The notes below the pieces were generated by a model that saw only the letters and a list, made by a program, of their open reading frames with translations, was not told the DNA's origin and did not search any database. From an uncultured Rikenellaceae bacterium (GTDB taxonomy: Bacteria > Bacteroidota > Bacteroidia > Bacteroidales > VadinHA17), in NCBI GenBank assembly GCA_964435015.1, contig CAYSXP010000006.1, positions 8,079 through 72,078 of the forward strand: a DNA stretch of 64,000 nt. The letters are read 5' to 3'. Below are positions 1-64,000 of this stretch, in pieces (the stretch's first letter is position 1; each line of letters opens with the position of its first letter). The translations under genes were made by a program, and so were the position numbers.

Positions 1-2
1 TG

Positions 3-929
3 GGGAACGTTTTCTCCATCTCCGACGTGGTCAGGGAGATGAGCAAGGCACTCTATGATCCCGGCGAAAGCGGGTATGATAAAATACCCGACTCATCCGA
101 AGCCATAGCCCAGATGTTTGAATTGTACAATATGAGCGGTGATCCCGACGACTGGAAACAGCTGATGAATTTTGAAAATACCAGGGCTCACCTGCTGGTC
201 AAACTTTCAAAACCTGATAATCATGTAATCAACGCCCTGAGGAATGATATCAGCAGCTTTACGGCCGGGTTCCCGGCCGAGGTGACCATCGGAGGATATG
301 CAATCATCATGGCCGACTTTGCAAACAAAATCATCCGCGGGCAGGTTTCTTCGCTGATCTTTGCCCTTGTGACCGTGTTTATTCTCCTCTCGGTAATATT
401 TCGTTCAGTCAGGGGCGGCCTGATTGGATCAATCCCTCTGGGAGTCTCGATCATCATCCAGTTTGGAGTGATGGGATATGCCAATATACCCATTGATGCA
501 GCAACTGCATTGCTTTCTTCAATTATGATCGGAGTGGGAGTCGATTTCACCATTCAGTACCTCTGGAGATATAACACCGAACTCCGCCGGGGCCTCAGCC
601 ATGCAAAAGCCATTTCCCTTTCCCTGACCACAACCGGAAGAAGCATTGTGATCAATGCCCTGAGCGTAATGGCAGGCTTTTCTGCAACATTCATATCCGG
701 ATTTCTTTCAATCAGGTATTTTGGTTACCTGGTGCTGATCTCAATAGGTTCATGCCTGCTGTGCGCGGTAATTGTGATCCCTGCCTTCATGCTGTGGTTC
801 AGGCCCGTATTTATTGAGGCTGATTTAAACAGAACTTCAAAAAACGATGACAAATATGACAAGAACATTTTTTCTCACGGCAGCGATGCTGACCGCATTC
901 CTGCTGCCCTTGAAAGCACAGCTGTCTGA
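3..929 (+). CDS. MMPL/RND-superfamily exporter, C-terminal portion (5' end lies outside the window)
   Basis: The frame is open from the window edge. The C-terminal transmembrane bundle has MMPL/SSD-like sequence (GGYAIIMADFANKII, SSIMIGVGVDFTIQYLWRY). A LolA-like partner gene follows. Confidence 0.8.
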   Translation, partial: GNVFSISDVVREMSKALYDPGESGYDKIPDSSEAIAQMFELYNMSGDPDDWKQLMNFENTRAHLLVKLSKPDNHVINALRNDISSFTAGFPAEVTIGGYAIIMADFANKIIRGQVSSLIFALVTVFILLSVIFRSVRGGLIGSIPLGVSIIIQFGVMGYANIPIDAATALLSSIMIGVGVDFTIQYLWRYNTELRRGLSHAKAISLSLTTTGRSIVINALSVMAGFSATFISGFLSIRYFGYLVLISIGSCLLCAVIVIPAFMLWFRPVFIEADLNRTSKNDDKYDKNIFSHGSDADRIPAALESTAV

Positions 930-1635
930 TCCTGTGCAACTGATGGATAAAAGCCGCGATCTTACAATGTCGGGAAACCTGCAGTCGACAGTGATATTGA
1001 CCATTACCGAAAAAAACGGTGCAATCCGAACCCGGAAGGTGAACATGGTTTCAAAAACATACGGAGAAACCGAAAAGAGGCTGATGAAATTCCTTGAGCC
1101 GGCCGATGTGCGGGGCACAGCCATGCTTATTGTGGACAACAAGGATACCCAGGATGATATGTGGATCTATCTCCCTGCCCTGAAAAAGACCAGGCGCATA
1201 GTAAGCAACGAAAAAGGCAAAAGTTTCATGAGCTCTGAATTTTCGAATGCCGATATGGCTTCGGGATCAAACGCGGACTTCAATATCAGGCATATGCCCG
1301 AATCAGGCAGCAACGGCCTGTGGATCATTGAAAGCAAACCGGTTAATGACAAGCTGGCCGATGAATACGGTTATTCACGGAAGGTGACCACTCTCGATAA
1401 AAATGATCTGAAAATCAAAAAGATCGATTTTTACAATTTCGACGGGACACTTTTCAAGACAATCGAAATAAATGCCACTGTACCAAGGCCGGGCAGCAGG
1501 GACGGATATATCATGACCGATATGTTTGCAAGAAATCATATTAATGGGAGAACGTCGAGGGTTCAGTTTGAACAGATAAACACCTCGGCCAGTATTCCCG
1601 ACAACACCTTCATGTCTGAAAATCTCTCACGGTAG
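847..1635 (+). CDS. LolA-like outer-membrane lipoprotein-sorting family protein (partner of the MMPL exporter)
   Basis: 262-aa ORF with a signal peptide (MTRTFFLTAAMLTAFLLPLKAQ; an alternative start at 856 is possible). It overlaps the exporter 3' end, and composition and length are typical of this family. Confidence 0.6.
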   Translation: MTNMTRTFFLTAAMLTAFLLPLKAQLSDPVQLMDKSRDLTMSGNLQSTVILTITEKNGAIRTRKVNMVSKTYGETEKRLMKFLEPADVRGTAMLIVDNKDTQDDMWIYLPALKKTRRIVSNEKGKSFMSSEFSNADMASGSNADFNIRHMPESGSNGLWIIESKPVNDKLADEYGYSRKVTTLDKNDLKIKKIDFYNFDGTLFKTIEINATVPRPGSRDGYIMTDMFARNHINGRTSRVQFEQINTSASIPDNTFMSENLSR

Positions 1636-1876
1636 CGATCCTGTTGTTTTTGCCCCTACTATGATTCATGCACTCCGGGGCAATCAGCATTTGCCTGATG
1701 CAGGATGCAACTGCGTGTGCAACCGGTAACCTTTGTCAGGGTTTTCATACTCAGCCAGGGGCCGGAGTGCCTGTGGCCTTCAACCGGTGAATTCATGCCC
1801 GGAATAATTTTGCAGAAGCCATAATTTGTTAACTTGCACCCATTCCTGATATATTAAGCAAATAACCGTAACATGA

Positions 1877-2245
1877 ATTATTTTTGACAACCCCGATCAT
1901 GTCGGCCATGTCGATGGGCATGATACTCCGGCCTATTACGAAAAGCTGAAAGAACTTGACGGCTATATTGGCAGGATTATCGCGGCTATGAAAGAAGCAG
2001 GCATTTATGAAAACAGTATTATTATCATTACATCAGATCATGGCGGGGTCGGAAAAGGACACGGAGGAAAAACTATGTTGGAAATGGAGACCCCCTTCAT
2101 TATTTCAGGAAAGAATATAAAGAAAGGAGGTCCGTTTGATGATAGCATGATGCAGTTTGACTGTGCCTCCACCATCGCAAGTATCTTCAACCTGGAGCAG
2201 CCACAGGTTTGGATCGGGCGGCCCATGTTGCAGGTTTTTAAATAA
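1877..2245 (+). pseudogene. 3' remnant of an alkaline-phosphatase-superfamily (nucleotide pyrophosphatase/phosphodiesterase-like) gene
   Basis: The frame opens right after a TGA at 1874-1876 and reads FDNPDHVGHVDGHDTPAYYEKLKELDGYIGRIIAAMKEAGIYENSIIIITSDHGG. This is the C-terminal metal-binding part of the fold. No N-terminal half is found in any frame of 1636-1876. Confidence 0.65.
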
Positions 2246-2380
2246 TGCTTTTTTAAAAGTCAACATGGGGTCTTTTGTGGCAGGGAAAAATCCATTTCCC
2301 CGGGTGCTTCTTGCCTGGTACGGGATGATAAAAAATAACACCTGCACAAAAACCCGATATGTTTTCCCGGCTTTTTTATG

Positions 2381-3349
2381 CTAAAAGGAATAAAATTCAT
2401 ATATGAATTTCCATGTGAACTCCTTTCCCGGCTCAACATTGATATCGACATAGGTCTCCGGACACGGGGTTGCACGGCAGGCCCAGAAAATAAGCTTTGA
2501 CAGCGGCCTGTCGCCAGTGATCCTTACTCCTGCCCCGGCTGTCCTGTTCTCAATCCTGACATCCAGATCTTCCGGATTGCTGCTGAAGCCGCTTAGAGAG
2601 CCGCAAAATACCGTTTCGTCTTTCTCAAGGATGCGGTTGAAGATGATCCTGTTTCCATTCAGTTCAGCAATGGTTCCGAAACCCTGCCCCTCTCCCGCAA
2701 GGGTGAAGGGGAAGCTTATTGTGAAATCCGGACCGACCGGCTGGTTGTCGATGACAAAAAAATGATGATTGTAAACATTTGTTATAATGCTATTCTTTCC
2801 TGTATTCCTGAGTTTGTGATCAATTTCCATAACTGGTTTGTCACTGATGAGCCTTATTGTTTTTGTGTAATCATATGAATAATCATCGCTTTTCAGTATG
2901 TGATTGAAAATTATTTCGTCACTTTTTGTTTTTATCTTCCATTTTCCCGGATCGGTTATCGGGTAATAGCCGAATCTGTTGTGCTTTTTGTCGTCAGGTT
3001 TTTTCAGCAAGCCGATCCCGATCATTACAAAATTTCCGCCGGGATCTGCACTGTCATATCCGAGGGGTGCGAATTCCTCGACCGGCCCCATTATGGCATC
3101 ATGAAGTGTCGGGCTGTATTTGTCGAACCATTTTCCGAAATAGGTGTGTCCGCAGCAGGAAAGACCGGATATTACTCCTGACCAGTCGAACCTGGTACCC
3201 CTGTAATAACCGTTCTCAGCATCTGGCAGCAGGAGAGTGGCACTGATGTATTCTGACCTGATTTCCGATCTTTCATTTTTCATTGTCTGGCAAGCTTGGT
3301 TAAACATAAGAAGTAAGAATGCGGATGGAAGAATGATGTTTTTTCTCAT
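2381..3349 (-). CDS. Secreted protein/lipoprotein of unknown function
   Basis: 322-aa ORF with an N-terminal signal and lipobox-like sequence (LLLMFNQAC). I recognise no family motif. Confidence 0.55.
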   Translation of the reverse strand: MRKNIILPSAFLLLMFNQACQTMKNERSEIRSEYISATLLLPDAENGYYRGTRFDWSGVISGLSCCGHTYFGKWFDKYSPTLHDAIMGPVEEFAPLGYDSADPGGNFVMIGIGLLKKPDDKKHNRFGYYPITDPGKWKIKTKSDEIIFNHILKSDDYSYDYTKTIRLISDKPVMEIDHKLRNTGKNSIITNVYNHHFFVIDNQPVGPDFTISFPFTLAGEGQGFGTIAELNGNRIIFNRILEKDETVFCGSLSGFSSNPEDLDVRIENRTAGAGVRITGDRPLSKLIFWACRATPCPETYVDINVEPGKEFTWKFIYEFYSF

Positions 3350-3496
3350 TTTGGAGCTCCGTTTAATGTTCCCATAATCTTTTTAAAGATAATTCTTAAA
3401 TGTTCTCAGGCATACGAAATTTGTTGTTTTTATAAACAGTCTCTGTACTGAAGCTGTAAAGTTTTCTAAATTTGCTGTTTTTACTTTATAACTTAA

Positions 3497-4900
3497 ATGC
3501 CAGGAAGGGAAGAAACAATCTGCGCTCCGGCAACAGCTTATGGAGGCGCAGTTTCAATGATCAGGATAAGCGGCAGGGATGCACTCAAAATAGTGGACAG
3601 GGTCTTTTACACCGCGGATAAGAACTCCATGATATCCGGCCGTAAAGGATACACCATCCTGCATGGGGAGATCCGCGACAGCGGGGAAGTGGTGGATGAG
3701 GTCCTGGTCTCGGTTTTCAGGGCACCGTATTCGTATACCGGAGAGGATACGGCTGAGATATCATGTCACGGATCGTCATATATCATATCACGAATTTTGG
3801 GCCTGCTCATAAAAAACGGTGCTTCAGGTGCCCGGCCGGGAGAATTTACGCAAAGGGCCTTCCTTAACGGGAAGATGGATCTCTCGCAGGCTGAAGCTGT
3901 TGCTGACCTTGTCGCTTCCGCTTCGAAGTCGGCTCACCGGATTGCAATTAACCAGTTAAGGGGTGGTTTCTCTGTTGAAATAAACAAGCTGAGATCGGAG
4001 TTTTTGCAATTTGCTTCCCTGATAGAACTTGAGCTTGATTTCGGAGAGGAGGATGTTGAGTTTGCCGACAGGAATCAGTTATTAACGCTGATAAGTCAGA
4101 CCAGGGAACTCACTGACAGGCTTTCTGACTCCTTCAGAACGGGAAATGCAATTAAGAATGGAATCCCTGTGGCAATTGTCGGAAAGCCAAACTCCGGAAA
4201 ATCAACATTGCTGAACTTCCTGCTCAATGAAGAGAGGGCCATTGTTACCGACATACCCGGGACAACCAGGGATTCAATCGAAGACACCGTAAATATAAAT
4301 GGAGTGATTTACAGGTTTATCGACACTGCGGGCTTACGCGATACTTCAGATGTTGTGGAAGGTATGGGAATAAGAAAAACACATGCTGTTATTGCAGGGG
4401 CCTCAGTTGTAATGATGGTCGATGAATCGCTGGAAAAAGGTTCGGATATCAATAAAAGGGCCGATGAAATCCGAAAAATGATCACCGATCCCGATTGCAG
4501 ATTCATCATACTTGTAAATAAGGTTGATGAGGCTCCGGCTTCACTGATTAATAAGCTTGCCGGCGAAATCAGGATTGAAGCAAATGAAAACCTGCTGTTT
4601 GTTTCAGCAAAATTCGGCACCGGAACAGATGAACTTAAGGATTATCTGTCGGAAATAACCGGTACCGGGCATCTTTCCGGCGAGGATGTGATTGTTTCAA
4701 GTTTACGGCATTATGAAGCTCTTCAGAATGTATCCGGGTGCATAGGAAGGATAATATCCGGGATTGAAAGCAAGCTTCCCGAGGATCTTATTGCCATTGA
4801 CATCCGGCATGCAATTCATTACCTGGGCGAGATTACGGGTGAGATAACCACCGACGAGATACTGGGAAACATATTTAAGAACTTTTGCATTGGAAAGTAA
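3497..4900 (+). CDS. mnmE: tRNA uridine-5-carboxymethylaminomethyl modification GTPase MnmE
   Basis: G-domain motifs GKPNSGKST, DTAG and NKVD are present, together with the hallmark C-terminal CIGK. At 467 aa the length is typical. Confidence 0.95.
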   Translation: MPGREETICAPATAYGGAVSMIRISGRDALKIVDRVFYTADKNSMISGRKGYTILHGEIRDSGEVVDEVLVSVFRAPYSYTGEDTAEISCHGSSYIISRILGLLIKNGASGARPGEFTQRAFLNGKMDLSQAEAVADLVASASKSAHRIAINQLRGGFSVEINKLRSEFLQFASLIELELDFGEEDVEFADRNQLLTLISQTRELTDRLSDSFRTGNAIKNGIPVAIVGKPNSGKSTLLNFLLNEERAIVTDIPGTTRDSIEDTVNINGVIYRFIDTAGLRDTSDVVEGMGIRKTHAVIAGASVVMMVDESLEKGSDINKRADEIRKMITDPDCRFIILVNKVDEAPASLINKLAGEIRIEANENLLFVSAKFGTGTDELKDYLSEITGTGHLSGEDVIVSSLRHYEALQNVSGCIGRIISGIESKLPEDLIAIDIRHAIHYLGEITGEITTDEILGNIFKNFCIGK

Positions 4901-4961
4901 TCATTTTGTCATTTAAGATACGGCAGATGATTATTAGAAAACTCCTGATAACCAATAAAAA

Positions 4962-6068
4962 ATGAAGATAAAATACATAGGATTCGAAATACTGGAGGAC
5001 TTCATGGTTAAAGTAATGGTCAGGGCCGGCATTCCTGAAGCAGATGCCGCCATAGTGGCCGATGTTCTGATCCAGGCCGACAAACTGGGCTTTGATTCAC
5101 ATGGCGTGAACAGGCTCAAGAGTGTATATCTCGACCGCATCAGGGACGGCATTCTGAATCCCGTTACAAAACCGGAAATCACCAGGGAGACCTTTACGAC
5201 AGCGGTTCTTGACGGGCATAACGGAATGGGCCATGTCATCGCAAGGATGGCTATGGAGATGGCCATAAAAAAAGCCGGAACATATGGAATGGGAATGGTA
5301 GCCGTAAGAAACTCGTCGCATTATGGTTTTGCCGGATATTATCCGCTTATGGCTGTCCGTGAGAATATGATAGGAATAACGGGCACCAATGCCCGGCCGT
5401 CTGTTGCTCCTACTTTCGGTGTCGAAAACATGCTGGGAACCAATCCGCTGACATTTGGGATACCTACAGATGAACCTTTTCCCTTTTTGCTCGATTGTGC
5501 CACATCAATCACCCAGCGCGGAAAAGTGGAATTATATGCAAGAAAAGGAAAGAAACTGCGTAAGGGACTGGTTATCAGTGATGATGGATTAAGCAAAACC
5601 GATTCGGAACAGATACTGACGGATCTGAATAACGGAACCGCAGCTCTTTTGCCGCTGGGAGGCATCGGAGAGGAAACGGGAGGATACAAGGGCTATGGTT
5701 ATGCAACTGTTGTGGAGATACTTTCATCAGCCCTGCAGCAGGGTGCGTTTTTAAAAATGATTTCAGGGTTCTCAGGCAATAAAAAGGTTCCGTATTCAAT
5801 CGGTCATTTTTTTATTGCCGTGGATATCAGTGCATTTACCGGGCCGGATGATTTCAGGAAAACAGCCGGTGACATACTGCGCCATCTGAGAAACTCAAGG
5901 AAGATGCCGGGCCGGGAGCGCATTTATACGGCCGGAGAAAAAGAATATGACACCTGGATGTTCCGGAAAGACAGGGGAGTGCCCTTCAGCCCTGACCTGC
6001 TCAGGGAGTTCAGTGATATTTGCGTGGATTACGGACTCAATGAATTTGCCGGTGAATTTAAAATCTGA
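4962..6068 (+). CDS. Ldh_2-family (malate/L-lactate/sulfolactate-type) NAD(P)H oxidoreductase
   Basis: Family-typical sequence is present: GFDSHGVNRL, RNSSHYGFAGYY and GTNPLTFGIP. Length 368 aa. Confidence 0.8.
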   Translation: MKIKYIGFEILEDFMVKVMVRAGIPEADAAIVADVLIQADKLGFDSHGVNRLKSVYLDRIRDGILNPVTKPEITRETFTTAVLDGHNGMGHVIARMAMEMAIKKAGTYGMGMVAVRNSSHYGFAGYYPLMAVRENMIGITGTNARPSVAPTFGVENMLGTNPLTFGIPTDEPFPFLLDCATSITQRGKVELYARKGKKLRKGLVISDDGLSKTDSEQILTDLNNGTAALLPLGGIGEETGGYKGYGYATVVEILSSALQQGAFLKMISGFSGNKKVPYSIGHFFIAVDISAFTGPDDFRKTAGDILRHLRNSRKMPGRERIYTAGEKEYDTWMFRKDRGVPFSPDLLREFSDICVDYGLNEFAGEFKI

Positions 6069-6157
6069 ACTTAATATTGCATATCTTGGTGCTGTCAGAT
6101 TTAAAGGCCGTGCAGGGGTCATTTCAGGAAGCGTACATATAATAACCAACAATAAAT

Positions 6158-6862
6158 ATGAATAAGGCAATTTTGTTTTTTTTCACTGTCTTTATGTTTA
6201 CCATCTCACTTTCGTCGCAGGAAAGTGAGATGATTGTCGTTAATGCCGGGACACTCATAAAAACCGTTTTTCCTCTATCTGAAAGATACCGTTACCCTGA
6301 GTTCATTGAAGGATTGGCAGTTATGAAAAACGGATCCGTAACAAAGGATCGTTTCAATTATAACCTTCTGCTGGGTAACATGGAATTTATCAGGGCCAGG
6401 GATACCCTGGCGATTGCAAATAAAAAAGATCTGAAGCTGATAACTCTGGGTCTTGATACATTTTATTACTACAATGGATATCTGGAGCTTATAAGAAGCG
6501 GTACTCCCAGGGTGTATTTAAAGCAAATGATTGCACTCAAAGAGGTACGGAAAACCGGCGCTTTTGGGACAACGGCCAGAAGTGTCGCGGTTGATTCACA
6601 TACCTATCTGGCAACGGCAGGAAACATTACTGAACTGCGCCCGGAGGAGGATTGGGTATTTCAGAAAACCTATGAGTATTATATCTCATCCGGTGATAAG
6701 CCCTTTGTTTTATTTAACCGGAAGAATGCGATCAGTGCGGTCCCGGGAAGCAAACAGGCAATCGCGGAATTTATTAAATCCGGGAAAATAAATTTCGGAT
6801 CACGCGATGACCTGCTGAAACTTGCCGGCTACCTTGGTTCACTGAAGAAAGCGAACCCCTGA
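6158..6862 (+). CDS. Secreted hypothetical protein
   Basis: 234-aa ORF with a signal peptide (MNKAILFFFTVFMFTISLSSQ). No recognisable family. Confidence 0.5.
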   Translation: MNKAILFFFTVFMFTISLSSQESEMIVVNAGTLIKTVFPLSERYRYPEFIEGLAVMKNGSVTKDRFNYNLLLGNMEFIRARDTLAIANKKDLKLITLGLDTFYYYNGYLELIRSGTPRVYLKQMIALKEVRKTGAFGTTARSVAVDSHTYLATAGNITELRPEEDWVFQKTYEYYISSGDKPFVLFNRKNAISAVPGSKQAIAEFIKSGKINFGSRDDLLKLAGYLGSLKKANP

Positions 6863-6971
6863 GGGGGCATCTGATTAATAATATCTTTTCGCCGGATCTT
6901 ATTTCTTTCTTTTCTCTTTTCCCCTGGCCACCCAACATTAGTTGTTGTGCCGCAGCTCACACAGATACCGC

Positions 6972-8243
6972 TTACGGGTGCGTATATCCCTTGCGATATT
7001 CCCTTCTCAACAGCCCTGATGCTTCGGCGTTCCCTTTAATTGACCCTGAACTGACATCCCACCTGACAAGTGAGCCTGCATAAAAGGATATCATGGCCAG
7101 CTGGACCGCAGCAGTTGAAAAGAAAGCATCTTCCGTGGTACAGGTGAGCAGTTCCCTGTTTCTCATCCTGACGGCTTCAATGAAATTGGATACATGTCGT
7201 TCCTGCATGCCGGGTGTTGCTGCGGGAATCTCCTCCCGCAGGTTGTTGTTGTCGAACAGGATGACTTTCGAGTCCTCAGCAAAAAGAGTTCCTTTGTCGC
7301 CGTAGAACATGATTCCGTTATTGAACTCCCTTGCAACATCGCCTGTACCCCACAACCTGTGCTGCCAGACAACAGGCGCCTTGCTGAATGCCATTCCCGC
7401 GACAAGCGTGTCAGGCGTGGTTATCCGGCCCTTTAATACATTAATTCCTCCCGAGGCATAGAATTCGGATGGCATTCCCTCTCCCATTATATACCTTATT
7501 ATGTCGATATGATGAATACCCCAGTCGACAAGATGACCGTTCCCGTACTCTTTCTCGAGTCTCCATGAAATGTGTCCTATGCTTGGCCTGTATTCAAGTT
7601 TCGGGGCAGGTCCGCACCAGGCGTCCCAGTCCAGTGAAGGCGGCGGAGGCTGAATAGTCGTATCGGCGGGCTCGGGTATATAGTTGATCTGGGCATTGAT
7701 CTGATGAACTTTTCCTATTTTCCCCGAAGCAATCAGCTCCCTTGTTTTCCTGAACGCCTCACTCTGCCGGCGCTGAAAGCCAATCTGCACAATATTCCCG
7801 GCTTTCCTTGCCGCAGCCACCATGGCAAGGCCTTCCTGCACATCGTAGGCCAGTGGTTTTTCGCAATAGATATCAAAGCCTTTTTCGCAGGCCGCGATAA
7901 ACTGTAATGCGTGCCAGTGGGGAGGGGTGCCGATAAATATTGCCTGCAGCCCTTTCAGTTCCAGAAGCTCTTCGTAGAACTTGAATGTACGGGGCCTGAA
8001 TCCCTGGATTTTTTCAATTTCACCTGCACTGCCTTCAAGGTGTGCGGAGTCTACATCACATACTCCCAAAACTTCCGCTTCCCCGGTTTTCAGTGCAGCT
8101 TTTGTTATTACCATTCCATACCAGCCCGCACCAATCAGGCCGATCTTCAACTTGCTTTCCCCGGCTCGGTGCGGGAGCCAGACTGATGACACTGCTGCTG
8201 CAGCGCCCATTGATGCTGTTTCAAGAAATCGTCTTCTTTTCAT
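6972..8243 (-). CDS. Gfo/Idh/MocA-family oxidoreductase with twin-arginine (TAT) signal
   Basis: N-terminal MKRRRFLETASMGAAAAVSS, a Rossmann motif GLIGAGWYG, and the EKP motif (CEKPLA) typical of the family. Confidence 0.85.
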   Translation of the reverse strand: MKRRRFLETASMGAAAAVSSVWLPHRAGESKLKIGLIGAGWYGMVITKAALKTGEAEVLGVCDVDSAHLEGSAGEIEKIQGFRPRTFKFYEELLELKGLQAIFIGTPPHWHALQFIAACEKGFDIYCEKPLAYDVQEGLAMVAAARKAGNIVQIGFQRRQSEAFRKTRELIASGKIGKVHQINAQINYIPEPADTTIQPPPPSLDWDAWCGPAPKLEYRPSIGHISWRLEKEYGNGHLVDWGIHHIDIIRYIMGEGMPSEFYASGGINVLKGRITTPDTLVAGMAFSKAPVVWQHRLWGTGDVAREFNNGIMFYGDKGTLFAEDSKVILFDNNNLREEIPAATPGMQERHVSNFIEAVRMRNRELLTCTTEDAFFSTAAVQLAMISFYAGSLVRWDVSSGSIKGNAEASGLLRREYRKGYTHP

Positions 8244-8366
8244 TTCAGGCGTTTTTTATCCGGTTGATAATATTTTCCAATTTATGATTTTTGATCTTAA
8301 TCCTCTGCCTTGTTGTTCCTTTTTTATCATGACTATAATATTAATTTTGTACCTGAGGAGTTATTC

Positions 8367-9716
8367 ATGAAATCCAACCTGTTATTCACAGATGCACTTA
8401 AGCTTCGCGGGCCCAATGCCTTTCATGTGATGCTGAAGCCGGCTGGTCCGTCCTGTAATCTGAATTGCACCTATTGCTATTATCTGGAGAAGAGAAAGCT
8501 ATACCCTGAAAGCAATAATTTCCGCATGAGCGAAGAACTCCTGGAGAGTTTTACCAGGCAATTCATAGAGGCGCATGATGTGCCTGTGGTTACCTTTACA
8601 TGGCAGGGCGGAGAGCCAACGCTTATGGGGCTGGATTTTTTCAGGCGCGCCATTGAGCTTCAGGAAAAATACCGTGGCGGAAAAAAAACAGAGAACGCTT
8701 TTCAGACAAACGGAACCCGGCTTGACGATGACTGGTGCAGCTTTTTTCACGATAACAATATACTTGTAGGGATATCAATTGATGGCGAGGAACATAATCA
8801 TGACCATTACCGGAAAACTTTTTCCGGCAGACCGACTTTTAAAAAGGTAATGAATGGAATTGAATTGCTGCACAGGTATAAGGTGGAATTCAACACACTC
8901 AGTGTGGTAAACAGTTATAATGTTCATTACGCACCGGAAACATACAGGTTCCTCAAACGGATCGGAAGCGGATTCATTCAGTTCCTCCCTGTGGCTGAAA
9001 GAATGAGTGCGGATGTGAGCGGAAACAGCCTGAATCTGGTTTCGCCCGTTTTTTCCGGTGATGCGGAGGTAAGCGAATGGTCGGTTGGTGCAGAAGACTT
9101 TGGCGATTTCCTGATTGCGATATTCGATGAATGGGTCAGAAATGATGTGGCACGGTATTATGTTCAGATATTTGATGCAACACTTGCCAATTACACCGGA
9201 GAGAATCCCGGGCTGTGCGTTTTCAACGACACATGCGGTGATGCGCTTGTAATGGAGCATAACGGCGACCTGTTCACATGCGATCATTTTGTTTACCCGG
9301 AATACTTCCTCGGGAATATATCAGATACCGGGCTGATTGATCTTGTCAGGTCACAGAAGCAATTTGATTTTGGCATCAGCAAACGGAACTCACTTCCACA
9401 ATATTGCCTTAAATGCGAAGTCAGGTATGCCTGCCATGGCGAATGCCCCAAGCACCGGTTTATCCTGACTCCTGACGGGAAGCCCGGATTGAATTACCTC
9501 TGCAGGGGATACAGGAAATTCTTCAGTCATGTTGAACCATATATGCAGTTCATGGCCGGTGAACTGAAAAGCAAACGCCCTCCGGCAAACGTGATGCAGT
9601 GGATACGGAACAGGGAAAACCAGGCGGTCAGGCCTGAGCTGCCGCGAAGGAACGATCCGTGCCCCTGCGGCTCTGGAAAGAAATTCAAGAATTGCTGCCT
9701 GTTGAAGCATCCCTGA
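8367..9716 (+). CDS. Anaerobic sulfatase-maturating enzyme (radical SAM/SPASM) with C-terminal SEC-C motif
   Basis: CNLNCTYCYY (CX3CX2C) is present, with SPASM cysteine clusters (CVFNDTCGD..CDHF; CLKCEVRYACHGECPKHR). The C-terminus reads DPCPCGSGKKFKNCC. The ATG at 8367 is preferred over the ORF-track start at 8310. Confidence 0.9.
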   Translation: MKSNLLFTDALKLRGPNAFHVMLKPAGPSCNLNCTYCYYLEKRKLYPESNNFRMSEELLESFTRQFIEAHDVPVVTFTWQGGEPTLMGLDFFRRAIELQEKYRGGKKTENAFQTNGTRLDDDWCSFFHDNNILVGISIDGEEHNHDHYRKTFSGRPTFKKVMNGIELLHRYKVEFNTLSVVNSYNVHYAPETYRFLKRIGSGFIQFLPVAERMSADVSGNSLNLVSPVFSGDAEVSEWSVGAEDFGDFLIAIFDEWVRNDVARYYVQIFDATLANYTGENPGLCVFNDTCGDALVMEHNGDLFTCDHFVYPEYFLGNISDTGLIDLVRSQKQFDFGISKRNSLPQYCLKCEVRYACHGECPKHRFILTPDGKPGLNYLCRGYRKFFSHVEPYMQFMAGELKSKRPPANVMQWIRNRENQAVRPELPRRNDPCPCGSGKKFKNCCLLKHP

Positions 9717-9751
9717 TGGCCGGCGCAAGGTTAACCAGCCCGTTTATATTC

Positions 9752-10684
9752 TCATTTTTGGTTTTTGTTCAGCCATTTCAGCCATTTCCCGAGGTTGTTT
9801 ACCCAGTATCCGGGATGGTCATTATCAACAGCCAGCCCGAAACCGTGTTCGCCGTCAGTGATTATGTGGAGCTCCGTCGGGATTTTCCTGTTGTGAAGGG
9901 CCTGATACATAAGCAGGGAGTTGCTGACAGGAACGACTGAATCATTATCACCATGAACGATGAAAGCCGGTGGTGTGTCTTCGTTCACCTGCAATTCTGC
10001 AGAATAGTATTTTATCAGTTCCGGGTCGGCGTTTTTCCCCAGCAATGCTTCCCGTGAACCCGAATGGGCGGCGGGATCAGAGAATGTTATGACGGGGTAT
10101 ACAAGGATCATGAAATCGGGCCGGCAGCTGATTCTTCCGACCGGATCAGATGAGTCATTTTTCCCGTTGTCGAAATGGGTGCCTGCTGTGGCCGCAAGGT
10201 GTCCGCCTGCCGAAAATCCCATTATGCCTATTTTGCCGGGATCGATGTTCCAGGCGGCTGAATTGTGGCGAACGAGCCGGATTGCCCGCTGAGCATCCAT
10301 CAGCGGGGCCTTGTGGGGCTCCAGGGTATTTCCGTATATTGGCAGCCTGTATTTCAGGACAATACCTGCTATTCCGACGGAATTGAAGAAGCGGGCAATA
10401 TCGGTGCCTTCATAATCATAGCAAAGGATGTGGTAACCCCCTCCGGGGCAGATTATGACCGCCTGTCCGGTAGCGAACCGTTTGGCTGGCAGATAAACGG
10501 CTATTTCAGGCACCTGAACGTTGCTGATGCTGATTATTTCTTTCCTTTCGATTACTTCTGACTGCCCCGTGTTTCTTGAGTTCGGAATCTGACCATTGTA
10601 CAGGGGAATGGTAAATTCCTGTGCTTCAGCCAGGAAAAAATAAAACATCAACAATATTATAACAGGGAGGGATGTTTTTTTCAT
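9752..10684 (-). CDS. Alpha/beta-hydrolase carbohydrate esterase (Aes/acetyl-esterase-like), secreted
   Basis: Signal peptide, nucleophile elbow GFSAGGHLA, an HGDNDSVV acid region and a DGEHGF catalytic His region. Confidence 0.8.
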   Translation of the reverse strand: MKKTSLPVIILLMFYFFLAEAQEFTIPLYNGQIPNSRNTGQSEVIERKEIISISNVQVPEIAVYLPAKRFATGQAVIICPGGGYHILCYDYEGTDIARFFNSVGIAGIVLKYRLPIYGNTLEPHKAPLMDAQRAIRLVRHNSAAWNIDPGKIGIMGFSAGGHLAATAGTHFDNGKNDSSDPVGRISCRPDFMILVYPVITFSDPAAHSGSREALLGKNADPELIKYYSAELQVNEDTPPAFIVHGDNDSVVPVSNSLLMYQALHNRKIPTELHIITDGEHGFGLAVDNDHPGYWVNNLGKWLKWLNKNQK

Positions 10685-10719
10685 TTGAGGCTGTTATTTA
10701 AAGGATTGGACACTGAAAG

Positions 10720-12189
10720 CTATGATTTTCTCTGAGAGATGGTTTCGGTTACTGAATCCAGCACTTCCCTGTTTGTTCCGATTATAAAAAGAACGTCGCC
10801 GGAACCGATTAACGTGTTACCGTCGGGTACGACATAAATTCCCTTTTTCTTGATCAAGGCAATTCTGACGTTTTGCGGGAAGTGCAGGTCAACTATTTTT
10901 TTTCCTACGGCCATGTATCCTGAAGCGATAGTCATCTCCACCATTTGTGAATTAAGGGACTCGGCAAGCAGCACATCAGCAGGTGTTACGGATTTGACAT
11001 TAACAGGCAGATCCACATGGAGCCATTTGGCAACCCTTGGTATTGAGGTGCCCTGAATCAGCACCGATGAAAGTGATATGAAAAACACTATGTTGAAAAT
11101 CATTCCGGCCTTATCTATGCCGGCCATAAGGGGAAAGGTGGCAAAGACGATGGGGACGGCGCCGCGCAAGCCGACAAATGAAATAAACCATTTTACCCTT
11201 GTTTTTATTTTGAACGGGGCCAGGCAGATGAAGCAGGCAAGCGGTCTGGCAACAATCATCAGGAAGGCTGAAATTGCCAGTCCCGCCCCCACAACCGGTA
11301 TTATCTGGGATGGGAACACCAGCAGTCCGAGGGCGAGGAACAGTACGATCTGCATCAGCCAGGCAAGGCCGTCATACATCTTCATTATTGTTCTTTTATG
11401 CAGCAGGTTCTGGTTACCCAGATAAAGCGCCGACAAATAAACTGCAAGGAAGCCGTTTCCCCCGGCAAGATTTGTCAGTGAATAGGTAAGGAACATTAAG
11501 GTAATTGACAAAACAGGATAAAGGCCATCATAGTCGAGTTTGATCCTGTTTATCACGAATTTGCTGAAATACCCAAAAAGGAAGCCGCAGCCTCCTCCGA
11601 TTACCAGCTGCATGAAAAACAGTTTAACGCCCAGGGCAAATGAACTGACTTCACCTGTTATCATACCCAGAAACATAATCGTGAGGATGTAAGCCATGGG
11701 GTCGTTACTGCCGCTTTCAAACTCAAGCATGGGCCGGATATGCCCTTTGAGTGCAACGTTTTTTGAGCGGAGTATTGAAAAAACCGCCGCTGCATCGGTA
11801 GAGGATACAATTGATCCGAGAAGCAATCCTTCGAACAGTGTAAAGTCAGTTACCTGCCATATAAAAATTCCCAGGAAGACTGCAGTCAGAATAACACCAA
11901 GGATAGACAGGGAGAATGACATGCCAAAGACAGGCTTCACTGATTTCCAGTCAGTTTCAAAGCCGCCTGAAAACAGGATGAAATTCAGGGCCACTATCCC
12001 TATGAATTGTGCTATACCGGGATTGTTGAATTCAATCTTCCCGATTCCGTCAGTACCTGCCAGCATTCCAATGATCAGGAAAAAGATAAGGGTTGGAACG
12101 CCGAGGCGGAATGAAGTTTTACCTGCAATTATGCTTATCAGAAACAGAACTGAACCAATGAGGAGGATATTTTCAAATGTTAGTTTCAT
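10720..12189 (-). CDS. nhaP2: K+/H+ (cation/proton) antiporter of the NhaP2/CPA1 type with C-terminal TrkA-C domain
   Basis: 489 aa with about 12 transmembrane segments and the motifs SIVSSTDAAAVFSIL and FESGSNDPMA. The soluble C-terminal domain is RCK_C-like. Confidence 0.8.
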   Translation of the reverse strand: MKLTFENILLIGSVLFLISIIAGKTSFRLGVPTLIFFLIIGMLAGTDGIGKIEFNNPGIAQFIGIVALNFILFSGGFETDWKSVKPVFGMSFSLSILGVILTAVFLGIFIWQVTDFTLFEGLLLGSIVSSTDAAAVFSILRSKNVALKGHIRPMLEFESGSNDPMAYILTIMFLGMITGEVSSFALGVKLFFMQLVIGGGCGFLFGYFSKFVINRIKLDYDGLYPVLSITLMFLTYSLTNLAGGNGFLAVYLSALYLGNQNLLHKRTIMKMYDGLAWLMQIVLFLALGLLVFPSQIIPVVGAGLAISAFLMIVARPLACFICLAPFKIKTRVKWFISFVGLRGAVPIVFATFPLMAGIDKAGMIFNIVFFISLSSVLIQGTSIPRVAKWLHVDLPVNVKSVTPADVLLAESLNSQMVEMTIASGYMAVGKKIVDLHFPQNVRIALIKKKGIYVVPDGNTLIGSGDVLFIIGTNREVLDSVTETISQRKS

Positions 12190-12201
12190 GCTCCTGTCCG
12201 G

Positions 12202-13767
12202 TCAGTTTGGGAGGAATGATCGTGCGAGTTCATCACTGTCCCCGTATTTTTTCATAAGTGAGGTGAGCCGCTTATGAAGATCTTTCCTGATTTTGGCGTA
12301 TTGCGGGTCATTGTAAACGTTTTTCATCTCCAATGGATCTGCTTTCCTGTCGTAAAGTTCCCATTCATCAATATCATAGTAATAATGAATCAGTTTGTAG
12401 CGGTCGGTGCTTATTCCGTAGTGACGTTTGACACTATGCGGTCCGGGGAGTTCATAATAATGATAATAGTGTTCTTTTCGCCAGTCTGACGGGGTTTTTC
12501 CCTTCAATACGGGCAGCATGCTTCTCCCCTGCATATCGGAGGGAACGGTGAGCCCTGCCATTTCCAGGAAAGTCTCAGGGAGGTCAATATTCGATACCAT
12601 GTCGTTGTTTACGCTTCCGGGCCTGATGACTCCCGGCCATCTGATAACCAGTGGAGTGCGGTATGATTCCTCGAACATGAATCTCTTGTCGAACCAGCCG
12701 TGTTCGCCCAGGTAGAAACCCTGGTCGGATGCATAAATAACTACTGTGTTTTTATCGAGTCCGGTTTTTTCAAGGTAGTTAAGTATTTCTCCCACACTTT
12801 TATCGACGGCGGCAATGCAGGCGAGATAATCCTGAAGATACCGCTGGTATTTGAATCTTACAAGATCACTTCCCGAAAGGTCTGCTTTGTAAAAACCGGC
12901 AATAATCGGATCATATACCTCGTTCCACCGGGCCATCTGCAGGGAATCCATCCGGTTAAGCCCTGTCAGCCTCATCTTTGACTTATCCTTGTACATTTTA
13001 AGGTCCTCCTCAATCCGCATTGTTTTGGAGATTGTCATATCCTGTGTTTTCTCGGCGGTGCCGCGTCCGGAATAGTCATCGAAGAGGGTTGCCGGTTCCG
13101 GAAAATCAGTATTCTTGTAAAGGGTCAGCTCATCAGGGCCGGGCTGCCATTCACGGTGGGGTGCCTTGTGATGCATCATAAGCATGAAGGGTTTTTCGGA
13201 ATTTCTTGCATCATCAAGCCATCTGAGGGATTTTTCCGTGATCAGATCCGTAACATAACCTTGATCCGTATGCCTGCCTTCCCTTGTAATGAATTCCGGA
13301 TTATAGTAAACACCCTGCCCCGGAAGGATTTCCCAGTGATCAAATCCGGTGGGCTCAGATTCGAGGTGCCATTTACCTATCATTGCAGTTCTGTATCCGG
13401 CCTTCTGAAGCAGTTTTGGAAAAGTTTGCTGTGCTCCGTCAAATGGTTTCTGACCGTCGTTGGTGATAAATCCGTTTACATGGCTGTATTTTCCGGTAAG
13501 AATAACCGCCCTGCATGGCCCTGACAAGGAATTGGTAACAAGGCATCTGTCAAAACGCATTCCTTCTCCCGCGATCCTGTCAATGTTTGGAGTTGGGGCA
13601 TAATCCTTTAGAATGCTTTCATATGCACTTATGGCCTGGTAGGCATGGTCGTCCGACATAATGTAGATTATGTTGGGTCTTTTGCTGGTTGCAGCAGGGG
13701 TGCCTGAATCCTGTCCAAGAACAGCTCCCACTCCGGCCAGTGCAGCATATCCGACGTAAAATTTCAT
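12202..13767 (-). CDS. Sulfatase (S1 family), Ser-type
   Basis: IIYIMSDDH metal site; maturation motif [14 protein letters not shown] (S-G-P-C-R). Signal peptide present. 521 aa. Confidence 0.9.
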
Positions 13768-13786
13768 GATAATATAATGTTAATTA

Positions 13787-15286
13787 TTATTTTATTGTTC
13801 CGGGCTGCCGGCGTCCGGTTCCCGGATCGCCCGTTATTTCATCACCCAGGTCGCGCCTTGCTTCCCCGGCAAGGTCCTGGAGCTCTTTTACCTTTTCAGG
13901 ATAAAGGCCTGCAACATCATACCATTCTCCGGGATCGCGGCGCAGATCATAAAGTTCAGGTGAATATATCGTTTCTGTGGCATAAGGTCCCGGCCAGCCG
14001 TCATTTCCCGGATCCACGTAACGGTATGACTGATTGCTTCTGTGAGGCAATACAAGTTTCCAGTGATCGCGCTGAACGGCCTCAAGGCTGTTGGTTCTGT
14101 AGTAATAATACAACTCATGGCGCGGTGTGATATTTTTATCCCCCATCATTAATGGAAGTATATTTACCCCGTCGATCTTTTTTTCCGGAGGCTTTGCTCC
14201 GGTTATTGCGGCAACGGCAGGCAGAATATCTATTGAACCCGCCAGCCGGTTGCAGATCTCCCCTGCAGGGATAACCCCTGTCCATCTCATTATGCAGGGC
14301 ACCCTCTGGCCGCCTTCCCAGGTTGTTCCTTTCCCCTCACGCAATCCTCCTGTTGTGCCCGCGTGATTTCCGAAATTCAGCCAGGGCCCGTTGTCGCTGG
14401 TAAATATTATCAGTGTTTTTTTTGCAAGGCCGTTTTTGTCGACGGCTTTAACAATCTCCCCTACAGACCAGTCAACTTCCATCATAACGTCGCCATACAG
14501 GCCCTGCATGCTTTTTCCCCTGAATCCGTCAGATACCCCGAGGGGTACATGTACCATCGAATGAGGCAGATACAGGAAAAAGGGTTCGTGCTTATGCTTT
14601 TCGATGAATCCCACCGCCCGCCTGGTATATTCGGCAGTCAGCTTATCCTGGCCAGAAAGATCAGTGATCTCCCCTATTTTTTCATTTCCCTCTATCAGCG
14701 GAAGAGGGGGATATTTCATCAGCCTGCTGGTGGTATCCCTGAGGTGAATCGGAACCCCGTCAAAATCAACTGGCCACATGTCATTTGAATATGGGAGTCC
14801 GTAGTATTCATCGAAACCGTGCTGGAGGGGAAGAAATTCCCGCTGGTGGCCCAAATGCCATTTGCCATAAGCCGCTGTATGATAACCTCTTGATTTAAGC
14901 ACTTCTGCAATGGTTGTTTCCTCTGAATTGATTCCAATGGTTGACCATGGCATCAGGGCCCCGGTGATTCCCACGCGATTCGGATAGCATCCGGTCAGCA
15001 GCCCTGCCCTGGAAGCGCTGCTTACAGCCTGAGGACTGTAAAACCAGGTGAATTGCATTCCCTGGCCGGCCAGCCGGTCGAGGTTGGGAGTGTCATACTG
15101 ATTTGCTCCTGTTGAGCCAATGTCACCATAGCCCATATCATCCATCAGTATGATAATAATGTTTGGAGTGGCAGCCTTAAGGGCAGAGGGTTTCTGGGCA
15201 GGAGCCTGAAGGGCCGCCAGCGAAACCGCCCCGGCAGTAAGGACAGAATTAAGTTTTAACATAGCACATGTTTTTTTTGTGATCAA
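13787..15286 (-). CDS. Arylsulfatase-like sulfatase (S1 family), Ser-type with Ala in place of Pro
   Basis: IIIILMDDMGYGD; maturation motif AVSSASRAGLLTGCYP (S-S-A-S-R); GKWHLG. 499 aa. Confidence 0.9.
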   Translation of the reverse strand: MITKKTCAMLKLNSVLTAGAVSLAALQAPAQKPSALKAATPNIIIILMDDMGYGDIGSTGANQYDTPNLDRLAGQGMQFTWFYSPQAVSSASRAGLLTGCYPNRVGITGALMPWSTIGINSEETTIAEVLKSRGYHTAAYGKWHLGHQREFLPLQHGFDEYYGLPYSNDMWPVDFDGVPIHLRDTTSRLMKYPPLPLIEGNEKIGEITDLSGQDKLTAEYTRRAVGFIEKHKHEPFFLYLPHSMVHVPLGVSDGFRGKSMQGLYGDVMMEVDWSVGEIVKAVDKNGLAKKTLIIFTSDNGPWLNFGNHAGTTGGLREGKGTTWEGGQRVPCIMRWTGVIPAGEICNRLAGSIDILPAVAAITGAKPPEKKIDGVNILPLMMGDKNITPRHELYYYYRTNSLEAVQRDHWKLVLPHRSNQSYRYVDPGNDGWPGPYATETIYSPELYDLRRDPGEWYDVAGLYPEKVKELQDLAGEARRDLGDEITGDPGTGRRQPGTIK

Positions 15287-15302
15287 AATAAAACAAGCCG
15301 GT

Positions 15303-16808
15303 TCACTCTTTTTCCCATGCAGGGTTTGGAAGCATCATTCTGGCACCCGTCCGGGTTCTCCAGTCATTCAGCAAAGCGAACAGTTCCCTGGTCTTTCCGG
15401 GGTTTGAAGCTGAAATATCGGTTGTTTCCGAGATATCGTTTTCGAGATCATACAGTTCCTGCCTCTCCCTCTCAAAGTTGTCGATAAGTTTATACTTTCC
15501 CAGCCTGATAGCGCTGCCCGGTTCAACGCCCCGGTTATTGTAATGCGGATAGTGCCAGAATAAAGGTCGTTCTTCAGGATCCCTGCCCGAAAGCGATCTG
15601 AGGAAGCTTATTCCGTCAATTTTCTCATTGCTGCAGTCATAGCCGGCGATTTCTGCAAAGGTGGGATAAAAATCTACGGATGATACCGGATAGTCAACCA
15701 TTTTTGCGGGAGTTTTCAATCCCGGATATTTTACGATAAGGGGTACCCGTATTCCCCCTTCATACAGCCATCCTTTTCCGGCTCTCAACGGAGCATTGCA
15801 TGTGGGGGAGCCTATTGATGTCGCAAGTCCTCCATTGTCAGAGGTAAGAATCACCACGGTCTTCCTGTCGATACCGAGCTCTTTCAGCCTGTTCATCACG
15901 CGCCCTACATTCTCATCAACGCTCCATATCATTGCAGCATAGACGGGATTGCTCTGAATGGTCCTCTCCCTGAAGTCGTCAGGCATTGAGGGCCTTATCC
16001 AGTCCTTGTCCCTGGTAAAGGGTGAGATGGATGACAGTCCCATGGAATCGGCTTTTTCAGTAAACTTTTTTACATGCTGCTCCTTTGCCTGCAAAGGAGT
16101 GTGCACGGCATAATATGAAAGGAGGACAAAAAATGGTTTTTCCCTGTTGTTTTCCATGAATCTGATTGCTTCATCCGTCTGTCTGTCGGTAAGGTATTCT
16201 CCTGCAGGTCCGTCATCAAGGCGCGGATTCCCATAGGGGGAGAAGTATCCGTTGGTTGTGGCGGTGACAAACGGCTGCCCGGCCTTATATCCTCCTTTGT
16301 TTACATCAAAGCCCTGGTTTTCGGGCCAGTAAGCAGGATCTTCGCCAAGATGCCATTTTCCGGAAATCATTGTAGTGTAGCCTCTGCTTTTAAGCATCTC
16401 AGCCACAGTGATTTCTTCAGGATCCAGGTAAAGCTTGAAAGGCAGCGGCAGAAGTTTGTCATACGGAGCACCGTAATCAGTGGCCTGCCTTCCCGGGATC
16501 CATTCCGTAATACCCGTATTTACCGGATACCTGCCGGTCATTATTGAGCCCCGCGTAGGTGAGGAGACGGGGCATGAAGCATATGCATTGGTGAACTTAA
16601 CTCCCTGGCTGGCCAGCCTGTCAATATTCGGAGTCTCATAGAACTTGCTTCCATAACATCCGGCATCGCTGTATCCGTAGTCGTCGAGAAGTATCATCAG
16701 GATGTTGGGTTTTGATATTTCCTGTTTTCCCGGGTTCTGGCAGGAAACAAGAGGAACGGAGGCCATTACCCCTATCCCCAGTGCAGGCTTCAGATTAATT
16801 TTCATCAT
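15303..16808 (-). CDS. Sulfatase (S1 family), Ser-type
   Basis: ILMILLDDYGYSD; PVSSPTRGSIMTGRYP (S-S-P-T-R); GKWHLG. 501 aa. Confidence 0.9.
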   Translation of the reverse strand: MMKINLKPALGIGVMASVPLVSCQNPGKQEISKPNILMILLDDYGYSDAGCYGSKFYETPNIDRLASQGVKFTNAYASCPVSSPTRGSIMTGRYPVNTGITEWIPGRQATDYGAPYDKLLPLPFKLYLDPEEITVAEMLKSRGYTTMISGKWHLGEDPAYWPENQGFDVNKGGYKAGQPFVTATTNGYFSPYGNPRLDDGPAGEYLTDRQTDEAIRFMENNREKPFFVLLSYYAVHTPLQAKEQHVKKFTEKADSMGLSSISPFTRDKDWIRPSMPDDFRERTIQSNPVYAAMIWSVDENVGRVMNRLKELGIDRKTVVILTSDNGGLATSIGSPTCNAPLRAGKGWLYEGGIRVPLIVKYPGLKTPAKMVDYPVSSVDFYPTFAEIAGYDCSNEKIDGISFLRSLSGRDPEERPLFWHYPHYNNRGVEPGSAIRLGKYKLIDNFERERQELYDLENDISETTDISASNPGKTRELFALLNDWRTRTGARMMLPNPAWEKE

Positions 16809-16820
16809 GCAGTGTTTAGA

Positions 16821-18350
16821 TTATTCTGCTGAATTCCTTATTTTTTGCAACAGTACTGTTAATTCATTCACAATTGACTGGTTTTCACGGGCAACGTTAT
16901 CTTTCTCCCCGATATCCCTGCGCAGATCATAAAGCTGGGGTTCAGGATCGTTGCCGGTTTCGGTGCCGGTTTCGGGCATGATTCTTATTCCGGGCCCCGG
17001 CTCAATATATTTCCAGTCACCCCTGATAATGGAAAGCCGGTTATTAAGCGACTGTTCAACCAGCCAGCTCCTGTCTTTCCGGGATTTTCCAAGCAAAGCC
17101 GGAAGGCTGTTAAAGCTGTCAGGGCCCTCCCCTGCCGGTAAAGATTGTCCGGTGAGTGATGCGAAAGATGACATAAGGTCTATCTGACTGAACAGGGCAT
17201 CTGATGTTCCGGGTTTGATTTTTCCTTTCCAGGAGGCAATGAACATGATTCTCGTGCCGCCGTCAAAAGCGCTGTATTTTCCTCCGCGCAGGGGGCCGGC
17301 AGGTTTGTGGTCGCCAAGCAGTTCCACCGCCTGGTCGCGGTATCCGTCATCTACCACGGGGCCGTTGTCGCTTGTAACAATGATCAGTGTATTCCCTGCC
17401 AGGCCGAGTTCATCGACAGTTCTCATTATTTCCCCAACCGACCAGTCGAACTGAAGGATGACATCCCCCCTCGGACCCATGCCGCTTTTTCCGGCAAACC
17501 TCGGGTGCGGCACCCTTGGAACGTGGATATCATTTGTGGCAAAGTACAAAAAGAACGGTTTGTCCTTGTTTTCCTTTATATATCTTACTGCCTTTTCTGT
17601 AATTACATCTGCAATATCCTCATCGGTCCATAGTGCCGAGGTTCCTCCGGTCATATATCCTATCCTGCTTATTCCATTGATGATGGTCATGTCATGCCCA
17701 TGGCTTGGATGCATTTTAAGCAGCTCAGGGTTCTCCCTTCCGGTAGGAAGACTGCCTGTTTTTTCCTTAAAACTGACTCGTATCGGGTCATCCGGATCAA
17801 GGCCGGCCACATTCCTGTTCTCGACAAAGACGCATGGTACGCGGTCGCCTGTAGCGGGCATGATAAAATTATAGTCGAACCCCAGGTCAATGGGGCCGGG
17901 TTTTATCTCTCCGTTCCAGTCAGGTCCGCCTTCAGGGCCAAGGCCGAGGTGCCATTTTCCAATAACGGCTGTCGTGTAACCGGCGTTTTTAAGAAGTGAT
18001 GCAACAGTGAACCTTCCTGGCTCTATAACAGACGGTGCGTCACCCGGGGCGATCCCTGTGCCCGGTCTTCTCCAGGCATACTCGCCGGTAAGCAGTGAAT
18101 ACCTCGATGGGGTGCTTGTGGCCGATGTACAATGAGCATTTGTAAACCGCAGCCCCTGCCGGGCAATCCTGTCGATTTCAGGGGTCGAAATGGTCTTTGC
18201 TCCGTAGCAGCTGATATCACCATAACCCAGATCGTCGGCATAGATTAAGATAATATTGGGTCTTTCAGCTTTCTGGCCCGGCATTGAGAGCGGCAACGCT
18301 GAAGCCATCAGCACAGGCAGCAGGAACTTCTTTTCCGGATACAATTTCAT
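16821..18350 (-). CDS. Sulfatase (S1 family), Ser-type
   Basis: IILIYADDLGYGD; SATSTPSRYSLLTGEY (S-T-P-S-R); GKWHLG. 509 aa. Confidence 0.9.
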   Translation of the reverse strand: MKLYPEKKFLLPVLMASALPLSMPGQKAERPNIILIYADDLGYGDISCYGAKTISTPEIDRIARQGLRFTNAHCTSATSTPSRYSLLTGEYAWRRPGTGIAPGDAPSVIEPGRFTVASLLKNAGYTTAVIGKWHLGLGPEGGPDWNGEIKPGPIDLGFDYNFIMPATGDRVPCVFVENRNVAGLDPDDPIRVSFKEKTGSLPTGRENPELLKMHPSHGHDMTIINGISRIGYMTGGTSALWTDEDIADVITEKAVRYIKENKDKPFFLYFATNDIHVPRVPHPRFAGKSGMGPRGDVILQFDWSVGEIMRTVDELGLAGNTLIIVTSDNGPVVDDGYRDQAVELLGDHKPAGPLRGGKYSAFDGGTRIMFIASWKGKIKPGTSDALFSQIDLMSSFASLTGQSLPAGEGPDSFNSLPALLGKSRKDRSWLVEQSLNNRLSIIRGDWKYIEPGPGIRIMPETGTETGNDPEPQLYDLRRDIGEKDNVARENQSIVNELTVLLQKIRNSAE

Positions 18351-18436
18351 GGAAATAGTTTTTCTATGACTGGAGATTTAATTAAATATTCTGTTGACTC
18401 TTCGGTATTCGGTGTGTTTGTGCAATTCTCCATATG

Positions 18437-19879
18437 TTATTGTTCTGCAGCCAGGGGGAAAATACCTGATGGCACATGCTCGCGTTTCATCGTTTCAAGC
18501 ATTTTCCTTACCACATCAGGATTTGATCCGGCAACATTATTTGTTTCTCCCGGGTCATCAGACAGGTCATAAAGCTCAACATGTCCGGTATCTGCAGCAG
18601 CAATACTGAATATAACGGCTTTCCAGTTCCCCGTTCTTACTGCCATCCGGCCTCCCTGTTCGTGAAATTCCCAGTAAAGGAATTCGTGGTTTTTCTGTTT
18701 CCTGCCGAGGAGCTCCGGCAGGAAGGAAATTCCGTCAGTTTCTTTCGGAGCCTCAATACCGGCTGCTTCTGCAAAGGTTGGCATTATATCCCAGAATGCC
18801 GAAACATGGTCGGATATGCGGCCCTGTTTCACTTTGCCGGGCCATTTCACTATAAACGGGACCCTGATTCCGCCTTCATACAGATCCCTTTTATAACCTT
18901 TGAACTTCCCGTTGCTGTTGAAATAGTCAGGGTCGGCTCCCCCTTCCAGATGCGGTCCGTTATCGGACGAAAAGATAACGATGGTGTTTTTTTCGAGCCC
19001 GAGTTCGCTGAGTGAAGCTATAATTTCGCCAACATAATCATCGAGCTGTTTTATCATCGCTGCAAATGCTGCATGTGATTCGGGCTGGGAGCCATATGCC
19101 CCCTCGCGGAAACCCGGGCCGCTGTCAGTACCTTTAAATACTTTCTCGGGTTCGAAATTTCCCCTGAACTGTACCATGTATTGTTCTTTGGCATAAAGTT
19201 CCGCATGAGGAATAATTGCAGGGTAGAAAAGAAAAAAAGGTTTTTCCCTGTTTGTTTTGATGAATTCCAGTGCGGCCCTGTGAATGATGTCAGGTCCGTA
19301 TGTTCCGGTTCTGCCTGAATCATTGTCGCGGAGGATTATTTTTTCCCTGTTGTGCCACAGGTGACCTGGATAGTAATTATGAGCCAGTCTCTGGCAGTTA
19401 TAGCCAAAAAACTCATCAAATCCCTGTGAGTTGGGATCCCCTTCGGTACCAATGAAGCCCAGCCCCCATTTCCCGAATGCGCCCGTACTGTAGCCGCGCG
19501 ATTTCAGCATTTCCGCAATTGTCACTGATTCCGAGGGCAGCGGCCACTGACCTTCCGGATCCCGTTCCTTATTGCCTCTTATTGGAGTGTGGCCCGTATG
19601 CAGGCCCGTCATTAGGCTTGAGCGGGATGGCGCGCTTACCGTACATCCCGAGTAGTGCTGCCGGAACAGCATCCCCTGACTGGCAAGCCGGTCGATATTT
19701 GGGGTTGAGAACTTTTGCTGACCGTAACAGCTCAGATCACCATAGCCCAGGTCATCGGCCAGGATGAAAACAATGTTGGGCAAGGCTCTTTTTTCCCCGG
19801 TACCGGAACATGACATCAGCAGAAGTGAGGTGGCACAGAGGGCCAGCGGAACAGGCGGATTCATCCGGAACATGTACAT
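18437..19879 (-). CDS. Sulfatase (S1 family), Ser-type
   Basis: IVFILADDLGYGD; CTVSAPSRSSLMTGLHTGH (S-A-P-S-R); GKWGLG. 480 aa. Confidence 0.9.
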   Translation of the reverse strand: MYMFRMNPPVPLALCATSLLLMSCSGTGEKRALPNIVFILADDLGYGDLSCYGQQKFSTPNIDRLASQGMLFRQHYSGCTVSAPSRSSLMTGLHTGHTPIRGNKERDPEGQWPLPSESVTIAEMLKSRGYSTGAFGKWGLGFIGTEGDPNSQGFDEFFGYNCQRLAHNYYPGHLWHNREKIILRDNDSGRTGTYGPDIIHRAALEFIKTNREKPFFLFYPAIIPHAELYAKEQYMVQFRGNFEPEKVFKGTDSGPGFREGAYGSQPESHAAFAAMIKQLDDYVGEIIASLSELGLEKNTIVIFSSDNGPHLEGGADPDYFNSNGKFKGYKRDLYEGGIRVPFIVKWPGKVKQGRISDHVSAFWDIMPTFAEAAGIEAPKETDGISFLPELLGRKQKNHEFLYWEFHEQGGRMAVRTGNWKAVIFSIAAADTGHVELYDLSDDPGETNNVAGSNPDVVRKMLETMKREHVPSGIFPLAAEQ

Positions 19880-20149
19880 GTCTTTCAGGTGATGATAATA
19901 ATTCCGAATAACAGAAAAATGATTATGTATATCAGAATCTTGAGAATAATCTGTTCGTCTTTTTCCATTTTCAGGATAATTGGGTTTGCAAAGTGATCCT
20001 TAAATATAGAGAATATTTATTATTATCATAAAAAGTAATTATGAACATTTCCGGCGCAAGTCCGGAATGATCCATGGGAAAGCCCGAAGCGGCAATTCAG
20101 GGAATGATGCCGCAAAGGGTCCGGTAGTACGGGGAAGTTGACCGGGAGA

Positions 20150-21517
20150 TCAGCTGCTGATCTCTGTAAGTCCGAGGTTAAGTTCGGGAAGAGGATGTCC
20201 CAGTGCCTGGAAAATGACAAGTGCGGCTCCCAGTGCAGTGCCGTTTTTTATTTCTGATGTGTAGACTTTTTTTGAGGGGAAAGCCTGTGATATGAGCCTG
20301 AGGAAAATATTGTTCCTTGCAAACCCGCCGGTTATGTAAATATTCTCAGTTACATCATTTTCTGCCAGGATCAGACCCACAGAAGCAATGGCCAGTTCAC
20401 TCAGTTCTCTCATAAGCTGATGATAACCTTCTTCATACGTCCTGAACTCGAAAAGGTCTATTTTATCCCTGAACTCACGTGATCCTGTTTCCGCGCTGAA
20501 GAACACTTTTTTGTCTCCGCTGTATCTGTTCTTAAGCATCAGCATAAGATCATTGTCGTATTTTAAATCTTTATAATAATCGCCTGAGGTTCTGAAATGG
20601 TCAGATAGTATTCTGACACCTTTGTCGTGCAAATTGCCCAGGAAGAGCCTGGAGGATTTCACCGGCTGCATTGTGACGCTCATATAGCACAGGCAGTCAT
20701 TATCAAGCTGCAATGCAGTAAGCTTTTCCGGATTGAACGGATTCATATTGATGCACCAGGTTCCCGTTGACATGAGCAGGAAATTCCCCCCCTTTCCGGT
20801 GAAATACGGTGCAAGGGAAGCCGAACTGTCGTGGATTCCAATACCTGTTTTTATCCTTTTTCCTTCTGTTTCAATGTCATTCCAGGTCATGACGGATACG
20901 GGTTCAGGCAGTGTTATCCCATTTTCAGACAGCCACGGATGATATTTCATGTTGTCGAAATCCCACATGCCCGTGTGGCATCCCACGGAAGTGTGTTCAG
21001 AATATATTTTTCCTGTAAACAGGTATGAGATATATTGCGGAAAATGCAGAATCTGATCAACCTGCGAAAAAACAGCAGGTTTTTCAGATTTCAGCCAGAA
21101 TACCTGCATGCCTGAGTTGAGCATTCCCAGGGCAGGTGAAGCGGTCCTCCGGCAAAATTCATCCTGTCCTCCATATCTTCTGAAAAGCTTTTCAGGTAAT
21201 TTTTCATCAACAGGCTTAAGATAGTTGTAAACGGGAGCTATCCGTTTTCCATGTTTATCAAGATATGCAATGGTTGCCCCGTAAGTTGCAAAATTCATTG
21301 CAGTAAGATCATATTTATCGGAGAGTGCCAATGCGGTCACCGAATCCCTTACCCATTTTTCAATCGCCTCGATATTATCGCATTCAAACCCGTCATCGTC
21401 AACCTGTTCAGGAAATCTGGTCTCATTTTCAGAAACAAGCCCAAGATTGTAGTCAAACAGAAGCAGCTTTTTGTTGCTCTTTCCTATGTCAAATACCGCA
21501 ATAACCTTTTCTTTCAT
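20150..21517 (-). CDS. rhaB: Rhamnulokinase (FGGY carbohydrate kinase family)
   Basis: FGGY-like N-terminus (VFDIGKSNKKLLLFD), 455 aa, immediately downstream of rhaA in the rha array. Confidence 0.8.
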   Translation of the reverse strand: MKEKVIAVFDIGKSNKKLLLFDYNLGLVSENETRFPEQVDDDGFECDNIEAIEKWVRDSVTALALSDKYDLTAMNFATYGATIAYLDKHGKRIAPVYNYLKPVDEKLPEKLFRRYGGQDEFCRRTASPALGMLNSGMQVFWLKSEKPAVFSQVDQILHFPQYISYLFTGKIYSEHTSVGCHTGMWDFDNMKYHPWLSENGITLPEPVSVMTWNDIETEGKRIKTGIGIHDSSASLAPYFTGKGGNFLLMSTGTWCINMNPFNPEKLTALQLDNDCLCYMSVTMQPVKSSRLFLGNLHDKGVRILSDHFRTSGDYYKDLKYDNDLMLMLKNRYSGDKKVFFSAETGSREFRDKIDLFEFRTYEEGYHQLMRELSELAIASVGLILAENDVTENIYITGGFARNNIFLRLISQAFPSKKVYTSEIKNGTALGAALVIFQALGHPLPELNLGLTEISS

Positions 21518-21566
21518 ATAAATCTGAGTGGATCACCCGTTAAGGGGATTTAATATTTAAAACAGT

Positions 21567-22832
21567 TTATCTTTTCAGCAAAACATTTTCTTCATATTTT
21601 CTTATCTCATCGATGTAGTCTTTTCCCACGGGTACATCATTGTTAAGGCAGAAGTAATCCCATACGGCGCCAAGGGGCATGGTTTTCATCAGTTCAAGAA
21701 GTGAAAGCCTTTCGAATGTTTTTCCATCTTCCTCATATTTAACCAGTGTTTCCGAAGGTTCGAGGAACGCATTCAGAAAGGCAAGCTGCACCGACCTGGT
21801 TCCGACAACATAGGCCCCTATCCTGTTAAGGCTCGCATCGAAAAAGTCGAGGCCAACATTTATTCTTCCCAATGCTTTTGCCCTTACTATTTCATGAGCA
21901 ATGAGCATCAGGTCATCATTGAGTGTCACAACATGGTCGCTGTCCCATCTTACGCCCCGGGTAAGGTGAAGCAGTATCTCGTCAACATACAGGAGTATTG
22001 ATGAGATTTTGTCGCCAACCTGCTCAGTGGGGTGAAAATGGCCGTTGTCGAGGGTGATGAGTTTATTGTTCTGAATGGCATAGCCCAGATAAAAATCGTG
22101 CGATCCGACCACCATCGATTCTGAACCTATTCCAAACAGTTTGCTTTCAATTGCATCCTTGAGGTGTTTTTTGGGGTATTTGACCTCAAAGATCTCATCG
22201 AGCGATTTCTTAAGGATCCTGCGCAGTGAGTACCTGTCGACCGGAGTATCTTTGGAACCGTCGGGTATCCAGATATTGTGAACTGCCGGGGTTCCCAGCT
22301 GCCTGCCCATTTCGGCTGCTATTGCCCTGCATCTTTTTGTGTGCTCTATCCAGAACTTTCTTGTTTTCGGATTTTTGCTCGAAAGGGTAAAACCTTCATC
22401 AGAAAGAGGGTGGGAAAAACATGTGCAGTTAAAATCCAGGCCCATTCCTCTTTTCTTTGCCCAGTCGATCCATCCCTGAAAATGCCTTAGTTCGATCTGG
22501 TCCCTGTCAACCTTTTTCCCTTCAAATTCTCCGTAGATAGCATGAAGATTCAGTCGCTGCTTTCCCGGCAGCAGTGACATCACCTTGTCGAGATCATCTC
22601 TCATCTGCTTGATTGTCCGGGCTTTACCCGGATAGTTGCCGGTGGCCTGTATGCCTCCGCCTCCCAGCTCCGCCCCTTCCCTTTCAAAGCCGCCTACATC
22701 ATCCGTCTGCCAGCAGTGAAGGCTGATTACCAGCTTGTCCATTTCCGACAGAACTCTTTCGGTATCCACACCAAGTTCAGCGTATTGTTCCTTTGCAAGC
22801 TGATATGACTTTTTAATCAGTTCTTTTTTCAT
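21567..22832 (-). CDS. rhaA: L-rhamnose isomerase
   Basis: Collinear by eye with E. coli RhaA: SLHCWQTDDVGGFE, GGGIQATGNYPGKAR, LNLHAIY, WDSDHVV and GLDFFDAS. Confidence 0.95.
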   Translation of the reverse strand: MKKELIKKSYQLAKEQYAELGVDTERVLSEMDKLVISLHCWQTDDVGGFEREGAELGGGGIQATGNYPGKARTIKQMRDDLDKVMSLLPGKQRLNLHAIYGEFEGKKVDRDQIELRHFQGWIDWAKKRGMGLDFNCTCFSHPLSDEGFTLSSKNPKTRKFWIEHTKRCRAIAAEMGRQLGTPAVHNIWIPDGSKDTPVDRYSLRRILKKSLDEIFEVKYPKKHLKDAIESKLFGIGSESMVVGSHDFYLGYAIQNNKLITLDNGHFHPTEQVGDKISSILLYVDEILLHLTRGVRWDSDHVVTLNDDLMLIAHEIVRAKALGRINVGLDFFDASLNRIGAYVVGTRSVQLAFLNAFLEPSETLVKYEEDGKTFERLSLLELMKTMPLGAVWDYFCLNNDVPVGKDYIDEIRKYEENVLLKR

Positions 22833-22955
22833 TTTGACACAATTTATTTTACTGGTATGATGGAACCTGCATATGTATGATTATATCGTAATTGTGAATG
22901 CTGACACATGAGGTTTCTTAATAACTAACTGCGGTTTTGATTATATCCTGCCTTA

Positions 22956-23270
22956 TTATTCCATAAAAAAAACCTGCTCAAGAGGAGTTGTCAGGGGTGA
23001 ATAATCAGGATTTGTTTCCATTATGTCGGACATGTATTTCCACCATCTCTTCACTATTTCTGTGTTGCCGAGGGTTTGGGATGAGCTGCCGCCTTTCTGT
23101 TCCTGATAGGCAAACAATGTATTAGTCTCTTCGTCGATAAAGATGGAGTAGTTCCCGATTCCTTCCTTCCTGAGAAGTTCTGCAAGTTCGGGCCATATTT
23201 CATTATGCCTTTTCCTGTATTCTTCCTTAAAGCCCGGACGGAGTTTCATTTTAAAGCCATATCTTTTCAT
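22956..23270 (-). CDS. rhaM: L-rhamnose mutarotase
   Basis: 104 aa with the RhaM/YiiL-like sequence MKLRPGFKEEYRKRHNEIWPEL...YSIF, in rha gene context. Confidence 0.85.
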   Translation of the reverse strand: MKRYGFKMKLRPGFKEEYRKRHNEIWPELAELLRKEGIGNYSIFIDEETNTLFAYQEQKGGSSSQTLGNTEIVKRWWKYMSDIMETNPDYSPLTTPLEQVFFME

Positions 23271-23282
23271 GACAATGGGTGT

Positions 23283-24311
23283 TTAACCAAGTTTGACGAC
23301 AAAAGCTGAAAGAATCAGTATTGCGATGCCAATCAGGAGTAGAGTAATTGTTTTCGGTCCCGATCCCTTCCATTCCCTGAGTACGATTCCCCAGATATTG
23401 CTAATGGCAATGTTCAGGGCCATCAGTATGCTCCACCCGAATACAGCCATGCCCTGGGGCAGTTTGCTTGCACCCATTCCGAAGAAATGGAACTGCAGGA
23501 ACCAGAGGAATCCTGCCAGGGTGGTAAACAGGATATTGTTCAGGAAGATATTTCCCGGGGAACTGACATAATCCTTGTAGGTCCGGTTTTTAATGTTGAG
23601 ATATACGCAATACACAAGATTGGTGATAAAACCGCCGAAAAGAATGAATATCAGTGTCGGGTTTTTCTGGAACAATGGATTTGTTCCGTGCGCAAGGGCA
23701 ACGGACTCTATTGGTTTCCCCGCTTCAAATCCGAAATTGAAGCAGGCGCTCATCACTCCGGCAAAAACAGCAATAAGAATACCCTTTTTGAGGGCGAATT
23801 CCTTAATGGCGGCTTTTTTATCCTTCTCGCTCATTTCCCTGCTTTTCAGTGCTCCGGCATAACCGATGACAGCTATTCCCGCTACTGTGAGGGCAACGCC
23901 TGTCAGCGTAAGGATCCCGGCGCGCGATGAAAACAGGTTCTGGCCGGCAACTGCAGCAGGAATAAGTGTCCCGAAGGCTGCACACAATCCCAGTGCTATG
24001 CTTTGTCCGAGTGCAACTCCGAGGTATCGTATGCTGAGACCAAAGGTCAGCCCTCCGAATCCCCAGAGGATGCCGAACACCACTGCCATTAATTTTGCTG
24101 ACGAAGGTGCCTCACTCAAAATGGGGATCAATTCTCCGCGGGGGACGAATATCAGGGCAAAAAGCCATGGAGCTATCAGCCAGGCCGCAATGCCCTGGGC
24201 AAGCCAGTATGATTCCCACGCCCATTCCTTCACTTTCTTGAACGGAACATAGAAACTGGCCGCACCTATACTCCCCAGGGCTATCAGTAGAATTCCTGCA
24301 ACCGGATTCAT
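23283..24311 (-). CDS. rhaT: L-rhamnose/proton symporter RhaT
   Basis: 342 aa with 10 predicted transmembrane segments and a DMT-like duplicated architecture. The N-terminus is RhaT-like (GSIGAASFYVPFKKVKEWAWESYW). Rha gene context. Confidence 0.85.
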   Translation of the reverse strand: MNPVAGILLIALGSIGAASFYVPFKKVKEWAWESYWLAQGIAAWLIAPWLFALIFVPRGELIPILSEAPSSAKLMAVVFGILWGFGGLTFGLSIRYLGVALGQSIALGLCAAFGTLIPAAVAGQNLFSSRAGILTLTGVALTVAGIAVIGYAGALKSREMSEKDKKAAIKEFALKKGILIAVFAGVMSACFNFGFEAGKPIESVALAHGTNPLFQKNPTLIFILFGGFITNLVYCVYLNIKNRTYKDYVSSPGNIFLNNILFTTLAGFLWFLQFHFFGMGASKLPQGMAVFGWSILMALNIAISNIWGIVLREWKGSGPKTITLLLIGIAILILSAFVVKLG

Positions 24312-24335
24312 TTATATAGTTTTGATTAAGGTCTG

Positions 24336-24384
24336 TGCTTTAAAAAGCATAAATTTAATTATTTTACCTTTCAGAAATCTGAAA
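24336..24384. promoter_or_regulatory. Two short perfect inverted repeats in the divergent rhaT / GH78 intergenic region (candidate operators)
   Basis: TGCTTT-AA-AAAGCA at 24336-24349 and TTTCAGA-AA-TCTGAAA at 24369-24384. They lie in the 121-bp gap between the divergent start codons. Confidence 0.3.
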
Positions 24385-24432
24385 AAAAGGATAAATTTCA
24401 AATCTCTAACTTAATAACCTAACCATAACGCC

Positions 24433-27168
24433 ATGAAACCGATTCTTACGTGCTTGTTTACGGTGCTTTTTTCCTTGACCGCCCATTCCCAGAAGGATCT
24501 GTCTGTTTATGATCTTTCATGTGAATACAAAAAAAATCCTGTTGGCCTTGACGCTTTGCATCCAAGGCTTTCCTGGAAAATCAGGAGCTCCGGCTTCAAT
24601 GTTATGCAGACCGCCTATGCGATCCGGGTTGCAACCAACCCGGGATTCACCGGATCCGGGATAACCTGGCAGACAGGAAAGATCAATTCCGGTGAATCTG
24701 TGTTCATTCCGTATGAGGGAGCGGAAATAAAGCCCGGGCAAAGATATTTCTGGCAGGTGAAGGTTTGGGACAACATGGGAAGGGAATCGAAGTGGAGCCA
24801 GGCAGGCTACTGGGAGGCGGGATTGCTCTCTCCTTCAGGCTGGAAAGCAAAATGGATCGAACTGGAAGCAGACACCAGCAGATATTCGCCTTCACCACAC
24901 TTTCGCAAGGAGTTTTCCGTGAACAAGCCTGTAGCCTCGGCACGTATTTATGTGACCTCTCACGGGTTTTATGAATTGCGTATGAACGGGAAAAAAGTCG
25001 GGGATCAGGTATTAACCCCTGGCTGGACCTCATATCTTAAGCGGCTGCAGTACCAGGTTTACGATGTGACCGCAATGCTGTCGCCCGGCAGAAATGCCAT
25101 TGGGGCATTGCTTGGCGACGGCTGGTACAGGGGCACCCTGGCATGGGGCAATAACTGGGCAATTTACGGGAAGCGCCTGGGACTTTTAATGCAGCTGCAT
25201 ATCAGATATTCTGACGGCACCGAATCAGTTATTGTTACCGATGAGTCATGGAAAGGCCACATTGGCGGCGCAATCGTAATGAATGATATTTACAACGGAG
25301 AAATCTATGATGCCACCAGGCGGCTGACAGGCTGGGACCTCGCAGGGTATGATGATGGCAAATGGACCTCAGTAAAAACAGGCGGCTATTCGTTGAGTAA
25401 TATTATAGCTTCCGAGGGGGCTGAAATACGCAAGACTGAAGAATTGAAACCTGTAAGGATATTCCGGACTCCGAAAGGAAGCCTGGTTGCTGACATGGGC
25501 CAGAATATGGTTGGCTGGATCAGGCTGAAGGTAAGCGGCCCCGGCGGGGCGAAAGTTACTCTCAGGCACGCTGAGATACTTGACAAGTATGGCGAGTTTT
25601 ACACTGAAAACCTCCGGTCGGCCAGGGCACAGCTTACCTATATACTGTCGGGTGAGGGTGAAGAGATATATGAACCCAGGTTTACCTTTATGGGTTTCAG
25701 GTATGTTGAGGTAACAGGTTTTCCGGGTGAGCTTCTTCCTGAGAGCCTTACGGGAGTTGTGATCCATTCAGATATGCCTTCTACGGGCAGTTACGAGAGT
25801 TCCAGCTCTCTGCTGAACCAGTTGCAGCATAATATCAGGTGGGGGCAGATAGGTAATTTCGTGGATGTTCCAACAGACTGTCCGCAGCGCGATGAGCGGC
25901 TGGGTTGGACCGGCGATGCACAGGCATTCTGCCGGACCGCCGCTTTCAATTATAATGTTGCACCCTTTTTCACCAAATGGCTGAAAGATGTCTCTGCCGA
26001 CCAGAGGCCTGGCGGGGAAATTCCCGTCGTTGTTCCCGATGTCCTCGACAGGCAGGGATCACCGACTGCTTCCGCATCGGCCGGGTGGGGTGATGTCGGG
26101 GTGATAGCCCCCTGGACAATGTATCTTGTGTACGGCGACAGGCAATTACTCGAAAATCAATACCCGGGCATGAAAGCCTGGGTGGATTATATTGCAAAGA
26201 AAGCCGGTGATGCAATGATATGGAAAGGAGGAAGTATCTATGGCGACTGGTTGTTTTACCACCCTCCCGTTAACAATCATCCCGAACCCGACGGACATAC
26301 GGAACATGATTTCATTGCAACAGCCTATTTTGCATATTCATCAGGCATTCTTGCAAAAGCTGCCAATGTACTTGGGAAAAAGGAAGATGAAAAGTATTAC
26401 AGTGATATTTTCGAAAAGATAAAAAAAGTGTTTAACCATGAATATGTTACACCCGCAGGAAGAATAGGAACCAATTCCCAGACTTCATACGTTCTGCCGC
26501 TGATGTTCGGTCTGCTTCCTGATGAAATCAGGCCGAAAGCCGCACGGTTTCTGGCTGACGACATCAAAAGCAGGGGAAATCACCTTTCCACCGGATTCCT
26601 GGGTACAATTTACCTCTGCCATGTTCTTACCGCAAATGGATACAACGATGTTGCATATGACCTGCTCCTTCAGGAAGGGTATCCTTCCTGGCTTTATCCT
26701 GTAAAGATGGGTGCCACCACCATCTGGGAAAGATGGGACGGGCAGAAGCCCGACAGCACGTTCCAGGATGCTGGCATGAATTCATTCAACCATTATGCAT
26801 ATGGAGCCATCGGCGACTGGATTTACAGGGTTTCAGCCGGACTGGAGACGCTTGAGCCAGGTTACAGGCAGCTGCTTATCCAGCCCCATCCCACTGAAAA
26901 ACTCGATTATTCAAAGGCTGCGTTTGAAAGCATGTATGGAACAATTAAATCCGGCTGGGAAAGAAGGAACGGAAAAATAATCGTTACAGTAGAGATCCCT
27001 GTTAATTCCCGGGCTGCAATACATTTACCTGCAAAGTCAGTGGCAAAGGTTAATGAAAGCGGCAGACTCCTGACTGAGAATAAAAACCTTACGGAAGTGA
27101 GACTTGAGGGCTCAGTTGTTAAAATTGAAGCAGGATCAGGCAGGTATTTATTCGAAATTTCAGAATAA
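24433..27168 (+). CDS. Alpha-L-rhamnosidase (GH78)
   Basis: 911 aa with a signal peptide. GH78-typical blocks are present: LHPRLSWK, YFWQVKVWD, VDVPTDCPQRDERLGWTGDAQ, TIWERWDG and NSFNHYAYGAIGDW. Confidence 0.92.
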   Translation: MKPILTCLFTVLFSLTAHSQKDLSVYDLSCEYKKNPVGLDALHPRLSWKIRSSGFNVMQTAYAIRVATNPGFTGSGITWQTGKINSGESVFIPYEGAEIKPGQRYFWQVKVWDNMGRESKWSQAGYWEAGLLSPSGWKAKWIELEADTSRYSPSPHFRKEFSVNKPVASARIYVTSHGFYELRMNGKKVGDQVLTPGWTSYLKRLQYQVYDVTAMLSPGRNAIGALLGDGWYRGTLAWGNNWAIYGKRLGLLMQLHIRYSDGTESVIVTDESWKGHIGGAIVMNDIYNGEIYDATRRLTGWDLAGYDDGKWTSVKTGGYSLSNIIASEGAEIRKTEELKPVRIFRTPKGSLVADMGQNMVGWIRLKVSGPGGAKVTLRHAEILDKYGEFYTENLRSARAQLTYILSGEGEEIYEPRFTFMGFRYVEVTGFPGELLPESLTGVVIHSDMPSTGSYESSSSLLNQLQHNIRWGQIGNFVDVPTDCPQRDERLGWTGDAQAFCRTAAFNYNVAPFFTKWLKDVSADQRPGGEIPVVVPDVLDRQGSPTASASAGWGDVGVIAPWTMYLVYGDRQLLENQYPGMKAWVDYIAKKAGDAMIWKGGSIYGDWLFYHPPVNNHPEPDGHTEHDFIATAYFAYSSGILAKAANVLGKKEDEKYYSDIFEKIKKVFNHEYVTPAGRIGTNSQTSYVLPLMFGLLPDEIRPKAARFLADDIKSRGNHLSTGFLGTIYLCHVLTANGYNDVAYDLLLQEGYPSWLYPVKMGATTIWERWDGQKPDSTFQDAGMNSFNHYAYGAIGDWIYRVSAGLETLEPGYRQLLIQPHPTEKLDYSKAAFESMYGTIKSGWERRNGKIIVTVEIPVNSRAAIHLPAKSVAKVNESGRLLTENKNLTEVRLEGSVVKIEAGSGRYLFEISE

Positions 27169-27170
27169 AA

Positions 27171-27599
27171 GTGACACCCGGCGAACTCAAAAAACGGATC
27201 CCCGCGAGTGAACTTGAAATGATCACATCCAGGAGCAGCGGACCCGGCGGACAGAATGTGAACAAGGTCAATACAAAGGTTGAAATAAGGTTTAACGTCA
27301 AAAATTCACAGGCTCTGTCGGCTGCAGAAAAGAATCTGATCCTCCTCAGGCTGCAAAACCGGATAGCCGTCTCGGGCATTATACGAGTCAGATCACAGTC
27401 GGGAAGAAGCCAGGTACGCAACAGGGAGCTTGCCTCAGAGAGACTGTTTGTGATTCTCGCTGAAGCTCTTTCAACGGAACCTGAACGAATTCCTTCCGAA
27501 CCAACCAGGACGTCGGTAGAAAAGAGGCTCGGCGAAAAACGAAAAAGAGCGGATTTAAAAAAGATCAGAAAAACACCCGATCAGATAAATGATGATTAG
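27171..27599 (+). CDS. arfB: Alternative ribosome-rescue factor ArfB (peptidyl-tRNA hydrolase, GGQ domain)
   Basis: SSGPGGQNVNKVNTKVEIRF GGQ motif and a basic C-terminal tail. 142 aa. GTG start two nt after the GH78 stop. Confidence 0.9.
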   Translation: MTPGELKKRIPASELEMITSRSSGPGGQNVNKVNTKVEIRFNVKNSQALSAAEKNLILLRLQNRIAVSGIIRVRSQSGRSQVRNRELASERLFVILAEALSTEPERIPSEPTRTSVEKRLGEKRKRADLKKIRKTPDQINDD

Positions 27600-28313
27600 C
27601 CGGTCATTGATGACTGCATGTCATCCTTTCTGAATATACCCTTCCTGTGGCTGCTTCTGACATGCCGGCTGGCAGGCATGCGGATCCGGATGTGATAATT
27701 CCGCAGGAGTGCTTCGGTTTTTTTCAGCATACATATAATTATTTTTATCAAAGCCCGTTATAATGCAGCTTTTTGCAGAACAAAAGCAGTTGAAGTTTGT
27801 TACAGGTTTTGGCACAAATGTTGCAAGTACCGGGTTCAATGGATAAATAGTTCATTGAAGAACTGAGAACATTGATTGGAAAGCAGTTGGCAGCTGTTGT
27901 GTGGTATGAGCAGCTGAAAGGTTTTTTCAGAGGCGGACCGGAGATTTGCTTGAATTGTAACACGCTGATATGCAGTTGTTTTTAATAAGAAAGAATTAAA
28001 AAACAATTTTTATGTTGATAAATTAAAAACCGTGTTAATATTTTTAATTACCCGGGAGAACAATGTATTTATAGAATATATATTTTCGTCCCGATTTATT
28101 TTTTAACTAAAACCATAAAACAAGACAATTAACAGAAAAAGGTGATCGTTTTCATCGACAAATATGAATGCTAACAATAATGAGGTTGGTGCCCTCCTCG
28201 GCGGGGGCCGCCTCGTGGGTTGTTCTTCTGATGAAGAGCCTGGCGCGAAAACCATGATTTTTTCGCAAAACGTAATCCCAAACCAGTTAGTTAGCAACCG
28301 GAGTTCGGAGTTC

Positions 28314-29405
28314 ATGAACCGCTACTTCCCCCTAACAACTTCAGAATCGTGGAATGATTGGAAATGGCAGCTTCGTAATGCTTTTACGGGCCTTGAAGAT
28401 CTCAGGAAGATCATGAAGCTGACCCAGAAGGAGATACTGGCCATTAACAATCTCAAGGGGCGTCTGCCCCTGCGTATCACTCCTTATTTTGCATCCCTGA
28501 TATACCGTTCAAAACCATCTCATCCCTTGCGGAGAAATGTAGTGCCGGTGGTTGAAGAGCTCTTTGAAACCAGGATTGAGCAATCTGATCCTTTGCATGA
28601 AAGGGCTTTTTCTCCAGTCAGGGGCATTGTTCACAGATATCCTGACAGGGTGCTTTTTACCGTTACACAGGTATGTTCAAATTATTGCAGGTACTGCACC
28701 AGGTCACATTCAGTCGGAAGGCTGGATAAGCTGGGACGCCAGGACTTCGAGAAGGCTTTCTCGTACATTGCTTCGCACCGTGAGATCAGGGATGTTCTGG
28801 TAAGCGGCGGCGACCCGCTTACAATGACCGATGAGCTTCTTGATTATATACTTCATAATATCAGGAAGATAGAACATGTTGAGATGATACGTATCGGAAC
28901 CAGGGTCCCTGTGGTATTGCCTCAGAGGATAACTGACAAACTGGTAGGCATTCTGAAAAAATACCATCCCCTTTACATAAGCCTGCATTTTTCACATCCT
29001 GAAGAGATAACCGAAGAGTGTGCAAATGCATGCATTAAACTGGCCGATAACGGTTTCCCTCTCGGGAGCCAGACCGTTCTGCTGAAAGGAATCAACGACA
29101 GTGTTCCTGTGATGAAGGAGCTGATGCATAAGCTGCTTAAGATCAGGGTACGGCCATATTATCTTTATCAGTGTGATTTAATACCCGGCTCCGGCCATTT
29201 CAGAACAACAGTAAGGAAGGGTCTGGAAATTATCGAAGGGATGCGGGGATATACAAGCGGATATGCCGTTCCAACCTTTGTCATCGATGCTCCGGGCGGA
29301 GGAGGCAAGATCCCTCTCCTTCCCGGCTATGTCGTTGAGCACAACAGCGAACGCATCGTGCTGCGCAACTACAAGGGAGTATTGTGCGAATATCCCGAAA
29401 AATAG
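28314..29405 (+). CDS. KamA-family radical SAM/PLP aminomutase, lysine 2,3-aminomutase-like
   Basis: CSNYCRYCTR cluster motif, SGGDPL, YLYQCDLIPG, VIDAPGGGGK (PLP lysine) and an N-terminal WNDWKWQLRN. The ATG at 28314 is preferred over the ORF-track start at 28164. Confidence 0.9.
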   Translation: MNRYFPLTTSESWNDWKWQLRNAFTGLEDLRKIMKLTQKEILAINNLKGRLPLRITPYFASLIYRSKPSHPLRRNVVPVVEELFETRIEQSDPLHERAFSPVRGIVHRYPDRVLFTVTQVCSNYCRYCTRSHSVGRLDKLGRQDFEKAFSYIASHREIRDVLVSGGDPLTMTDELLDYILHNIRKIEHVEMIRIGTRVPVVLPQRITDKLVGILKKYHPLYISLHFSHPEEITEECANACIKLADNGFPLGSQTVLLKGINDSVPVMKELMHKLLKIRVRPYYLYQCDLIPGSGHFRTTVRKGLEIIEGMRGYTSGYAVPTFVIDAPGGGGKIPLLPGYVVEHNSERIVLRNYKGVLCEYPEK

Positions 29406-29415
29406 TTGTTCCCTG

Positions 29416-30405
29416 ATGAGAGTCGGAATTACATATGATCTGCGATCATGGTATCTTGACCGCGGATATTCCATGGAGGATACCGCAGAATTTGACAAGC
29501 AGGAAACAATTGATGCAATTGACAATGCACTTGTGCGCATGGGTTTTGAGACGGAACAGATCGGCAATTGTTTTCAGCTTATCGGTGCTCTTTCATCGGA
29601 TAAGCGGTGGGATATGGTCTTTAACATTTCAGAGGGCCTCTACGGCGACGGGCGCGAATCAGCCGTACCCGCTGTCCTCGATCAGTACAGAATCCCTTAT
29701 GTGTTCAGCGGACCAGTGGTACTTGGCGTCGCGCTCAACAAGCACCTTAGCCGTCTTATTGTATCAGCCGCAGGGGTGCCGGTAAGCCCTGGCGCTCTTG
29801 TATCACGCCCCGAAGATGTTGAGAAATGCAATCTCCGGTATCCCATGTTCATAAAACCGGTTTCTGAAGGAACAGGTAAGGGCATTACTGAAAAAAGCCT
29901 TGTGAGATCGCAGAAGGAACTCAGGGAAAGGGCCGAATTCATCTTGTCGCGGTTTAATCAGCCGGCGCTTGTCGAGGAATATCTGCCGGGAAGGGAGTTT
30001 ACAGTCGGGATTGTCGGCTCTGGCAATAACGCTGTTGCAATTGGCGGGATGGAGATAGAGTGCAGGAATAACCTGCCCTATTCTGTTGAAACCAAGGAAA
30101 ATTATCAGATGCTGTGCAAATACACTCCCGTTGCAACAGAGTATGAAGAAGAATGCAGGACCGTTGCCCTCAGTGCATGGAATGCCATTGGGGGAGTTGA
30201 TGGAGGAAGGGTTGATCTCAGGATCGACATAAACGGCAGGATGTGTTTCATAGAAGTGAACCCTCTTGCAGGCCTCCATCCCGTTCATTCAGACCTTCCC
30301 ATTCTTGCAAATATGAGCGGAATTAATTTCCAGTCGTTGATTGAAATGATAGTGATTTCAGCTTTAAAAAGGCATAATCTGAAATTGCCGGCGCCGCACA
30401 AATAA
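29416..30405 (+). CDS. ATP-grasp ligase, D-alanine--D-alanine ligase family (paralog 1)
   Basis: 329 aa from the ATG at 29416, 10 nt after the KamA stop. ATP-grasp C-terminal signature GGRVDLRIDINGRMCFIEVNPLAGL, and FIKPVSEGTGKGI. Confidence 0.8.
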   Translation: MRVGITYDLRSWYLDRGYSMEDTAEFDKQETIDAIDNALVRMGFETEQIGNCFQLIGALSSDKRWDMVFNISEGLYGDGRESAVPAVLDQYRIPYVFSGPVVLGVALNKHLSRLIVSAAGVPVSPGALVSRPEDVEKCNLRYPMFIKPVSEGTGKGITEKSLVRSQKELRERAEFILSRFNQPALVEEYLPGREFTVGIVGSGNNAVAIGGMEIECRNNLPYSVETKENYQMLCKYTPVATEYEEECRTVALSAWNAIGGVDGGRVDLRIDINGRMCFIEVNPLAGLHPVHSDLPILANMSGINFQSLIEMIVISALKRHNLKLPAPHK

Positions 30406-30491
30406 GGGAATAATCAACATCCGGATTAACATTTGAACATACGGATAATCTGACTTTCCGGGCTAATCGTTAAAAGCAGAATAATTTGCGA

Positions 30492-31463
30492 ATGAAGAAG
30501 AAAGTTTGCTGCATACTTTTTAATCAGCCGGGGAAGCATGCCCTGCCTGATGAACTCGATGTATTGAATCAGGTCGATTACGTAGGGGAGAACCTTGAAA
30601 AGCTTGGTATCGAATCATACCGGAAAGGTGTCACGGGTGATTTCATGCATGAGATCTCCATGATTGCCGGCGAGCGGCCCGATTTCGTATTCAACCTGGT
30701 GGAGTCGGTCGGCAACAAGGGAGAGTTATGCTATTTCATACCGGCCCTGCTTGGCATGCATTCCGTTCCATATACCGGAAACCCCGTGGAGGCAATGTTT
30801 ATCACCACAAGCAAGGCACTTTCCACTCAGATAATGGAGAAGGAAGGTATCAAAACACCGGCAACATTTTTCCCTTCGCAGTTCAGAAAGCTTGAACCGG
30901 GTAAAAGGTATATCATCAAACCTGTCTGGGAAGATGGCTCCCAGGGCATAACAGTTGATTCTGTCTTTACCTACTCGCCCGGATATGAAAACAACTTTGA
31001 GGAAAAAAATGATTCCCACTGGATCATCCAGGAGTATGTCGACGGAAGGGAATTCAACATCAGTGTTTTATCGGGAGCGGGCGGCCCGGAGGTTATGCCG
31101 CCGGCTGAAATGATCTTTCATGGTTATGATGAAGACATGCCTAAAATAGTCGATTTCAGGGCTAAATGGATCGAAGAAAGCTTTGAATACAGGAACACCA
31201 TAAGGGAATTTCCGGATTTGAAGCCTGATTCATTGCTAAAACAAAAGATCGACGAAACAGCTCTGAGGTGTTGGAATGTTTTCGGACTCAGGGGCTATGC
31301 CAGGGTTGACCTGAGAGTAGACGCGGCCGGCAATCCGCTGGTTATAGAAGTGAACGCAAATCCATGCATTTCGCCCGACAGCGGGCTGGTGGCAGCAACA
31401 ATGGAAGCAGGCATGGAGATGACTGAAGTGCTGTCCAGAATTATCAGCGACCTAAACAAATAA
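30492..31463 (+). CDS. ATP-grasp ligase, D-alanine--D-alanine ligase family (paralog 2)
   Basis: About 323 aa. Motifs YIIKPVWEDGSQGI and GYARVDLRVDAAGNPLVIEVNANPCIS. Confidence 0.8.
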   Translation: MKKKVCCILFNQPGKHALPDELDVLNQVDYVGENLEKLGIESYRKGVTGDFMHEISMIAGERPDFVFNLVESVGNKGELCYFIPALLGMHSVPYTGNPVEAMFITTSKALSTQIMEKEGIKTPATFFPSQFRKLEPGKRYIIKPVWEDGSQGITVDSVFTYSPGYENNFEEKNDSHWIIQEYVDGREFNISVLSGAGGPEVMPPAEMIFHGYDEDMPKIVDFRAKWIEESFEYRNTIREFPDLKPDSLLKQKIDETALRCWNVFGLRGYARVDLRVDAAGNPLVIEVNANPCISPDSGLVAATMEAGMEMTEVLSRIISDLNK

Positions 31464-31470
31464 GATATTC

Positions 31471-31950
31471 ATGAGTGTGGTAGTTAAGGGAATAGAGAAG
31501 CAGGAAATTAAAGCGATCGAGGAAATTCTGCGTTCCACGGATTTCTTTTATGAATTTGAAATTCAGACTGCTCTCGGTATTGCAAATGAAACCCTGGCCC
31601 AGGGTTCGGAAGAGTCGGGATACTACTGGATGAAGATAAGCACCGACGATGGCCTGAAGGCATTTGCCAATTACGGAAAGAACGTATTTTCAACCCATTC
31701 CTGGGATTTATACTGGATTGCCGTGCATGGAAACTCACGAAACAGCAAATACGGCTCGGTCCTTCTCGGGGCTGTGGAAAAAGATGTAAAGGAAAAAGGG
31801 GGCAGGATCCTGTGGGTTGAAACTTCCGGGAGGCCGCTTTATGCACCGACAGAAGCTTTCTACCTGAAAAACGGTTATGAACTTCAGGCGACACTCAGGG
31901 ATTTTTATGGCCCGGGCGATCCAAAAAGGATTTATTCCAAAACTCTTTGA
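31471..31950 (+). CDS. Small GNAT-family N-acetyltransferase
   Basis: 159 aa. GNAT core WIAVHGNSRNSKYGSVLLGAVEKDVKEKGG...FYLKNGY. Starts 7 nt after the ATP-grasp 2 stop. Confidence 0.75.
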   Translation: MSVVVKGIEKQEIKAIEEILRSTDFFYEFEIQTALGIANETLAQGSEESGYYWMKISTDDGLKAFANYGKNVFSTHSWDLYWIAVHGNSRNSKYGSVLLGAVEKDVKEKGGRILWVETSGRPLYAPTEAFYLKNGYELQATLRDFYGPGDPKRIYSKTL

Positions 31951-31997
31951 CGGCTCGCTGTTTTGGTTGTCTGATAATTGATATAACAATTTAAGGA

Positions 31998-32366
31998 ATG
32001 AGAGGTCTGAACGCGATATTATTGCTGGTATTATCGAATGCCTTTATGACTGTGGCATGGTATGGACATCTGCGGTTTAAAACATTGCCCGGGTTCACCA
32101 ATCTGAGTCTTCTGACAATAATTCTTCTCAGCTGGTTTATTGCTCTTTTCGAATATTCACTGCAGGTTCCTGCAAACAGAATCGGTTTTGAAGGTAACGG
32201 AGGTCCGTTTTCGCTTGTGGAACTTAAGGTTATTCAGGAGGTTATATCCATCCTGATTTTTACTTCCTTTACACTTGTGGTGTTTAAAAGTGAACATTTC
32301 CGTCTGAATCATCTCATTGCCTTTGTATTTCTTATTCTCGCCGTTTATTTTGTCTTCAAGAAATAA
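31998..32366 (+). CDS. DMT-superfamily small membrane protein (DUF486-like)
   Basis: 122 aa with 4 transmembrane segments. The N-terminus LLLVLSNAFMTVAWYGHLRF is typical of DUF486/DMT half-transporters. Confidence 0.7.
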   Translation: MRGLNAILLLVLSNAFMTVAWYGHLRFKTLPGFTNLSLLTIILLSWFIALFEYSLQVPANRIGFEGNGGPFSLVELKVIQEVISILIFTSFTLVVFKSEHFRLNHLIAFVFLILAVYFVFKK

Positions 32367-32371
32367 AAGCT

Positions 32372-32818
32372 TCAAATGAGATTGGAATTGTAGTAATCAG
32401 GGTTGCCGGTTACCTCTTCCCCAAGCCAGTCGGGTTTTTCAAACTGATCGCTTTCGGTCTCCAGTTCAATTTCAGCTAAAATGAGCCCCTCATGTTTTCC
32501 GTGGAATACATCCACTTCATAGGTATGTCCTCCCCACGGTATGCTGTACCTCGATTTAATTATCCTTTCCGGAAGACAAACTTCCATCATCTCCTGCGCC
32601 ATTGACAGGGGAAGTTCAAGCTCCCATTCATACCTGGCAAGATTATCGCTGTCTGCCCGGCTCTTTACAGTCAGCAAAGCCTTTTCTCCGTAAATACGCA
32701 GACGTACGGTTCTAAGCGGATCAACGGAAAAATATCCCTGCCTGATATTGACAGCTTCCGGCAGGTTTACATTGAAACCGGGTTTTACAAGGAATTTTCT
32801 TTCAATCTCCTTTCCCAT
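32372..32818 (-). CDS. CYTH-domain protein (triphosphate tunnel metalloenzyme / class IV adenylate cyclase-like)
   Basis: 148 aa. N-terminal EIERKFLV (ExExK) motif and a beta-rich repeat pattern typical of CYTH. Confidence 0.8.
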   Translation of the reverse strand: MGKEIERKFLVKPGFNVNLPEAVNIRQGYFSVDPLRTVRLRIYGEKALLTVKSRADSDNLARYEWELELPLSMAQEMMEVCLPERIIKSRYSIPWGGHTYEVDVFHGKHEGLILAEIELETESDQFEKPDWLGEEVTGNPDYYNSNLI

Positions 32819-33047
32819 AGTTTTCCGGTAAATTTACAACTTCCCTGCTGAAAAGCACTATTTTATTAACATGCCATGGTTAGTAAAATTGATGAAAAAC
32901 ATTGGGAAAATACCTTCAGGGCATTTATTTTTGTTATGGTATCTAATAAGGTTACAGTTAGCAAAATACATATCGGATTTATCCTGGTTGTTTGTCATGG
33001 ATTTTTCTAAGTTTTAGGTTGTGAAGAAATGACGTGACGGTGGAGAA

Positions 33048-33075
33048 GGGCTGGCACTGGAAGCCGGCCCTTTTT
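33048..33075 (+). terminator. Intrinsic-terminator-like hairpin (8-bp GC-rich stem, 7-nt loop, T5 tail) 28 nt upstream of the ung ATG
   Basis: GGGCTGGC-ACTGGAA-GCCGGCCC-TTTTT. No plus-strand gene ends nearby. Confidence 0.4.
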
Positions 33076-33102
33076 ATGTTGGTTTTGATAATCCTGCATG
33101 AA

Positions 33103-33768
33103 ATGGATGTACGAATTGAAGAAGGCTGGAAATTAAGGTTAAATGCTGAGTTCGGGAAGGCTTACTTTGAAAAGCTGACCCGGTTTGTGCGCGATGAATA
33201 CAGGAATGCAGTTGTTTATCCTCCGGGAGCCCTTATTTTCAATGCTTTTAATCTTTGTCCGTTCGACAGGGTCAAAGTCGCAATACTGGGGCAGGATCCG
33301 TATCACGGACCAGGGCAGGCTCATGGATTATGCTTCTCGGTTCGCGACGGGGTTGGATTTCCTCCCAGTCTTGTCAATATTTTCAAGGAGATCGGCTCTG
33401 ACCTGGGTATTGACCCACTGCCATCGGGGAATCTTGAAAGGTGGGCCTCACAGGGGGTGTTGCTGCTTAATGCCACCCTGACCGTAAGGGCGCATGAGGC
33501 CGGTTCTCATCAGAGAAAGGGATGGGAAGAATTTACGGATTGCGTGATAAAGGTCCTTAATGATGAAAGGAAGAATCTGGTTTTTTTTCTATGGGGAGCC
33601 TATGCACAGAAAAAAGGAGAATCCATTGATACGGGAAAGCACCTGGTTCTTAAATCAGTTCATCCATCGCCCCTTTCTGCCCAAAGGGGATTTTTCGGGA
33701 ACAGGCATTTCAGCAAATGCAATGAATACCTTAATATGAACGGGATTACCCCTGTCGACTGGGCATGA
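33103..33768 (+). CDS. ung: Uracil-DNA glycosylase
   Basis: [18 protein letters not shown] and HPSPLS motifs. The ATG at 33103 gives the canonical length of about 221 aa. Confidence 0.95.
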
Positions 33769-33875
33769 AACCCGGGGCATTCCTGACTGTCCGCGGTTCA
33801 GGACCTCACTGAGCCCCCGCCTTTCCCGGTTTTCCGGAAGCCTGCGCCACTGTCAACAGGTTCTGGGGGGAACAC

Positions 33876-34664
33876 TTACCTCACGTGATATTCCTGGATT
33901 TTGCTGAGGCAGTCGGACGGGACCCATCCTTTATTGCCGTCGGACAATCTGATTTCGTACCATTGGCCAACCTCATCCTCTATCGTAACCTTCGATCCTT
34001 CGTGAAGTATAAAAAGGTCTGTCCCGCTCGCATCGGGAGAGCTTTTCCCGTTTACCGACGGGGAAAAGACAATAGCTGAACGGTTGTCATAAACCAGCGT
34101 CCTGTTCCTGATGGAAAACGACAGGGAACAGGCTGAAAGGGCAAATAAACAGAGGGCGACCCAGAAACTTGTGACCTTCAGCCGGTAGGAGGAGGAATAA
34201 AGGTAGACGGAAGAGAATATAAGGGCAGCAATGAAAGCGGAAAGGCTTAATATGGCCCATTTATTGGTTGCAAGAAGCAGTGAGACAAAGTCAAACCACC
34301 TGACAAAAAACAATCCCGGGATCGCTTCGAACTTGTCGATAACCATCGATCTGGCAATCTGAAGGTTATATTCAATATTGTCATCTCCGGGCTTAAGAAG
34401 CCTGGCCCTTTCATAAAAGAGGATTGCTCCGGGAACATTGTTCAGCTTGAAGCAGGCATTGCCGATATTGTAGTTCAGGGCTGCCGATCTGTAGCCGGTA
34501 TTGTAGATATCCATCCATGTGTCGAGAGCTTCCATAAAGTTTGCCGCCTTGTAGTATTCAACTCCCCTGCTGAATTTCCCTGACGGCAGTTCCTGTGCAG
34601 GAACAGGTCTGATCCCCGCCAGGAAAACAGCCATTGCAATCAGTATCTTTTTCAAATGTTTCAT
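33876..34664 (-). CDS. batE: BatE-like TPR + SH3 domain protein (aerotolerance operon)
   Basis: Signal peptide from the ATG at 34664, TPR region, transmembrane segments and a C-terminal SH3-like sequence (WYEIRLSDGNKGWV). Last gene of the Bat operon. Confidence 0.7.
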   Translation of the reverse strand: MKHLKKILIAMAVFLAGIRPVPAQELPSGKFSRGVEYYKAANFMEALDTWMDIYNTGYRSAALNYNIGNACFKLNNVPGAILFYERARLLKPGDDNIEYNLQIARSMVIDKFEAIPGLFFVRWFDFVSLLLATNKWAILSLSAFIAALIFSSVYLYSSSYRLKVTSFWVALCLFALSACSLSFSIRNRTLVYDNRSAIVFSPSVNGKSSPDASGTDLFILHEGSKVTIEDEVGQWYEIRLSDGNKGWVPSDCLSKIQEYHVR

Positions 34665-34665
34665 G

Positions 34666-36486
34666 TCAGCGTGACAGGTTTTCCACATAACTTATAAAAT
34701 CAGAAGCATCATCAAATAACCTGGCTGCCTCCGCATCTGAAGAAGAGGGAGAATAGCGTGCAAATTCACATGCATCAAGCACGGAAACCAGCCTGATAAT
34801 CTGTTCTTCGCCAATACCCCTCTCCCTGAGTGATTCAACGGCACGGTTCCTCGACAGATCAGCTGCCGGGATGTTAAGCTTATCGCTCAGGTAGCCCCAT
34901 ATTGCCTTAAGGATCTCATCATAGAACCTGTCGGGCGGCCCCTCCTTCAGACAGGCTTTTGCTGCCTTCAGTCTTTTTCCCGCAACCCTGGCAGCTTTCC
35001 TGTTGCGGACCATGGCAATATCCGAATTCCTTCTCACATGCTCCCTCCTTGCAAAGAGAATTGCGAGAAACAAAACTAGAGCTGCTGCATAAACGGTATA
35101 GAATGCCCGTTTTGACGACAGAATATTCACCGGCTTTCTGAGTGTTCCGGGATTCTGATCAATGAACCGGATATCCTTTCCGAGGTATTTGACATCTTCC
35201 TTTGATACTCCGCCGTAAACTGCTATTCCGGTACCGGGCTGATCGCTCTTCGCAGCATAAAAACGGAGCCCGGGGGTTGTAACCCTTTCGTATCTTTTTG
35301 TTGAAACGTCAAAATAAGAGTATGATACAGGGGGTATGGAATACTCTCCGTGATGCCGGGGGATCAGAAGGTATTCGAAGGTCTTTTTTCCGGTGGTCCC
35401 GTCAGTTGTATTTTTGAGGTCGTCGGATATTTTAGGGTCATAAACTTCCACATCAGGGGGTAATTTCAGCTCCGGAGCATTTGCCAGCCTCAGGTTTCCG
35501 CTTCCCGACAGGGTTATTTTGAGATTTACTGCGTCGTTAACTCTTACAGAGTCCTTGTCAAGAGAAGCTGCAAGGGTCAGCTTGCCGGCGATACCTGAAA
35601 AATCAGCGGGTTTTGCCCCGGGCAGAGGCCTGGACTTTATTTTAACGGCAGGGCTGGCAACTACTCTTGGGACGGTTGTATAGGTGGCGAAAAAGTCGCC
35701 GAAGAACGGATCGGACCTTCCGGATTTCTGTTGAACAAGAACCTTGATCTGAGCGGGATCGATTGTTATTTCGCCAGAAACCTGGGGGTAAATCAGGAAC
35801 TGCTGAATAATACCGGTTCCGTAAATCGTTCCGTTAACATTCTCGCGCTGCAGTGAGGTGAGTGGCGGAGTGTTAAGGTCTGTCCTCAGAAAACCTTCAA
35901 ACCCGGGATATTTTATTTCGCTGATCCCTGAAATATCAACTTTTGTGTAGATTTTCACCGTGGCAACGATATGTTCACCGATATAAACCTCCTTTTTATT
36001 CACCGACAGATTCAGAAAAATATCATCTTTCGCTTCCCTGACAGGTTCACTGATTTCATTTCCGGAAGTTCCGGGAGTGCTGCTTCCCTGGCGGCTGGCC
36101 CCGGTTCCTGTTACTTCTATCCTTATGGAATCCGAACTGTAGGTCCGGTTTTTGTATATGAAAGCTGCAGGAGGCAGGACAAAGACACCGGGATTGAGGG
36201 CCTGCAAAAAATATGCATATGAATAAGTGGTTTCCCTGGATATTTTGCCGTTTATGATTTGAGTGCTTGAACTATAGGAAGTCTGTGGCCCCATCAGCTT
36301 ATAGAATCCGTCGAACGATGGCGGAACAAATTCTCCGCCCCCGGAATTGATTGTCCACGTGATTGTGAATTGTTCCCCTGTGCTTACCACGGAAGGATAG
36401 TCTGCAGTGACAGAGATATCCTGACCCTGAATATTCAGATGCAGGCAAATTAATAAGAAAGGTAATATCAACCTGTGTAATTTCAT
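34666..36486 (-). CDS. batD: BatD-like oxygen-tolerance protein
   Basis: 606 aa with a signal peptide, repeated beta-rich domains and a C-terminal transmembrane segment plus tail. Its operon position matches Bacteroides batD. Confidence 0.7.
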   Translation of the reverse strand: MKLHRLILPFLLICLHLNIQGQDISVTADYPSVVSTGEQFTITWTINSGGGEFVPPSFDGFYKLMGPQTSYSSSTQIINGKISRETTYSYAYFLQALNPGVFVLPPAAFIYKNRTYSSDSIRIEVTGTGASRQGSSTPGTSGNEISEPVREAKDDIFLNLSVNKKEVYIGEHIVATVKIYTKVDISGISEIKYPGFEGFLRTDLNTPPLTSLQRENVNGTIYGTGIIQQFLIYPQVSGEITIDPAQIKVLVQQKSGRSDPFFGDFFATYTTVPRVVASPAVKIKSRPLPGAKPADFSGIAGKLTLAASLDKDSVRVNDAVNLKITLSGSGNLRLANAPELKLPPDVEVYDPKISDDLKNTTDGTTGKKTFEYLLIPRHHGEYSIPPVSYSYFDVSTKRYERVTTPGLRFYAAKSDQPGTGIAVYGGVSKEDVKYLGKDIRFIDQNPGTLRKPVNILSSKRAFYTVYAAALVLFLAILFARREHVRRNSDIAMVRNRKAARVAGKRLKAAKACLKEGPPDRFYDEILKAIWGYLSDKLNIPAADLSRNRAVESLRERGIGEEQIIRLVSVLDACEFARYSPSSSDAEAARLFDDASDFISYVENLSR

Positions 36487-36492
36487 TTCCGT

Positions 36493-37281
36493 TTACCAGT
36501 TTTTCAGGGTCTTAACCCTGGTATCAGCAACTTTTGCAAGTTTAACTTTTTCCTGAACATTCTTTTCATCATTTGCAATTGAATTCAGGAGACGTTCAGC
36601 GTCCTCCCTGGAGATTCCCTGTTGTGATTGCTGCTGCTGCTGTTGCTGTTGCTGCTGCTGCTGCTGTTGTTGTTGTTGTTGTTGTTGCTGCTTGTTATTT
36701 TGTTCCTGCTGCTTTTCCTGATCCTTATTGTCGTTCTCCCGGTTCTGTTCTTTTTGCCGGTCCTTGTTCTGGTCCCCGTTTTCCTGTTTATTTTTATCCT
36801 GCTTTTGCTGTTCCTCCTGCTTCCTGAGCAAATCCTGTGCAAAAGCGAGATTATATTTTGCTTCGGGACTTCCGGGCTTCAGCCTCAGGGAATTTTTATA
36901 TGCTTCTATGCTTTCCTGCAGCTTCCCTCCCATCAGAAGTGAATTGCCCTGATTGTAGAATGCCGACGACTTTTTTTCGGGATCATCGGTCATAGCCGAA
37001 TTACCTCCAAACTGTTTGACTGCTTCTTCGTATTTTTCCTGTTTGTAAAGAGCATCGCCTATATTAAAAACGGCATCGGGGAGCATCTTGTTTTTATCAA
37101 GCGCCCTGCGGTAGGAAATCTCTGATTCGGCATATTTATCCTTATCATATTCCCTGTTTCCCTGCCTGATGAATTTTTTCTCAGCCTGCCCCGTTAATGT
37201 CAGGGGAAAAAGGCATAATGAGCAAACAGCAGTTATGACACCATGTTTTATGCAGGAGCTCTTATGTTTTATGATATGCAT
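36493..37281 (-). CDS. batC: BatC-like TPR protein with low-complexity K/Q/E/N region and poly-Gln tract
   Basis: TPR repeats (YNQGNSLLMGGKLQESIEAYKNSLRLKP) and position in the operon. Confidence 0.7.
   Translation of the reverse strand: MHIIKHKSSCIKHGVITAVCSLCLFPLTLTGQAEKKFIRQGNREYDKDKYAESEISYRRALDKNKMLPDAVFNIGDALYKQEKYEEAVKQFGGNSAMTDDPEKKSSAFYNQGNSLLMGGKLQESIEAYKNSLRLKPGSPEAKYNLAFAQDLLRKQEEQQKQDKNKQENGDQNKDRQKEQNRENDNKDQEKQQEQNNKQQQQQQQQQQQQQQQQQQQQQSQQGISREDAERLLNSIANDEKNVQEKVKLAKVADTRVKTLKNW
36619..36690 (-). repeat. CAG/CAA trinucleotide tract encoding Q21-S-Q2 inside batC
   Basis: The plus strand reads (CTG/TTG)n. The translated run of 21 consecutive Gln was counted from the ORF. Confidence 0.9.
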
Positions 37282-37290
37282 GATGCTGTA

Positions 37291-38331
37291 TTATATCTTA
37301 AATTTAAATAATCTGACGTTTGCCAGCCTGCGGTTTTTTCTGTTCATGATTAAAAACTCCAGGAGCAGGAACAAGGCTGATATTCCGGCAAATATCTGGA
37401 ACTGGTCATTGTATTCAGTGTAAATTGTACCTTCCAGTTCTTCCTTCTTCATTTTCCTGATATCGCTGAAGATTTCCTCGAGTCCCAGGCTTGAATTGCT
37501 GGCCCTTACATAACTGCCCCCTGTTCTGAGTGCTATGTTTTTGAGGGTTTCTTCATCCAGTTTGGTTATTACCGTATTGCCTCCTGCATCTTTCAGATAG
37601 TCTTTTCTGCCTCCCGTGCTTATGGGTATTGGTACTCCGCCGGGTGAGCCAATTCCTATCGTATGGATTACTATTCCGGCCCTGGCAGCCTCTTCTGCAG
37701 ACGACAAGGGATCTTTTTCATGATTTTCGCCGTCAGTAATAATTATCATGGCCCTGCTTTTGCCTTCCCCGGGACTGAATGATCTGACACCAAGCTCTAT
37801 TGCGGCTCCTATTGCCGTTCCCTGTTTTGCAACCATATCAGGGGTAATGGCGGAGAGGAACATTTTGGCCGACACGTAATCTGTGGTTACAGGCACCTGG
37901 GTATAGGCATCTCCGGCAAACACAATCAATCCGATCCTGTCATCGGTGAGGTTATCGACAAGTCGTGAGATTGCCTGTTTTGCCCTGATAAGCCTGTTGG
38001 GCTGAATATCCTCAGCCAGCATGGAGTTACTGACATCAAGTGCGATTATGACCTCCACTCCCTGCTTTTTAACCTCTTCAATCCGGGATCCGTATTGCGG
38101 CCGGGCGAGCAGTATCACGGCAGAAGCCACAGCAAGCATCATAATCAGGAACTTGATAAATGACCTGTTCCCTGACATTTCCGGGATAAGTTTATTCACG
38201 AGTGCCGGTGTGCCGATCTTCCTGAGATACCTTTTCCTTCGCAGGCTATTCAGCAGAAAAAGCACAAGCATAGCCGGCAGCATAAGTAAAAGATACAGGT
38301 ACTCGGGGTTGGCAAATCTGAACAACTGCAT
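37291..38331 (-). CDS. batB: BatB-like von Willebrand factor A (VWA) domain membrane protein
   Basis: N-terminal transmembrane segments, a VWA MIDAS motif (ALDVSNSM) and a C-terminal transmembrane segment. 346 aa. Confidence 0.8.
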   Translation of the reverse strand: MQLFRFANPEYLYLLLMLPAMLVLFLLNSLRRKRYLRKIGTPALVNKLIPEMSGNRSFIKFLIMMLAVASAVILLARPQYGSRIEEVKKQGVEVIIALDVSNSMLAEDIQPNRLIRAKQAISRLVDNLTDDRIGLIVFAGDAYTQVPVTTDYVSAKMFLSAITPDMVAKQGTAIGAAIELGVRSFSPGEGKSRAMIIITDGENHEKDPLSSAEEAARAGIVIHTIGIGSPGGVPIPISTGGRKDYLKDAGGNTVITKLDEETLKNIALRTGGSYVRASNSSLGLEEIFSDIRKMKKEELEGTIYTEYNDQFQIFAGISALFLLLEFLIMNRKNRRLANVRLFKFKI

Positions 38332-38344
38332 GATTATCCGGCTT

Positions 38345-39337
38345 TTAAGTTAGATTTTTCAAGAGTGTGTAATGCAGTATCAATTCAATTGCGATAAGGC
38401 AGAAGGCGGCGATTGCAGGCCAGAGAAATTTCTCTTCCTTTTTGCTGAACTGTCTGACATCGATGATTGACTTTTCAAGCTTGTCGATCTCACTGTATAC
38501 CTCCACCAGTTTATTGTTATCTGTAGCCCTGAAGTATCTGCCTCCAGTTTCCCCGGCTATCTGGGTCAGTATGGCCTCGTCAATCTCCACAGGCATATTC
38601 TGGTACCGGGTCCCGAACGGTGTTTGGACCGGGTAGGGAGCCATACCCTGGGTTCCCACCCCTATGGTATACACCCTTATCCCGTAGGTTTTTGCTATAT
38701 CGGCTGCGGTTGCCGGGGCTATTTCCCCCCGGTTGTTAATGCCATCAGTTAACAGTATGATCACTTTGCTTTTGGCCTCGGAGTCTTTAATCCTGTTAAT
38801 GGCATTTGCGAGTCCCATGCCGATTGCCGTACCATCCTCGATCATGCCGCTCTGAATTTCGCGCATCAGGTTTATCAGAACGGCATGATCTGTTGTAAGG
38901 GGGCACTGAGTGAAGCTTTCGCCGCTGAAAACAACAAGACCTATACGGTCATAGGGCCTTCCTGATATAAATTCAGTAGCGACATTCTTGGATGCTTCAA
39001 GCCTGTCGGGTTTAAAATCCCTTGCAAGCATGCTTCCCGAGATATCCATTGTGAGCATGATGTCTATTCCTTCCGTCGACAGGTCCTGAAAAGTATTGGT
39101 TGCCTGGGGTCTTGCCAGGACCAATATCAGGAAAACAACGGCCAGGACCCTTAGCGCGAAAAGCGCATGCCTGAGATAATTCCGGAAAGTCCTGCCAGCC
39201 TGCCTGAAAGGCTGGAGCTCCGGCATGCTTAATGCAGCAGAGGTATTATGTTGCTTCAGAACATAAAAAGCGATCATCACCGGCACCAGAAGCAGCAGGT
39301 AAAGAAAATTCCGGTCCGCGAAAATTATCCCGTTCAT
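38345..39337 (-). CDS. batA: BatA-like VWA domain membrane protein
   Basis: VWA MIDAS motif (TMDISGSM) and flanking transmembrane segments. 330 aa. Confidence 0.8.
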   Translation of the reverse strand: MNGIIFADRNFLYLLLLVPVMIAFYVLKQHNTSAALSMPELQPFRQAGRTFRNYLRHALFALRVLAVVFLILVLARPQATNTFQDLSTEGIDIMLTMDISGSMLARDFKPDRLEASKNVATEFISGRPYDRIGLVVFSGESFTQCPLTTDHAVLINLMREIQSGMIEDGTAIGMGLANAINRIKDSEAKSKVIILLTDGINNRGEIAPATAADIAKTYGIRVYTIGVGTQGMAPYPVQTPFGTRYQNMPVEIDEAILTQIAGETGGRYFRATDNNKLVEVYSEIDKLEKSIIDVRQFSKKEEKFLWPAIAAFCLIAIELILHYTLLKNLT

Positions 39338-40329
39338 GTGCTGATATCTTTATTCAGATTGCTGCCCGAGCCCTGTGCTTCGGTTTTCTCCTCCTTTACT
39401 GTCGCCAAAACAAATTTCCCTGCATTTTCAAAATGGATTTCATTTTCGGAAGCGTCAGGCTTGTATTTGGCGAATTTAACCAGATCGGCGCCGTTAAGTA
39501 CCGATTTCAGCAGGACGTAAGTGTCGTCTTTTTTGAATCCGGTCCTCAGAAGCGCATCAAGCGTTTCAGATGTTGTCAGTTCAAGCGAATAGACGCTGAA
39601 TCTGTTCTCAAGATATTTGCGGAGTATTTCGGTGAGTCGTGTGTAATATTTCTTAATCTCACCCGCCTGCCACAATCTGTCATCCTTCAGACGCTCAAGT
39701 TCCCATAGCGCTATAACGTGGGCAGGTTCGGCGGCAATGACCTCAGGCAGATCCTTTTTCTGCTTAATGAGTCTTCTGCCGAGTCTGACTGCGAGCCAGA
39801 CAGCCACTGCAGCTACCAATCCGATGAGGATCCAGGGCATTATCTCACCAAACGAAACAGGGGCCTTGTAAGGTTTTATAATATCAAATATCCCCTTCAC
39901 TGTATCAGGAGGCGTGGCTTTCACTCTTGCTACTTCCAGAATTGAATAATCGGAAAAGAACCTTTTAACTCCCCCGGGATCCCTCAGTTCAACAAAAACA
40001 GGATTTACCCTGTAATAGCCGGAATCAAAGGAAGTGACAAGGTATTTTCCGGTTATCCTGATCAGGTTGCCGGCCATGGTGGTTGTATCCACAACGGGCC
40101 CTGCAAGTATTTCAATGTTTCGGGCAATGGTATCCCTGAAAATGGGAAAAGGGATAAACATCCGGGCCGGTTGTTCAACAATTACGGAGAAATTTATCTG
40201 GTCGCCAATGAAAATCCTTGACGTATCAAATTTTGCGGAGACAGTAATATCCTGGCTGTTCAGATCTGCGGAACAGAAAACAAACAGCAGCAAGACAAAC
40301 AGATATGGTCCGGAAGTTTTTGCACTCAT
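39334..40329 (-). CDS. Membrane protein of the Bat operon (BatD-like N-domain, one TM, DUF4381-like C-domain)
   Basis: 331-aa ORF with 4-nt overlaps to both neighbours, a signal peptide and a central transmembrane segment (WILIGLVAAVAVWLAV). Confidence 0.6.
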   Translation of the reverse strand: MSAKTSGPYLFVLLLFVFCSADLNSQDITVSAKFDTSRIFIGDQINFSVIVEQPARMFIPFPIFRDTIARNIEILAGPVVDTTTMAGNLIRITGKYLVTSFDSGYYRVNPVFVELRDPGGVKRFFSDYSILEVARVKATPPDTVKGIFDIIKPYKAPVSFGEIMPWILIGLVAAVAVWLAVRLGRRLIKQKKDLPEVIAAEPAHVIALWELERLKDDRLWQAGEIKKYYTRLTEILRKYLENRFSVYSLELTTSETLDALLRTGFKKDDTYVLLKSVLNGADLVKFAKYKPDASENEIHFENAGKFVLATVKEEKTEAQGSGSNLNKDIST

Positions 40330-41189
40330 CTGTTCTCAAAAAGCTTAATCAATGGTTTCACATAGTCTTCTCCTGTTGCCAGGCTGACAGAGTCGACGCC
40401 ATACTTTCTGAAGATGCCTTCGACATTTGCGGTGTGGCCGTTCCACCACTTCGAGTACGCGCGCCTTGTCAGAGATGAGGATGTGTCAATCCACTTTTCA
40501 CTTCCTTTTTCAGAATCCCTGACCTTGATGAATCCGATATCCGGCAATTCCTTCTCAAAAGGATCATATACCCTTAGAGCCACAACATCATGTTTGTTGG
40601 CCGCGATTTTCAGGGCTTCATTAAAATCAGGAGCAATGAAATCGGATATTATAAAAGCAGTGCATCTTTTTTTTATTGCATTGGTCAGGAACCTGAGCGG
40701 TTCGCCAAGACTGGTATTATTGCTTTCAGGTTTGAAATCAAGTAGTTCCCTGATGATCCGGAGTATATGCTTTCTGCCCTTCTGGGGAGGAATGAATTTT
40801 TCCACCGTTTCCGTGAAAAAAATCACACCTATCTTGTCGTTGTTGTAAATAGCGGAGAATGAGATAACTGCTGCGACTTCAGTCATGATGTCCCTTTTGA
40901 AGCTTACATTCGTCCCGAAATTTCCCGAACCGCTTAAATCGATGAGCAGCATAACGGTGAGCTCTCTTTCTTCTTCAAAAACTTTAACATAGGGATGATT
41001 GAAGCGTGCTGTAACATTCCAGTCGATATTTCTTATATCATCGCCGTACTGGTATTCCCTGACTTCATTGAAGGCAATGCCGCGGCCCTTGAATGCACTG
41101 TGGTATTCACCGGCAAAGATCTGCCTGGTCAATCCCCGGGTTTTGATCTCGATCCGTCTTACTTTTTTTAATAAGTCAATTGCTTCCAC
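40326..41189 (-). CDS. DUF58-domain protein (MoxR partner, VWA-like)
   Basis: 287 aa. YQYGDDIRNIDWNVTAR is the DUF58 hallmark. Located downstream of moxR. Confidence 0.85.
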   Translation of the reverse strand: MEAIDLLKKVRRIEIKTRGLTRQIFAGEYHSAFKGRGIAFNEVREYQYGDDIRNIDWNVTARFNHPYVKVFEEERELTVMLLIDLSGSGNFGTNVSFKRDIMTEVAAVISFSAIYNNDKIGVIFFTETVEKFIPPQKGRKHILRIIRELLDFKPESNNTSLGEPLRFLTNAIKKRCTAFIISDFIAPDFNEALKIAANKHDVVALRVYDPFEKELPDIGFIKVRDSEKGSEKWIDTSSSLTRRAYSKWWNGHTANVEGIFRKYGVDSVSLATGEDYVKPLIKLFENR

Positions 41190-41263
41190 CTTTCAAGGCC
41201 TTCAAATTAGATTACCTGTTAAATTCCCCTGCAATTGTGCAAGAGGACAGTAGCCTGAGTTTT

Positions 41264-42259
41264 TCAGGGCACCTCTACTACATTAAGTATCTCTGAAATA
41301 ATCTTATCCTGATTTATATTTTCAGCTTCAGCTTCATAAGTAAGCCCGATCCTGTGGCGCATAACATCAGCGCATATTGTTCTGACATCTTCGGGGATCA
41401 CATATCCCCTTCTCCTGATGAATGCGTATGCCTTGGAAGCCAGTGCCAGGTTTATGGAGGCGCGCGGTGAAGCTCCGTAGGCAATCATGGTGTTAAATGA
41501 CGGCAACCCATACTTTCCGGGATTCCTGCTTGCGAATACTATGTTCAGGATATAGTTCTCGATTTTCTCGTCCATGTAGACCTCCCTCACTATATTGCGT
41601 GCCCTTATAATATCGTCAGGCCGGAGTACGGTATCGGTCCTGGGGAATTCCCTGCCAAGATTCTCCCTTATTATCAGTTTCTCCTCCTCAATGGAAGGGT
41701 AGTCAATAAGCACTTTCATCATGAACCTGTCGACCTGTGCTTCCGGAAGCGGATAGGTGCCCTCCTGTTCTATCGGATTCTGGGTTGCCAGAACAAGAAA
41801 TGGTTCATCCAGATGGTAGGTCGATTCACCGATTGTGATCTGCCGTTCCTGCATGGCTTCAAGCAGGGCGCTTTGGACTTTGGCAGGTGACCTGTTTATT
41901 TCATCGGCGAGTATGAAATTTGCAAAGACAGGGCCTTTTTTTACTATGAATTCCTCCCTTTTCTGACTATAGATCATCGTGCCTGTCAGGTCAGCGGGAA
42001 GCAGGTCCGGAGTAAACTGGATCCTGCTGAATTTTGCGTCAATTATTGAAGCCAATGATTTTATGGCCAGGGTTTTAGCCAAACCAGGCACTCCTTCGAG
42101 GAGGATATGCCCGTTTGCAAGAAGTCCGATCATAAGTGAATCGGTAAGATGCCGCTGGCCGACAATTACCTTATTCATTTCCATGCGAATGATGTCAACG
42201 AATGAGCTCTCCCTTTCGATTTTTTCGTTAAGTGAGCGGATATCCTGTGTTTGCTCCAT
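41264..42259 (-). CDS. moxR: MoxR-family AAA+ ATPase
   Basis: Walker A GVPGLAKT, Walker B ILADEINR, and FLVLATQNPIEQEGTYPLPEAQVDRF. Confidence 0.92.
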   Translation of the reverse strand: MEQTQDIRSLNEKIERESSFVDIIRMEMNKVIVGQRHLTDSLMIGLLANGHILLEGVPGLAKTLAIKSLASIIDAKFSRIQFTPDLLPADLTGTMIYSQKREEFIVKKGPVFANFILADEINRSPAKVQSALLEAMQERQITIGESTYHLDEPFLVLATQNPIEQEGTYPLPEAQVDRFMMKVLIDYPSIEEEKLIIRENLGREFPRTDTVLRPDDIIRARNIVREVYMDEKIENYILNIVFASRNPGKYGLPSFNTMIAYGASPRASINLALASKAYAFIRRRGYVIPEDVRTICADVMRHRIGLTYEAEAENINQDKIISEILNVVEVP

Positions 42260-42382
42260 TGATTAAAAAATTAAGTAGCAAATATAATAAATTGAGATGA
42301 CCGGAATTACCCTGCTGTCAGGGGAAAATTCCACACAAAACAATAAGATGATTTTTAAAATTGAAGTTAAGATGAGTTAAAT

Positions 42383-43570
42383 TTACGTTAAATCAGGCAA
42401 TGTGAATGGATTCCATTTGAATCCGGCCCTGACGGAGCTTCTGAGGATCAGCAGTACTGTCAGAGGGAACATGGCATTGTTGAATTTCTGGGGCAGGACA
42501 GCGGCAAGGATCAAAAAAATTACGGCCAGCCAGAATACAAGCCGGAAGCATCCAGTCCTGTTTTTTTTCAGTATCAGTAAAACAAGGCATGCCGGTATCA
42601 GGGGATTGAGCCAAATCACATTCAGGTTCCATCTGAGCTGCTGATGGTCCGTAAAAAAATTAAAAAAGATCATCATTGCCGCAAGCAGTGAAAAAACTGA
42701 AAAAACAATGATATCGATGATCCTGTTGGGTTCTTTTCTCCTGGTTGTACCTGAAATGATGATGGCAATTATAAGGATCATGGACAGTACGAAAAGCGGC
42801 GATCTGAAGAATCCTTCCCGGAGGGCAGGCCGGCTGAAGTTTAATTTTGTTTCGGGATTCTGCAATAAAGGGATCATCTTGTCATCCTGTCGTATATGAA
42901 TGAAAGACAGCCCCTTCTGTAGTTCAATCGGAAGGAACATCCTGTCCCGCATGGTCGCTTTCCTGTCAACCGGGGCACCAAGCAGGAGATCGATGCCAAG
43001 TTTCATCCATGGATATCCCTTCTGGTAAACGGAAATCAAATCCCTGAATGAAGCCGGGTTCCCCTTGATTGTTTCTTCAGGATATAAAAAGCTTCCTCCT
43101 GCTGCTTTTTCAAGAAGATCGCGGATCCTGGTTGAACAATTGTCATACAGGAAATCATATCGGTATTCTATGTTACCGGGCAGCAGGTTTTCTGAGATCA
43201 GCCGAAACAGTTCCTGTTTTTCACTGATTGAAAGGTTTATTTTCTGAGAGATCATCCAGCGTTTTTCCGATTCATATTCCCGGAGAAAACTGGTGTATGA
43301 GTAGACTCCCAGCATGTACCGTAGCCTGCCTTTGGCAAACTTCCATGCAAAATTCGGAGTGGCAAAATCGAAAATGCCCCAGTTATAAACCAGGTCGCTG
43401 TTATTTCCGGGAACGACGATCCTCAGCGCACTGTGTCCGTAAATTGAATATAACTCAGTTCCCGGACCGCACGTAAGCAGGTAAATATCAGCATCCGGAA
43501 CCTCTGCTGATGTCAGGCTTCCGTTTCCGGAAATCATAAAAACCATCAATGCAACAGCCAGCTTTCTCAT
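42383..43570 (-). CDS. DUF4105 (Lnb N-terminal periplasmic domain) membrane protein
   Basis: IYLLTCGPGTELYSIYGHSALRI is the DUF4105 hallmark. The C-terminal part has multiple transmembrane segments. 395 aa. Confidence 0.75.
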   Translation of the reverse strand: MRKLAVALMVFMISGNGSLTSAEVPDADIYLLTCGPGTELYSIYGHSALRIVVPGNNSDLVYNWGIFDFATPNFAWKFAKGRLRYMLGVYSYTSFLREYESEKRWMISQKINLSISEKQELFRLISENLLPGNIEYRYDFLYDNCSTRIRDLLEKAAGGSFLYPEETIKGNPASFRDLISVYQKGYPWMKLGIDLLLGAPVDRKATMRDRMFLPIELQKGLSFIHIRQDDKMIPLLQNPETKLNFSRPALREGFFRSPLFVLSMILIIAIIISGTTRRKEPNRIIDIIVFSVFSLLAAMMIFFNFFTDHQQLRWNLNVIWLNPLIPACLVLLILKKNRTGCFRLVFWLAVIFLILAAVLPQKFNNAMFPLTVLLILRSSVRAGFKWNPFTLPDLT

Positions 43571-43882
43571 CTTTCTTCCGTTTCTGTAAACCTAATTCTT
43601 TTTTTTCAATGGAAAACAAACCGACCATTCCTTTTAAGGCGGTAAACTGAAGGCTGCTCCGCCATGCATATGAATCATTTATTTTGAATGTTCCCTGCTT
43701 TTTAGTTAGATTTATGCCGTTCGGGAAATCTGAAAAACAGGACCATTCATGTGCGGCAGCACATAAGCAGGATCCTGTTATATCATGGAGTCATATGTGT
43801 TTTAATGCCATTGGTCCCGTTTCATTGCAGTAATGTACAGAAAATAAAGAAGTTGATCAACTGAACAAGTAACCCGATTAAT

Positions 43883-44530
43883 ATGGAGCATTTTGACCTG
43901 ATCAGAATTATTAAGTTTCTTCCTGGTATAATAATTGGACTGACCATTCATGAATTCAGCCATGCTTTTATGGCAAGGCATTGTGGCGACAACACCTCTC
44001 ATGATCAGGGAAGAGTATCACTGAATCCATTCAGGCATATTGATATTATGGGCTTTGCAGTGCTTCTGATTGCAGGTTTTGGCTGGGCGAAGCCGGTTCA
44101 GTTCAACGAACAGAATCTTAATAATCCCCGGACCGACATAATGAAGATAGCCGTTGCCGGCCCTTTGTCAAATGCATTAATCGCAATTCTCATCTCATTC
44201 CTGTATGCATTTTTTGATCTTTTCATCAAGGGCCACGGCGCAGGATTAAGAATGCTTAACGATATTACCCTGTATGCAATTTATCTGAACTGGGGTCTGT
44301 TCGTGTTCAATATGCTTCCGATCCCGCCGCTTGACGGCTCTCATCTCCTTTTAAACTATTTCAGGAAATTCCCTGCCCTTCATGCCAGAATGTACCAGTA
44401 CGGATCACTTGTATTTTTTGCTCTCATTCTGGTAATGATCCTTACAAAAATTGATATTCTTCCAATCTGGCCGGTGGTAAAGTTCCTTGGCAACGGGTTC
44501 CTTGACCTCTTTCATAGTTTGCTTCACTGA
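43883..44530 (+). CDS. Site-2 protease family (peptidase M50) membrane metalloprotease
   Basis: HEFSHA (HExxH) in the first transmembrane segment and a later LPIPPLDGSHLL motif. 215 aa. Confidence 0.85.
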   Translation: MEHFDLIRIIKFLPGIIIGLTIHEFSHAFMARHCGDNTSHDQGRVSLNPFRHIDIMGFAVLLIAGFGWAKPVQFNEQNLNNPRTDIMKIAVAGPLSNALIAILISFLYAFFDLFIKGHGAGLRMLNDITLYAIYLNWGLFVFNMLPIPPLDGSHLLLNYFRKFPALHARMYQYGSLVFFALILVMILTKIDILPIWPVVKFLGNGFLDLFHSLLH

Positions 44531-44646
44531 TTATATTATAGGTCTGTTATAAGAATTAGGATTACTTTTTTTGCAATTGCCCTGATTTTTTGTATCTTGT
44601 TAGGATATGATTAATTTTTTTCCTGTTTCTGAACAAGCCGGTATTA

Positions 44647-45303
44647 ATGGAAAATAGTATTTTTCAACAGTCAGACAGATATTCATCGGCCAGGGAAAGA
44701 ATGGTAAGAGTCCAGATTATTGACCGCGGTGTCCGGGACCAGGCTGTTCTGAGCGCCATGCGGAAAGTACCGCGGCATATGTTTGTTCCCCGGGATAATC
44801 TCGGGGAGGCCTACGATGACAATCCGCTTCCCATTGGTTATGGGCAAACAATCTCCCAGCCGTATATTGTGGCTTACATGACGGAGATTGTTCAGCCAAC
44901 GATCCGTAAGAACGCCCTTGAAATAGGGACCGGATCGGGTTACCAGGCGGCAGTGCTTGCCGAGATCGTCAGGCACGTATACACAATTGAGATAGTTCCG
45001 GAACTTGCAGAAATTTCAGCCGCAAGGCTTAAGGAGCTGGGATACCGGAATGTGACTGTAAAACATGGTGACGGCTACCTGGGCTGGTCCGAGCATTCTC
45101 CGTTTGACATTGTGATAATCACTGCTGCAGTTGAACAAATACCGCAGCCTTTGATTGATCAGCTTGCAGACAATGGCCGCCTGGTGGTACCTGTCGGAGC
45201 CCCTTATGCTGTTCAGGAGCTTATACTTATTGAGAAGAAGAACGGAAAGATACAGAAAAGCCGGCTGACTTTCGTTCGTTTTGTACCATTTAAAAGGTTG
45301 TGA
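44647..45303 (+). CDS. pcm: Protein-L-isoaspartate O-methyltransferase
   Basis: GQTISQPYIVAYM, LEIGTGSGYQAAVLA and the C-terminal VRFVPF. 218 aa. Confidence 0.92.
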   Translation: MENSIFQQSDRYSSARERMVRVQIIDRGVRDQAVLSAMRKVPRHMFVPRDNLGEAYDDNPLPIGYGQTISQPYIVAYMTEIVQPTIRKNALEIGTGSGYQAAVLAEIVRHVYTIEIVPELAEISAARLKELGYRNVTVKHGDGYLGWSEHSPFDIVIITAAVEQIPQPLIDQLADNGRLVVPVGAPYAVQELILIEKKNGKIQKSRLTFVRFVPFKRL

Positions 45304-45344
45304 TCGTTTTTTAACGGGAATCGTTTCATTAGCCGTATTGTGAT

Positions 45345-45539
45345 ATGGAATTTAATCAATCCCTGAAACTGAAGGAGCAATGGGGAAACAAGCCCTGTGA
45401 TCATCCGCATGTTGAAAAAGTATATTATGCCGGAGCATTTATTTTAAACTACTCCTGCACAATGTGCGGTACTGATTTTACAGTTGCCGCGAAACTTGAG
45501 CTTGAACAAATGCGAAAAAAAGGCAAAGGCAACAGGTAA
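45345..45539 (+). CDS. Small Cys-containing hypothetical protein (possible zinc-ribbon)
   Basis: 64-aa ORF with C-x2-H ... C-x2-C (CDHPH ... CTMCG). Its position between pcm and the second KamA gene is the only contextual support. Confidence 0.35.
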   Translation: MEFNQSLKLKEQWGNKPCDHPHVEKVYYAGAFILNYSCTMCGTDFTVAAKLELEQMRKKGKGNR

Positions 45540-45747
45540 GCCTGGTTCACTGACGTATTTATAACCACACAACAGACTATCCGGGTTACTGGTTGATTTT
45601 ATCCTGAATTTCCGGTCCTGAACTGTGCCGGAGTGTGATAATCATGTTTATTTGCAATGATATAGTTCTAACGGCGACCGCAGTTAATCCGGTACGCGTA
45701 CTGAACACCAGGGTGGATATGAAACAAAAATTAAATTGCTGCGACAA

Positions 45748-47286
45748 ATGAATGAGGATAATGATGTGCTTTACATTCCCAGACATTACAATTCAATAGA
45801 ATTGTGGAAGGATATTACGGAAGCACAGTGGAACGATGCCAGATGGCAGCAGAGGAACTCAATCCGGAGTGTTGAACAACTTGCAGGAGTGATAGATCTG
45901 AATGATCATCAGAAAAATGAAATAGGCAGAACCATAAAAGCTTTAAGGAGGCAGGGAAAGGAACCATTGCGTATTACTCCTTATTATGCATCCCTGATGT
46001 GTGCTGATCCGTTTCATCCGGTAATGCCTGTGGGAGAAAAACCAAACAAACGCGTTGACCCGGTTTTCTGGCAAAGTGTGCCCACTCCGGCCAATCTGCT
46101 TTTTCCCGATACAGGCGCAGAGGGCGCAATGTCGGAGAGTTCGAGAAGTTACGGTGCGGCATACCAGAGATATCCAAACAGGGTCGCTCTTTTTGTAGCG
46201 GAAAATACCAGTTGTGCATCATACTGTGTACACTGCCAGAGGGCCAAGTCGCTTGATGGCACCGTTGAAGTAAGCACCGCTGAAATCAACAGGGGATTGT
46301 TTTACATAGGATATAACAAAAATATTAATGAAGTTCTGGTTACCGGTGGTGATGCTCTGATGATCAGCAAAAACCGGTTGAAATACATCCTGGAAGAACT
46401 GAGCAGGATACCTCATCTGCGAGTGATAAGGATAGCCACAAGAGTACCGGTGGTATTGCCTATGGCGATAACGGATGATCTGCTGGAACTCATAAATGTT
46501 TCCGCAAACAGATATAACTCCGGTCATGAAAAATATGTGTACTTCATGACTCATATAAATCACTATCATGAGATAACCCGCGAGCTGGCCATTGCTTCAA
46601 AAAAGATCCGGAGTCACGGATTTACAATCCGCAACCAGACCGTCTTGCTGAATCATGTGAATGATTATTACAAAACTCTTGCAGAAACACTCAGAAGAAT
46701 GTTCTGGGTCGGTATCCATCCATATTATTTATTGCAGTGCCATAAGGAGAAAGGAATTGTTCATTTCATTACACCGGTGCAGATCGGCAAAATATACATA
46801 AAGCATCTGCAGGGCTGGATTTCTGGTATAACAATGCCGCGTTATGCAGCCAATATTGAAGGTGGCGGAGGAAAAGTGCTTCTGATGCCTTCAGGGCACG
46901 ATACTCTCGGTGAAGAAATCCATATAGATGAAAAAATCTCTGAGAGCTTTGCGATGGTTTCCACATGGGACGATAAAAAGATATACCGGTATGAATCCCT
47001 GGGAAGAGCTACAAGGGAAGAGTTTGAAGAGGCTGTCAGTCTGATGGATAAATTCATTGGAAGAAAAGGAGTGTTTCTGCCAAAAGTTATTATTGTTGAT
47101 GAAAAGGGAAATCATGTTGAGACCACCAACAGGTCAAAGCTTCCTGTTTTTGCACGACTCAGGAAATCCCAGCTTTTGGGATATGAGATCCATGAAAAGG
47201 ACATGCCGCTGACCAACCCTCAGGAAATTCTTCCCGAGCTTGAAGAACAGTTTGCTGTGTCGAAATATTCCCGGCACGGGAAATGA
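45748..47286 (+). CDS. Divergent KamA-family radical SAM aminomutase with C-terminal extension (substrate unlikely to be lysine)
   Basis: CASYCVHCQR cluster motif, TGGDAL and the GGGGK PLP lysine. It has LLQCHKEKG and AANIEGGGGK where lysine 2,3-aminomutase has QCD and VDAPGGGGK. The tail beyond the core is over 100 aa longer than in the other KamA paralog in this window. The ATG at 45748 is preferred over the TTG at 45736. Confidence 0.8.
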   Translation: MNEDNDVLYIPRHYNSIELWKDITEAQWNDARWQQRNSIRSVEQLAGVIDLNDHQKNEIGRTIKALRRQGKEPLRITPYYASLMCADPFHPVMPVGEKPNKRVDPVFWQSVPTPANLLFPDTGAEGAMSESSRSYGAAYQRYPNRVALFVAENTSCASYCVHCQRAKSLDGTVEVSTAEINRGLFYIGYNKNINEVLVTGGDALMISKNRLKYILEELSRIPHLRVIRIATRVPVVLPMAITDDLLELINVSANRYNSGHEKYVYFMTHINHYHEITRELAIASKKIRSHGFTIRNQTVLLNHVNDYYKTLAETLRRMFWVGIHPYYLLQCHKEKGIVHFITPVQIGKIYIKHLQGWISGITMPRYAANIEGGGGKVLLMPSGHDTLGEEIHIDEKISESFAMVSTWDDKKIYRYESLGRATREEFEEAVSLMDKFIGRKGVFLPKVIIVDEKGNHVETTNRSKLPVFARLRKSQLLGYEIHEKDMPLTNPQEILPELEEQFAVSKYSRHGK

Positions 47287-47323
47287 TTCTTTGGGGGTGT
47301 CTGATCAGCACAGGTCTTTCTCC

Positions 47324-48010
47324 TTATTTACTTGTGTTTCCCGACTGATCAACTGCCACAACATGATAATAATATTCAGGCATGTTGTGAACAGAAATAT
47401 CCCTGAATGAATTCACGATAGTGGTGCCGATCTGCTTTTCCGGAGATATCTCAACCTCAGGTTTCTCAGATCTGTAAATCCTGTAATGGCAGAAGTCTTT
47501 TTCAATGCCCGGATCCCAGGTGAGAAATACCCTGTCGCGGCCCTCATCCATTCTTCGCCCTGCTTTCAGGTTCCTGATTTCCGCAGGAGGATCATCATCA
47601 TACAATGTAGTGTATACCACCAGCGGCTGTGCCGGAACAAGGTCGGAAAAGGAATTATCGAAGATATCAAAGTTATTGATGTAATGGTGGCCTCCGTAAA
47701 TACCCGTTATGCTGTCCATTTTATTTGCGGCCCATTCTATTGTTGGCCAGTATTCGAAAGGAGAGGCATCCGATGCCGGGAGTTCAATATTAAGATTCCT
47801 CGAGTTCAGCTCATCAAAAAACATTCCGTGGATCTTCCTGAAGAAATCCAGGTCTTTTGTCATTGATGTCCACTCTACGGGGGATAGCTCATTGGCCATG
47901 CAGTAGTATGTTATATTGCTGAAACCTTTATTTTTCTTAAGGTATTCGAGATTGTCAACCTCCTTTTTTACAGATTCCGGCTCATTTTTGCCTTTCTTCA
48001 GGCAGTGTTT
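47324..48010 (-). pseudogene. Truncated glycoside-hydrolase gene fragment (clan GH-A-like NE and HxY motifs + C-terminal Fn3-like domain)
   Basis: The frame stays open upstream of the first Met as far as a stop at 48011-48013, reading ...NLEYLKKNKGFSNITYYCMANELSPVEW...GGHHY.... There is no signal peptide or N-terminal half of the barrel, and the frame ends against the tRNA locus. Confidence 0.55.
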
Positions 48011-48141
48011 TCAGAGATGTATTCTTCAGGTTCCGGCAGGTTTCATTTTTTGGTATCGTCGCCAGGCTCCCCGGTTCGAACTCCTCTCCCTTCGCGTTCT
48101 CACCGCGATTTGGAGATGTGATGGCGCCTTGCGGCACCAGT

Positions 48142-48218
48142 TGGTGATTCCGGGGCGATTCGAACGCCCGACCCACAGCTTAGAAGGCTGTTGCTCTATC
48201 CAGCTGAGCTACGGAACC
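48142..48218 (-). tRNA. tRNA-Arg (anticodon UCU), CCA encoded
   Basis: A manual cloverleaf fits: acceptor GGTTCCG/CGGAATC, D arm GCTC-AGCTGGATA-GAGC, anticodon arm ACAGC-CTTCTAA-GCTGT, T arm GGGCG-TTCGAAT-CGCCC, then ACCA. 77 nt. Confidence 0.9.
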
Positions 48219-48252
48219 ATAAATAAAAGAACAATTGTTTTATAATCAAACT

Positions 48253-48355
48253 GGCTGTTGCTCTATTCCCGAAAATCAATCCGTGTCAACGGATTTGATT
48301 TTCGAGGATCCTCGTCCCGACTTGTCGGGAACGGGACCAGCTGAGCTGCGGAACC
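48253..48355 (-). other. Partial duplicate of the tRNA-Arg 5' part (positions 1 to ~32) interrupted in the D-loop by a 70-nt hairpin-rich insert
   Basis: 48337-48355 matches 48200-48218 at 18 of 19 positions, and 48253-48266 is identical to 48186-48199. The intervening 48267-48336 is absent from the intact gene. Confidence 0.7.
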
Positions 48356-49191
48356 AGAATTCAGCGCCCAAAATTACATTTTTTTTCAGCTTCTGCAATC
48401 TTAATCATATGAGAATTGATATAAATCAAAAATCCGGCTTTAACGGGCAGGCTGACCAGCGCCGGTATTCAAACCGGCCTGTGTCTCGCGGCTTTGTGCC
48501 GGCCGGCCTTCCCGACGTGAAATGGCAGTTTGGCACATTCGAATGTGTTATCGGCCTGCTAACTGACGATTACTGAATAATGAGGAATCATTGATCCCCG
48601 GGGCGGTTTGGAAATCGTCGCCGCAATACGCCGGGGCCAGCCCCTGGCCTGAGTCAAAAAACTGATTATTAAAATAATAGATTAACAGCCCATTGTTTAC
48701 CATAAATGAAACAGGGCCTGTTTCGTCGAAATTTTTTCAGCAAAAATTTTTTTCCATAAGAAATGTTACTGTTTTCTTTGATTTTATCTGATTTTATTAT
48801 AAATTTGTTCCTAGCTCATGCTATTGGAATAAGAGGAAAAGGCAAGGGTCGGAATTGAAAATCATCAGGATTGTATTGCAGACATTGACTTTCACATCTG
48901 GAACCTGATGATAAACGCCAGTTTACTAAGGTTCCATCCTTTTATCAGACAGTAGACACGGGAATTATCTCATGAATAAAACCCGCTACCTGATTTTCAA
49001 GACCGCCCTTTTTCCTCTTTTCTGTCTTGCTGCAAAAATTCTGAACTTTGTCAGGTTTTCTAATCATGTCCGGTACATTGGTCATTGGATTAATTGAACC
49101 AATAATTCATTATTGGGAGGTTTGCAGAAAAAAATTATCTTTGATCGAAGTTAACTGCCTGTTGTGAGCTTATTCAGGTGTAAAGCAAGCA

Positions 49192-49878
49192 ATGAAGACT
49201 TATATCAGAAGACGGGAGGAAAATGATCATCTGATTGTTTTTTATGGTGACTGGGGAACGGATGAGAATCTCTTCACTCCCCTGTGCGGGGATGATTTTG
49301 ATGCCATATTTTTTTACAATTATTCAGCGAATGAGGCGCTTGTCCTGCCTGAGAAAAAAACCTACAAATCTGTTTCATTGATAGGATGGTCGCTGGGTGT
49401 CTGGGCAGCAGAGTATTTATTTCTCAAGACAGGGATTATTCCCGATGTGACAATTGCAGTCAACGGAACTCCGGTGCCGGCGGATGAAAATTATGGCATT
49501 CCCCAGGCTATTTTTGAAGGGACATTGAATAATGTCAGTGAAAAGACGATGGACAAGTTCCATCTCAGGATGTTTGGCAATAAACCGACCCTGGCGGAGC
49601 ACATGGACCGGCTGCCCCGCCGTAGTTTAAAATCGCTGAAAGAGGAATTGAGATGGCTCTACAACAGGACCATGGAGCCGATCGACCCGGGGATCAGATG
49701 GGATTTTATTGTTACCAGCGCCGAAAACAGGGTGTTCCCTGTAAAAAATCTGACAGGATACTGGATGAAAAGACCGGAAACCAAACATATAGTTGTTCCC
49801 TTTCCCCATTATATTTTTCATGAATGGAACTCTTTAAGGGATTTTGTGCAATTTGTCAGGAGTTCAGGGCGTAAATGA
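49192..49878 (+). CDS. bioG: Pimeloyl-ACP methyl ester esterase BioG (DUF452 family)
   Basis: 228 aa. Collinear by eye with Haemophilus BioG: HLIVFYGDWGTD, LIGWSLGVWAAE, AVNGTPVPADENYGIP and FEGTLNN..EKTMDKF. Confidence 0.8.
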   Translation: MKTYIRRREENDHLIVFYGDWGTDENLFTPLCGDDFDAIFFYNYSANEALVLPEKKTYKSVSLIGWSLGVWAAEYLFLKTGIIPDVTIAVNGTPVPADENYGIPQAIFEGTLNNVSEKTMDKFHLRMFGNKPTLAEHMDRLPRRSLKSLKEELRWLYNRTMEPIDPGIRWDFIVTSAENRVFPVKNLTGYWMKRPETKHIVVPFPHYIFHEWNSLRDFVQFVRSSGRK

Positions 49879-49910
49879 AATTGTCTGAATTTTACGGCGC
49901 CAGTAATCAT

Positions 49911-51248
49911 TTAAAGATCCCTGACAAGGATGTTCATATCTGACTTTGAAATCATTCTTTCGAACTTGTCAAGCATCATTGTAACCTTGTTGTATTCCTT
50001 GCTCTTAACGATTATCTGATGCGCCCCTCCCTTTCTGTCGAGTCTGTTCAGAATAAAATTTACGGTAAGCTTGTTAATATCAAGAGCCGGCTGAAAAAAT
50101 CTTTCTGCGTGTTCATTTTTCTGAATAACCGAAACAAGGTCAGCGTTGCTCAGATCCTGCAGAATATCGCGTGCAAGCCGTACCGGCAGTTTAAGGTCGC
50201 GTGCAATTGTTTCTGCGCTTACTGGTTTCTCACCTTCTGAGAAATTTCTGATTATCAGATGCATTATCATCAATGAGAGAGCTCTTTTCTGATAATTGCT
50301 GACATTCAGGGCTTCAGACTCAAGCTCATATCTTGAAAGGTTCTGATTGGCGAATGATAATTCGGCGCCAAGCAGGACTATTATCCAGCTTGACTGCAAC
50401 CACAGGATGAACAGGGGTATTGCTGCAAAGCTGCCATATATTGAACTCAGTTTTGATATGCCAAACTGCAGATCGATGTACAGCCACTGAAGAAGTTGCA
50501 GAAACGTCCCTGCAATAATGCCGGAGACAAGTGCAGGCAGAAATTTCACGTTTGTATTGGGGATAACTATATATAGTGCTGTTAGAGCCATCCAGGCCAG
50601 CAGGTAGGGTATAAACCGCACAAGGAAACTTATTACCGGCTTGAAGAAGTCAAGGATTGGAGCTTTTGCAATGAAGTCGGACAATTCAGTACTGATGAAA
50701 ACTGTAATACTGCTCGACAGGATCAGGATAACAGGTGCGATAAGCATAATGGTCAGATAGTCTGTAAACTTCCTGTACCATTGTCTTGATGAGGCTACCT
50801 GCCAGATATGATTGAGTGAACTTTCAATCTGATCGAGCAATGACATTACCGACCAGAAGAGGATTATTACTCCTACTCCGGCAATGTATCCGCCCTTGGT
50901 TTCCTGAAGGGCTGTTCTGGTTTGTTTCAGCAGCCAGTTCAGTACCTCAGGCTGGGTTTGCAATTCCTTCACAACAAGCTCTTCCAGATTCTGATCAAGG
51001 CCGAAACCTTTGGCGATGGCAAAAGCAATTGCAGCAACAGGAATAATTGAAAGGAGGGAATAAAACGTAAGTGCGGATGCCCGCAGCTGTACTTTGTCAT
51101 TCATGAATCCGCGCGCAGCCACAACGATTATCCGTACCTGTTTTATCAGAAAAGACCTGCTTTTAGAAATATCTGACAATGAAGTGTGCCACACAGTCTC
51201 ATTAAAAGCCTTAACTTTATCCAGGATCCAGGGAATTATTTTCGACAT
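49911..51248 (-). CDS. YihY/BrkB-family membrane protein with C-terminal winged-helix-like extension
   Basis: The N-terminal part of about 300 aa has 6 transmembrane segments and YihY motifs (LRASALTFYSLLSIIPV, YGSFAAIPLFILWL). A C-terminal soluble segment of about 130 aa is Rrf2/MarR-like (VSAETIARDLKLPVRLARDILQDL). Confidence 0.75.
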   Translation of the reverse strand: MSKIIPWILDKVKAFNETVWHTSLSDISKSRSFLIKQVRIIVVAARGFMNDKVQLRASALTFYSLLSIIPVAAIAFAIAKGFGLDQNLEELVVKELQTQPEVLNWLLKQTRTALQETKGGYIAGVGVIILFWSVMSLLDQIESSLNHIWQVASSRQWYRKFTDYLTIMLIAPVILILSSSITVFISTELSDFIAKAPILDFFKPVISFLVRFIPYLLAWMALTALYIVIPNTNVKFLPALVSGIIAGTFLQLLQWLYIDLQFGISKLSSIYGSFAAIPLFILWLQSSWIIVLLGAELSFANQNLSRYELESEALNVSNYQKRALSLMIMHLIIRNFSEGEKPVSAETIARDLKLPVRLARDILQDLSNADLVSVIQKNEHAERFFQPALDINKLTVNFILNRLDRKGGAHQIIVKSKEYNKVTMMLDKFERMISKSDMNILVRDL

Positions 51249-51379
51249 GGCGGTTTATTCTGATAACTATGAGTTTCAAATATACAAAATCCCTGTGCCC
51301 CGATGCAAGTTCGCCGGATTAATAAATAAGGTACAGGATCTGACAATACGCAGTTAAAACAATTATATTGAGGGTTGAA

Positions 51380-52072
51380 ATGAAATTTAATATTCTGGAA
51401 TTTGCCGAAGGGGCCAGGCGGGCCACTGGCCTGGCGGTAATTATTGATGTTTTCAGGGCATTCTCCGTTGCATGCTATGCTGCTGATGGCGGCGCTGCGA
51501 AAATTATTGCAACAGCCAGTGTGGAAGAGGCATTTTACCTGAAGACGAAATATAAAAACCCGGTGCTTGTGGGTGAACGGAATGAAAGAAAAGTTGAGGG
51601 ATTTGATTTTGGCAACAGTCCGACTGAGATTCTGAAAGCGGATCTTGAAGGAAAGGTTGTGATTCATACCACAACAGCCGGAACCAACGGCCTGGTAAAT
51701 GCTGTGAATGCTGATCAGGTAATAACCGGCGGCTTTGTTAATGCAGCTTCGACAGCAGAATATATAAAAAGAACTGACCCCGCGGTTGTTTCTCTTGTTG
51801 CAATGGGATACAGGGCAAACGAGCCGGCTGCTGAGGATCTTTTGTGTGCCGAATACATCAGGTCACTGGTTCTTGATGATAAAAGACAGTTCTCAAAGGA
51901 AATATCCGGTTTAAGGTACACATCGGGGGAGAGATTTTTCAACCCCGGCAATATTGAGTTCTCCCCTCCGACTGATTTTTTCTTATGTACAATGTTAAAC
52001 CGCTTTGCATTTGTTCTGAAAGCTTTTCGCCGGAATGACGGCAATATGGAACTGGAAAGGATTGATACCTAG
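51380..52072 (+). CDS. 2-phosphosulfolactate phosphatase family protein (ComB-like)
   Basis: VIIDVFRAFS near the N-terminus, NSPTE and HTTTAGT motifs. About 230 aa. The ATG at 51380 is preferred over the TTG at 51368. Confidence 0.75.
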   Translation: MKFNILEFAEGARRATGLAVIIDVFRAFSVACYAADGGAAKIIATASVEEAFYLKTKYKNPVLVGERNERKVEGFDFGNSPTEILKADLEGKVVIHTTTAGTNGLVNAVNADQVITGGFVNAASTAEYIKRTDPAVVSLVAMGYRANEPAAEDLLCAEYIRSLVLDDKRQFSKEISGLRYTSGERFFNPGNIEFSPPTDFFLCTMLNRFAFVLKAFRRNDGNMELERIDT

Positions 52073-53022
52073 AAGCGAAATGGAAACCTGAAGATGGCAG
52101 GGGTTTTCTTCCTCTGGTGTATCTCGCGGTAAGTGCAGAACATACTAATCTTGTAAAGCCAGAAGACTCCAAGGCTTTTCCCTGGTGACTCAAGCTTAAT
52201 CTCCATCCTGTCGCGGTACCGGATAAAAATACCGGCCAGCATTTTTCCCAGGCGCAATAATTTGATCCAGTTGTAGAGTTTCAGGATTCTGACCGTTGAT
52301 GAAAATGCTTTCCTGTCAGTCACACTGTCATAGAGCATGCTCAGGTTCTCTATGCCATGCTTGGTCTTTAATATCAGCTCCTTGTTGCTTTCAAGACCTT
52401 CATGAATCAATCCGTTGTCTATGTGAGATATTTCGAATCCGGCTTTTTTCAGCTGATAACCAAACAATATGTCTTCATATCCGTATTTCTTCAATTCTTC
52501 AAAGAACCTGATTTTGGAGAATATTGACTTGTCAATGAGTACATTAAAAGTTGAAAAGTATGTATAGGGCTCCTTATTTCTTTCTGCAGCAGGTTTTTGC
52601 TCCCTGTGTCTTCCGTAATTCCACCTGAGAAACCTGTCAGGATCGCCGGGGGGAGTATCATTATATAAAATACCGCCGCTGATGACCTTTCCTGACCCGG
52701 CATGCGGCAGCCATTTCTGCAGATAGGATTCAGCAGTTCCCGGAAGCATGGCATCAGAGTCAACAAAGAGAAGATACTCGCCTTTTGCTTCCGCAATAAG
52801 GCGGTTTCTTATGGCGGCACGTCCGATATTCATTTCTGAAACGATTACCCTGAGCTTACTGTCAATCAGGGAAAGATACTTGTTTCTGTAATCTTCGTCT
52901 GATCCGTCATCGCCAATCAGAATTTCAGAAAACTCCGGGACATTTTCCATTCCAACCCTGAGACTATGAACAAAAGCAACCAGATCATAGTTGTTTACGG
53001 GAATCAGGATTGAAATATTCAT
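52069..53022 (-). CDS. Glycosyltransferase family 2
   Basis: ISILIPVNNY, FVDSDA (DxD) and the GT-A fold pattern. 317 aa. Confidence 0.8.
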   Translation of the reverse strand: MNISILIPVNNYDLVAFVHSLRVGMENVPEFSEILIGDDGSDEDYRNKYLSLIDSKLRVIVSEMNIGRAAIRNRLIAEAKGEYLLFVDSDAMLPGTAESYLQKWLPHAGSGKVISGGILYNDTPPGDPDRFLRWNYGRHREQKPAAERNKEPYTYFSTFNVLIDKSIFSKIRFFEELKKYGYEDILFGYQLKKAGFEISHIDNGLIHEGLESNKELILKTKHGIENLSMLYDSVTDRKAFSSTVRILKLYNWIKLLRLGKMLAGIFIRYRDRMEIKLESPGKSLGVFWLYKISMFCTYREIHQRKKTPAIFRFPFRF

Positions 53023-53147
53023 TATTGAAGCCTGTCAGGTTAAACTTTTCAAAAGTACAATATATTTGGCAATATTCCGAAGTTCAGGCTTTGGCAAAGA
53101 AATTGCAATAGTTAATTTTGCACTCAAAATTACCCATTTGCAGCGTT

Positions 53148-54569
53148 ATGAGAAAACGACTTGTTTTTCTGTTTCTGCTTCTGACACCTGCCATTCTCTT
53201 CGGGCAGCAAAAGAAAGGCTATGAAATAAAAATAACCATAAGCGGATTGCCAGATTCAACAATATACCTGGCATATCATTTTGGTGACAGGCAATACCTT
53301 AAGGATACATTAAAACTCGACAGAATGGGATCCGGCCTGTTTTCGGGTGCCGGGGAGCTGCCGCAGGGGATCTATATGGTAGTATTGCCCGGGAAACAGT
53401 ATTTTGAAATCCTTGCTTCTGACGACCAGTTCTTTCAGGTTTCATGCTCGTTCCCTGACTACCTCAATACATTGAAATTTTCGGGATGCGACGAGAATTC
53501 AAAGTTCCTGGATTACCAGAGGAGATGGATTGAGATGCAAAAGCAGGCTTCAGAAATAAATAAAAAATTACAGGCCAACAGGCAGAACCCTGATTCCCTG
53601 GGGATACTGTCTGAAAAACTCCGGGTACAGGAGCGGTCAATGAAGGCATACCTGAATTCCGTGGTGGAGGAAAACAAGGGAAATCTTTTGTCGCTTCTGG
53701 TCAGGTCAATCCTGCCGGTTGAGATCCCTGAAATCAGGATACCTGACAATACCCGCAATCCCGATTCCCTTCGGTGGATCAAAACATACGCTTACACCAA
53801 GAATCATTTCTTTGACAACATTAGCCTGACCGATGAGAGGCTGCTGCGCACCCCTGTTCTGCAGGCAAAGCTGAAGGCTTTCTTTTCAGACGTGGTAATT
53901 CAGGCGCCTGACTCAATCAATAATGAGATTGACCGGATAATGGGAAAGGTGGAGGGAAACTACAGAATTTACCAGTTTGTAGCTGTTTACCTTTTCAACC
54001 ATTTCAGGGAGAGTGAAATAATGGGACACGATGCAGTGCTTGTCAAGCTTGCCGATGATATTTACCTTTCAGGCAAAGCCGACTGGGTAACGAATGAATT
54101 CAGGGATAACCTCAGAAAAGAAGTGGACGTGATACGGCCCAATCTTATTGGCCGAAAAGCCGTAGATCTTGTAATGGATTCATACAAAGGTATACATGTT
54201 TCATTGTATGACATCCGTAAGGAATTCACCATCCTGTATTTCTGGGAGCCGGATTGCGGACACTGCAGGGAAGCTACCCCGAAACTGAAATCATTCTATG
54301 AAGAAAACAAGGATCGCGGCATTGAGATTTTTGCTGTTTGCACAACGGCGGAAAGGGACAAGTGGACAAAATACATCGAGGAACATAATCTGACCTGGAT
54401 CAACGGATGGGATCCGGACCGGCAGTCCAATTACGGATATTATTATAATGTCAGATCAACTCCCCTGATTTATATCCTCGACAGGAATAAGAACATCATT
54501 GCAAAAAAGCTGGGAGTTGATGATATTGGTCCCTTTATCGAGAATTACAGGAAGTATTTCAGCAAATAG
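53148..54569 (+). CDS. TlpA/AhpC-like thioredoxin-fold lipoprotein with N-terminal DUF5106-like domain
   Basis: Signal peptide from the ATG at 53148. C-terminal thioredoxin fold with FWEPDCGHCRE (CxxC). Confidence 0.8.
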   Translation: MRKRLVFLFLLLTPAILFGQQKKGYEIKITISGLPDSTIYLAYHFGDRQYLKDTLKLDRMGSGLFSGAGELPQGIYMVVLPGKQYFEILASDDQFFQVSCSFPDYLNTLKFSGCDENSKFLDYQRRWIEMQKQASEINKKLQANRQNPDSLGILSEKLRVQERSMKAYLNSVVEENKGNLLSLLVRSILPVEIPEIRIPDNTRNPDSLRWIKTYAYTKNHFFDNISLTDERLLRTPVLQAKLKAFFSDVVIQAPDSINNEIDRIMGKVEGNYRIYQFVAVYLFNHFRESEIMGHDAVLVKLADDIYLSGKADWVTNEFRDNLRKEVDVIRPNLIGRKAVDLVMDSYKGIHVSLYDIRKEFTILYFWEPDCGHCREATPKLKSFYEENKDRGIEIFAVCTTAERDKWTKYIEEHNLTWINGWDPDRQSNYGYYYNVRSTPLIYILDRNKNIIAKKLGVDDIGPFIENYRKYFSK

Positions 54570-55581
54570 GATCGTTGTTATTTCTTAACCAGGAAACCAG
54601 ATCGTAAAGGCTGTCAAATTCAATGCAGCAATCGGACCCGATATATTTCCAGCAATACGGCAATGACTGTTCTGATTCAATTCGGGGCGCTGAACCGGAT
54701 GAAATGGTGCGGTAACCTGCTCTTGCAAGGGCTTTTTTTGTCCAGTAATCATTTTTGCCTTCAACTGAAAGGGCCAGGGTTCCCCTGTATTCATTTCTGA
54801 CCGTGAAGGTTCCATTCTCCTCATTGAAGGTAATTGCTTTTGTATCGAAAAGGTTGCCAAAAGATTTCCTGAGCATCATATCTTCAGGCGCACCTTCAGT
54901 TAACTCATTTTCAAGTATCAGCCATATTTTATCCGACTGGTTTACCGCTGTGTCAAAATCATGTGTGGAATAAATTATAGTCTTGTTTTCATTCCTGGAG
55001 AGTTCCCTGAGCAGGTGGATCACTTCATATTTGTTCTTAATATCGAGAAAAGCCGTTGGCTCGTCCATGAGGATGAGCCTGGTTTCCTGTGCCAGTGCCA
55101 TTGCTATCATTGCCCTCTGCCTTTCACCATCGGACAGCTCAGTCAGAAGCCTGCCGGAAAAGTCCGACATTCCCGTCTGCTCCAGCGCTTTCAGAACAGC
55201 TTTTCTGCTGACGGCGTCCATGGTGCCTAACCAGTTGGTATGAGAATACCTTCCCATCGAGACAAGATTGAACACGGTAGTATTGGGGATCCTGACAGCC
55301 TCGGTTGAAACATAGCATGTGGTCAGGGCAAGTTCACGCCTTGAATACTCCGCCATGCTCCTGCCCGCAGTATTGAGGCTTCCTCCCAATGCAGGGATCA
55401 ATCCTGCAATAGTTTTCAGAAGGGTGCTTTTCCCGATCCCGTTTTTCCCGATAACTGAAATGAGCTCTCCTTCGAAAGCCCTTGCACTCAATGGCGGAAG
55501 AAGTCTTTTGCCGGTTTTGCCCGATTTGTAACCTATTTCCAGCGACTTCAGCGACAGTATTTCCTTACCTTCAAATTTCAT
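54559..55581 (-). CDS. ABC transporter ATP-binding protein (FecE/BtuD-type) with ~90-aa C-terminal extension
   Basis: Walker A GKNGIGKST, signature LSDGERQR, Walker B LILMDEP. At 340 aa it is clearly longer than the ATPase core alone. Confidence 0.85.
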   Translation of the reverse strand: MKFEGKEILSLKSLEIGYKSGKTGKRLLPPLSARAFEGELISVIGKNGIGKSTLLKTIAGLIPALGGSLNTAGRSMAEYSRRELALTTCYVSTEAVRIPNTTVFNLVSMGRYSHTNWLGTMDAVSRKAVLKALEQTGMSDFSGRLLTELSDGERQRAMIAMALAQETRLILMDEPTAFLDIKNKYEVIHLLRELSRNENKTIIYSTHDFDTAVNQSDKIWLILENELTEGAPEDMMLRKSFGNLFDTKAITFNEENGTFTVRNEYRGTLALSVEGKNDYWTKKALARAGYRTISSGSAPRIESEQSLPYCWKYIGSDCCIEFDSLYDLVSWLRNNNDPIC

Positions 55582-56648
55582 CAGAAAATCTCAGAATATT
55601 TTCGGTTATGCATAATTACCCAGATAACAACCGGGATCCCGATAAGAGCTGTTATTGAATTAACAGGAAGGACATTGTCGGACCACGGCATCTGTGATAT
55701 GATATCGCTGGCAAGCATCACTGCTCCACCGGTCAGTATGGTTCCGGGTATAAGTATTCTGTGATCTGATGTCATAAACAGAATCCTGGCCAGGTGCGGA
55801 ACTGCGATGCCTATAAATCCGATCGGTCCGCAGAAAGCTGTTACTGTTCCGGTAAGTATGCTTGTCGATGAGATTATTGCAAATCTCGACAATTTCAGGT
55901 TCACTCCTATGGTTCTGGCATAATTCTCTCCCAGCAGCAGGGCGTTCAGGGGTTTAACCGTTAATACCGACAGGCTTATGCCGGCAGCCACGGAAACAAG
56001 CAGAACGGCAAGCTGGGTTGAGGTGAGATTTCCCAGGCTTCCCATGGTCCACACAATATAGGCCTTGAGCATGGTTTCGTTGCTGAAATATTGCATGATG
56101 CTTACCACGGCAGATATCCCGCTCGACAGCATTATTCCGATAATAAGTACCGTCAGGATGTTTCCGACCCTGGAGGCAATAATCATCATTATGACCATTA
56201 TCACACCTGCTCCGGCCCATGCTGCCATTGCAACGGACCAGTTTCCCATCCCGCGGATGGCATCAGGGGTGATACCTGCTGAGAATCCGAGCATGATAAC
56301 GGCAACACCCAGGCTGGCGCCTGAACTCAGGCCAAGTACATACGGACCGGCCATCGGATTCCTGAAGAGGGTCTGCATCTGCAAGCCGCTCATCGACAGG
56401 GCGGCCCCAACCATTAAAGCAGTAACGGCCTTCGGGAGCCTGAACCTGAAGAGAATGATTGCCGCGTGATCCCCGGCCGGCCCCGTAAGTGCCCGTAATA
56501 TGTCGGCAGGACGGATACTGACTGATCCGAGAAACAGGTCGAGGATGAAAAGGAGAATTGCAATGATCAGCAGGAACAACAGGATAACTTTCTGACCGCC
56601 TCCCGTGATCACTGAAGCATTGAACGGTATTTTTTCTTTGGTTTTCAC
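55581..56648 (-). CDS. FecCD/BtuC-family ABC permease
   Basis: About 10 transmembrane segments and FecCD-type sequence (GPIGFIGIAVPHLAR). A GTG at 56648 avoids overlap with the upstream binding-protein gene, whereas the longest ORF extends to 56723. Confidence 0.8.
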   Translation of the reverse strand: MKTKEKIPFNASVITGGGQKVILLFLLIIAILLFILDLFLGSVSIRPADILRALTGPAGDHAAIILFRFRLPKAVTALMVGAALSMSGLQMQTLFRNPMAGPYVLGLSSGASLGVAVIMLGFSAGITPDAIRGMGNWSVAMAAWAGAGVIMVIMMIIASRVGNILTVLIIGIMLSSGISAVVSIMQYFSNETMLKAYIVWTMGSLGNLTSTQLAVLLVSVAAGISLSVLTVKPLNALLLGENYARTIGVNLKLSRFAIISSTSILTGTVTAFCGPIGFIGIAVPHLARILFMTSDHRILIPGTILTGGAVMLASDIISQMPWSDNVLPVNSITALIGIPVVIWVIMHNRKYSEIF

Positions 56649-56655
56649 AGGGGGA

Positions 56656-57840
56656 TTAATTAACCAGCCTGTAGTAAAACAGTTTGTGCCCTTTGAAAAG
56701 TTCAGGATGCAATATTGCCGCAATATCCTTCAGTATGACATCAGGAGAAAGACATCCGCTTTCCCAGTAATCATTTCCGCCATCGCTGCCCAGCCTGTTA
56801 TTGTTATTGTACATGTTCCCGTTTAAAAAACAGGGCAGGTTCCTGAGCCGCGAATCAATGGCAGTAATTTCCTCCCTCCTGTTTACATTTCCGGTGTTGA
56901 GCCAGAAATCAGCATTTACCGCCCTGGAATAAACCGATTCCAGTGCCATGGGCATGGAAATCCTTGACTTTTTGTCGCTCCATAAATATTCACCGCCTGC
57001 ATCCCTGATCAGAGCGCTGATATATGAGTCACCGGGTGAAATAAACCATGTGTCCTTAAAAGGCATTCCAAGCAGTACCTTCTTCCGCATATTAAGCCCC
57101 GAATCAACACAGGCCCTCAGGTCGAGATATCTTTTCTGCACATTCAGGAATATTGAATCAGCCATTGCATCCCTGCAATACAAGGCCCCAATGACCTTTA
57201 TCCACTCTGCCTTGCCCAATGGTTCATTTTCAAGATAATCGGCATTGAAAATAATCCTTACACCCAGATTCCGCAGTTTTCCGAGATAGCCTGCAGATTC
57301 GCTTCCGATCCCATAGATCATTATCAGATCCGGCGACAGGCTGATGATTTTTTCCTTGTCAATATTGTCTTCGTAGCCTATATCGCTGATTTTCCCGTTT
57401 TCCGCCAGCTCCCTGAGTATGGGATTATAAATGTATCTGGTTCCTGAAAAGCCGCAGATGCTTTTCCTTTCACCAAGCGCATTTATCATGGCCAGATGGG
57501 TTGTTGACATGCAGATGATTTTTTTCAGCGGGACGTGAATGATTTTCGAGCTGTCGGCTCCCAAGGGAGCAGCATTTCCTTCCGGAACAAGATACCATTC
57601 CTGCACAATACCTTCGGCTCCCTGCCACGGATCCAGGATCCTGAGTTGCGAATACCCGTTCATTCTTATCAGTGATACCCTCTTCGCAATTTTCATCATG
57701 TTAATTTCCTGCACATTGACAATTTCCGTTCCCTCAGACACCCTGCCTGCGCATGATATAAGGGAAATCTGAATTGCCATCAGGAAAGCTGCCTGGCAAA
57801 GTCGGGTCCGATGAAAAAAAATGTACAGGAAGCACTTCAT
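56656..57840 (-). CDS. Periplasmic binding protein (BtuF/FecB-type, cobalamin/siderophore class)
   Basis: 394 aa with a lipoprotein-like signal (ISLISCAG). First gene after a cobalamin riboswitch and upstream of the FecCD permease and ATPase. Confidence 0.75.
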   Translation of the reverse strand: MKCFLYIFFHRTRLCQAAFLMAIQISLISCAGRVSEGTEIVNVQEINMMKIAKRVSLIRMNGYSQLRILDPWQGAEGIVQEWYLVPEGNAAPLGADSSKIIHVPLKKIICMSTTHLAMINALGERKSICGFSGTRYIYNPILRELAENGKISDIGYEDNIDKEKIISLSPDLIMIYGIGSESAGYLGKLRNLGVRIIFNADYLENEPLGKAEWIKVIGALYCRDAMADSIFLNVQKRYLDLRACVDSGLNMRKKVLLGMPFKDTWFISPGDSYISALIRDAGGEYLWSDKKSRISMPMALESVYSRAVNADFWLNTGNVNRREEITAIDSRLRNLPCFLNGNMYNNNNRLGSDGGNDYWESGCLSPDVILKDIAAILHPELFKGHKLFYYRLVN

Positions 57841-57929
57841 TTCTTAAAATCTGTTCTCATTTGAGCTGCCGGGAAAACTGGTTTGGAATCAGGTGACGAC
57901 TCTGGCCTTTATTTCCCGAAAGCCTGAAT

Positions 57930-58135
57930 ATTTCTTTTTCTGGCAGGTCTTCTGACTTGTCCCGGTTTTAAAAAGCCTTCCCATTCCTTTCAGGCAGAAA
58001 CAGTGGCAGGTATTTTTCAAAACCTTCATCACGCAAATGGTGACGGGGCATCACAGCAGCGGGTACTGTAGCGGATTTGCACCGCTTTCCCTTTTCATTA
58101 TAACGATTATGAGCCGTTATAACACCATCAGGGGC
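57930..58135 (-). promoter_or_regulatory. Cobalamin (B12) riboswitch
   Basis: The minus strand reads AAAAGGGAAAGCGGTGCAAATCCGCTACAGTACCCGCTGCTGT ... GCCACTG ... AAGTCAGAAGACCTGCCAG (B12 box). A P2-like hairpin GTTATAACG/CGTTATAA(T) lies upstream. The boundaries are approximate. Confidence 0.85.
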
Positions 58136-58371
58136 CAAAGGTAAATAAATTTACGGACAGGGCAAATGTCAGGAATGAACAGTCACCGGCATGACAGCTG
58201 GATGTTAAGTATTCCAGAGTAGTTTCCGGTTTTCACTGAAAGTGAGTGATGGAGGAAATGCCATACGGATTCAGGTCCGGGTACGGCAGCAACCCGATAT
58301 GATGGTTTAACTGATTCTCCGCTTTTTTCAGCAATGATTGCGGAAGCTGTATCGATGTTGTTTTCGGGGGG

Positions 58372-59409
58372 TCAGCTGATTGTGCCGCAGGATTGTCTTA
58401 TGATCAGTTCAGGTGACATGTTAACCTGTCTTTTATATTTGCTTTTTCCTGCATTTTTCACCTCTGTCCATATCATATTGGCCACTTTCAGGGCCATGCC
58501 TGCCATGGGTTTTCTGAGGCAGGTAACAGAAGGGTAGATCAAATCGAAGCCAATGCCCTCTTCCATGCAGATAAGGGCAATATCCTGCGGAATTCTCACC
58601 TTCTTTCTCCGGAAGGTTGCTATTATCCTGTAAACCATGTCAGAAGAAAGTATGATCATGATTTCTCCCGAGTAGGGCGGCCTTAGGTATTTTTCAATTT
58701 GTGAGAATTCAATCTCATTGTCAGCAATGGTATTTTCAAGTTCAATTGTTACGGGAACGTTCATTCCTTCCCTGTTCTTGAAAGCCTGCCTGAGTATTCC
58801 GCTCAGGTAAGTTTCGCTGGCAGATGGATACTTGTGGGTTATAATAAGCACGTTCCTGTAGCCTATTCTGGCAATATGATTGACAATTCGCTGAGCTCCG
58901 TCGGACATATCCGAGCAAACCGTGTTAAGGCGCATCTGACTGACTGATTTTTCCAGGAGTACAAAAGGAAAGCTGGCTGATCTAAGGGAACGGACGACAT
59001 AATCATCAGCAGCTTCACCAACAAGGATAAGCCCTGTATAAAATTTTTTATAGGCAGCAACTATCCGGGCAGCCCTGGTTTCGTCCGGATCCTTGGTTGT
59101 AACCGAGAAAAGAAAACCGATGCTCTCAAATGCCTTCTGCAGATACGGTACGATTTCATAGATAAACGGATCATTGGCAACAGGTATGACCATTCCGATA
59201 ATACCCGGTTTTTCCTCGGCCGCAGAGGTTTCCGCTTTTTCCATTACCAGGTCAAAGTATCCCATCTGTCTTGCCAGTGCAAGGACTCTTTCCTGTGTGT
59301 CTTTCCTTATGCCATGCTGGTCCGCTTTGCTGTTCAGTACCAGCGACACCAAAGTGCTTGACACACCGAGCCTTTCGGCTATTTCCTTATTTTTTACCTT
59401 CTTCCCCAT
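58372..59409 (-). CDS. LacI-family transcriptional regulator
   Basis: N-terminal HTH (IAERLGVSSTLVSLVLN) and a periplasmic-binding-protein-like sugar-binding core. 345 aa. Confidence 0.88.
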   Translation of the reverse strand: MGKKVKNKEIAERLGVSSTLVSLVLNSKADQHGIRKDTQERVLALARQMGYFDLVMEKAETSAAEEKPGIIGMVIPVANDPFIYEIVPYLQKAFESIGFLFSVTTKDPDETRAARIVAAYKKFYTGLILVGEAADDYVVRSLRSASFPFVLLEKSVSQMRLNTVCSDMSDGAQRIVNHIARIGYRNVLIITHKYPSASETYLSGILRQAFKNREGMNVPVTIELENTIADNEIEFSQIEKYLRPPYSGEIMIILSSDMVYRIIATFRRKKVRIPQDIALICMEEGIGFDLIYPSVTCLRKPMAGMALKVANMIWTEVKNAGKSKYKRQVNMSPELIIRQSCGTIS

Positions 59410-59544
59410 GATTCCCTTCTATGGAAACCATGAAATTACTAAATATTTTAAATCAAAGGCCTGATTTAAAATATTTATCAGGATTTAAACATTATTTAAC
59501 TAAATGTGAAAATACAGGCACCGTCATTAATATATTACACCATT

Positions 59545-61509
59545 CTATCTTTTGGGTGCCTGAATTCCTCTTTGTTTAGCTGCGGCTTCGAGCCGTTGCT
59601 GCCATTTGGATTTTTTAAGTGGTTTCTTTTTGTTTTCCTCAAGTGTGGCAAGGACCTTTTCTGCATTGATGAATCTTTTTGAAAGGAGGTTTTGCAGATA
59701 GGTAATTATGTTTGCAAGAAAATAGTAATATGTAAGGCCTGCCGAAAAATTATTCAGTATTACCATGAACATTACGGGCATCATGTACATCATGAGTTTC
59801 ATGCCTGGCTGGTCCTGTCCGGGGGATGACCCCGACATTTTCATTGTAAGGATTGTAGAAGCTGTCATAAGAAGGGTGAACAGGCTTACGTGATCCCCAT
59901 ACATCGGGATCTTGAACGGCAAAGTGAGTATGGAGTCGTAGGTTGAAAGGTCAGTTGCCCAGAGGAATGGTTCCTGCCGCAATTCAATTGAAACCGGGAA
60001 AAATCTGAACATGGCAAAAAGTATCGGCATCTGGAGCAGCATTGGCAGGCAGCCGCCCATTGGATTTACGCCTGCTCTTTTGTAAAGGTCCATCGTTGCC
60101 TGCTGCTTCTTCATGGCATCTTCCTTTTTGGGAAATTTCTTGCCAAGTTCCTCGACTAGGGGTTTAAGTACCTGCATTTTCGCCTGCGACTGGTATGACT
60201 TGAAGGTAAGGGGCAGGAGGACAATCTTGATCAGAATGGTAAGTATCAGGATTATGAGCCCGTAACTTGAAATGTATTTCTCAAGCCAGTTAAAGACGGA
60301 TATTATAACGAATCTGTTAATCCAGCCTATGATATTCTTCCCGAGGAACACAATCTTGTCAAGCTGCATTCCCTCCTTTTTCAGCGTCGAGATCTGGTTC
60401 GGGCCGTAATAGAATTTCATTGAAATCAGCGACTCTGCACTCTGATTGAATGGCACACCCACTTCGGATGTAAAGTACCGGGTATATTTGGGAGAAGTAA
60501 GCTTGGTTGACTGCACCGAGCCATTCAGAAAGAAATCGTTGGTGATCAGGACAGATGAAAAGAACTGGTCCTGGTAAGCTATCCAGCTCAGCTTGGTTGT
60601 GATATCGGCCTTGTCGCTCTCCTTGTTTGACCTGAGCCTGAGTTGATCAACATCGTCCTGATAGTACTTGTATTTTATTGTAGTGTAGTTATCTTCATTC
60701 TGACGGCCTTTTTCCTGCTGCGGAACATACATCCGCCAGTCGAGAGTAATGCTGTTCTGGTTTGAAGCTATAACACCATCCATTGATTTGAAGGTAACAT
60801 CGAAATCAACCACATACCTGTCAGGCTGGAGTGTGTATTTATATTCAATATATTTATCCGTACCGGCCGGCAGCTGCAGGACAACACTCTGTGCTTCATT
60901 TTCGGCAAAATAACTGCGATTGCCGGAAACAGGCCTGAAGAACAGGTTGTTGGTCTGTATCGCCTTATTGTCGGCTGTAAAGAAATTAAATCCGAACACT
61001 GTTGAGTCGCCCGAAAAAAGAATAAGGGGAAGGGAGTCGTGAGTAAAATAGTCTTTGATCAGAGCGGAATAGATGCGCCCTCCCCTGGGCGAGATTTTAA
61101 GTTTTATCCTTTTGTTTTCCAGTGTGATCATGCTGGTGTCTCCTGCTGATGCACCTCCAAATGCCCCAAAGCGGCTGGAGTCAGGAATACTCACTTTTCC
61201 CTCTTCTGTTTTTAAGGCTGCGGCAGGAGTTGCAGATTTGGCCGTATCCTGACGGACTGGCTCAGCAACGAACCCCAGGACCCTGTTGATCTCATTTACC
61301 TTTGCAACTGCAACGGGTTCATTCGGCTTAAATCTCAGTGCATTAATATATTCAGCCCGTGCATTTTCCATTTCACCCCTGGCATAGAGGGAATCTGCAG
61401 CCACCATTATTTTTTCGTATGATTTATTAAGGCGGCTGCTGTTATAGACACTGAATCCAATGAAGATCGCGAAGATAAGTACTATGCCTGTTATCGTGTT
61501 TTTATCCAT
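59545..61509 (-). CDS. yidC: Membrane protein insertase YidC (long Bacteroidota form)
   Basis: 654 aa with a large periplasmic P1 domain and a C-terminal YidC core (GCLPMLLQMPILFAMFRFF, FLWATDLS). Confidence 0.92.
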   Translation of the reverse strand: MDKNTITGIVLIFAIFIGFSVYNSSRLNKSYEKIMVAADSLYARGEMENARAEYINALRFKPNEPVAVAKVNEINRVLGFVAEPVRQDTAKSATPAAALKTEEGKVSIPDSSRFGAFGGASAGDTSMITLENKRIKLKISPRGGRIYSALIKDYFTHDSLPLILFSGDSTVFGFNFFTADNKAIQTNNLFFRPVSGNRSYFAENEAQSVVLQLPAGTDKYIEYKYTLQPDRYVVDFDVTFKSMDGVIASNQNSITLDWRMYVPQQEKGRQNEDNYTTIKYKYYQDDVDQLRLRSNKESDKADITTKLSWIAYQDQFFSSVLITNDFFLNGSVQSTKLTSPKYTRYFTSEVGVPFNQSAESLISMKFYYGPNQISTLKKEGMQLDKIVFLGKNIIGWINRFVIISVFNWLEKYISSYGLIILILTILIKIVLLPLTFKSYQSQAKMQVLKPLVEELGKKFPKKEDAMKKQQATMDLYKRAGVNPMGGCLPMLLQMPILFAMFRFFPVSIELRQEPFLWATDLSTYDSILTLPFKIPMYGDHVSLFTLLMTASTILTMKMSGSSPGQDQPGMKLMMYMMPVMFMVILNNFSAGLTYYYFLANIITYLQNLLSKRFINAEKVLATLEENKKKPLKKSKWQQRLEAAAKQRGIQAPKR

Positions 61510-61684
61510 TACCTGGTAATATAGAGATCAATAATATGATTATAACTGAAAATGCCTTTCACAAATAAAGGAAAAGCAGATGAAAGGGCAGTTTTTCCGA
61601 ATGCAGGAGCCGCCCCTGCGGTAATATACATGATTAATCCCGGTCAATTGCAAATAATTTTCGGGTTGGACCTTTTTCTGCTTT

Positions 61685-63808
61685 TCAATCGTCAAGGCCT
61701 GAAAGGTCTATCAGTTTAACTTTTTCTTCGAGCGTCTTTATCATTTTCCGGGCATTCTCAATCTTTTCCCTTACCTCTTTTATCATAGTATCGGCGCTGG
61801 GTGACCTTGCAAAAAAGCCGATATTATTTTCCCACAGTACAATGTCGTTTTCAAGCTGTTTTATCTTGGTAAAGAATTTATCTCTTTCATTTCTTATTTT
61901 CCTGGATGCTTTCGGATTTGCCTTCAGGCTATCGAGTTTGGTCCTGTATTTCAGAATACTCCTGTCTTCATCCGCTATTTTAAGTTTGTCAAACTGCCTG
62001 TTCAGGGCGCTCCTGTACCTGTTGGTTATTTCCTCCTTTTTACCGAAGGGAACGAACCCGATCTCCGTCCACTTTCTCTGAAGCTCCTTAAGGCGGTCAA
62101 AAGCACCATGAACATCCGTTCCCGGTATCATTTTCTCAAGCTCATCGATTATTGCCATCTTGGCTGCAAGATTGTCTTCATACGATGTGTCCAGGTTTGC
62201 AAAGAACTCGCTTTTCCTGTTAAAAAAATGGTCGCATGCCTTGCGAAATCTTCTCCAGACCTTTTCCGACTGTTTCCTCGGAACAGGGCCGACCTCCTTC
62301 CATTTTTTCTGAAGCTGTATCAGGGCATCAGCGGTTGTTTTCCAGTCAGTGCTGTCCTGCAGTGCTTCTGCCTGGATGCACAATTCATTCTTCAGCTGCA
62401 GGTTATTAAGCTGGGTTTCCTTGTTGTCGGCATAAAAACTCCTTTTCTTTTCAAAAAAAGCATCGCATGCTTCGCGGAAACGCTGATATACCCTGTTGTT
62501 TTGCTTTTTGGGAGCAAATCCCAGTGTCCTCCACATTTTCTGAAGTGAAACAATCTTTTCGGCGCGCTCGTCAAAGTCCCTGAAACTGGTAATCTCCATC
62601 AGATTTATCGCTTCAACCTCTTCGCATAATGCTATCTTGGCTTCAAGATTCCGTCTTTGTTCATCCTTCTGTTTTTCAAAATATTCATGATGCCTCTTGT
62701 TTATCTGGGAGGTTGCTTCCCTGAATCTTTCCCATATTTCGTTTTTCGATTCCGGTGGAACCGGCCCTATCTCACGCCACTGATTGTGCAATTCCTGCAA
62801 TATGCGAAAAGCATTGACCGGGTTTGGTTCCAGGAGAAGCTCTTCTGCCTTTTCACATATCAAAACCTTGGTTTCGAGGTTCTTTTTCAGGTCAAGATCC
62901 CTGAGTTCCTTGTTTATCTTGATGTAATCATAGAAAACTTCAACACCGTGATGATAATTATCCCACAAATCCTTAAGGGAAGACTGGGGAACCACTCCGA
63001 TGGAGTGCCATTCGTTCTGGAGGTTCCGGAATTCATGAAATGTCTTGTTGATAGATTCTTCCCGGTTGACAAGATCCTTGATCCGGTCGATGATATCATA
63101 TTTCTTTTTAAGATTTTCGTATTTTTCGGCTTCCTGTACCTTGTTGAAATCATTCCTTTTGTCCCTGTATCTGCTCAGAAGCTCCTTTACCCTGTAGTCA
63201 AGCGGATCGACCAATATCTTAAAATCCTCAATCCTCCCTCCTCCCTCAAGGAATTTTGTTTTTCTTTCCTCTGATTCAAGTTTCAGCTTCTTGTAGAACA
63301 AAGTCCTGATCCGTTCAACATCATCTTTTATCTCCGACGGCGGCCTGTTATCAATTATCAATGCCAGTGTATCCACAAGCTCCGTTTTTGAATAGCCTGA
63401 GTAATCGACCGGCGGCAGTTCAATGTCGTCCAGATCCGTCAGGTCCTCAATCCGGTCCTGAACTTTTTCCGGCATCCCGCCGGCTGCATCACCGGAGATC
63501 TTTTCTTTCAGATCATCACTGCCAATAAAGGGAATTTCAGCTTCATCTTCCACATCCGGCTCCACTTCCCCTTCCCCTTCTGTTTCTGTTTCTGTTTCAG
63601 ATTGAGTCGGGCTGCCAGATTCTGATTCTGATTCTGATTCTGATTCTCTTTCCCATTCAACGTTTTCTTCCCTGCCCTCCGGAGTATTTTCCACCACTTC
63701 TCCTGCCCCTGCGGGCGTTTCAGCTTTTTCAGTACCGGCAGCATCATTCATTGCTCCGTTCTGTCCATCACGAACAGCATCTTCCGGATCTTCTTTAGTC
63801 ATAATCAA
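61685..63808 (-). CDS. DUF349-domain protein with acidic low-complexity N-terminus
   Basis: Repeated modules of about 75 aa with the pattern W..IG.VP......W.RF..A...FF, the DUF349 repeat. 707 aa. Confidence 0.8.
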   Translation of the reverse strand: MIMTKEDPEDAVRDGQNGAMNDAAGTEKAETPAGAGEVVENTPEGREENVEWERESESESESESGSPTQSETETETEGEGEVEPDVEDEAEIPFIGSDDLKEKISGDAAGGMPEKVQDRIEDLTDLDDIELPPVDYSGYSKTELVDTLALIIDNRPPSEIKDDVERIRTLFYKKLKLESEERKTKFLEGGGRIEDFKILVDPLDYRVKELLSRYRDKRNDFNKVQEAEKYENLKKKYDIIDRIKDLVNREESINKTFHEFRNLQNEWHSIGVVPQSSLKDLWDNYHHGVEVFYDYIKINKELRDLDLKKNLETKVLICEKAEELLLEPNPVNAFRILQELHNQWREIGPVPPESKNEIWERFREATSQINKRHHEYFEKQKDEQRRNLEAKIALCEEVEAINLMEITSFRDFDERAEKIVSLQKMWRTLGFAPKKQNNRVYQRFREACDAFFEKKRSFYADNKETQLNNLQLKNELCIQAEALQDSTDWKTTADALIQLQKKWKEVGPVPRKQSEKVWRRFRKACDHFFNRKSEFFANLDTSYEDNLAAKMAIIDELEKMIPGTDVHGAFDRLKELQRKWTEIGFVPFGKKEEITNRYRSALNRQFDKLKIADEDRSILKYRTKLDSLKANPKASRKIRNERDKFFTKIKQLENDIVLWENNIGFFARSPSADTMIKEVREKIENARKMIKTLEEKVKLIDLSGLDD
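63579..63647 (-). repeat. Hexanucleotide tandem repeats (TCTGTT)x3 and (GATTCT)x5 encoding (TE)n and (ES)n
   Basis: Plus strand 63579-63596 is TCTGTT x3, and 63618-63647 is GATTCT x5. They translate as ETETETE and ESESESESES. Confidence 0.9.
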
Positions 63809-64000
63809 TCCTTTATGGTTCAGTATCTTACATGATTGAAATATCCATTTTACCTCATGGATTTTTCAAAGTACGAAATTACCGAAATATTTATTAAACT
63901 CAAAGGTTTGCGGAAATTAATGTATATCAAGACATTCTCAGGCGGGAAATAATTATGTATATTTGATGAACCGTATATGAAAAAGTGATTATTGCTTATT

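Follow-up and report, generated by a model that had tools for sequence, protein, structure and literature searches.

The window analyzed here (the whole 64-kb stretch of DNA) carries five co-directional genes at 28164-32366, separated by gaps of 10, 86, 7, and 47 nt and closed by a convergent gene (Table 1). The open reading frames and their spacing match the layout described in an earlier note on this DNA. The start coordinate used there, 28314, is an ATG inside the KamA gene. The first 50 codons from 28164 show coding conservation in 22 relatives, with synonymous changes at third positions, and the gene start was therefore set at 28164. The gap between the two ligase genes, AG1 and AG2, shortens to 80 nt if AG2 begins at the TTG at 30486.

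Table 1. Genes and upstream elements of the cassette region (window coordinates)
Feature	Position	Strand	Basis or remark
Sigma-54-type -24/-12 promoter-like site, TGGCACAAATGTTGCA	27810..27825	+	~340 nt upstream of KamA start
Conserved noncoding block	28013..28088	+	Near-invariant in ~18 closest relatives; surrounding intergenic DNA not conserved
Small conserved hairpin, GGTGA/GATGA - 6 nt - TCATC	28141..28156	+	Alignment; just 5' of KamA ATG
KamA (short-form lysine 2,3-aminomutase, 413 aa)	28164..29405	+	Family models, alignment to PDB 2A5H
AG1 (Ddl-like ATP-grasp ligase, 329 aa)	29416..30405	+	Pfam Dala_Dala_lig_C; 10 nt after KamA
AG2 (Ddl-like ATP-grasp ligase, 323 aa)	30492..31463	+	Pfam Dala_Dala_lig_C; 86 nt after AG1
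GNAT N-acetyltransferase (small, 159 aa)	31471..31950	+	PF00583; 7 nt after AG2
DMT_6/DUF486 small membrane protein (122 aa)	31998..32366	+	PF04342, 136 bits; 47 nt after GNAT
CYTH gene	32372-32818	-	Convergent; closes five-gene block

KamA aligned end to end with the lysine 2,3-aminomutase (LAM) of Clostridium subterminale (PDB 2A5H; 447 bits), and its CSNYCRYC motif, D293 (YQCD), and D330 and K337 (IDAPGGGGK) were in register with LAM. The equivalents of CxxxCxxC, D293, D330, and K337 were invariant in all 56 cassette KamA homologues, which bears out the lysine-type determinants listed in the earlier note (cluster motif, PLP lysine, and both aspartates). In glutamate 2,3-aminomutase, Lys and Asn replace the two acidic lysine-binding residues of LAM; in a second KamA paralogue of the 64-kb window, they are H and N. 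Among the NCBIfam models, KamA scored 492 bits against AblA (cutoff, 525), 440 against glutamate aminomutase, 394 against arginine aminomutase, and 246 against EpmB (cutoff, 369). The C-terminal zinc domain is missing, with only ~31 aa following GGGGK compared with 79 in LAM. From its conserved residues, the enzyme is predicted to convert L-lysine to beta-lysine. With a score below the AblA cutoff and no zinc/C-terminal domain, it could differ in stereochemistry and even in the precise substrate used.

The two ligases share only 24% identity with each other. As proposed earlier, both are members of the Ddl family of ATP-grasp enzymes with an intact catalytic region: they matched Pfam Dala_Dala_lig_C (89.5 bits for AG1 and 65 bits for AG2), and both ligase families retain the equivalents of E. 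coli DdlB E15, K97, K144, K215, R255, D257, E270, and N272. The Ddl D-Ala pocket residues S150, Y216, and L282 are altered in AG1 and AG2 in an alignment at ~20% identity, on which the reading of their pockets is based. The AG1 family is marked by an invariant Asp (HSD) where Ddl has L282. The AG2 family is marked by AKW and NxNPC and, in the acceptor pocket of Ddl, replaces Y210, L282, and E68 with the smaller residues V, G, and L. The AF2 model of AG2 had a pLDDT of 95, and its nearest solved folds were those of Ddl (TM, 0.76 to 0.83; ~20% identity). By the earlier note, its proposal would fail if the pair were the organism's housekeeping Ddl. This identity was ruled out, as the best Ddl models gave 135 bits for AG1 and 97 bits for AG2 against a cutoff of 243, and a bona fide Ddl (509 bits; cutoff, 457) occurs beside AG1 and AG2 in the related genome L046.

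The GNAT was closest to PDB 2R7H (93 bits, 1e-25), which is itself the GNAT that the cassette encodes in an Oleidesulfovibrio or Desulfovibrio strain, and its NCBIfam matches were limited to RimI models at 25 bits. It follows AG2 in 33/34 distant and 18/31 close loci; its absence from the remaining 13 close relatives means that acetylation is not obligatory. The DMT/DUF486 gene was found in 14/31 close loci, all in the close Bacteroidales lineage, and in 0/34 distant loci. It is a lineage-specific neighbor outside the core, possibly with an accessory transporter role. A conserved exporter was not found among these loci either, which leaves the earlier suggestion that the DMT protein exports the product weak. 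A divergent MFS gene adjoins the cassette in L084 and L087. A common but optional member is a GNAT-histone-deacetylase-like (HDAC-like) gene (16/80 loci, plus L087, L088, and L090). This partner and the sigma-54 elements described below are features beyond the view of the earlier note.

The order KamA-AG1-AG2-GNAT was syntenic in most of more than 80 loci. The core also occurs in Desulfovibrio, Syntrophobacteraceae, Spirochaetota, and Gammaproteobacteria with different flanking genes, and the same core sits amid unrelated flanks in L084-L087 and L089-L091. For loci in which AG2 had less than 52% identity, AG1 was present in 37/39, KamA in 26/30, and GNAT in 33/34. The arrangement is not due to chance, since independent genomic contexts with the same gene order number in the dozens. 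In addition, natural fusions are collinear with the gene order (KamA-AG1, AG1-AG2, AG1-AG2-GNAT, and AG2-GNAT); in other phyla, AG1 is fused to the KamA C terminus and also to the AG2 N terminus. These comparisons support KamA, the two Ddl-like ligases, and the GNAT as a conserved functional unit in anaerobic bacteria of several phyla. The co-occurrence across phyla that the earlier note proposed to check was observed, and of its five-gene pathway the KamA-AG1-AG2-GNAT unit stood, while the DMT gene fell outside the core and the GNAT was missing from some close relatives.

In the Bacteroidales lineage, the cassette is vertically inherited at a fixed chromosomal position, and no plasmid matches to it were found. 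The window's lineage has the ribosome-rescue gene arfB upstream, in close relatives only (18 loci) and at variable distance. A few loci lack KamA and have AG2 with GNAT or two ATP-grasp genes with HDAC (L072, L081, and L088), which suggests that the ligase module can accept other amines as well. In L072, a murC-ftsA-ftsZ cluster lies upstream of the AG2-GNAT pair. MAG and sample names place most of the sources in freshwater, peat, groundwater, and digesters, which gives no pointer to a salt-specific osmolyte.

Several elements precede KamA. The site TGGCACAAATGTTGCA is the sole exact TGGCAC-N5-TTGCW match in the window (0.07 expected). Of 23 close relatives, 12 have TGGCAY-N5-TTG at the corresponding position (background, 0.016 per kb), and Desulfobacterota cassettes have TGGCAT-N5-TTGCT sites together with a neighboring Sigma54_activat gene. 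From these sites, we infer sigma-54 control of the cassette. The conserved block contains the direct repeats TGTTGATAAA (28013) and TGTTAATATTT (28033), spaced by 20 nt and followed by a -7-like box, TATTTTCG (28081-28088), and is probably the primary promoter with a regulator-binding site. In the hairpin, the G/A alternation preserves pairing to the U of the opposite arm (G-U or A-U).

Taken as one pathway, the four core genes would act in sequence. Short-form KamA would isomerize L-lysine to beta-lysine, as its conserved residues suggest. AG1 and AG2 would then form one amide bond apiece through an acyl-phosphate, as indicated by their fold, catalytic residues, and fusions. AG1 would work on beta-lysine directly: its invariant Asp, at the position of the Ddl D-Ala2 side-chain pocket, could hold the epsilon-ammonium during attack of the beta-amine on an activated amino acid. 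AG2, with its smaller acceptor-pocket residues, would lengthen the AG1 product, and the GNAT would acetylate a leftover amine. Where present, the HDAC-like partner could take off an N-epsilon-acetyl group. These steps would yield either a small di- or tripeptide of beta-lysine that is N-acetylated or a short oligomer of beta-lysine, and we think it fairly likely that KamA-AG1-AG2-GNAT forms one pathway to such a compound, kept inside the cell and regulated. The product is probably a previously undescribed amide or peptide of beta-lysine in acetylated form, which might, for example, serve as a compatible solute or be a polyamine-like or nitrogen-rich molecule. The DUF486 membrane protein may be a transporter recruited in the window's lineage.

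Precedents for this logic are NAGGN, made by Ngg (GNAT plus ATP-grasp), and N-epsilon-acetyl-beta-lysine, made by AblA and AblB in methanogens and some bacteria. Like AblA/AblB, the cassette starts from a lysine 2,3-aminomutase and proceeds to a GNAT, and AblA is the top-scoring model for its KamA, yet below cutoff. However, two ATP-grasp ligases lie between mutase and GNAT, KamA is the short form, and the GNAT has 159 aa and only weak RimI matches. With the NAGGN system (Ngg, AsnO), the cassette has in common a GNAT working with an ATP-grasp ligase toward a small N-acetylated peptide solute, a likeness of logic, and GNAT-ATP-grasp fusions occur in both (AG2-GNAT in the cassette). It differs in its Ddl-like ATP-grasp subfamily, the lack of an amidotransferase, and a building block that would be a radical-SAM-derived beta-amino acid. 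Ddl and Van ligases have the same fold and full ATP, Mg, and acyl-phosphate catalytic set as AG1 and AG2, whereas identity, pocket residues, and model scores set the latter apart. BacD/YwfE, RizA, TabS, and DdaF are likewise stand-alone ATP-grasp enzymes that make di- or tripeptides without an NRPS, and a sequential ligase pair has precedent there; to our knowledge, none of them uses beta-lysine or is fused to a KamA enzyme. PDB searches with AG1 and AG2 returned only Ddl and biotin carboxylases, and kinship with L-amino-acid ligases beyond the superfamily was not detected. EpmA/EpmB, which beta-lysylates EF-P, also has a short KamA-family enzyme, and EpmB likewise lacks the LAM C-terminal domain. 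The partners in the cassette, in contrast, are ATP-grasp ligases rather than a LysRS paralogue, and KamA falls well below the EpmB cutoff. Our literature search found no paper on the cassette; the in silico survey of amidoligases reportedly made by Iyer et al. 2009 may already list its neighborhood.

An unlikely alternative is that the beta-lysine compound is bioactive and secreted, for instance as an antibiotic-like polycation or a metallophore; (de)acetylation would then provide self-protection or pro-drug activation, and DMT or MFS proteins would provide export. Streptothricins contain beta-lysine chains, and a GNAT gives resistance there; the GNAT-deacetylase pairs, the DUF486 gene downstream in the window's lineage, and the MFS neighbors in L084 and L087 would fit such a compound. 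However, no transporter is conserved family-wide, the four-gene core lacks the tailoring enzymes, immunity genes, and regulators typical of antibiotic clusters, inheritance in the Bacteroidales lineage is vertical at a fixed chromosomal position, and no plasmid matches were found. The missing conserved exporter and the inducible sigma-54 elements together favor an intracellular regulated metabolite of anaerobes over a secreted antibiotic. Even less probable is that the ligases put beta-lysine on a macromolecule, by EF-P-type beta-lysylation or peptide tagging of proteins. EpmB, a KamA paralogue, provides beta-lysine for EF-P, and the ATP-grasp enzymes RimK and TTL modify proteins; the upstream arfB and the weakly RimI-like GNAT point the same way. 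Against this, the EpmB score is low, the AG2 fold is that of the compact small-molecule Ddl rather than RimK/TTL, no conserved target or carrier gene was found in the module, and arfB adjacency is confined to close relatives.

The intracellular acetylated beta-lysine peptide must also be weighed against readings that change the ligases or the mutase. We consider it the least probable of all that AG1 and AG2 serve the cell wall as alternative dipeptide ligases, remodeling peptidoglycan termini in a Van-like manner with an unusual residue supplied or modified by KamA and GNAT. In sequence and structure, they are indeed closest to Ddl and Van ligases, and the position of the AG2-GNAT pair in L072 is consistent with a wall function. 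The D-Ala pocket residues are changed, however, MurF-, VanH-, and VanX-like genes were not found associated, a genuine Ddl coexists in L046, and a tight fusion with a radical-SAM aminomutase is unprecedented in wall synthesis. Only slightly less improbable is that KamA takes a substrate other than lysine, such as ornithine, arginine, or a derivative of lysine, in which case the product would not contain beta-lysine. The score below the AblA equivalog cutoff, the high scores of the glutamate and arginine aminomutase models, and the structural distinctness of the clade would allow this, but both epsilon-ammonium-binding acidic residues of LAM are invariant in the cassette enzymes, and the second KamA paralogue of the window has other residues there.

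With the window's AG2, the second of its two Ddl-like ATP-grasp ligases, as the query, 1.84 billion cluster representatives yielded 932 families (clusters at 50% identity) at E < 1e-30. When one genome per GTDB species was scanned, at least 596 loci of the four-gene cassette KamA-AG1-AG2-GNAT were obtained. The best 80 of these at least 596 loci were compared with the window's proteins by tblastn (handles of the form L0xx denote such homologous loci fetched from other genomes). In the distant loci, in which AG2 was less than 52% identical to that of the window, AG1 was found upstream in 37/39, KamA in 26/30, and the GNAT downstream in 33/34. In the close relatives, the corresponding counts were 33/33, 20/20, and 18/31. 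The same core stood in independent contexts in L084 (a 5.7-Mb genome), L085 (Syntrophobacteraceae DRH4), L086 (a Spirochaetota metagenome-assembled genome [MAG]), L087 (a Gammaproteobacteria MAG), L089, L090 (the cultured Desulfovibrio mangrovi; CP104208, ~3.558 to 3.564 Mb), and L091 (an Oleidesulfovibrio alaskensis-like contig). Thus, the synteny presupposed by the earlier note was recovered in unrelated surroundings.

Natural fusions covered every adjacent combination, always in gene order: KamA-AG1 (~750 to 820 aa), AG1-AG2 (~640 to 730 aa), AG1-AG2-GNAT (944 aa), and AG2-GNAT (~510 to 530 aa). The synteny, the collinear fusions, and the ligase signatures kept across phyla are strong comparative evidence that the cassette would operate as a single pathway, with AG1 predicted to take the KamA product. 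The overall interpretation in the earlier note was largely right for this four-enzyme core, as synteny and fusions attest, but its inclusion of the DMT permease as a part of the system was an over-reach: the DMT6 gene was present in 14/31 close relatives and in 0/34 distant loci.

In the window, the five co-directional genes are separated by 10, 86, 7, and 47 nt, exactly as claimed before, and the block does end against a convergent gene, which encodes a CYTH protein. The previous start coordinate, 28314, had to be corrected, as it is an internal ATG. In 22 relatives, the first 50 KamA codons counted from 28164 were kept and differed at third positions by synonymous changes, and translation therefore starts at 28164. 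An RNA element at 28164-28313 was rejected, since this conserved stretch is coding sequence with synonymous substitutions. AG1 and AG2 overlapped or lay a few nucleotides apart in several relatives, and their spacer measured 50 to 140 nt in a GNAT-less sublineage. ArfB, CYTH, and UDG genes co-occurred only where AG2 was at least 52% identical; restricted in this way to the close lineage, they were dismissed as members of the system and attributed to shared ancestry instead of functional linkage. A plasmid-borne or mobile trait was also rejected, as tblastn at 1e-20 on 72,556 plasmids gave no match and GC content was uniform over the region.

Features of the cassette region, the remaining window, and homologous loci (positions without a handle are those of the window)
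Feature	Position	Strand	Remarks
arfB	27171-27599	+	
Intergenic region	between arfB and KamA gene		565 nt
Sigma-54 -24/-12 consensus	27810-27825	+	perfect TGGCAC-N5-TTGCA, TGGCACAAATGTTGCA
Conserved noncoding block	28013-28088	+	two TGTTAATA-type direct repeats, -7-like TATTTTCG box
Hairpin just ahead of KamA ATG	28141-28156	+	5 bp; G/A alternation keeps pairing
KamA-family gene	28164-29405	+	413 aa
AG1 ATP-grasp gene	29416-30405	+	
AG1-AG2 spacer	30406-30491		86 nt
AG2 ATP-grasp gene	30492-31463	+	
GNAT gene	31471-31950	+	159 aa
DMT_6/DUF486 gene	31998-32366	+	122 aa
CYTH gene	32372-32818	-	convergent
Bat (aerotolerance) operon TPR protein	36493-37281	-	23 uninterrupted glutamines, CAG/CAA repeat
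Protein-isoaspartate methyltransferase gene	44647-45303		adjoins second KamA gene
Second, divergent KamA-family radical-SAM gene	45736-47286	+	516 aa
BtuF/FecCD/ABC-ATPase transporter operon	54559-57840		
Cobalamin riboswitch	57925-58144	-	89.7 bits; upstream of transporter operon
HDAC-like protein	L046:5282-7024		
HDAC-like protein, further loci	L035, L042, L044, L050, L051, L055, L057, L058, L062, L065, L068, L069, L076, L080, L083, L087, L088, L090		
Paired GGAAC-N7-8-GTTCC palindromes	L090:4297-4406, L091:4316-4423		upstream of sigma-54 promoter
GCS2-type carboxylate-amine ligase and N-formylglutamate amidohydrolase-like genes	L046:1818-3748		directly upstream of KamA
AG2 and GNAT, no KamA within 8 kb	L072:431-9612, L081:7932-9490		
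AG1-AG2 fusion and HDAC, no KamA within 8 kb	L088:8001-12427		among aryl-polyene or fatty-acid-type genes
Cassette adjoining another predicted peptide-modification set	L084:11385-15733, L087:12610-17208		

KamA aligned with residues 10 to 367 of LAM, the lysine 2,3-aminomutase of Clostridium subterminale (PDB 2A5H), at 447 bits. In this alignment, CSNYCRYC matched the CxxxCxxC [4Fe-4S]/SAM motif, and the lysine of GGGGK was in register with the PLP lysine K337. YQCD and IDAPGGGGK were in register with Asp293 and Asp330, the binders of the lysine epsilon-ammonium group in LAM. The three cluster cysteines, both Asp residues, and the PLP lysine were invariant in 56/56 KamA homologues from cassettes, which bears out the by-eye assignment of these residues in the earlier note. 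The second KamA paralogue of the window has 34% identity to the first over 365 aligned residues and ~130 aa of extra C-terminal region. It carries His and Asn at the two lysine-binding Asp positions, and these positions therefore vary with function.

The best NCBIfam model for the cassette KamA was that of the AblA lysine 2,3-aminomutase (TIGR03820), with a score of 492.3 bits, under the equivalog cutoff of 525.4. The glutamate and arginine aminomutase models scored 440 and 394 bits, and the EpmB model TIGR03821 scored 246 bits, below its cutoff of 369. Only the KamA subfamily model TIGR00238 was passed (368 bits; cutoff, 199). The C-terminal zinc domain of LAM is missing, with ~31 residues after GGGGK in the cassette KamA versus 79 in LAM. 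Among the 56 cassette proteins, the equivalent of LAM C268, a zinc ligand along with C375, C377, and C380, is N, S, D, or E and never Cys. Judged from these sequence traits, the cassette KamA is a distinct short-form clade with putative lysine-type substrate determinants.

AG1 and AG2 are 24% identical to each other, and both matched Dala_Dala_lig_C. Their best Ddl-model scores were 134.6 bits (AG1) and 96.9 bits (AG2), far below the curated cutoff of 243, and their solved sequence relatives were only Ddl/Van ligases and biotin carboxylases. The AlphaFold model of AG2 (pLDDT, 95.4) superposed on Ddl structures with TM values of 0.76 to 0.83 at ~20% identity. When 66 AG1 and 79 AG2 sequences were aligned to Escherichia coli DdlB, residues E15, K97, K144, K215, R255, D257, E270, and N272 were kept in both families, in agreement with the prior description of two Ddl-family ATP-grasp ligases. 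Since the full catalytic set is kept, AG1 and AG2 are expected to be active ligases that proceed through an acyl-phosphate and use an acyl donor bearing an amino group.

The substrate pockets of the two ligases differ from that of DdlB. In AG1, H63 is replaced by Y, S150 by T, and L282 by an invariant D, while Y216 is deleted or E. In AG2, S150 is replaced by G or A, Y216 by W, L282 by G, Y210 by V, and E68 by L. The AG1 "HSD" and AG2 "AKW" signatures are maintained across phyla. A housekeeping Ddl, which the earlier note had named among the cases that would refute its claim, was rejected on the basis of the sub-cutoff scores, the altered D-Ala pocket, and the related Bacteroidales locus L046. 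In this locus, a true Ddl (508.8 bits; cutoff, 457) is encoded 4.4 kb downstream of AG1/AG2, and AG1/AG2 are therefore not the housekeeping enzyme. The "D-alanine--D-alanine ligase" label given to both proteins by annotation pipelines is almost certainly wrong. The GCS2-type ligase and amidohydrolase-like genes of L046 had no counterpart in the other fetched loci.

The GNAT matched PF00583 (Acetyltransf_1; 28.9 bits; cutoff, 20.7) and PDB 2R7H (93 bits; 1e-25), a structural-genomics entry titled "putative D-alanine N-acetyltransferase" to which the L091 GNAT is 99% identical. In NCBIfam at E up to 1e-3, only RimI models were matched, at 25 bits, the presence of the AblB model in that collection being assumed. 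AblB proteins are ~270 to 300 aa long, and the earlier remark that this GNAT is smaller held true. Of the 31 close relatives, 13 (among L017-L030, e.g., at L018:3223-3228) lack the GNAT gene and have the DUF486 gene or the CYTH or UDG genes straight after AG2, so that part of the lineage can do without acetylation. The DMT_6/DUF486 protein itself matched PF04342 at 136 bits over profile positions 2 to 104 of 104.

An optional partner of ~580 aa, located between KamA and AG1 or nearby, was found in 16/80 loci. It combines a weak N-terminal GNAT-like region with a histone-deacetylase/acetylpolyamine-amidohydrolase domain (PF00850; 250 bits), and in L087 it forms one protein with the cassette GNAT (GNAT-HDAC-GNAT, 750 aa). 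No homologue of this HDAC-like protein was found in the window. Because the deacetylase is of the acetyl-lysine/acetyl-polyamine type, it suggests that the acetyl group sits on an epsilon-type amine and is removable.

The sigma-54 consensus upstream of KamA is the sole occurrence of TGGCAC-N5-TTGCA in the 64 kb, where 0.07 would be expected. At the equivalent offset, 12 of the 23 close relatives had TGGCAY-N5-TTG, a motif with a background frequency of 0.016 per kb. Sigma-54-dependent transcription in Bacteroidia has been documented (PMC12316311). In Desulfobacterota cassettes, TGGCAT-N5-TTGCT sites precede KamA, and three loci of this phylum have a gene for a sigma-54 enhancer-binding protein immediately upstream of the cassette. 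The paired palindromes of L090 and L091 are candidate binding sites of the adjacent enhancer-binding protein. The direct repeats in the conserved noncoding block are TGTTGATAAA and TGTTAATATTT, 20 nt apart, and the block is probably the primary promoter together with a regulator site (operator). The hairpin ahead of the ATG is likely a translation-initiation hairpin. A riboswitch upstream of KamA was rejected, as no Rfam family was returned at the gathering threshold or even at E up to 5. A generic scan for sigma-70 promoters and terminators gave no excess over shuffled sequence and was thus uninformative.

From homology, conserved catalytic residues, synteny, and fusions, we infer the following steps. 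KamA would make beta-lysine from L-lysine, and AG1 would join beta-lysine to an amino acid or to a second beta-lysine. In Ddl, L282 lines the side-chain pocket of D-Ala2; the invariant Asp that replaces it in AG1 appears well placed to bind the epsilon-ammonium of a beta-lysine acceptor. AG2, whose residues at the positions of the Ddl acceptor pocket are smaller, may add a further residue. The GNAT would then acetylate a free amine, and the HDAC-like enzyme could reverse N-epsilon acetylation. The predicted product is a small N-acetylated beta-lysine di- or tripeptide or a short oligomer.

Rival readings are a secreted bioactive compound, a protein modification, cell-wall remodelling, and a non-lysine substrate. 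Secretion is to be weighed against the lack of a conserved transporter. For this reason, and because the cassette lies on the chromosome, is passed on vertically in this lineage, and is probably controlled by inducible elements, we favour a regulated metabolite that stays in the cell, be it a solute, a molecule resembling a polyamine, or a compound rich in nitrogen. Protein modification in the form of EF-P modification with an ArfB linkage was rejected: the EpmB model stays under its cutoff, and ArfB adjoins the cassette in close relatives only. The conserved neighbours of the cassette KamA are ATP-grasp ligases, not EpmA, the partner of EpmB. Cell-wall remodelling is favoured by the Ddl kinship of the ligases and opposed by their changed D-Ala pocket, and a non-lysine substrate is favoured by the aminomutase scores and opposed by the two invariant Asp residues of KamA. 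Lysine fermentation was rejected, as kamDE, kdd, kce, and kal-like genes were not among the annotated recurring neighbour clusters, and an anti-phage defence system was rejected, as PADLOC gave no matches. By MAG names, the source habitats, which give no specific pointer to salt stress, include sediment of fresh water, peat, groundwater, and digesters.

A broader claim can be put forward tentatively, at slightly less than an even chance. The cassette, with or without the HDAC-like deacetylase, would be a widespread pathway of anaerobes (at least five phyla), with sigma-54-type elements in the examined Desulfobacterota and Bacteroidales loci. Its product would be an oligoamide built on beta-lysine and reversibly acetylated, of a class not known before, and so a new metabolite of the polyamine-like or compatible-solute kind. 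AG1 and AG2 would be the first ligases with a Ddl fold to be devoted to a beta-amino acid.

The cassette resembles a hybrid of the AblA/AblB route to N-epsilon-acetyl-beta-lysine and the ATP-grasp/GNAT peptide-solute or L-amino-acid-ligase chemistry. Its KamA falls outside the AblA equivalog, with a sub-cutoff score and without the zinc domain, and its GNAT is set apart from the AblB-type family by having weak RimI matches only. The likeness to NAGGN synthesis by Ngg, in which a GNAT and an ATP-grasp domain are also combined, was drawn from architecture, and BacD-type ligases are comparable in their L-amino-acid-ligase chemistry. The cassette KamA and AG1/AG2 are not members of the EpmB and Ddl families, respectively. 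Few fates of beta-lysine are known, and a four-enzyme cassette that occurs in no fewer than at least 596 genomes at species level would extend the list. It would also show what two large families of Ddl-like proteins do, both now misannotated in thousands of genomes and MAGs as D-alanine--D-alanine ligase. The system is tractable, since the cassette occurs in a cultured Desulfovibrio and 2R7H is a crystal structure of one component, with its function unassigned. No description of the cassette was found in the literature; the 2009 amidoligase survey (Iyer et al.), which lay outside the scope of this search, might mention it in silico.

Several loci departed from the usual arrangement. From the KamA-less loci L072, L081, and L088, the ligase and acetylation module is apparently able to use other amine sources. 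In L072, AG2 and the GNAT come right after a murC-ftsA-ftsZ-ftsZ-yqeY cluster. In L084 and L087, which share a neighbourhood, the adjoining peptide-modification set consists of an AstE/AspA-like enzyme, a RimK-like ATP-grasp protein (ATPgrasp_ST), a 7TM-transglutaminase, and a RimB-like protease; on its upstream side, KamA is preceded by a divergent MFS transporter gene. Elsewhere in the window, the cobalamin riboswitch and its transporter operon, whose BtuFCD-like transporter lies ~25 kb from the cassette, are ordinary and unrelated to it.

Follow-up and report, generated by a model that had tools for sequence, protein, structure and literature searches.

Why should a tRNA gene be preceded by a broken copy of its own 5' part? 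The question is raised by a locus on the minus strand of the window, by which we mean the whole stretch of 64,000 nucleotides that was analysed. ARAGORN and Rfam agree on a single tRNA in the window, an intact tRNA-Arg(TCT) (anticodon UCU) of 77 nt with its CCA encoded, at 48142-48218 on the minus strand. Upstream of it, beyond an A+U-rich spacer (48219-48252), lies the partial copy which the first-pass annotation had pointed out and which a repeat finder and blastn-short both recover. It consists of two segments, collinear and on the same strand as the tRNA. Positions 1-19 of tRNA-Arg are found at 48337-48355 (repeat family D1), that is, the acceptor 5' strand, the D-stem 5' strand and the D loop through GG; they match 48200-48218 at 18 nucleotides out of 19 (E = 0.003 with blastn-short over the 64-kb window), and the lone mismatch, T to C, falls at tRNA position 8, the conserved U8, as had been annotated. 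Positions 20-33 are found at 48253-48266 (repeat family D18), that is, the remaining D loop, the D-stem 3' strand, position 26, the anticodon-stem 5' strand and the first base of the loop; they match 48186-48199 at all 14 nucleotides (E = 0.013 in the same search). The copy is thus identical to the downstream tRNA at 32 of 33 positions, and its last base is position 33, so that it does stop at the anticodon loop as had been described. It is also split, again as described, by exactly 70 nt (48267-48336) inserted in the D loop. The distance to the tRNA had been given as 35 nt and is in fact 34 nt.

Is the copy a gene in its own right? No tRNA is called at 48253-48355 by ARAGORN or by Rfam RF00005, even at E <= 10. 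As the copy ends at position 33 and no complete cloverleaf is recognised, we rejected a functional tRNA gene. We rejected a tRNA intron as well: the 70 nt sit in the D loop, their removal leaves positions 1-33 only, and no Rfam intron family was found. Group I introns in tRNA sit in the anticodon loop, with a core that exceeds 200 nt.

What the copy does form, according to folding predictions, is a complete self-closing unit (48251-48357). A folding energy of -49.1 kcal/mol (z = -5.3) is obtained for the minus-strand segment 48240-48360, and none of 200 shuffled sequences folds as well. In the predicted fold the 5' part of the unit pairs with its own 3' part through a closing helix of CUGGUU (48357-48352) with AGCCAG (48256-48251); the D stem is retained (48346-48343 with 48263-48260), and these two helices make a three-way junction with the two hairpins into which the insert folds. 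Hairpin 1 (48307-48338) has 13 pairs, GGUCCCGU.CCCGA / UCGGGACG.GGAUC, and takes in G18 and G19 of the D loop. Its tip is the module TCCCGA-CAAG-TCGGGA (48315-48330), already noticed by the first-pass annotation as TCCCGAC-AAG-TCGGGA; the pattern TCCCGA-N3-7-TCGGGA occurs once in the window, where 0.02 occurrences would be expected. The palindrome GGATCC, which had been taken for a hairpin of its own, is not one in the minimum-energy fold: GGAUC pairs with a GGUCC that includes G18 and G19, which lengthens hairpin 1, while the next CUCG opens hairpin 2. The latter (48268-48306), CUCGAAAAUCAA.AUCCGU-UGAC-ACGGAUUUGAUUUUCGGG, is the imperfect third hairpin of the annotation, which exists but is larger than the 12 bp or so attributed to it, with 17 pairs and one bulge. 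It has runs of A and U on its flanks and resembles a terminator on the plus strand. Both strands of the unit fold equally well (-48.4 kcal/mol sense against -49.5 kcal/mol antisense), so that any argument from the strand has to rest on the family to which the unit belongs and not on the window copy.

Is this structure maintained? An independent MAG, L010, contains a diverged homologue of the insert-bearing unit as unit 1 of its array. In this comparison, which for the 70-nt unit involves two sequences only, every stem is kept, with two compensatory double changes and one wobble change, and the remaining changes are confined to loops, bulges and the spacer. The outer pair of the closing helix, U-A in the window, is C-G in L010; the apical U-A pair of hairpin 2 is also C-G there, and one of its C-G pairs is U-G; the loop of hairpin 1 passes from CAAG to CUUG on an unaltered stem. 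Hence, we concluded that the unit is not simply decaying. It should be noted that compensatory changes in near-perfect palindromes can also come from template switching at the DNA level. The class-A unit of L008 closes likewise, with other bases. When 58 distinct units were compared, the tail and the 5' part of the same unit proved complementary on the sense strand (mean z of -1.02, p = 5.5e-7), in a way that depends on G-U pairs, but not on the antisense strand (mean z of -0.16, p = 0.30); the paired difference between the strands has p = 7.7e-7. The complement of the tail occurs not only in its own unit but also in the following one and in the tRNA.

The feature of the window belongs to a family of pseudo-tRNA repeats that is widespread in Bacteroidota and absent from Rfam and from the literature that we searched. 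At the window locus and 7 related loci, Rfam matched only tRNA, both at gathering thresholds and at E <= 10, and our literature search found no description of such pseudo-tRNA leader repeats. One to five tandem truncated units with a TCCCGA/TCGGGA hairpin precede the cognate tRNA in 8 Bacteroidota MAGs (L006, L007, L009-L012, L014 and L157) and in more than 120 metagenome contigs, a sample which was ascertained on the exact hairpin and whose contigs are not phylogenetically independent. The tRNAs concerned are those for Arg, Val, Ala, Met, Lys, Gly, Thr, Ile and Asn. The period of the arrays is 70-146 nt, with 16-50 nt between copies. Out of 244 occurrences of the hairpin module in the fetched loci, 230 are inside tRNA-like units; the stem is invariant and the loop free, with 3 to 7 nt of variable sequence. 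Since the sample was ascertained on the exact stem, only 5 variant stems were available for a count of G-U against A-C changes. A genome scan blind to the hairpin returned 9 matches, namely 7 Bacteroidota arrays upstream of tRNA-Arg(UCU), the L010 homologue of the window unit, and a tandem tRNA gene pair in a Candidatus Uhrbacteria MAG; the conserved stem is present in 7 of the 8 arrays that were found without requiring it.

The usual site of the hairpin is the anticodon arm, which it replaces: in about 100 units, from 8 amino-acid families, it stands exactly in place of tRNA positions 27-43. The window belongs to a minority in which the D loop is the site, together with unit 1 of L010 and with L008, L032, L061 and L042. 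Most members copy the tRNA up to positions 50-60, against 33 in the window, and a few are full length, which ARAGORN labels 'tRNA-???'. The window unit has the near-identical 5' segment of the family, lacks the 3' portion of the tRNA and has the module at 48330-48315. A CRISPR-like array was dropped as a candidate, there being no spacers, and so was a derivation of the stem from the anticodon stem of initiator tRNA, which has the same two strands but a loop closing the opposite end.

Where does the unit stand with respect to transcription? A Bacteroidota-type promoter (48369-48398, minus strand) is recognisable in the sequence upstream, with a -33-like TTG (48398-48396), a 19-nt spacer and a -7 box TAATTTTG (48376-48369) which ends 13 nt before the start of the unit. 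We take the consensus to be TAnnTTTG, after the promoters of Bacteroides; of 70 arrays, 37 have it on their upstream side. In L145-L151, the closest relatives, the block TTGCAGAAGCTGAAAAAAAATGTAATTTTGGGCGCTG recurs unchanged as the sole element before the tRNA that resembles a promoter, and their leader begins at the same 13 nt from it (register as in L145). In the paralogous locus linked to LeuCD, the tRNA of the unit-less L159 and L161 sits exactly at the position of the first unit of L010 and L157. The 34-nt spacer between the window unit and the tRNA has neither a promoter consensus, TAnnTTTG included, nor a terminator. The unit of the window hence has a TAnnTTTG promoter before it and its cognate tRNA after it, all three on one strand and in register. 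Because it begins 13 nt past a promoter that the relatives show to be the tRNA's own, we infer that it is a 5' leader of the pre-tRNA; the position of this promoter and the lack of any other suggest that transcription would run through the unit.

The units come and go among close relatives, which have 0, 2 or at least 4 of them; a decayed remnant of about 60 nt is left in L145-L154, and no unit in L159 and L161. It follows from these numbers that the units are dispensable and turn over fast, and from the remnants and unit-less loci that selection on any single unit is weak. In the array of L009, the distal units gather mutations. The 3' end of the same tRNA is subject to changes of its own: an integrase island abuts it in L150 and L010, while in L148, L149 and L006 copies of the 3' end of the tRNA (X-Y repeats), each after a hairpin, are repeated downstream of tRNA-Arg. 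On the KamA side, the neighbours differ in relatives, which marks a rearrangement breakpoint.

Is the insert a dispersed element? The first-pass annotation had offered, as one of three readings, that a MITE/REP-like element had entered a tandem tRNA in decay. Within the 64-kb window there is no second copy of the insert. An exact 21-mer of it has no match in 185,579 species genomes, the source species being evidently outside those representatives; the insert-boundary pattern has none in JGI metagenomes, nor has the D-arm plus hairpin pattern in viral contigs, and blastn against plasmids and phages matched nothing. The termini TCCCG...CGGGA are present, as parts of hairpins 1 and 2, but the flanking GG or ATA shows no target-site duplication and no link to a RAYT or a transposase was seen. 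With one copy in 64 kb and none in the genome, metagenome, plasmid and phage searches, we rejected a MITE/REP-like dispersed element. What stands of that reading is the partial tandem duplication, along with the recurrence of TCCCGA...TCGGGA as a portable module; what falls is the dispersal of the insert and the simple decay, the stems being kept. Another of the three, an unrecognised structured RNA on a tRNA scaffold, comes closest, since this is a structured leader element with signatures at the RNA level; it is a cis leader module from a large family, one that close relatives can do without, and probably not a stand-alone RNA gene. The remaining one, a recombination scar, is taken up below. 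On the whole the three readings are partly supported: each is right in part and none wholly.

The explanation that we consider probable, with some reserve, is that the feature is a self-folding, cis-encoded pseudo-tRNA leader unit of tRNA-Arg(UCU) which arose by in-register tandem duplication. Units would be gained and lost by unequal recombination or slippage between direct repeats of the tRNA 5' part, an origin suggested by the geometry, which is in register, and by the tandem arrays. As the only promoter recognised lies ahead of it, the unit would be transcribed as a pre-tRNA 5' leader and removed when RNase P matures the tRNA. The leader RNA would fold on itself, in the window as a closed three-way junction; the compensatory changes and the complementarity specific to the sense strand both support this. 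Such self-folding would keep the duplicated 5' half locked away, so that it could not pair wrongly with the genuine tRNA, be it with the 3' half or with the anticodon stem. This insulation leaves the presence of the same stem sequence everywhere unaccounted for. The invariant stem suggests either a trans-acting factor which binds the hairpin, or one old module spread by recombination. Any positive role of the unit, in tRNA yield, in processing or as a decoy, is putative, and the unit is not essential.

Two other readings bear on whether the unit does anything at all. Should the leaders form a phylum-wide class of regulatory RNA, acting in trans or in cis, to which the window would belong, a dedicated factor would read the invariant UCCCGA/UCGGGA stem of anticodon-less pseudo-tRNA modules, set at 1-5 per leader upstream of many Bacteroidota tRNA genes. 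The units would be platforms for this factor, or decoys for it or for tRNA-binding enzymes or toxins; alternatively, the tails, complementary to the 5' part of the tRNA, would build a chain of mutually exclusive helices from each tail to the next 5' part, gating the folding of the tRNA and its maturation by RNase P, and changes in copy number would act as a fast-evolving dial. We hold this as a tentative possibility. It agrees with the constancy of the stem next to free loops, with the one-for-one replacement of the arm in most units, with a tail whose target recurs farther along, in the unit that follows and in the tRNA itself, and with the spread of the family across the phylum. No conserved protein gene neighbours the units, however; close relatives do without them, and in the Asn units and some others the placement of the hairpin fails to preserve the structure. 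At the opposite extreme, the unit would be neutral debris, a partial tandem duplication with palindromic insertions which is decaying, its palindromes being maintained at the DNA level and nothing happening at the RNA level. Debris would agree with a copy number of 0 to 5, with closest relatives whose units are absent or decayed, with the mutations that pile up in the distal units of L009 and with the equal folding of both strands of the window unit. We nevertheless find it unlikely, as the compensatory pair of the closing helix joins nucleotides about 100 nt apart, beyond local palindrome correction, as the complementarity of the 5' part with the tail is seen on the sense strand only and depends on G-U, and as one stem sequence recurs in at least nine tRNA families and in all but one of the arrays found blindly. 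Moreover, direct repeats as close as these should vanish quickly, yet arrays are common.

Three further explanations concern the hairpins or the locus as such. Hairpin 2 with its A/U flanks might be a bidirectional intrinsic terminator, limiting read-through into the tRNA or antisense transcription on the plus strand. A terminator-like site is indeed scored on the plus strand, at 48278-48295 plus TGATTTTCGA, and on the sense strand UUGAUUUUC follows the stem; the scan gave no score on the sense strand, though, where the stem before UUGAUUUUC is poor in G-C; in L010 this hairpin stands ahead of three further units and of the tRNA, all of which would be silenced, and class-B units, the great majority, are without such a hairpin. 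We regard this attenuator as improbable. Improbable to much the same degree, in our opinion, is a scar of site-specific recombination (the remaining reading of the first-pass annotation), be it of the attL type or a miniature integrative element using the 5' part of the tRNA, with TCCCGA/TCGGGA as the recombinase core. The hairpin does have the shape of two inverted half-sites round a short spacer, and the tRNA is a hot spot of integration, its 3' end adjoining an integrase island in both L150 and L010; hairpin-preceded 3'-end copies also lie downstream in L148, L149 and L006. Against it, the half-site spacer is constant neither in length (3 to 7 nt) nor in sequence, the 16-50 nt between copies hold no cargo, no units were found in viral, phage and plasmid collections, and known tRNA integrases reportedly duplicate the 3' part. 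In the window itself it is a 5' segment which is duplicated, with no ORF or other element in the 34 nt between the pseudo-copy and the tRNA; units are tandem and registered on the promoter, and the genuine island junctions of relatives are at the 3' end. We therefore rejected an att-site scar. Finally, it is hardly conceivable that the locus is an artefact of assembly or sequencing. The repeats of the locus do break assemblies: the exact BioG protein was found only on short Logan contigs, which stop 220-325 nt upstream of BioG, before reaching the locus, and the arrays of L010 and L148 contain 100-N gaps. An error at the locus, which the first-pass annotation had envisaged, is excluded because an independent MAG, L010, has the insert-bearing unit in a diverged form, with changes that preserve the structure, and the family recurs in more than 120 contigs.

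How does the family compare with known systems? The repeats of the tyrT operon of E. coli (rtT RNA, tpr region) are reportedly tandem partial tRNA copies too, co-transcribed, freed by tRNA processing and thought to be products of unequal recombination; they are said to lie 3' of the tRNA, to carry its last 19 nt and to be known from one locus in one lineage. Both systems are thus partial tRNA copies in tandem at a tRNA operon, but the tyrT repeats have no conserved hairpin substitution, while the Bacteroidota family lies upstream of at least nine tRNA families, phylum-wide. The window unit, upstream and made of a 5' segment, is not of the tyrT type, to which the X-Y repeats of L148, L149 and L006 are a closer analogue. 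The att borders of islands likewise place a tRNA fragment beside an intact tRNA, and use this same tRNA in L150 and L010; they duplicate the 3' part, with kilobases of island DNA and an integrase in between, whereas the window has a copy of the 5' part, separated from the tRNA by 34 nt and set in register with a promoter, and the family is often tandem. With REP/BIME and MITE the family shares a short conserved palindromic module, a variable loop and many sites, and the window insert is bounded by TCCCG...CGGGA; unlike them, its module is not dispersed, being nearly always inside tRNA-like units, where it often replaces the anticodon arm exactly. RNAs built on a tRNA scaffold, such as the synthetic scaffold of Ponchon and Dardel, the YrlA/Y-RNA-like mimics and the tRNA-Other of Bacillus cereus, similarly keep the frame of a tRNA and carry a different helix in place of the anticodon arm. 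Our units are segments of leaders and not genes of their own, and most of them, that of the window included, cannot form an L-shaped mimic or be processed as one, because they have neither T arm nor acceptor 3' strand. Arrays of type III toxin-antitoxin systems (ToxI-like) are also short structured RNA units in tandem from one promoter; they differ in that our family has no adjacent toxin gene, derives its units from the downstream tRNA and has the period given above. As the toxin gene is missing, we dropped a type III antitoxin array as a candidate.

The leaders of bacterial tRNAs usually pass for short stretches without structure or interest. Here, a whole phylum, one which includes dominant gut bacteria, appears to set structured, anticodon-less copies of a tRNA, with one conserved hairpin, before the real gene. 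In practice, the units also interrupt assemblies and mislead tRNA finders. If the units need only be harmless, they would be a clear natural case of selection against misfolding between repeated RNA domains, and a new way in which tRNA loci change structure rapidly. If a factor reads the hairpin, they would amount to a new layer of control of the tRNA supply, or to a new decoy system, in Bacteroidota, and would be a natural counterpart to the synthetic tRNA scaffold.

ARAGORN and Rfam both call a single tRNA in the window, the minus-strand gene tRNA-Arg(TCT) (48142-48218). The first-pass annotation had described a partial copy of its 5' part upstream, split by 70 nt, and this is borne out: on the minus strand, positions 1-19 of the tRNA (GGTTCCGCAGCTCAGCTGG) recur at 48355-48337 (18/19 identity, E = 0.003 in 64 kb) and positions 20-33 (ATAGAGCAACAGCC) at 48266-48253 (14/14 identity, E = 0.013 in 64 kb), the 70-nt insert occupies 48336-48267, and the two copied segments are collinear and lie next to their source gene, from which the unit is separated by an A+T-rich spacer of 34 nt. 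The sole mismatch in the copy of positions 1-19 is a C for U8; this otherwise invariant base is C in units of three arrays, those of the window (48348), L014 and L009. No second copy of the insert exists in the 64-kb window. The RNA 48360-48240 has a predicted fold of -49.1 kcal/mol (z = -5.3), in which CUGGUU/AGCCAG forms a closing helix and the D stem is kept as GCUC/GAGC; the other two elements are hairpin 1 (13 pairs, D-loop GG included) and hairpin 2 (17 pairs), which directly abuts hairpin 1. Fold quality is equal on both strands. The GGATCC palindrome, earlier taken as a module of its own, is divided between hairpins 1 and 2 in this fold. One can also notice, 320 nt upstream of the promoter, ATAGATTAACAGCC at 48676-48690 (+), which agrees with tRNA positions 20-33 at 12/14 in inverted orientation and is either a chance match or a relic of an inverted unit.

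We scanned genomes for AACAG adjoining an interrupted D arm, leaving the insert sequence unspecified. Nine loci were found, eight of them in Bacteroidota MAGs (Bacteroidales, Rikenellaceae, Chitinophagaceae), and at seven of these eight the match covers tandem truncated tRNA copies between a TAnnTTTG promoter and tRNA-Arg(TCT). The common unit, class B, consists in order of tRNA positions 1-26, the module TCCCGA-N4-TCGGGA, positions 44 to about 56 and 12-20 A+T-rich nt; it is present in one to five copies, the locus L006 having five identical copies of 73 nt. The insert of the window shares the module (TCCCGA-CAAG-TCGGGA, 48330-48315; 0.02 matches expected by chance). The unit of another locus, L008, has a different hairpin, CCTACC/GGTAGG, in its D loop and ends as the window unit does, after the 5' strand of the anticodon stem, followed by AGTTTGA.

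A metagenome scan with the D arm and the module as query matched at least 120 contigs. Among the matches listed, 139 of 158 are outside predicted tRNAs and immediately precede a cognate Val-TAC, Ala-GGC/TGC/CGC, Arg-TCT/CCG, Asn-GTT or Met-CAT tRNA, further cognates being Lys-TTT/CTT, Thr-TGT, Gly-GCC and Ile-GAT. When the flanks of the listed units are aligned to the cognate tRNA, positions 27-43 turn out to be replaced almost exactly by the hairpin in about 100 units. The hairpin is in the D loop in a minority (L032, L061, L042, L069, L010 and the window); it is in the T loop in L097 and replaces positions 25-35 in Asn units, both also minority arrangements. TAnnTTTG is found at most 70 nt upstream in 37/70 arrays and mostly ends 7-26 nt before the first unit. 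The module occurs 244 times in the DNA of the retrieved loci, 230 times in a tRNA-like context. Its loops vary freely, both in length and in sequence; remnants of the cognate anticodon persist in 11 of 73 units, versus 5.0 +/- 2.0 in shuffles (12 of 2000 shuffles reach 11). The 70-nt insert itself is rare (so far seen in two genomes, that of the window and L010), but the principle is widespread. At L026, L039, L068, L087, L090 and L110 some units are near full length, with T arm and acceptor 3' strand, and their ARAGORN label is 'tRNA-???' or tRNA-Stop(tta). These could give mature anticodon-less tRNA-like RNAs; they will contaminate tRNA annotations.

The promoter of the window locus is placed upstream of the unit. 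TAATTTTG at 48376-48369, 13 nt upstream of the unit, matches perfectly TAnnTTTG, the Bacteroides-type -7 box, and a TTG lies 19 nt upstream of this box. A 37-nt block, TTGCAGAAGCTGAAAAAAAATGTAATTTTGGGCGCTG, is identical in the closest relatives L145-L154 (BioG 90% identical), where it is the only promoter-like element upstream of the same tRNA. The 34-nt spacer contains no TAnnTTTG box, and the terminator scan gave no hit on the sense strand. From this arrangement we infer that the tRNA is probably transcribed through the unit, which would be the 5' leader of its precursor. The neighbouring genes, which indicate a Bacteroidota origin, encode BioG, BrkB, KamA, PCMT, Lnb and a DUF5106/DUF4369 thioredoxin-like protein. 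The non-coding stretch 48400-49190, which separates the tRNA promoter from BioG, is unusually long (about 0.8 kb) and contains G+C-rich inverted repeats; only about 60 promoter-proximal nt of it are conserved in the closest relatives, and all Logan contigs with an identical BioG stop within it. On the other side, synteny breaks at 47286-48142: this tRNA does not come after KamA in the closest relatives, which have a transposase there (L135) or a glycoside hydrolase and a TonB receptor (L139). A 191-aa ORF at 47324-47899, with no Pfam match and no exact database record, is possibly a gene fragment. A cobalamin riboswitch is present at 57925-58144 (-) (89.7 bits, Rfam RF00174).

The units show presence/absence polymorphism. 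One D-loop-type unit is present at the BioG-linked locus of the window and one class-B unit at that of the syntenic MAG L012, while the closest relatives have only a remnant of about 60 nt which starts in the same register and keeps ...CGGGAA...GAGC.A.A..CAGTT..., D arm and insert being lost. The LeuCD-linked locus carries four or more units in L010 and two in L157 (92% protein identity), whereas L159 (91%) and L161 (77%) have none, their tRNA being exactly at the site where the first unit otherwise begins. This pattern indicates that units are gained and lost fast, in register and apparently without harm to the tRNA, as expected of direct repeats 70-140 nt apart. Copy numbers in L010 and L148 are lower bounds, because runs of exactly 100 N (L010 1272-1371; the X-Y array downstream of the tRNA in L148) lie inside the arrays; most likely they are gaps that the repeats caused in scaffolding.

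In L010, a Rikenellaceae MAG, the same insert-bearing unit is the first of the array; this homologue rules out an assembly artefact. When the two units are aligned, every substitution within the 39 predicted pairs preserves pairing: C-G takes the place of U-A both in the outer closing pair and in the apical pair of hairpin 2, and a C-G pair is replaced by U-G. Otherwise the two units differ in the spacer, in a bulge, by the insertion of a single base and in loops, where CAAG becomes CUUG and UGAC becomes UGAU. The L008 units have the same kind of closing helix made of different bases, and there an A where the tRNA has G converts a wobble into a Watson-Crick pair. Coming from two sequences, the structure-preserving changes between window and L010 are suggestive rather than conclusive. 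In class-B folds the part following the tRNA-like region often pairs with the 5' strands of the acceptor stem and the D arm. We compared the duplex energy between 5' part and own tail with that of mononucleotide-shuffled tails in 58 distinct units, near-full-length ones left out, from contigs which are not independent lineages. On the sense strand it was below that of shuffled tails (mean z -1.02, p = 5.5e-7); on the antisense strand it was not (mean z -0.16, p = 0.30; paired comparison, p = 7.7e-7). This complementarity relies on G-U pairs, as expected of selection on the sense transcript and not of a DNA palindrome.

The interpretation offered in the first-pass annotation is partly supported. 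Pure decay of a tandem tRNA copy fits the turnover of units, but it is at odds with the pairing-preserving changes between window and L010 and with the sense-strand complementarity of the 58 units. A recombination scar left by an integrase fits the fact that this tRNA is an integration hot spot: tyrosine-integrase islands are inserted precisely where the orthologous tRNA-Arg ends on its 3' side (GGAATCACAAAT followed by A...) in L150 (502-2050) and L010 (1-1068). Against such a scar stand the spacer of only 34 nt, the 5' polarity, the tandem, in-register arrays and the variable spacing of half-sites. Several metagenome contigs terminate at this tRNA-Arg/integrase-island locus. Finally, hairpin 2 followed by TGATTTTCGA (48278-48305, +) scores as intrinsic-terminator-like, but on the + strand only, and in L010 a terminator at hairpin 2 would silence three units and the tRNA; the + strand site could keep antisense transcription out of the promoter region.

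A conserved element directly follows the tRNA-Arg 3' end in the window (48045-48141, -), L006, L100 and L145-L154: a GNRA hairpin GGTGCC-GCAA-GGCGCC, then CGCG-GTGAGAA-CGCG, then GGAGTTCGAACCGGGGAGCCTGGCGACGA, with no Rfam match. In L148, L149, L151, L152 and L006 it alternates in tandem, with a 146-nt period and one to at least three copies, with the same TCCCGA...TCGGGA hairpin as in the units, joined to a tRNA 3'-end copy from the T loop onward.

We propose that units arise by in-register tandem duplication and unequal recombination, and that each would be transcribed as a leader and then released by RNase P. By folding on itself, the unit would keep the extra tRNA 5' half from competing for the 3' half and anticodon stem of the real tRNA. 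Such self-folding would account for the private G+C-rich hairpin replacing the anticodon arm, for tails complementary to the 5' part, and for the missing T arm and acceptor 3' strand; with these, the unit would be a tRNA mimic open to processing and possibly toxic. Self-folding leaves unexplained the use of one stem sequence in at least nine tRNA families and in three different loops, and the same stem preceding tRNA 3'-end copies in the downstream repeats of relatives. These facts point either to a putative factor that binds the hairpin or to recombination that would have spread a single old module, neither of which we prefer.

No Rfam family other than tRNA matches the window locus or seven related loci, and full-text literature searches found no description of such repeats. 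The tyrT operon repeats of E. coli are 3' tRNA fragments downstream of the tRNA at one locus, whereas the window unit is a 5' part placed upstream. The other nearest precedents are att-site duplications, REP/MITE palindromes and tRNA-scaffold or tRNA-like RNAs. Each precedent has one trait in common with the units and differs in the others; hence we regard the units as a variant of tRNA-operon repeats and structured leaders, outside any named family. For specialists of tRNA and non-coding RNA their significance lies in their breadth, their conserved hairpin and the signal at the RNA level, tempered by the fact that the units are dispensable.
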